Positions 1-24,000 of a stretch of DNA of 24,000 bases are shown here, piece by piece (the first letter of the stretch is position 1; each line of letters begins with the position of its first letter). Position numbers and translations under genes: made by a program. The notes beneath the pieces were generated by a model. That model made no database searches. It saw only the letters and a list, made by a program, of their open reading frames with translations, and was not told the origin of the DNA. The stretch is taken from the NCBI RefSeq assembly GCF_009660225.1, contig NZ_CP045920.1:2406079-2430078 (forward strand), in the 5' to 3' direction. The DNA comes from Pseudactinotalea sp. HY158 (GTDB lineage Bacteria > Actinomycetota > Actinomycetes > Actinomycetales > Beutenbergiaceae).

Positions 1-522
1 CTGCCCCGGCCGGATCTGCTCCGACTGAACCGCACCCGGCAGCACCGCACCCGGCAGCACCGCACCCGGCAGCACCGCACCGGGCAGCGCCGGCCCCGGC
101 AGCGCCGGAAGCACGGGCACCTGCGGCTGCACCGGGGTGAGCCAGTCGTGCACGCCGTCGAGCAGCACGAGATCCGGCACGCAGCCGGCCCCGCACACCT
201 GCGCCAGCGCCCGGTGCCCGGCCAGGCGCAGCGCCGCGATGATGCCGTACGCGTCGATCTCGGCCGGGCTCGCGTGCCCGACCGCGCCGGCCACGCACCA
301 GCGGCGGATCGGATCCAACAGTCGCATCCGGGCCTCGGGGGTGAGGAGCTTGGAATCGCGCAGCCCGGCCGGCAGCCGCCCGGTCGAGCCGTCCACGACC
401 ACGACCCCGACGCTCACCGGCCCGGCGAGGGCGCCCCGGCCGACCTCGTCCATGCCTGCGATCCGCGCGTGGGAGGCCAGCAGCTCCTTCTCGAGCGTGC
501 GCGTGGGGGCGGATGCGGGCAT
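1..522 (-). CDS. rnhB: Ribonuclease HII, N-terminal part (3' end runs off the window at position 1)
   Basis: My own minus-strand translation from ATG 522..520 (AGGAG just upstream) reads [45 protein letters not shown]...[11 protein letters not shown]...[13 protein letters not shown]. DEVGRGxxxGP and DSKxL are RNase HII signatures. The frame stays open to position 1, so it is absent from the ORF track (no stop in the window). The lepB-rnhB order is the usual actinobacterial arrangement. Confidence 0.85.
31..105 (-). repeat. In-frame 15-bp tandem repeat inside rnhB (3 perfect and 2 degenerate copies of cgcacccggcagcac)
   Basis: Units at 31-45, 46-60 and 61-75 are identical. Units at 76-90 and 91-105 are degenerate. 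On the coding strand they encode LPGAV pentapeptide repeats (..[26 protein letters not shown]..). Confidence 0.9.
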
Positions 523-544
523 GGCTCCTACGGTAACGCGGGCC

Positions 545-1456
545 TCAGTCGCCCGCGGTCTCCTGGTCCGGAGCCGGTTCCCGGGTGCCGGGATCGGGCA
601 CGTCGGCGAACGTCTCGCCCGAGCGTCCGATCATGCCGAGCCGGTCGAGCGGCCACACCCGCACCCAGGCGGTGCCCACAACGTTGTCGATCGGCACGAA
701 GCCCCCGCCGACCGCGCCCTGGGAGTACCGCGAATCCTGCGACCTGGGGCGGTTGTCACCCATGACCCACAGGTGTTCGGCGGGCACGGTCTCGTCGAAG
801 GTCTTCTCGCTCGGCACCGCGCCCGGCTTGATGTACGGCTCGTCCAGGGGCGCGCCGTTGACGGTCACGCGGCCCTGGTCGTCACAGCAGGCCACCTCGT
901 CGCCGGGCAGGCCGATGACCCGCTTGATGAGGTGCTCGCCGGCGTCCGCGGGCAGCAGGCCCACCCACGTGAGCACCTGCTGGACCACGGTCGGCTCCTC
1001 GTAGTGCGGCCGCAGCCAGCCGCCCGGGTCCACGAACACCACGACGTCGCCGCGTTGGATGTCGAGCGGGCCGGGCCGGAGCTTGTTCACGATGAGGCGG
1101 TCGTCAACCTTGAGCGTGTCCTCCATCGACTCGCTCGGGATGTAGAACGCCTGAGCGAAGAAGGTCTTGATCACGAGGGAGATGACGAGCGCGGCGACCA
1201 CCACGATCGCGGCCTCGCGCAGGAACCCGAGCACGCCCTGACTCTGCGCACCCGGCCGACCCGAGGCCGTGCCGCCACGTCGCTGCGCGGGAGGCTCCGT
1301 CGTCCCCGATCGACCGACGATCACCTGTCGGGGTCGGTCGGCCGGCGGGAGCCGATGCGGATCCGCGGGCGGGAACGACGGCGGCCGGGAGGGGACGCCG
1401 TCCCCGATGGGGTCGACATCCTCCTGCCCGGCCGAGTCAGGACCTTCGTAGGTCAA
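545..1456 (-). CDS. lepB: Signal peptidase I
   Basis: The ORF track frame 545..1678 contains a TM helix ([19 protein letters not shown]), then the catalytic Ser box [11 protein letters not shown], the Lys box [10 protein letters not shown] and the GDNRxxSxDSR box. The longest ORF overlaps rplS, so I place the start at TTG 1456..1454, 1 nt after the rplS stop and in frame. GTG 1324 is an alternative. The start is uncertain. Confidence 0.85.
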
Positions 1457-1457
1457 C

Positions 1458-1808
1458 TCAGTTCGCGGTCTCGCGCAGTTCCTTGACGCGGGTCGCCTTG
1501 CCCTTGCGATCGCGCAGGTAGTACAGCTTCGCGCGGCGCACGTCACCGCGGGTGACGACCTCGATCTTGTCGACCGTGGGCGAGTGCAGCGGGAACACAC
1601 GCTCGACGCCGACACCGAAGGAGAACTTGCGCACGCGGCACGTCTCCCGCAGGCCACTGCCCTGGCGCCCGAGCACAACGCCCTGGAAGATCTGCACGCG
1701 CGAGCGGCTGCCTTCCACGATGTTCACGTGCACCTTGACCGTGTCACCGGCCCGGAACTGCGGGATCTCCTTGAGGGAGCCCGCGTCGATCGAATCCAGT
1801 TTCTGCAT
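1458..1808 (-). CDS. rplS: 50S ribosomal protein L19
   Basis: The 116-aa [53 protein letters not shown]...RRAKLYYLR is unmistakably L19. A GGAAGG RBS lies upstream. The position after trmD is canonical. Confidence 0.97.
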
Positions 1809-1955
1809 GGTGTGCCTTCCCGCGCTTGCCTCGGGTCAAGAGCGAATGTTCGGGCGGTGGTTCCGCCGTGATCAGGGTGGGCCGGTGATCGTGTGGATGG
1901 TCGCTCCCCCGCGGCAGAGCGAACCGGCGGCTCACCGGGCCGTCGCTGAAGTTTG

Positions 1956-3287
1956 TCACACCCCGGGCCGCGGTGGAAATCCATCCGGGTCGAGCGTGCG
2001 CTCCATCACGTAGTCGTCCTCGACGCGCGCGCCGACGGTGAACGTGCGCTCCCCCGCGACGGCGAATGAATGACGCCGGTAGAAGGCCTGGGCGCGGGCG
2101 TTGCGTTGGTTCACGCCGAGCCACAGGCGGGCCATCCCGGCCGCGGCGGCGCCCTCGATCGCGGCCTCGAGCAGCCGGTCCGCGACGCCGCTGCCGTGGT
2201 GCTCGGGCAGCACGTAGACCTTGTTCAGGTCGCCGACCCGGCCGGCCGGCCCACTCGGCCCAGTGGACCCGGTCAACACAGTGGGCGCGAGGGGGCCCCG
2301 GTGGTCGAGCACGACCATCGCGTAGCCCACGACGGCCCCGGCGACCTCGGCGAGCCAGAGCTGTCGCCGCCGCGCCTTGGCCCAGCCCCGGAACGCGGCC
2401 GCGGTCAGGTTCTCCGCAACGAAGGCCGCCGCCTCCGCGGGCGGGAATCCGGGCGGGCAGGCGAGCGGGAAGGTGCGGGCCGCGACGTCGGCAAGGTCGG
2501 CGGCGTCGGAGAGCCGGGCGCGGCGCACGCTCACCTCGTGGGCGGCCAGGAGGTCGGGGCGGACGGCGGCCGTGCGGGCCACGGCCCGGGCGCGCCGCCA
2601 CCGCTCGATCCGGCCGTGGTCGCCGGAGCGCAACACCGCGGGGATGTCGAGTCCGCGCCACTGCGCCGGGGCCGTGTACACGGGGTACTCGAGCAGGCCC
2701 GCCCGGCCGTGCGACTCCTCCACGAGCGAGTGCGGGTTACCCACGACCCCGGGCAGGAGGCGCCCGATCGCCTCGATCATCACGACCGCGGCGACCTCGC
2801 CCCCGTTGAGCACGTAGTCGCCGATCGACAGCTCCCGCACGCGCACCCCCGCCGCGGCGTAGTGGGCGCCCACGCGGGCGTCGATGCCCTCGTACCGGCC
2901 GCAGGCCACGATCAGGTGGGCCCCGCCGGCGATCTCGGCGGCGATCTCCCCGGCGATCCGCTGGGTGAACGGCTCCCCCGCCGGGGTGGGCACGACGAGG
3001 GTCGCCGGCGCGCCCGGGTCCGAGCCTGTGAGGAGGTCGTCGATCGCGCGCCCCCAGACGTCGGGGCGCATGACCATGCCCGCACCGCCGCCGGCCGGGG
3101 TGTCGTCGACGGTCCGGTGCCGGTCCGTGGTCCAGTCCCGCAGATCATGGACGCCGACCCGCAGGTCTCCCTGCGCGCGCGCCTTCCCCAGGAGCGAGAG
3201 CTCGAGCACGTCGAGGAACGCCGGGAAGATCGACACGATGTCGATCTTCCCGGCGTTCGGGCCGTCCGGTTGCCGCGCCTCGGTCAC
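1956..3287 (-). CDS. trmD: tRNA (guanine37-N1)-methyltransferase TrmD fused to a C-terminal GNAT N-acetyltransferase domain
   Basis: Single uninterrupted 443-aa ORF. Residues 1 to about 250 are TrmD ([13 protein letters not shown]..., [49 protein letters not shown]). Residues from about 255 to 443 are GNAT ([20 protein letters not shown] is the acetyl-CoA motif A, followed by [13 protein letters not shown]). The GTG start overlaps the rimM stop (GTGA at 3284..3287). Confidence 0.9.
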
Positions 3288-3859
3288 GGGCGCTCGTCCG
3301 TGTCGGTGGTGTCAGCTCTGTCGGCTGTGTCGCCGGGGTCGGCAGTATCGGCAGTATCGGCACTGTCGTCGGCATCACCGGCGAGCAGACCCGCCGGCGG
3401 GTCGATCACGACCCGCCCGCCGGGAACGTCGACCACGGGCACGATGGCGGCGACGAACGGCACGAGCGTGCGCGCCCCGGAGGTTTCGGCGAGCACGAGC
3501 ACGTCGTGGGCCGGGTAGTACTCGAGCCCACGGATCTGGCCGAGCACCCGGCCGGTGGGATCCTCCGCCCGCAGCCCGGCGAGCTCGTGCGGGTACCACG
3601 CGTCGGGTTCACTCTCGGGCTCGGTCAGGAGCTCGACGCCCCGGAGGCCCTCGACCGCAGTGCGGTCCTCGTAGCCCTCGAAGCTCGCGTACCAGTGGGA
3701 TTCGCGCCGCAGCAGTGCGGCGATCGTGAGCGGGCCGGCCGCGCTCGTCAGCGTCGTGCCCACCGCGAGCCGCTCGGTCGGGCGGTCGGTGTGCAGGCGC
3801 AGCCGTGCGAGCCCGCGCAGCCCGTTCGGGGCGCCGATCGTGGCGATCCGCAGCAGCAT
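3284..3859 (-). CDS. rimM: 16S rRNA processing protein RimM
   Basis: [25 protein letters not shown]...YPHELAGL...[26 protein letters not shown] is RimM-like (PRC barrel at the C-terminus). I trimmed the start to ATG 3859..3857, which has GAGGAA 3 nt upstream. The track start at 3913 lies inside a hairpin. The acidic TAD-rich tail is encoded by 9-bp repeats at 3341..3376. Confidence 0.9.
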
Positions 3860-3899
3860 CGGTTCCTCAGTCACCGCCGGCGATTCCTTCCGCTCATGC

Positions 3900-3933
3900 G
3901 AACGGGCCCGCACTGTGCAATGCGGGCCCGTTC
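3900..3933 (-). terminator. Perfect 13-bp stem hairpin (gaacgggcccgca / 8-nt loop / tgcgggcccgttc) between the KH gene and rimM; possible intra-operon attenuator or processing site
   Basis: Stem arms 3900..3912 and 3921..3933 are exact reverse complements, and the loop is ctgtgcaa. The hairpin starts 10 nt after the KH-protein stop. No U-tract follows, which is common in high-GC actinobacteria, so its function is uncertain. Confidence 0.4.
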
Positions 3934-3943
3934 ACGGCTGATC

Positions 3944-4183
3944 TCAACGACGATCGACGTCCACCACGTCGACCCGCACGGGGCCGTCGGTGGAGAGCGC
4001 GTTCATCACGGTCCGCAGCGCTCGCGCGGTGCGGCCCGAACGGCCGATGACCCGACCGAGATCGTCGGGGTGGACCCGGACCTCGAGCAGGTCCCCGCGG
4101 CGCAGCGACCGCGCGGTGACCTGGACGTCGTCGGGCTTGTCGACGATCCCGCGCACCAGGTGGTCGAGCGCGTCGGTGAGCAT
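3944..4183 (-). CDS. KH-domain RNA-binding protein (YlqC / Rv2908c-like)
   Basis: The last 79 aa of track ORF 3944..4933 read [27 protein letters not shown]...VHPDDLGRVIGRSGRTARALRTVM. VIGRSGRT is the KH GxxG loop. ATG 4183..4181 overlaps the rpsP stop (TGATG). The rpsP-KH-rimM-trmD order is conserved. Confidence 0.85.
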   Translation of the reverse strand: MLTDALDHLVRGIVDKPDDVQVTARSLRRGDLLEVRVHPDDLGRVIGRSGRTARALRTVMNALSTDGPVRVDVVDVDRR

Positions 4184-4626
4184 CAGTCCTCGCTGTTCGA
4201 GGTGTCCGCGGACTCGTCGGCGGGGGCCTCGGCAGCCTTGGCCGCGGCGGCGGCCTTGGCCTCGGAGGCCCGGGCCTTGCGCAGTTCGGCGTCCGCCTCG
4301 GCGGCCTTGACGGCCTCGGCCGGGTCGCCCTTCTCGGCCTTGACCGTCAGGGTGCCCTCGGTGCCGGGCAGGCCCTTGTGGGTCTGCCAGTCGCCGGTCA
4401 CCTTGAGGAGTGCGAGCACCTGCTCGGTGGGCTGTGCGCCCACGCCGAGCCAGTACTGCGCGCGCTCCCGGTCGATGTCGATGAGCGAGGGCTCCTCGGT
4501 CGGGTGGTACTTGCCGATCTCCTCGATCACGCGACCGTCGCGCTTGGTGCGCGAGTCGGCGACGACGACACGGTAGTAGGGCGCCCGGATCTTGCCGAGA
4601 CGCTTCAAACGGATCTTGACAGCCAC
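4183..4626 (-). CDS. rpsP: 30S ribosomal protein S16 with an Ala/Glu/Lys-rich C-terminal extension
   Basis: [42 protein letters not shown] is the canonical S16 N-terminus. I prefer GTG 4626 (AGGAG 11 nt upstream) over the track start at 4638, which would add MSQH. Confidence 0.95.
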
Positions 4627-4902
4627 GTGTTGGCTCACTCCTGGTTCGTGGGGGGTGAATACCGCCGCCTGCAGGTGGGGCCAACCGGCGGACGATCTTC
4701 GTGGACGCGTGTCGCATCAGTGAGAGGGCTGAGTGCACACGGGTACAGCGGGTTAGTCTGCCAGATGCCGGGGGCCTGCTGCCACTCGGCCCCTCCCGCG
4801 GGACTGTGGCGCGGGTCACAGGCGGCGACCTCGCGCGGGCAGATGGCCCAGGTGTCCGGCGCCACGGGGCCCGCGCCGGGGCCATCCAGACGAGCGAACG
4901 GG

Positions 4903-6051
4903 TCAGGTCGCGGCGCGTGAAGTGTTCAGCCATGCGCGCTCAGTCGAGTCGTCGTAGAGAACGACATGCACAGACTCGGCGGCGTCGGAGGGGTCATCCA
5001 ACCCGGCCGCGCTGAAGAACTTCTCTCGAACTTCACCCTGCGTCAGAACTGAGGAGCCACCGTTGAACCAGTAGATGATCAACTCTGGTCGATACTCGAA
5101 CCGTTCGTCATCCGTGGAACGCTCTCGCCCAAGCGACTCCGCGATGTGCCGCCACCACCAGCGATCAGATTCGCCGAGCGAACAGCCGAAGATGATGTAG
5201 AGCTCCGTGTCAGCGAAGAGGTGCTTGTAGCGGCGCTCGTTCTGCGCCCAGAACGGCTTCGCGAGCCGCAAACCGCGGTCCTGATTGCCGGCCGTTCGCA
5301 CGGGCTCATCGATCCCGAACAGGAGTGATCGCGGAATGCTCTGGTGCCCGTGCGGGTGAACAACGTCGGTCATGACGTAGGAGGAGAACGTGTCTCCCGG
5401 CCGAACGTGGGCGTTCGCCACCTCGGACGGGTTGCCCTTGAAGACGAAGTTGCGATCGACCGTCCGGTACGGGAGTGGATCGAACTGCTTCTGATCCAGG
5501 TAGACGAAGTCATCAAGCAACGGCGTGTAGTTGAAGTTGACGAACAGGAAGTTGTACACGTCGAAGTTCTGCACGCGCCCTGGAAACCCCATGCGGCGAT
5601 AGACCTCGGGCTCGAGGTCGCCGAGGAAGCCGCTGAGGGACCCCACCGCCAACGATCGGTCCATCGAGTCCGATCCCAAGGCCGTGAGCAGGTCGCTCGG
5701 AACTGCGAGACTCAGGAACTCCGAGAACTCACCCTGCATGTCCCGGAGGGCCTGCGAAAGGTCAGTCGCGCGCCAAGGGTCCCGCGCCAACAGGTCGGCA
5801 ACGACGCCTTCGACGTCACTCCAGTCCTCCTTCCCTTCTTCGCGGAGCTTCTCCATCTCCTGAAGGATCGGATTCCCCTCATCGAATGAACGAAGCTTCA
5901 GGAAGTGATAGAAGCTGACGTACCTCGTGTCGACAGCCGAGCCGTAGTCGGATAGAGCCTGAACGTCGAACCCGTTGCCGACGAAAGCGATGATGTTGTG
6001 CTGGTTGCCTGGACTGTCGAAGCCCGAGGCCCGGTACTCGCGATGGCCCAT
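4903..6051 (-). CDS. AbiH-like (abortive infection AbiH family) protein, third gene of the islet operon
   Basis: The 382-aa ORF carries the AbiH-family motif series as I remember it: IIAFVGNGFDV (aa 20-30), TRYVSFYHFL, FVNFNYTPLLD (aa 170-180), VVHPHGH (aa 230-236), LLFGID, and LYIIFGCSLGESDRWWWRHI (aa 284-303). The ATG lies 3 nt after the upstream stop (TAG-AAG-ATG). GC is markedly lower than in the rest of the window. Confidence 0.7.
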   Translation of the reverse strand: MGHREYRASGFDSPGNQHNIIAFVGNGFDVQALSDYGSAVDTRYVSFYHFLKLRSFDEGNPILQEMEKLREEGKEDWSDVEGVVADLLARDPWRATDLSQALRDMQGEFSEFLSLAVPSDLLTALGSDSMDRSLAVGSLSGFLGDLEPEVYRRMGFPGRVQNFDVYNFLFVNFNYTPLLDDFVYLDQKQFDPLPYRTVDRNFVFKGNPSEVANAHVRPGDTFSSYVMTDVVHPHGHQSIPRSLLFGIDEPVRTAGNQDRGLRLAKPFWAQNERRYKHLFADTELYIIFGCSLGESDRWWWRHIAESLGRERSTDDERFEYRPELIIYWFNGGSSVLTQGEVREKFFSAAGLDDPSDAAESVHVVLYDDSTERAWLNTSRAAT

Positions 6052-6054
6052 CTT

Positions 6055-6939
6055 CTAACCCCGACGCTCATCGGGGCACGGAACAACAACGCAGTCGGTC
6101 AAGGTATCCCTCCACAACTCGAAGACATGGTCCATCTCGGCCGGATCGACGAACGTGTCGAACGTCGACTTGGCGCGCTCGACGTTCACTCGGTCGCGGA
6201 GGACCCCGGCCGTCCACTCGATGCTCTGGCGGACGTCCGCCCCGACCTCGGCGTGGTCGGCGAACTCGGCGATCACCCGGGCCGTGTCGACCGGATCGGC
6301 CACGGCCATGAGCCGCCATAGGTCGCCGAGGTCCTTGTCGCGGACCTGCCCCGTGCGCGGCGCCCGCAGCCGTTCTCCGATCTTGGAGCCCTTTGCGAGG
6401 ATCAGCGCAGGGACCTCGGCCACGTTGACCCGCGCCGACAGTCGCGCGTCGGCGAGGTCGGTGATCGTCAGGGGTGATCGATTGAAGGCCGCAAGCTCTA
6501 GACCCAAGGCGTTTCCGACCGCGAGCTTGCCGTGCGCTGGTTGCAGAGCGGGCACCCCCCGCCTGGTCCGGCTCGCCGTGCCCGACAAGCCGTGCGGCGC
6601 GAGCAGGTCGATCTTCTCCCGGAACGCCCGCGTCCCGTCCGGCTCGTCGTACGACTCTCGCCCCCACAGTCCCGGCCGCGCCGTGGTGCGATGTTCGTAG
6701 CCGGCTTCGGCCAGCAGTGCCTCGATGCTGGGCACATCGCCGACCAACCCCGGCGTGACGCCGAGGTCGCCGTCTCCGGTCGGCATCCTCGGCACGTCGA
6801 GGTCCATCGTGCGCAAGAGGACGGCGTGGGCTCCGACCAACGTCAGCGATTCGGCATGGGCCGCAAGGACACCGACGACGTTGATGATCGCACGGCGGCT
6901 CCACTCGATCTCGGTGCGCGGCGCCTTGAGGTCCCTCAT
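6055..6939 (-). CDS. Nucleotidyltransferase-fold protein, AbiEii-like putative toxin (second gene of the islet operon)
   Basis: The 294-aa ORF has a Pol-beta-type NTase pattern: LVGAHAV (aa 34-40), TGDGDLGV (DxD, aa 54-61) and EKIDLL (third acidic residue, aa 108-113). Its C-terminal motif AKGSKIGERLRAPRTGQVRDKDLGDLWRL resembles the AbiEii/DUF1814 K..R...RDxxDL motif. The start ATG overlaps the upstream HTH gene stop (ATGA at 6936..6939). Confidence 0.6.
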   Translation of the reverse strand: MRDLKAPRTEIEWSRRAIINVVGVLAAHAESLTLVGAHAVLLRTMDLDVPRMPTGDGDLGVTPGLVGDVPSIEALLAEAGYEHRTTARPGLWGRESYDEPDGTRAFREKIDLLAPHGLSGTASRTRRGVPALQPAHGKLAVGNALGLELAAFNRSPLTITDLADARLSARVNVAEVPALILAKGSKIGERLRAPRTGQVRDKDLGDLWRLMAVADPVDTARVIAEFADHAEVGADVRQSIEWTAGVLRDRVNVERAKSTFDTFVDPAEMDHVFELWRDTLTDCVVVPCPDERRG

Positions 6940-7697
6940 GCCACTCGCCGCCCCAGCAGGATGTCGGCCTGTTCGGCCATGCGGTCGATGCCGCCGTAGG
7001 CGTCGATGACGACCTGGTCGCGTGCCACCACCGTGACGTCATCGATCGTGGTGCGCCCGAGCTCACACACCCCGTCGAACGGGATCAGGGTGACGCGCAT
7101 GCCGAAGGAGACCGGGTCTTTGCGCACCAGGCCCGCAGTCTGGGCTGCGCGTTCGACGTCCTCGACGTAGAGGACCGGCCATGCCTCGCCCGCGCTGGAG
7201 CGATAGAGGTTCGCAGCGGCATCGCCGGTCACGGCGTAGTCCACGCCTGCGGGGCCCAAGGCATCGGCAAGCTCGAATGCGGTCGCGCCGGCCTTGAAAC
7301 CGACCGCTCCGGCCCGACGAGTCAGCCGAGCGGCGCGCCCCGCCCGAAACAGGAGATCGGCTTCTTTGCCGGCGACCGTCCGGCCGCGGTCATCGATGAG
7401 CCCGATCCGCGCCCAGCGCTGCCGCCAGGCGTCGACGGCCGGCGTCATCTCGATGCCCAACGTGGGATCGAAGGCCAACCGGGCGGCTGCGATCGCCCCG
7501 ACGTCGGCGGCACCGGTGAATCCGATCGGCTCCCCCAGGACCGTCAGGATCTCCTGAGCCAGATCGAACGACGGGCTGACCGCACCGGACTCGATCCGGG
7601 TCACCGTCGTCGGGGCAACGTCGACCAACGCCGCGAGTTGTCGAGCACTGAGCCCGTTCACGCGACGCAGCATCGAGATGCGCTCCGCAAGGTCCAC
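6936..7697 (-). CDS. XRE-family HTH protein with an AbiEi-like C-terminal domain, putative antitoxin/regulator (first gene of the islet operon)
   Basis: 253-aa ORF. The N-terminus LAERISMLRRVNGLSARQLAALVDVAPTTVTRIESGAVSPSFDLAQEIL is a Cro/C1 (XRE) helix-turn-helix. The remaining ~190 aa (..VDYAVTGDAAANLY..VLYVED..VARDQVVIDAYGG..) resemble the C-terminal neutralising domain of AbiEi-type antitoxins. The start is GTG 7697..7695. Confidence 0.6.
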   Translation of the reverse strand: MDLAERISMLRRVNGLSARQLAALVDVAPTTVTRIESGAVSPSFDLAQEILTVLGEPIGFTGAADVGAIAAARLAFDPTLGIEMTPAVDAWRQRWARIGLIDDRGRTVAGKEADLLFRAGRAARLTRRAGAVGFKAGATAFELADALGPAGVDYAVTGDAAANLYRSSAGEAWPVLYVEDVERAAQTAGLVRKDPVSFGMRVTLIPFDGVCELGRTTIDDVTVVARDQVVIDAYGGIDRMAEQADILLGRRVA

Positions 7698-7703
7698 GAG
7701 CCA

Positions 7704-7732
7704 AGCCTACAGCGGCGTTGCAAATACGCAAC
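7704..7732 (-). promoter_or_regulatory. Putative leaderless-type promoter with an overlapping palindromic operator for the islet operon
   Basis: The minus strand reads TTGCGT (7731..7726), a 16-nt spacer, TAGGCT (7709..7704, fits TANNNT), 6 nt, then the GTG start at 7697. The inverted repeat GTTGC-N6-GCAAC (7717..7732) overlaps the -35 element. Confidence 0.4.
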
Positions 7733-7862
7733 ATAGTCGAAGGGTCCGGGGCTCTTCGCTGTTGACGGTCTGCGGGTCGTCGGCACGCTCCGGGCCGTAC
7801 ACACCGTCCTGATAGGCCTCACGTTGTGTTCTCGCTGAACATCACGAAGCTCTCGAAGAACG

Positions 7863-8975
7863 TCAGCGCACTCGCCGGCCCCGCAGGAAGACGGCGCTCG
7901 GGCGGGCGAGCACACCGATGTCGGTCCGCGGATCCTCCGGGTAGACGACGACGTCCGCCGGCGCCCCCTCGGCGATCCCGGGCGCCCCGAGATACGTGCG
8001 CGCGGCCCACGTCGCGGCGGCGAGGACATCGGCGGCGGGCACCCCCGCGGCCACGAGCTCGGCGGCCTCGTCGGCGATCCGGCCGTGCCGGATCAGGCCC
8101 CCGGCGTCGGTGCCCACGAGGATCTGCACGCCGGCGGCGTGCATCGCGGCCACCTGCTCGTGGCGGCGGGCGTGCAGGCGTCGCATCCGTGCGGCATAGC
8201 GGGGATACCTCACACCGGCCTGGTCGGCGATCGCGGCGAAGTTGGCGATCTGCACGAGCGTGGGGGTGACGGCGACACCCGCCTCCGCGGCCCGGTCGAG
8301 CTGGGCGGGTGTCATGCCGGTGCCGTGCTCGATGCAGTCGACGCCGGCGTCGAGCAGATCCTCGACCGTCTCGGTGGCGAAGGTGTGCACCATGACCCGG
8401 GCGCCGTGGCCGTGGGCCGCCGCCACTCCCTCCCGCAGTTGCCTCGCCGTCCACAGGGGCCGCAGGTCGGCGGCGGCGCCGTCGCTCCGGTCGATCCAGT
8501 CCCCCACGATCTTGACCCAGCCGTCGCCGGCGCGGGCCTGGGCGGCCATCGCGGCCGGCAGGTCGTCCGGGTCGTCGAGCTCGTGGGCGTAATCGCGCAC
8601 GTACCGCTTCGGACGCGCGAGGTGCCGGCCGGCGCGGATGAGGCGGGGCATGCCCGTCTCGCGCCGGATCCACGCCGTGTCGGCCGGTGACCCGGCATCG
8701 CGCACGAGCAGCACCCCGGCGCGCACGTCCGCGTCCGCCTGGGCGCGGGTCGCGGCCTCATCGATCGCGCCGAGTGGGCCGAGGCCGAGGTGGCAGTGCA
8801 CATCGACGAGTCCGGGGGTGATCCAGCCCAACAGCGACTCGGGCGACTCGGGCGCCTCACCCGACTCCCCCGACTCCCAGCCGGCAGCGGACGCGAAGGT
8901 GAGCCGGTCGCCGTCGATACGAACCCGCTCGCGCTCCACCCCACCCGTGAGGACGACGCCGCTCAGCGTGGTCAC
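7863..8975 (-). CDS. Metal-dependent amidohydrolase family protein (Rv2915c-like, conserved neighbour of ffh)
   Basis: The 370-aa ORF has the HxH metal motif (GLVDVHCHLG), later His and Asp ligands (VMVHTF, CIEHGT, LVGTDAG), and strong G/C at third codon positions. Confidence 0.85.
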   Translation of the reverse strand: MTTLSGVVLTGGVERERVRIDGDRLTFASAAGWESGESGEAPESPESLLGWITPGLVDVHCHLGLGPLGAIDEAATRAQADADVRAGVLLVRDAGSPADTAWIRRETGMPRLIRAGRHLARPKRYVRDYAHELDDPDDLPAAMAAQARAGDGWVKIVGDWIDRSDGAAADLRPLWTARQLREGVAAAHGHGARVMVHTFATETVEDLLDAGVDCIEHGTGMTPAQLDRAAEAGVAVTPTLVQIANFAAIADQAGVRYPRYAARMRRLHARRHEQVAAMHAAGVQILVGTDAGGLIRHGRIADEAAELVAAGVPAADVLAAATWAARTYLGAPGIAEGAPADVVVYPEDPRTDIGVLARPSAVFLRGRRVR

Positions 8976-8981
8976 GGGCGG

Positions 8982-10577
8982 CTAGTTCTTGAGGAAGTCG
9001 CCGAGGTCGCTCGGGAGCTTGCCCGGGTCGAAGTCCGCGGGCTCGGGCGCCTGCCCGAACGCCGACCCGGCGCTCGCCTGGGATTGCGAGGCGGCCTCGC
9101 GTTCCTGCTGGGCGCGCTTGGCGGGATTGCCGGACTTGCCCTTCTTGCGCTTGGGCGCCGGCGCCATCCGGCCGCGGGACTTCTTGCCGCTGCCGGGCAG
9201 GGACCCCATGCCGCCCGCACCGGGCATCCCGCCCATGCCGGGCATGCCCCCCATGCCGGGCATCCCACGGCCCCCGCTCTTGGCCATCGAACGCATCATG
9301 GTCTTGGCCTGGTCGAACCGCTGGAGCAGCTGGTTGATCTCGGTCACGGTGGTGCCGGATCCGCGGGCGATGCGGCTGCGGCGGGAGCCGTTGAGGATCT
9401 TCGGATTGTCGCGCTCACCGGGGGTCATCGAGTTGATGATCGCCTCGATCCGGTCGACCTCGCGCTCGTCGAAGTTCTCGAGCTGGTCGCGCATCTGCCC
9501 CATGCCGGGCAGCATCCCGAGCATCTTCTTCATCGATCCGAGCTTGCGCAGCTGCTGCATCTGGGCCATGAAGTCGGCGAGGGTGAAGTCGCCGTCGCCC
9601 GAGATCTTGTGGGCGATCTCGGCGGCCTGCTGCTCGTCGAAGGCCTTCTCGGCCTGCTCGATCAGGGTGAGGATGTCGCCCATGTCGAGGATGCGCGAGG
9701 CCATCCGGTCCGGGTGGAAGCGCTCGAAGTCGGAGAGCTTCTCACCGGTCGAGGCGAACAGCACGGGGCGGCCGGTGACCGTCCGGATCGACAGGGCCGC
9801 CCCGCCGCGGGCGTCGCCGTCGAGCTTGGAGAGCACGACCCCGGTGAAGCCGACGCCGTCACGGAAGGCCTCGGCCGTCGTCACGGCGTCCTGGCCGATC
9901 ATCGCATCGACCACGAAGAGGGTCTCGTCGGGGTTCACGGCGTCGCGGATGTTCGCGGCCTGCCGCATGAGTTCCTCGTCGACGCCGAGGCGTCCGGCGG
10001 TGTCGACGATCACGACGTCGTGGAGCTTGGCGCGGGCGTGCTCGACGCCGGCGCGGGCCACGAGCACCGGGTCGCCGACGCCGTTGCCGGGCTCGGGCGC
10101 CCACACGGCCACGCCGGCCTGCTCGCCCACGACCTGCAGCTGGGTCACGGCGTTGGGTCGCTGGAGGTCGGCCGCGACGAGGAGCGGGGTGTGCCCCTGC
10201 TCGCGCAGCCAGACGCCGAGCTTCCCGGCCAGCGTCGTCTTCCCGGCGCCCTGGAGGCCGGCGAGCATGATGACCGTCGGCGGGCGCTTCGCGAGGGTCA
10301 GCTCCCGGGACTCGCCGCCGAGGATCTCGATGAGTTCGTCGTTGACGATCTTGACGATCTGCTGACCGGGCTGGAGCGCCTTGGACAGGTCGGCGTCCTT
10401 GGCCTTCTCCCGCACCGCGCTGGTGAAGGCGCGCACGGCGGGCACGGCCACGTCGGCGTCGAGCAGGGCCCGGCGCACCTCGCTGATCGTCGTGTCGATG
10501 TCGGCGTCGGTGAGCCGGCCCTTGCCGCGCAGGGACTTGAGGCTGGCGGTGAGCCGGTCGGAAAGGCTGGCGAACAC
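8982..10577 (-). CDS. ffh: Signal recognition particle protein Ffh
   Basis: MFASLSDRLTASLKSLRGKGRLTDADID..., G1 GLQGAGKTTLAGKL, DTAGRL, SKLDGDARGGAALS, a Met/Gly-rich M domain (MPGMGGMPGMGGMPG) and a basic tail. GTG start, with GAAGGA 9 nt upstream. Confidence 0.97.
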   Translation of the reverse strand: MFASLSDRLTASLKSLRGKGRLTDADIDTTISEVRRALLDADVAVPAVRAFTSAVREKAKDADLSKALQPGQQIVKIVNDELIEILGGESRELTLAKRPPTVIMLAGLQGAGKTTLAGKLGVWLREQGHTPLLVAADLQRPNAVTQLQVVGEQAGVAVWAPEPGNGVGDPVLVARAGVEHARAKLHDVVIVDTAGRLGVDEELMRQAANIRDAVNPDETLFVVDAMIGQDAVTTAEAFRDGVGFTGVVLSKLDGDARGGAALSIRTVTGRPVLFASTGEKLSDFERFHPDRMASRILDMGDILTLIEQAEKAFDEQQAAEIAHKISGDGDFTLADFMAQMQQLRKLGSMKKMLGMLPGMGQMRDQLENFDEREVDRIEAIINSMTPGERDNPKILNGSRRSRIARGSGTTVTEINQLLQRFDQAKTMMRSMAKSGGRGMPGMGGMPGMGGMPGAGGMGSLPGSGKKSRGRMAPAPKRKKGKSGNPAKRAQQEREAASQSQASAGSAFGQAPEPADFDPGKLPSDLGDFLKN

Positions 10578-10632
10578 GGATGCGGTCCTTCGAGGCGTCG
10601 GGTATCGGGTCGTGCTGCTACAGGATAGGTGC

Positions 10633-11865
10633 TCAGCTCAGGAGGGCGTCCACGAAGTCCGCGGCGCTGAAGGGCGCGAGGTCGTCCGGGCCCTCCCCCA
10701 GGCCGACGAACTTCACGGGCACGCCGAGTTCGCGCTGGACGGCGATGACGATCCCGCCCTTGGCGGTGCCGTCGAGCTTGGTGAGCACGATCCCGGTCAC
10801 GCCGACGGCCTCGGCGAAGACCTGGGCCTGGCGCAGGCCGTTCTGGCCGGTCGTGGCGTCGAGCACGAGCAGCACCTCGCTCACGGGTGCCGCGCGCCCG
10901 ACCACGCGGGCGACCTTGCCGAGTTCGTCCATGAGGCCGGCCTTGTTCTGCAGCCGGCCGGCCGTGTCGACGATCACCACGTCGGCGCCGTCGGCGCGAC
11001 CGGTGGCGACCGCGTCGAAGGCGACGGCGGCCGGGTCGGCGCCGTCCCGGTCGGAGCGGACGACGGGCACCCCGACCCGCTCGCCCCACGTCTGCAGTTG
11101 GTCGGCGGCGGCGGCCCGGAAGGTGTCGGCGGCGCCGAGGACGACGTCACGCTCCTCGGCCACGAGCAGGCGCGCGAGCTTTCCGGCGGTGGTGGTCTTG
11201 CCGGTGCCGTTGACGCCGACCATGAGGATGGTCGCCGGGTGCGGCTCGCCGTCGTCGCCGAGGCGGGTCGCGGTCTCGAGGCTCCGGTCCATGGCCGGGT
11301 TCACGAGATCGAGCAGGAGGGTGCGCAGTTCCCCGCGCACGGAGTCCGGGTCGAGGGCGCCGGCCACGCGCGAGCGGGTGCGCAGCGCGCTCATGAGCTC
11401 ATCGGTCGGGGCCGAGCCGACGTCGGCGATCAGGAGGGTCTCCTCGAGTTCCTCCCAGTCGGCCTCGGTCAGGTGGTCGCGGGAGAGCACCGCGAGCAGG
11501 GCGCTGCCGAGGGCCCCGGAGCGGGCGAGCCGGCTGCGCAGACGCTCCATCCGGGTGCCGGCGCTCTCGGGGCGCTCGAGGGTAGGCGCCGCCTGTTCGA
11601 TCGCCCCGTCGATGTCGACGGTGTCGAGCACGCCGGCGGACTCGTCGCCCTCCGGCGGCGCGAGGGTGTCGACCCCGCCGGTGCCGGGCCCCTCGCCGTC
11701 CGACTCGGGTCGCTCAGCGGTGCCGGCGGGCGGTGTCTGCCGGGTCGGCGGCACCTCGGGGCCGCGCCGGCCACCGCGGCCGGGACGCAGGAACACGACC
11801 GTGCCGACCACGAGCACGACGATGGCGAGGGCGATCCACAGGAGCCAGGAGAAGGTATCCGTCAC
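10633..11865 (-). CDS. ftsY: Signal recognition particle receptor FtsY (with an N-terminal membrane helix)
   Basis: N-terminal TM helix WLLWIALAIVVLVVGTVVF, an acidic linker, then the SRP GTPase NG domain (GVNGTGKTTTAGKLA, DTAGRLQNK, TKLDGTAKGG). GTG start 11865, with AGGGGA upstream. Confidence 0.95.
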   Translation of the reverse strand: MTDTFSWLLWIALAIVVLVVGTVVFLRPGRGGRRGPEVPPTRQTPPAGTAERPESDGEGPGTGGVDTLAPPEGDESAGVLDTVDIDGAIEQAAPTLERPESAGTRMERLRSRLARSGALGSALLAVLSRDHLTEADWEELEETLLIADVGSAPTDELMSALRTRSRVAGALDPDSVRGELRTLLLDLVNPAMDRSLETATRLGDDGEPHPATILMVGVNGTGKTTTAGKLARLLVAEERDVVLGAADTFRAAAADQLQTWGERVGVPVVRSDRDGADPAAVAFDAVATGRADGADVVIVDTAGRLQNKAGLMDELGKVARVVGRAAPVSEVLLVLDATTGQNGLRQAQVFAEAVGVTGIVLTKLDGTAKGGIVIAVQRELGVPVKFVGLGEGPDDLAPFSAADFVDALLS

Positions 11866-11989
11866 ATCCCCTAGTCTGCCTCAACGACCGCGCGCCACCG
11901 AGCGGGGACCGATCCCCACACCCCGGGTGGTCGTCCTCCCCACTCACGAAGCAGGGCCCGTTCCCCGCACGAAGCAGGGGCCGTCGCGG

Positions 11990-12244
11990 TCAGGCGCGTG
12001 GGTGCGGCTCCGCCTCGCCCAGGGTCCACAGATCGCCGACCCGCAGATCACCCGTGCGGGCGGCGGGCTCGGCGATCGCGGCGGCCTCGGCCCGCACGGA
12101 GGTGAAGGCGGATCGGTCCCGCAGTGCGCCCCGATAGCGCGACCAGGCGTGCTTCCAGTCCCCACCGCGCGTCCCCAGGATCACGACGATCACGATCAAG
12201 GCGCACACGATGGCCGAGACGGTGGCGAGGACGGCTGCGGTCAT
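11990..12244 (-). CDS. Small hypothetical membrane protein (single N-terminal TM helix)
   Basis: The 84-aa ORF starts at an ATG and has the TM segment AAVLATVSAIVCALIVIVVILG. Third codon positions are almost all G/C when read by eye, consistent with real coding. No recognisable family. Confidence 0.55.
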   Translation of the reverse strand: MTAAVLATVSAIVCALIVIVVILGTRGGDWKHAWSRYRGALRDRSAFTSVRAEAAAIAEPAARTGDLRVGDLWTLGEAEPHPRA

Positions 12245-12353
12245 GTTCCGATTCTCACCCGCCCCGCCGCCGCGCCGGACACGGACACCCGGCCCGTCAC
12301 CGAATCTTCACGTGACCTCGCCCACCCTCACCCATCCGCACTCAGGGGCGGGC

Positions 12354-15300
12354 TCAGGCGGGTTCCCCCTGACCGAGCCGCTGGGAGATGAGGGTCGTGA
12401 CGCCGTCCCCACGCATCGTCACGCCGTAGAGCGCATCGGCAACCTCCATCGTGCGCTTCTGGTGGGTGATGACGATGAGCTGGGAGTCCTCGCGCAGCTC
12501 GCGGAAGATGTCGATGAGGCGCCCGAGGTTCGTGTCGTCGAGCGCGGCCTCGACCTCGTCCATGACGTAGAACGGGCTCGGCCGGGCCTTGAAGATCGCC
12601 ACGAGGATCGCGACCGCCGTGAGCGAGCGTTCCCCGCCGGACAGCAGCGAGAGCCGCTTGACCTTCTTGCCGGGCGGGCGCGCCTCCACCTCGATACCGG
12701 TGGTGAGCAGGTCGCCGGGGTCCGTGAGCAGGAGTCGGCCCTCGCCGCCGGGGAAGAGCCGGGCGAACACCCGCTCGAACTGCACCGCGGTGTCGGCGAA
12801 CGCGTCGGCGAAGACCTGCTCGACCCGCTCGTCGATCTCGGCCACGATCTGCAGCAGGTCCGCGCGCGAGGACTTGATGTCGGCGAGCTGACGGCTGAGG
12901 AAGTTGTGCCGTTCCTCGAGCGCCGCGTGCTCCTCGAGCGCGAGTGGGTTGACCTTGCCGAGGAGCGCGAGGGCGCGCTCGGCCTTCCGGAGCCGCTTCT
13001 CCTGCTCCGCGCGGACGAACGGCACGGGCGCGGCCTCCGCGTCGTCCTCCGCGCCCGCTGTGCCCGACGGGCCCGAGGTGGCCGGGATCAGCAGGTGCGG
13101 GCCGTAGGACTCGACGAGTTCCTCGGGGTCGAGCCCGAGCTCGTCGGCGGCCCGGGTGGCGAGCGCCTCGATCGTCGCGCGCTGGCCGGCCCGCGCCACC
13201 TCATCCTTATGGACGACGTCCGTCAGCTCCGCGTGTTCCCTCGCCAGGGCGTCGACCTGGGTGCGGACGGCGCCGAGTTCCGTCTCCCGGGCGGTCCGGG
13301 CCGCCTCGGCCTCGTCGCGGGCGCGCTGGGCCGCGGCGAGGGAGGTGTCGATCGCCGCGAGTGCGCGTTCGGCCCCCGCCTCGACGAGGTCCGCGCTCAC
13401 CCGTTGGGCCGCCCGGCCCGGGCGCGCTCGGCGGCGGCCTGGCGGTGCGGCGCTCGGTGGCCGCGACCGCTCGAGGGCGGCGGCGCGCCCGGATCGCGCG
13501 GAGCCGTTCCTCGAGGGTGCGCATGACGAGCCGGCATCGGTCTCGGCGCCGCGCGCGGTCGTGGCGGCGACGGCGGCCTCGTCGCGGGCCTCCGCCGCGG
13601 CCGTGGCCGGGTCGACACCGGCGGCGGGCCCGGCACCGGCGGCGGGCTCGTCGCGGGCCTCCCCCTCGGCGGCGGCGAGGGTGGCCGTGAGTTCGGCGAG
13701 CTCGGCGGCGATGGTCGACCGGCTCGCGTTCGCGTCCTCGATCGCCCCCGCGGTGCGCTCGGCCTCGGCGTGGCCGGCGCGCATGGTCGATCCCAGCTGC
13801 GCGAGGCGTTCGGCCACGGCGGCGAGCGCGGCGTCGGAGTCGTGCAGGGCGGCCAGGGCGGCATCGGCGTCGGACTGGGCGAGCTGCAGCGCCTCGCGCG
13901 CGGGCTCGAGGGCGGTCTCGATCCCGGCCAGTTCCCGCTCGGCGGCCGTGACCGCGGACGCGGCCTCGTCGCGGGCGGCGTGGAGTTCGAGCACGCTCGG
14001 GGAGTCGCCGGCGCCGCCGCTGGCGCGCGTCGCCGTGACGACGTCGCCGCCGCGGGTGACGGCGACGACGCCGGGGTCGCCGGCCCGGGCCACGTCGGCG
14101 GCTTCGGTCAGATCGTCCACGACCACGACCCCCTCGAGGAGGAGGAGAACGGCCCCGGCCACGTCGGGCTCCGGCGTGACGAGGTCGCTCGCCCACTCCC
14201 CCGCGACCGGTGCCGGCCGCCGCGCCGGCGCGCCGTCCCCGGCGATGACCAGGTGGGCGGTTCCGGACTCGTCGGCACGGACCCGCTCGAGCGCCGCGGC
14301 GGCGTCGTCGATGGTCTCGGCGACCGCGGCGTCCGCCCAGGTGCCGAGCGCCGCGGCGATCGCGTTCTCGTAGCCGGCGCGGACCTGCAGCCGGTCGGCG
14401 AATGCGCCGAGGATGCCGGGCACGTCGCCCTCGAGCAGGGTGCCGGTGGCGTCGCGGCGGGTGAGGCTCAGGTCGAGGGCGTCCCGGCGGGCCGTCCAGG
14501 TGGCGAGCTCGCCGCCGGTACCGCGGCGTCGTTCGGTCAGGCTCGTGACCGTCTCCTCCGCCGCAGTGAGCCGGGCCAGGGCGGCCTCGTGGGCGGTGTC
14601 GAGGTCCTCCTCGCCGGCCTCGGCACCGACCGCCTCCTGTTCGAGTCGGGCATAGGCGGACCCCGCCTCCTCGGCGCGGGAGCGGGCCGCGGCATGCCCG
14701 GCGCGCAGCCGCTCCACCTCGGCCTCGGTCGCCTCGAGTCGGCTGCGGGCCGCCGCGACCCGGCCCGTGAGGCGTGCGAGATGCTCACGGCGGTCGGCGG
14801 CATCCCGGTGCACCCGGGCGAGGGCCTTCTCGGCCTCGGCCGCGACCCCCTCCGCGTGCCTGCGTCGTTCGACGGCGGTCTCGAGCGCGGCAGCGGCCGC
14901 GGTGTGCTCGGCGGTCAGCTCGCCCTCGGTGCCACGGGCGCGGGCGGCCTGCGCGTCGAGGTCACGGGGATCCGGCCCGGTGACCGGTGCCCGGTCGTCC
15001 TCCTCGAGGAGGCGGCCCCGCTCGGCGGCGAGGGTGGCCGTGCCGCGCAGCCGTTCGCGCAGGCTCGAGAGCCGGAACCACATCTCGGCGGCCTCGTTGA
15101 GCGCGGGGGCGGCCGCGGCCGCCTCGCCCTCGAGGGCGGTGAGCCGGGCCCGGGCCTTGAGCTGGGAGTCCTCGACCTGCTCGCGGCGGGCCCGCAGGGC
15201 GTTCTCGTCGGCCTGCTCGGCCTCGAGGGCGGCCGTGAGCTGCACATAGTCGTCGGCGACCAGCCGCGCCTTCGCGTCCCGCAGATCCGCCTGCACCACG

Positions 15301-15947
15301 TGGGCGCGGCGGGCGATATCGGCCTGCTTGGCCAGCGGTCCGAGTTGGCGGCGGATCTCCGTCACGAGGTCGCCCACCCGGGCGAGGTTGGCGGCCATCC
15401 CGTCGAGCTTGCGCAGCGCCTTCTCCTTGCGCTTGCGGTGCTTGAGCACGCCGGCGGCCTCCTCGATGAAGCCGCGCCGGTCCTCGGGGGTGGCGCTGAG
15501 CATGGCGTCGAGGCGGCCCTGGCCGACGATCACGTGCATCTCCCGGCCGAGGCCCGAGTCGGAGAGGAGCTCGGCGATGTCGAGGAGCCGGCACGAGGTG
15601 CCGTTGATCGCGTACTCGCTGCCGCCCCCCTGGAACAGCGTGCGCGAGATCGTCACCTCGGTGTAGTCGATGGGGAGGGCGCCGTCGGTGTTGTCGATCG
15701 TGAGCGAGACCTCGGCGCGGCCGAGCGGCGGCCGCGACGAGGTCCCCGCGAAGATGACGTCGGCCATGTTGCCGCCGCGCAGGGTCTTGGCCCCCTGCTC
15801 GCCCATGACCCAGGCGAGCGCGTCCACGACGTTCGACTTGCCCGACCCGTTCGGCCCCACGACGGCGGTGATGCCCGGCTCGAAGTGAAGGGTCGTCGCC
15901 GAGGCGAAGGACTTGAATCCCCGCAGCGTCAACGTCTTCAGATGCAC
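12354..15947 (-). CDS. smc: Chromosome partition protein SMC
   Basis: 1197-aa ORF with Walker A GPNGSGKSN, long Ala/Glu/Arg coiled coils, a hinge, the C-terminal signature LSGGE and Walker B FYVMDEVEAALD. GTG start. See the finding on an anomalous patch at 13395..13535. Confidence 0.97.
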   Translation of the reverse strand: MHLKTLTLRGFKSFASATTLHFEPGITAVVGPNGSGKSNVVDALAWVMGEQGAKTLRGGNMADVIFAGTSSRPPLGRAEVSLTIDNTDGALPIDYTEVTISRTLFQGGGSEYAINGTSCRLLDIAELLSDSGLGREMHVIVGQGRLDAMLSATPEDRRGFIEEAAGVLKHRKRKEKALRKLDGMAANLARVGDLVTEIRRQLGPLAKQADIARRAHVVQADLRDAKARLVADDYVQLTAALEAEQADENALRARREQVEDSQLKARARLTALEGEAAAAAPALNEAAEMWFRLSSLRERLRGTATLAAERGRLLEEDDRAPVTGPDPRDLDAQAARARGTEGELTAEHTAAAAALETAVERRRHAEGVAAEAEKALARVHRDAADRREHLARLTGRVAAARSRLEATEAEVERLRAGHAAARSRAEEAGSAYARLEQEAVGAEAGEEDLDTAHEAALARLTAAEETVTSLTERRRGTGGELATWTARRDALDLSLTRRDATGTLLEGDVPGILGAFADRLQVRAGYENAIAAALGTWADAAVAETIDDAAAALERVRADESGTAHLVIAGDGAPARRPAPVAGEWASDLVTPEPDVAGAVLLLLEGVVVVDDLTEAADVARAGDPGVVAVTRGGDVVTATRASGGAGDSPSVLELHAARDEAASAVTAAERELAGIETALEPAREALQLAQSDADAALAALHDSDAALAAVAERLAQLGSTMRAGHAEAERTAGAIEDANASRSTIAAELAELTATLAAAEGEARDEPAAGAGPAAGVDPATAAAEARDEAAVAATTARGAETDAGSSCAPSRNGSARSGRAAALERSRPPSAAPPGRRRARPGRAAQRVSADLVEAGAERALAAIDTSLAAAQRARDEAEAARTARETELGAVRTQVDALAREHAELTDVVHKDEVARAGQRATIEALATRAADELGLDPEELVESYGPHLLIPATSGPSGTAGAEDDAEAAPVPFVRAEQEKRLRKAERALALLGKVNPLALEEHAALEERHNFLSRQLADIKSSRADLLQIVAEIDERVEQVFADAFADTAVQFERVFARLFPGGEGRLLLTDPGDLLTTGIEVEARPPGKKVKRLSLLSGGERSLTAVAILVAIFKARPSPFYVMDEVEAALDDTNLGRLIDIFRELREDSQLIVITHQKRTMEVADALYGVTMRGDGVTTLISQRLGQGEPA

Positions 15948-16000
15948 GGGCTCAGCCTACTGGGCGCCGGGGCGACGTTCGTGGACCCGGCCGACTCCCC

Positions 16001-16033
16001 GTCGGCTACAGGTCGGTTACAGCTCGGCTACAG
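16001..16033 (-). repeat. Three tandem 11-bp repeats (gtcggctacag / gtcggttacag / ctcggctacag) spanning the ndk stop, upstream of smc
   Basis: Read directly at 16001-16011, 16012-16022 and 16023-16033. On the coding strand this is CTGTAGCCGAG CTGTAACCGAC CTGTAGCCGAC. The first TAG is the ndk stop codon. Confidence 0.85.
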
Positions 16034-16450
16034 GGCCGGGAACCAGAGCGCGATCTCGGCCTCGGCGCTCTCGGGCGAGTCCGAGCCGTGCACGAGGTTC
16101 TGCTGCACGGCCAGGCCCCAGTCGCGCCCGAGGTCGCCCCGGATCGTGCCGGGCGCGGCGCCCGTGGGGTCCGTGGACCCGGCGAGGGAGCGGAACCCCT
16201 CGATCACCCGGTCGCCGCTCACGACGGCGGCCACGATCGGCCCGGAGAGCATGAACTCCACGAGCGGCTCGTAGAACGGCTTGCCCTCGTGCTCGGCGTA
16301 GTGCTGGGCCAGGAGCTCCCGGGAGGCGGCACGCACCTCGAGGGCGGTGAGCACGTAGCCCTTGGCCTCGACCCGGCGCAGGATCTCCCCGGTGAGGGAC
16401 CGGGCGACGCCGTCGGGCTTGATGAGGACGAGGGTGCGCTCTGTAGTCAT
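16028..16450 (-). CDS. ndk: Nucleoside diphosphate kinase
   Basis: [32 protein letters not shown]...NLVHGSDS is classic NDK (active-site His in NLVHGSD). I trimmed the start to ATG 16450 (GAGGGA RBS upstream). The track start at 16537 adds 29 non-homologous residues. Confidence 0.95.
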
Positions 16451-16517
16451 GTCCCTCACCCTATCGCCGGTCACCACGCCCGCGATCCCGCCCCGAGCGG
16501 GGACCGTTCCCCAGACG

Positions 16518-16559
16518 CGAACGGGCCCCGGCCGCATTGCGACCGGGGCCCGCTGTTCG
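16518..16559 (-). terminator. GC-rich hairpin downstream of the glycosidase gene (putative factor-independent terminator)
   Basis: The core stem gggccccgg (16523..16531) pairs perfectly with ccggggccc (16543..16551) around an 11-nt loop. The stem is extended by cgaac (16518..16522) pairing with gttcg (16555..16559) across a 3-nt bulge. It begins 11 nt after the stop at 16570. No clear U-tract. Confidence 0.5.
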
Positions 16560-16569
16560 CCGAGACGGC

Positions 16570-19606
<3,037 letters not shown>

Positions 19607-19620
19607 CAGCACCGCCCGGA

Positions 19621-20043
19621 CTAGTCGTCCCCCGGGCGCCGCCGCAGTCGCTTGGTCTCGGACCGGAGCTGCTTCGCCGCACGCCGGCGCCGGACCGATC
19701 CGCGGGTGGGCCGGGTGGCGCGCCGGGGCGCGGACGGCGGACGCAGCGCCGCGCGCAGCAGCTCGGCGAGCCGGGCGATCGCGACCTCGCGGTTGCGCAG
19801 CTGGGAGCTGCGCTCGGAGGCGGTCACGGTCAGGGTCGTGCCCACGAGCCGGCCGGCGAGGCCGCCCTCGAGCCGGCGCCGTTGGGTCGGGCTGAGCACG
19901 GCCGAGGTCGCGATGTCCCACGACAGCTCGACCCGGCTGTCCGCGGTGTTCACGTGCTGGCCGCCGGGCCCGGAGGAGCGGGAGAACCGCCACCGCAGCT
20001 CCGCCGCCGGGATCGTCAGCGCCGGCGAGACCTGGACATCCAT
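19621..20043 (-). CDS. arfB: Alternative ribosome-rescue factor ArfB (GGQ peptidyl-tRNA hydrolase)
   Basis: MDVQVSPALTIPAAELRWRFSRSSGPGGQHVNTADSRVEL... has the GGQ motif, a ~140-aa length and the basic C-terminal tail typical of ArfB/YaeJ. I trimmed the start to ATG 20043. Confidence 0.85.
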   Translation of the reverse strand: MDVQVSPALTIPAAELRWRFSRSSGPGGQHVNTADSRVELSWDIATSAVLSPTQRRRLEGGLAGRLVGTTLTVTASERSSQLRNREVAIARLAELLRAALRPPSAPRRATRPTRGSVRRRRAAKQLRSETKRLRRRPGDD

Positions 20044-20062
20044 GCGTCCAGCCTCGCACACG

Positions 20063-20485
20063 CTATCGGGTGCGCCCGCCCGCCTCCGCGGCGGCGTAGG
20101 CCGCCTTCTCACGGTCGATCTTCGCGCCGAGCACCATGGCGAGGATCCACAGCGCGGCGAAGACCGTGCCGAGGATCCACATCATCGGGATGATCAGTCC
20201 GGCGAGGATGCTCACGACCTGCACGAGGGAGCCGAGGATGCGCCCGGGCAAGCCCCGCAGGAGCGCCAGCGCCGCCAGGCACAGCGCGACCGCGAACCCG
20301 ACGACCGGCCAGATGACCTCCGGCGGCGCGAGCCGCAGCCCGTAGGCCACGAGCCCGGCGAATCCGAACACGAAGACCTGGGTTCCGAGCGTCGCAACGG
20401 CGAACAGGTGCCGGACGGATCGGCCGGCGGGCGCCGGCAGGCCGGGGCGGGCCGGCGGGGAATCGGAGGAGGGCGCGGTGGTCAC
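20063..20485 (-). CDS. Hypothetical integral membrane protein (about 4 TM helices)
   Basis: The 140-aa ORF has hydrophobic segments LFAVATLGTQVFVFGFAGLVAYGL, VIWPVVGFAVALCLAALALL, ILGSLVQVVSILAGLIIPMMWIL and TVFAALWILAMVLGA. No family recognised. Confidence 0.6.
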   Translation of the reverse strand: MTTAPSSDSPPARPGLPAPAGRSVRHLFAVATLGTQVFVFGFAGLVAYGLRLAPPEVIWPVVGFAVALCLAALALLRGLPGRILGSLVQVVSILAGLIIPMMWILGTVFAALWILAMVLGAKIDREKAAYAAAEAGGRTR

Positions 20486-20509
20486 GACCTCACGGTACCC
20501 CGGGTCGGC

Positions 20510-21301
20510 CTAGTCCTCGCCGAACCCGTTCTCGAACTCCTCCTCGAGCCGGGTGAGCACGTCGCCGGCCTGCGGGCCGCTCGCCCGCAGCGTCGCCTCC
20601 GCCCCGCCCGTGAGGCCGAGCCCCATGAGCGCGAGGACGCTCGCCGCGGGGGTCTCGTTGATCGTCACCTCGGCGTCGTGATCGGCGACGATCCGCGCCA
20701 CCTGCGCGGCGGGTCGCGCATGCAGTCCGAGGCTGTTGCGCAGCGTCACGGTCCGCTCGAGGACGTCGGAGCTCGCCTCGTGATCGTCCGTCGCCTCCGC
20801 GGCGGCCGGGGCCGGGGTGGCCGGGGCCGCGGTGTCGGCCGTGCTGTCGGTGGCAGCAGAGTCGCCGCCAGGGTGGTCAGTGTCGTCGGCAGAGTCGGCA
20901 GCATCGGCAGAGCCGCCGGCGAACGCATCGATCGCGGTCCGCGCCGCCGCCGCGACCTGCGAGGCACTCGAACCGGTCTGGGCCGCGACGGCCGCCGCGA
21001 CGGCGCCCTCGACGAAGGGGGCGTCGACGATCGTGACCCCGCCGTCCAGTACCTCGGCGACCGATTCGGCGGTGAGGAGCGCGGAGCCGAGGTCGGAGAG
21101 CACGACGGCCTCGGCCCCGGCCTCCCGAACCCGTTCGACCATCTCCATGACCCGGTCGAAGCTCGTGCCGATGCGGTTGTCGTCGGTGCCGCCGGCGGCA
21201 TAGATCGGCACGTCGGGTGCCATCTGCGCGGCGACCTCGGCCGCTCCCTTGGCGAGGTTGCCCGAGTGGGAGACGAGCACGAGGCCCACCGCGATCGTCA
21301 C
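20510..21301 (-). CDS. dhaM: PTS-dependent dihydroxyacetone kinase phosphotransferase subunit DhaM (EIIA-Man-like domain plus HPr domain)
   Basis: VTIAVGLVLVSHSGNLAKGAAEVA is the EIIA(Man)-type DhaM N-domain (phospho-His in VSHS). An acidic linker follows, then an HPr-like domain TVTLRNSLGLHARPAAQVARIV. The GTG start overlaps the dhaL stop (GTGA at 21298..21301). The track start at 21538 lies inside dhaL. Confidence 0.85.
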   Translation of the reverse strand: MTIAVGLVLVSHSGNLAKGAAEVAAQMAPDVPIYAAGGTDDNRIGTSFDRVMEMVERVREAGAEAVVLSDLGSALLTAESVAEVLDGGVTIVDAPFVEGAVAAAVAAQTGSSASQVAAAARTAIDAFAGGSADAADSADDTDHPGGDSAATDSTADTAAPATPAPAAAEATDDHEASSDVLERTVTLRNSLGLHARPAAQVARIVADHDAEVTINETPAASVLALMGLGLTGGAEATLRASGPQAGDVLTRLEEEFENGFGED

Positions 21302-21953
21302 GGCGTGTCCCGCGCTGCGGCCGCCGCGGCCGCGAGCAGCATGGCCGAGGACTGCGCGCCCGGATCGCGGTGCCCGGCCGAGCGCTCGCCGAGGTAGGAC
21401 GCCCGGCCCTTGCGGGCGACCATCGGTTCGGTGGCGCGGGCGCCGGCCTCCGCGGCGGCCGAGGCCTCGGCCCACACGGCGACCGGATCGGACCCGGACT
21501 CGGCCGCGGCGCGCGCGGCCGTGGCGGCGGCGTCCCACGCGTCCACCATCGTCTTGTCGCCGGGCTCGGCCTTGCCGCGGGCGACGAGGCCGGCCAGCCC
21601 GGCCTCGAGCAGCTCGGCCACGCCGGTCGCGTCGAGCCCGCCGGCCCGGTTGTCCGCCTCCCCGGCGGCCTTGCCGGCGCGGAGGAAGGCGGTGCCGTAC
21701 AGCGGACCGGCGGCGCCGCCCACGGTCGACATGAGGGTGGTGGCCACGAGCTTGAAGGTCTCGCCCAGCTGGGCCGGGGCGGCGGAGTCGAGCTTCGCCG
21801 CGACGGCGGAGAAGCCCCGGTCGAGGTTCTCGCCGTGGTCACCGTCGCCGATGGCCCGGTCCAGGTCGTTCAGCGCCGCGCGCTCATCGGACGTGATCCG
21901 GGCACAGGCCTGGATCCAGGCCACGGCCCACTCGTTGCCGAGCACCTTCTCAC

Positions 21954-21957
<4 letters not shown>
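21298..21957 (-). CDS. dhaL: Dihydroxyacetone kinase ADP-binding subunit DhaL
   Basis: The 219-aa ORF has LNDLDRAIGDGDHGENLDRGF (Mg-ADP-binding DGD motif) and TVGGAAGPLYG. Its start overlaps the dhaK stop. Confidence 0.92.
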
Positions 21958-22961
<1,004 letters not shown>

Positions 22962-23033
22962 GGCCAACCTCCAGTGGAGCTACCGAACTCACTGCCGATC
23001 CTACTGCCCCACACGCACGCTGTCTGGTGCCGG

Positions 23034-24000
23034 TCACGACCCGTCGCGGTACGCCTCGAGCAGGCGCAGCCACACCTCACTCACGGTCGGGAAGGCGGGC
23101 ACCGCGTGCCACAGCCGCGCGATCGGCACCTCGCCCGCGATCGCGATCGCCCCGGCCTGCGCGAGCTCGGCCACGTCCTGGCCCACGAACGTCAGGCCGA
23201 CGATCACCTGCCGGTCGGCGTCGACGACCATCCGGGCAGCGCCGCGGTAGCCGTCGGCCATGAGGGCGGCCCCGGCGACGGCGCCCAGGTCCACGTCGAC
23301 CACGCGGGTCCGCACCCCCTGCTCCCGGCAGTCGGCCTCGGTCAGCCCGACGGAGGCGACCTGCGGATCGGTGAAGACCACGGCCGTGGCCGCGCGCTGG
23401 TCGGCGGTCGCCGCGTGCGCGCCCCACGGGGAGTCGTCGATCCGGGCGCCGTGCCCACCGGAGTCTGCGCGGGCGGCGCGGGCCATGATCGCCCCCGCCG
23501 CGATGCGGGCCTGATACTTGCCCTGATGGGTGAGCAGCCGGCGGCCGTTCACGTCGCCCGCGGCGTAGAGCCAGTCGATCCCCGCGCCGTCCGGCCCGGT
23601 GACCCGGAGGGTCTCGTCCACCGCGAGCCATGCGCCGTCGGTCAGCCCGACCACGGCGAGCCCGAGTCCGTCGGTGCGGGGCCCGCGGCCGGTGGCCACG
23701 AGGATCTCCTCACCGGTGACGCGCTCGCCGCCGGAGAGTTCGACCGTCACCCGCGCATCCGGCGCCGCGGCGTCGTCCCGGGTCACGCGCGTGGCCGTGG
23801 CCCCCGTGTGGAAGCGCACCCCGCGGGCGGCCAGGGCGGAGCGCACATGCTCGGCCGCGACGGGTTCGAGCGTTCCCAGCAGCCGGCCCGCCTCGATCAC
23901 GGTGACCTCGGCACCGAGGTCGGCGTAGGCGCAGGCCGACTCGCAGCCGACGACCCCGCCGCCGAGCACGATGAGCGAGCCGGGGACGGCGCGCGCGGAC
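23034..24000 (-). CDS. Class I pyridine nucleotide-disulfide oxidoreductase (dihydrolipoamide dehydrogenase / mycothione reductase-like), C-terminal part; 5' end lies beyond the window
   Basis: Minus-strand translation of 24000..23941 gives SARAVPGSLIVLGGGVVGCE, the second (NAD) Rossmann GxGxxG, so the gene starts outside the window. It continues through YAAGDVNG (FAD-contact motif) and the dimerisation domain (VVFTDPQVASVGLTE...HAVPAFPTVSEVW). Confidence 0.85.
   Translation of the reverse strand, partial: SARAVPGSLIVLGGGVVGCESACAYADLGAEVTVIEAGRLLGTLEPVAAEHVRSALAARGVRFHTGATATRVTRDDAAAPDARVTVELSGGERVTGEEILVATGRGPRTDGLGLAVVGLTDGAWLAVDETLRVTGPDGAGIDWLYAAGDVNGRRLLTHQGKYQARIAAGAIMARAARADSGGHGARIDDSPWGAHAATADQRAATAVVFTDPQVASVGLTEADCREQGVRTRVVDVDLGAVAGAALMADGYRGAARMVVDADRQVIVGLTFVGQDVAELAQAGAIAIAGEVPIARLWHAVPAFPTVSEVWLRLLEAYRDGS

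Follow-up and report, generated by a model that had tools for sequence, protein, structure and literature searches.

The window analyzed here, a 24,000-nt stretch of the Pseudactinotalea sp. HY158 genome, contains a 2.8-kb island (about 7733..4903) encoding an HTH protein (g1), a nucleotidyltransferase (g2), and an AbiH-family protein (g3). The question raised by this locus is whether the three genes form one hard-wired, integrated anti-phage system, as proposed in the first-pass annotation, or two stacked systems under one autoregulated promoter, which it gave as the alternative. We consider it reasonably likely that an uncharacterized, AbiE-like g1-g2 pair anchors a defense-cargo slot, occupied in this genome by an independent AbiH-family gene.

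Organization of the island

All three co-directional open reading frames previously claimed were found on the minus strand (Table 1), with the 4-bp ATGA overlap of g1 and g2 (6939..6936) as described. The g1 start was assigned to the GTG at 7697, which aligns with an ATG or GTG start in 36 loci. An ATG at 7734..7732 was rejected as a g1 start, being in a different frame.

Table 1. Features of the island and its flanks
Feature	Position	Strand	Description
Operator candidate GTTGCGTATTTGCAAC	7717..7732	minus	palindromic; consensus GTTGCA-N4-TGCAAC
-10-like hexamer TAGGCT (TANNNT)	7704..7709	minus	16 nt after -35; 6 nt before g1 GTG
g1	6936..7697	minus	253 aa; XRE-type HTH + C-terminal domain; candidate autorepressor/antitoxin
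g2	6055..6939	minus	294 aa; Pol-beta-fold nucleotidyltransferase + helical C-terminal domain; candidate toxin
g2 C-terminal extension CVVVPCPDERRG	6058..6093	minus	12 codons; translated former intergenic spacer (alignment)
g3	4903..6051	minus	382 aa; AbiH-family protein
Imperfect inverted repeat I4	4831..4897	minus	just 3' of g3 stop; possible terminator

The TAG (6057..6055)-AAG-ATG (6051..6049) arrangement of the g2/g3 junction was likewise present, but the accompanying claim that it leaves no room for a ribosome-binding site did not hold, as GGGG was found at 6062..6059, within the 3' end of g2 and 7 nt 5' of the g3 ATG. In sister cassettes the g2 stop lies 12 codons earlier and is followed by a spacer of ~70 nt with GGAG 5' of AbiH. 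The tight junction is a secondary, lineage-specific deletion artefact, which counts against the composite reading: alignment with L026, L016, L031, L017, and L022 showed that a 1-nt deletion removed the TGA stop of g2 and that a 21-nt deletion shortened the spacer here. A CCCCGA/TCGGGG hairpin (6076..6059) inside the g2 extension appears in the fold, and its region is no more stable than shuffles (z -0.06). The I4 repeat (22-nt arms, 73% complementarity, 23-nt gap) is possibly the terminator of the unit; the terminator scan was negative, and no T-run is present.

The operator palindrome overlaps the -35 hexamer TTGCGT (7731..7726). At all 36 loci whose upstream sequence is available, it occupies the same position amid variable flanking bases; nucleotide similarity to the other loci starts at ~7733. 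A -10 hexamer (TAGACT or TAGGCT) is kept 6 to 7 nt 5' of the start codon in 36 loci. Since it lies only 6 nt before the GTG in the window, a leaderless g1 mRNA is implied, and this predicted leaderless start is conserved at all 36 loci. A generic sigma-70 scan found no promoter, which is the expected outcome for an actinobacterial promoter. As the first-pass annotation had stated, the sole recognizable promoter/operator sits upstream of g1, and neither the promoter scan nor the junction alignment revealed a recognizable independent promoter before g3. The island is probably composed of two modules in one transcription unit.

Domain structure of g1 and g2

The earlier description of g1 as an XRE HTH followed by a C-terminal domain of ~190 aa was supported by Pfam matches to HTH_3 (1.5e-9 over residues 13-58) and HTH_31 (2.4e-8), the HTH spanning residues ~2-58. 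The remaining ~190 aa gave no Pfam, NCBIfam, or PDB-sequence match, and g1 fell outside the Pfam AbiEi family by profile search. The C-terminal domain (~88-253) carries the motif YAVTG..AA..(10)..hhYVxD ... Q...D...G..R and is common to the partners of distant nucleotidyltransferase homologues, which bear a winged-helix DNA-binding domain instead of the XRE HTH. The AF2 model of g1 was unusable (pLDDT 53).

The designation of g2 as AbiEii-like was upheld in part. The protein belongs to the Pol-beta nucleotidyltransferases and has AbiEii-type motifs in its C-terminal part, but there was no profile match to AbiEii, nor any Pfam, PADLOC, or NCBIfam match at E<=1; because of this the label rests on motifs. 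The key residues are G36, T54-G-D56-G-D58, D111, K183...R190, and K202-D203-x-x-D206. Among 55 relatives, down to 25% identity, G36, D56, K183, K186, K202, D203, and D206 are invariant, and T54, D58, D111, and R190 are conserved in at least 90%. All four motifs defined for DUF1814-type nucleotidyltransferases (PMC3985639) are held by g2, together with a Thr at -2 from the first catalytic Asp. The nearest Pfam family among these 55 relatives is NTP_transf_8 (PF12281), matched by 13, while AbiEii (PF08843) was matched by two, weakly (0.012). The resemblance of g2 to AbiEii/MenT lies at the motif level only.

The high-confidence AF2 model of g2 (pLDDT 95.5) comprises an alpha-beta-alpha-beta nucleotidyltransferase core and six C-terminal helices. 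Foldseek returned weak matches alone, to CD-NTase, poly(A) polymerase, FKRP/LicD, and ANT(4'); a CD-NTase was the best PDB match (E 1.1e-2, TM 0.21), and no MenT structure was among the top 50. Kanamycin nucleotidyltransferases have a nucleotidyltransferase-plus-helical-domain layout, which g2 shares. This layout, with the weak likeness to the aminoglycoside nucleotidyltransferase ANT(4')-IIb and to LicD/FKRP, would fit a small-molecule (e.g., antibiotic-modifying) enzyme under g1 control that is neither toxin nor defense gene. We regard this as highly improbable, since TM stays under about 0.3 and E exceeds 1e-3 for all the ANT(4')-IIb and LicD/FKRP matches, the neighborhood consistently contains defense and mobile-element genes, and the frequent pseudogenization of g2 with g1 retained (see below) is unexpected for a resistance gene and its regulator. 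The K..R and +DxxD C-terminal motifs are, moreover, described as DUF1814-specific (PMC3985639).

Conservation, decay, and mobility of the g1-g2 pair

In 36 of the 37 actinobacterial species genomes with g2, from many families, g1 lies directly upstream, and the amino-acid identity of the pair across these genomes is about 80% (72-87%). Distant plasmid homologues (29-40% identity) had an upstream DNA-binding partner sharing the g1 C-terminal domain in 8/8 cases inspected, and none of these eight pairs had a tightly linked third gene. By hand-corrected calls, 10 of the 35 genomes that could be evaluated have a broken g2 and four a broken g1, each time with g2 broken too; g2 alone is broken at 6 loci versus none for g1 alone (sign test, about 0.02). 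Thus g2 decays first, often while g1 is kept, a toxin/antitoxin-like pattern.

The usual location of the pair is one edge of an element inserted into a DUF255 thioredoxin-domain gene at its 5' end; elsewhere, such insertions are flanked by direct repeats (28-216 bp) of this 5' end. In the present genome the cassette lies outside the usual site, between the amidohydrolase gene and rpsP, where no DUF255 fragment, flanking repeat, or tRNA was found. All three genes have lower GC and GC3 than the housekeeping genes around them (GC of 0.61 for g3 and 0.69-0.70 for g1/g2 versus 0.71-0.77 for the neighbors), and the island is foreign, having been acquired horizontally.

Larger insertions place an excisionase-like HTH_17 gene, a second HTH_3 gene, and a TrwC relaxase near the pair. 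This proximity, the location of the pair at the insertion end adjoining the att-like repeat, and the likeness of g1, with its conserved operator, to a classic XRE repressor are consistent with a non-toxic regulatory/maintenance module of the integrative element, alongside which cargo merely accumulates; the pair could, for instance, be an immunity repressor and a partner enzyme controlling excision or transfer. Such a role was judged unlikely, because the pair survives in minimal insertions that have lost all transfer genes (the insertion in L017 contains g1-g2 alone), persists in the window away from the usual site, and is plasmid-borne in unrelated contexts. The asymmetric decay, never of g1 alone, is also toxin-antitoxin behavior, and AbiEii loses its toxicity when motifs matching the catalytic motifs of g2 are mutated (PMC3985639).

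The gene downstream of g2

The assignment of g3 to the AbiH family was confirmed by Pfam (PF14253, 7.6e-18; 66 bits, cut-off 30.9), and the GNGFD / FNYT / HPHG / FGCSLGESD residues noted previously are invariant in 28 homologues. An "AbiH family protein" recorded by NCBI for Pseudactinotalea sp. HY158 matches g3 at 100% identity; the g3 clade was undetected by the PADLOC AbiH models. Across the 37 genomes, AbiH follows g2 in one other species (L026), with a further case on a metagenome contig; L031 retains g1-g2 with a 26-aa AbiH remnant, and in L016 AbiH is intact while g2 is frameshifted. Conversely, of nine genomic contexts in which AbiH homologues (60-74% identity) occur, eight are without g1-g2; there the homologues stand alone or beside unrelated partners, and they carry no extra sensor domain. 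Similarity between g3 and stand-alone homologues begins at the AbiH ATG. With co-occurrence of the three genes elsewhere almost nil, the integrated three-gene composite is not supported, and the comparative data favor the two stacked systems. The favored reading of g3 is that of an independent AbiH-family gene, a low-GC cargo beside g1-g2.

The slot 3' of g2 is variable, holding PDC-S56 (1.7e-242), ThsB-TIR+HIT, a PD-T4-6 kinase, SoFic, AbiH, unassigned genes, or nothing, and the recombination breakpoint falls in the final ~15 codons of g2. The cargo genes mostly run in the direction of g2 and begin 15-100 nt after it, so regulatory coupling is possible. Intact g2 was found in 10/10 genomes with co-directional, recognized defense cargo versus 8/12 without cargo; this difference is not significant, though a functional link of some kind would fit it.

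These observations, with the weak CD-NTase match at the top of the Foldseek PDB list and the lack of a recognizable g3 promoter, could also be read as a common sensing/signaling front end, g1-g2, controlling interchangeable effectors as in CBASS, where a nucleotidyltransferase gene likewise precedes interchangeable effectors, including TIR-type and NAD-related ones; g2 would then, for example, make a nucleotide signal or modify the effector (AbiH/SIR2-like, TIR, kinase, or PDC-S56). This is quite unlikely. About 11/37 genomes are cargo-free, with the DUF255 gene directly after g2, the eight distant pairs have no tightly linked third gene, and SoFic is encoded on the opposite strand, as are several other cargo genes. 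PDC-S56, PD-T4-6, SoFic, and ThsB are catalogued without a g1-g2-like partner, AbiH occurs mostly apart from the pair and is retained in L016 despite the frameshifted g2, and the tight junction is secondary. Unlike in CBASS, g2 has no significant similarity to CD-NTases, and the effectors at g2 loci have no recognizable signal-sensing domain and occur elsewhere without this nucleotidyltransferase.

Relationship to known systems and proposed function

AbiE and MenAT are toxin-antitoxin systems with a DUF1814-superfamily nucleotidyltransferase, classed as type IV and now argued to be type VII. The g1-g2 pair looks like a distant, unstudied cousin of these: it is bicistronic with overlapping stop and start codons, a two-domain DNA-binding protein precedes the nucleotidyltransferase, an inverted-repeat operator lies within the promoter, the location is a mobile element, and g2 has motifs I-IV (hG[GSA], DxD, K-x6-R, +DxxD). 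In addition, g2 T54, at -2 from the first catalytic Asp, occupies the phospho-acceptor position of T65 (AbiEii), S78 (MenT3), and T39 (MenT1) (PMC3985639; PMC11375011; bioRxiv 10.64898/2026.01.19.700257). The pair differs in having no significant Pfam AbiEii/AbiEi match and no sequence match to solved MenT, AbiEii, or AbiEi structures, in the NTP_transf_8 affinity of g2 relatives, in the XRE HTH of g1 in place of the AbiEi winged helix, in a motif I-II G-to-D spacing of 19 residues rather than 15 as in AbiEii, and in a motif-II Arg at -5 rather than -4.

We propose that g1-g2 is a mobile bicistronic pair working like AbiE/MenAT. By analogy, g2 would be a DUF1814-like nucleotidyltransferase, toxic through nucleotide addition to tRNA or other RNA. 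The HTH of g1 would bind the GTTGCA-N4-TGCAAC palindrome and repress the leaderless promoter, and its C-terminal domain would neutralize g2, plausibly by inducing auto-phosphorylation of T54. The pair would stabilize its integrative element and may itself abort phage infection. The exchangeable slot directly after g2 would here hold an AbiH-family, SIR2-like single-gene abortive-infection effector, putatively an NADase, acting independently of g1-g2 yet probably co-transcribed with it.

Lactococcus lactis AbiH (PF14253) is a single-gene abortive-infection protein, SIR2-like by HHpred/AlphaFold. The g3 protein resembles it in the N-terminal GNGFD Rossmann-like motif and the N/H motifs, and its clade also stands alone in defense islands and conjugative elements, as lactococcal AbiH is reported on ICEs (PMC13064643). 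It differs in belonging to a remote actinobacterial clade and in probably sharing a transcription unit with another module; its SIR2-like nature is taken from the literature (PMC13064643; bioRxiv 10.1101/2024.09.18.613514).

A limited literature search found no paper describing the DUF255-inserting host element or its cargo slot. Conserved genes similarly bracket a slot of interchanging anti-phage systems, with cargo of atypical, lower GC, in P2/P4 satellite hotspots, SXT-ICE hotspot 5, and Tn7-like cargo regions. The present slot differs from these in that its anchor is a toxin-antitoxin-like pair, that the breakpoint falls inside the nucleotidyltransferase gene, and that the actinobacterial host element targets the 5' end of the DUF255 gene.

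Gene organization and composition of the island

The three minus-strand open reading frames (ORFs) proposed by the first-pass annotation, an XRE-HTH gene (g1), a Pol-beta-type nucleotidyltransferase gene (g2), and an AbiH-family gene (g3), were borne out by ORF calls, as was the ATGA overlap of the first two. A start for g1 at the ATG at 7734..7732 was rejected, since it lies in the wrong frame and the codon is not conserved. The flanks of the island are housekeeping genes, with an amidohydrolase gene and ffh upstream and rpsP, a KH-domain gene, rimM, and trmD downstream. The GC content of g1, g2, and g3 was 0.70, 0.69, and 0.61, respectively, versus 0.71 to 0.77 in the neighbors, and their GC3 was 0.80 to 0.86 versus 0.92 to 0.96. 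From these lower values in all three genes, the island was deduced to be foreign. For g3, NCBI lists a 100% identical protein from Pseudactinotalea sp. HY158, named "AbiH family protein", and the proteins of this organism for g2 and g1 (P0001 and P0391) share 96 to 97% identity with the window. The latter mismatch may stem from cluster representatives of a sister strain or from an identity computed over a different start.

Genes of the island, contents of the slot directly after g2, and features of comparison loci (L numbers)
Feature	Position or locus	Strand	Detail
g1	6936..7697	-	ORF, 253 aa, GTG start
g2	6055..6939	-	ORF, 294 aa; ATG overlaps g1 stop as ATGA
g3	4903..6051	-	ORF, 382 aa; ATG 3 nt after g2 TAG
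PDC-S56	slot, five loci (one a fragment)		1.7e-242
ThsB-type TIR + HIT protein	slot after g2		
PD-T4-6-type Ser/Thr kinase	slot after g2		
SoFic	slot after g2	opposite	
Unannotated genes	slot after g2: L001 7183-8450, L003 6929-8414, L030 9616-11748		
Slot cargo	L028 8931-10967, L025, L036, L023		C7 family
Slot cargo	L022 8862-10243; L018 8884-10611; L037 2780-3985		
g2 only broken	L038, L042, L044, L046, L047, L049		
g1 and g2 broken	L048, L050, L052, L053		
AbiH without g1-g2			beside nSTAND NTPase; after DEAD helicase; beside CAP12/PCTIR TIR gene
AbiH without g1-g2			in TraG/TrwC conjugative element; near Schlafen-AlbA gene; three other places
DUF255 repeats	L026 6764-6963 and 10606-10805		
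DUF255 repeats	L029 6795-6957 and 9468-9630		

Conservation of the g1-g2 pair and variability of the slot

A scan of one genome per species identified 37 loci with g2, and g1 was found directly 5' of g2 in 36 of them, with a nucleotide identity to the window of 71 to 81%. The conserved nucleotide block runs from 7733 to approximately 6107, that is, from 36 nt before the g1 start to about 15 codons before the g2 stop. An AbiH gene followed g2 in only 1 of the 37 species genomes, namely, L026 (Nocardioides sp. LHD-245), which shares 80% nucleotide identity with the window over the whole of 7733..4913, and on one metagenome contig (L016), where g2 is frameshifted. At a further locus (L031), AbiH was reduced to a 26-aa remnant. 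The proposal of a three-gene composite anti-phage system was therefore not upheld as a conserved unit; as judged from these alignments, that unit is the g1-g2 pair and not the triplet.

Elsewhere, the slot was occupied by other low-GC genes, and in approximately 11 genomes it was empty, with g2 followed directly by a gene for a DUF255 thioredoxin-domain protein. The catalogued or candidate defense cargo comprised PDC-S56, a ThsB-TIR together with a HIT/PDC-M50A protein, a PD-T4-6 kinase, and SoFic, and the unannotated slot genes could be new defense candidates. The pair marks a compact defense-cargo slot in which new actinobacterial anti-phage genes could be sought. A genuinely integrated sensor-effector system, for which the co-orientation of most cargo with g2 and the intact g2 in 10 of 10 cargo-bearing genomes would speak, was considered improbable in view of the empty slots, the placement of some cargo on the opposite strand, the occurrence of AbiH alone, and the secondary nature of the tight junction, the last two of which are detailed below. 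The alternative offered by the first-pass annotation, two stacked systems under one autoregulated promoter, is the best-supported reading, as the pair is conserved and the slot cargo is variable.

The AbiH-family gene

The assignment of g3 to the AbiH family was confirmed by the proposed profile search, in which it matched Pfam AbiH PF14253 over residues 24-310 of 382 (7.6e-18; 66 bits against a gathering score of 30.9). This domain was carried by all listed g3 homologues. The corresponding check with PADLOC was negative, since its AbiH models matched neither g3 nor any of about 28 homologues at E<=1 and there was also no CBASS match. AbiH proteins have been described as SIR2-like ("SIRim"), with a SIR2-type Rossmann fold and catalytic Asn/His (PMC13064643; bioRxiv 10.1101/2024.09.18.613514). 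Within the AbiH clade (28 homologues), N172/N174 and H232/H234 were invariant, and a profile of these 28 sequences gave no match to PDB sequences, SIR2 included.

The AbiH homologues with 60-74% identity were found without g1-g2 in eight of nine contexts, with unrelated partners or none, and the similarity of the window to these homologues starts at the AbiH start codon. The length and domain content of the clade were the same with or without g2 nearby. Judged by gene context, AbiH would therefore be a stand-alone single gene. A metagenome scan with g3 returned two loci only, both already in the set. At L013/L014 (5179-7197), a CAP12/PCTIR TIR-domain gene is followed 25 nt later by a close AbiH homologue, and at L007 (1290-6602), the gene for a 1356-aa nSTAND NTPase is followed by another after 100 nt. 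These neighbors possibly represent other AbiH partnerships or defense-island stacking.

The g2/g3 junction and the region upstream of g1

The g2/g3 junction had been described as hard-wired, with no room for a ribosome-binding site. Both L026 and L016 have a g2 of 282 codons that terminates in a TGA, then a spacer of ~70 nt with a GGAG ribosome-binding site, and then AbiH. Relative to these loci, the window carries a 1-nt deletion that takes out the g2 TGA and a 21-nt deletion that shortens the spacer. With the TGA lost, g2 runs 12 codons further, to a TAG inside the old ribosome-binding region, and a GGGG Shine-Dalgarno sequence is kept 7 nt ahead of the g3 ATG. The description was therefore not sustained, and from this comparison the tight junction is deduced to be secondary, the product of deletions in this lineage. 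Translational coupling as an ancestral design was rejected, and tight gene junctions alone do not prove functional integration. A short hairpin at the junction could occlude the GGGG, but this region shows no gain in stability over shuffled sequence.

Upstream of g1, one layout of palindrome/-35, -10, and start codon was observed in 36 of 36 loci. The 16-bp palindrome GTTGCA-N4-TGCAAC, a candidate operator, overlaps the -35 element (TTGCAT/TTGCGT), and the -10 element (TAGACT/TAGGCT) is followed by the start codon 6-7 nt on. This conserved layout points to a leaderless transcript and to an operator at which g1 would presumably bind. AbiEi exerts negative autoregulation through inverted repeats in the promoter of its operon. 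In the window, generic scans for promoters and terminators were negative. With no further promoter-like element evident ahead of g2 or g3, g3 may plausibly be co-transcribed with the pair. There is a slim chance that the conserved HTH-nucleotidyltransferase pair is a common control unit for swappable abortive-infection effectors (AbiH/SIR2-like, TIR+HIT, kinase, and PDC-S56). Phage-induced loss of g1 repression could then derepress the whole operon, or g2 could nucleotidylate or signal to the effector directly. If true, this would amount to a modular "TA-gated defense cassette" on an actinobacterial integrative element targeting the DUF255 gene.

Assignment of g2

Scanning 1.84 billion representative proteins yielded 680 relatives of g2, and 55 of these, with identities down to 25%, were aligned to assess conservation. 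Residues G36, D56, K183, K186, K202, D203, and D206 were invariant, and T54, D58, D111, and R190 were at least 90% conserved. The motifs of DUF1814/AbiEii are hG[G/S] (I), DhD with an Arg (II), K..(aromatic)..R (III), and +DxxD (IV) (PMC3985639). All four are present in g2 and, across the 55 relatives, either do not vary or are conserved to at least 90%; they correspond to G36-A37 (I), D56-G-D58 with R51 at -5 (II), K183-x6-R190 (III), and K202-D203-L-G-D206 (IV). The K-to-R distance of motif III is that of K173/R180 in AbiEii, whereas the spacing of motifs I and II is 19 in g2 and 15 in AbiEii.

The sequence T54-G55-D56 of g2 places a well-conserved Thr two residues ahead of the first catalytic Asp. 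AbiEii is auto-phosphorylated at T65, its first catalytic Asp being D67 (bioRxiv 10.64898/2026.01.19.700257), and the phospho-acceptors of MenT3 and MenT1 are S78 and T39, respectively (PMC11375011). A Ser/Thr phospho-acceptor at -2 would thus be common to AbiEii and MenT, and T54 occupies the same position in the sequence of g2. For S78 and T39, this placement uses what we take to be the first-Asp positions of MenT3 and MenT1. The conserved Thr leads to the prediction that antitoxin-induced auto-phosphorylation, a mechanism recently demonstrated in MenT and AbiEii, may also operate outside DUF1814 proper.

In profile searches against Pfam, PADLOC, and NCBIfam, g2 matched nothing at E<=1. The proposed search for AbiEii PF08843 was thus negative, and g2 could not be placed in AbiEii/DUF1814 by this route; the label "AbiEii-like" stood for the four motifs but not for the profiles. 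Among the 55 relatives, 2 matched PF08843 (best, 0.012) and 13 matched PF12281 NTP_transf_8 (best, 5e-8), for which a literature search found no papers. The homologue on plasmid pAP13 matched PF08843 at 0.0085, with 16.5 bits against a cut-off of 22.5 and in the motif III-IV region only. A profile of the 55 relatives found no solved relative among PDB sequences, even at E<=10, and the pAP13 nucleotidyltransferase likewise matched nothing in the PDB. A phage origin of g2 was rejected, as there was no match in 50,697 phage records.

The AF2 model of g2 (pLDDT 95.5) consists of a minimal nucleotidyltransferase core and a helical C-terminal domain, and Foldseek (PDB, BFVD) gave weak, generic nucleotidyltransferase matches only. 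That g2 acts as a small-molecule nucleotidyltransferase was deemed very unlikely. CBASS combines a CD-NTase with an effector that has a nucleotide-sensing domain, and g2 resembles CdnG weakly (Foldseek E 1.1e-2, TM 0.21). Furthermore, the AbiH clade is unchanged in length and domain content with or without g2 nearby. Given also the PADLOC result, the genes were not assigned to a CBASS-like signaling system.

The partner g1 and its distant counterparts

As annotated, g1 comprises an XRE-type HTH (HTH_3 1.5e-9; also HTH_31) and a remainder of ~190 residues, for which there was no match in Pfam, PADLOC, or NCBIfam. AbiEi proteins have an N-terminal winged HTH and the C-terminal domain of their family, a two-domain layout analogous to that of g1. 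However, g1 gave no AbiEi match (COG5340; Pfam AbiEi_1-4) and its HTH is of the XRE type (HTH_3/HTH_31), so it is not a member; a winged helix (IclR/MarR-like) is found in distant counterparts. A profile of g1 with its distant counterparts matched HTH proteins only in PDB and NCBIfam, and AF2 modeling of g1 with 46 orthologues (77-87% identity) reached a pLDDT of only 53.

Distant g2 homologues (29-40% identity) were present on 20 plasmids of Streptomyces, Rhodococcus, Brevibacterium, and Variovorax. A co-directional upstream partner was found in 8 of 8 inspected plasmid loci, with no tightly linked third gene in any of them. The DNA-binding domain of the partner was either an XRE HTH (pAP13) or a central winged helix, and the C-terminal domain of g1 was common to all eight, with the motif YAVTG..AA...hhYV.D...Q...D...G..R. 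On plasmid loci L054, L056, L057, L058, L059, L060, and L061, the partner of ~375 aa consists of an N-terminal region, a central IclR/MarR-like winged helix, and the g1-type C-terminal domain; these pairs may be of the COG4861-COG4849 type named in PMC3985639.

AbiH-family genes and nucleotidyltransferase toxin-antitoxin pairs are already known, and neither half of the island is categorically new. The novelty lies in an HTH-nucleotidyltransferase family that is widespread in actinobacteria and escapes standard models, in the C-terminal domain of g1, and in the role of g1-g2 as the conserved flank of a defense-cargo slot. The pair would represent a branch of nucleotidyltransferase toxin-antitoxin systems overlooked by the Pfam, PADLOC, and NCBIfam models, with XRE- or winged-helix-type partners.

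Decay of the pair and proposed function

After hand correction, in which three flags were attributed to alignments past the normal stop codon and one to a contig edge, 35 genomes were evaluable. In these, g2 was frameshifted or truncated in 10, several of them isolates, and g1 was damaged in 4, always along with g2. Breakage of a single gene affected g2 in six loci and g1 in none (one-sided sign test, ~0.02). Such toxin-first decay would be expected of a g2 that does harm in the absence of g1, and it lends indirect support to a putative toxin-antitoxin relationship; a nontoxic module for element regulation was considered unlikely. By analogy, g1-g2 is probably an uncharacterized AbiE/MenAT-like toxin-antitoxin or abortive-infection pair that would stabilize a mobile element and anchor the cargo slot, with AbiH as independent cargo read from the same promoter.

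Mobile element and insertion site

In most loci, an N-terminal fragment of the DUF255 gene, 54 aa long, precedes g1 by 300-500 bp, and in many the complete gene lies downstream as well. Fragment and gene give rise to direct repeats of 28-216 bp with 90-100% identity (among L017-L053), and these repeats bound the g1-g2 insertions. The repeated sequence is the 5' end of the DUF255/Thioredox_DsbH gene, with the breakpoint at the CHWCH active-site codons. In larger versions, the cargo is followed by an excisionase-like HTH_17 gene, another HTH_3 gene, and a TrwC relaxase. From the repeats and these larger versions, the pair was deduced to mark one end of an integrative element inserting into the DUF255 gene, of which many copies have shrunk to g1-g2 alone or to g1-g2 plus cargo. 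The comparison suggests that a family of elements targets this gene in Actinobacteria. A search of the 8-kb flanks of the g1-g2 loci identified no integrase.

The window copy is exceptional among the loci. It is without the ~280-bp left-end sequence common to the others and has no DUF255 fragment, flanking direct repeats, or nearby tRNA gene that would account for integration in the amidohydrolase/rpsP spacer. A 44-nt direct repeat (73% identity) at 6925-6968 and 7852-7895 covers the C-terminal codons of g1 (LLGRRVA-stop) and of the upstream amidohydrolase (FLRGRRVR-stop), and may be a chance similarity of GC-rich DNA or a remnant of the recombination event by which the island arrived here. 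Beyond the island, a 603-aa candidate ORF with high GC3 occupies 10580-12391 on the plus strand, next to the minus-strand intervals 8982-10577 and 12354-15947. An ftsY-type gene would be expected at this place, between ffh and smc.
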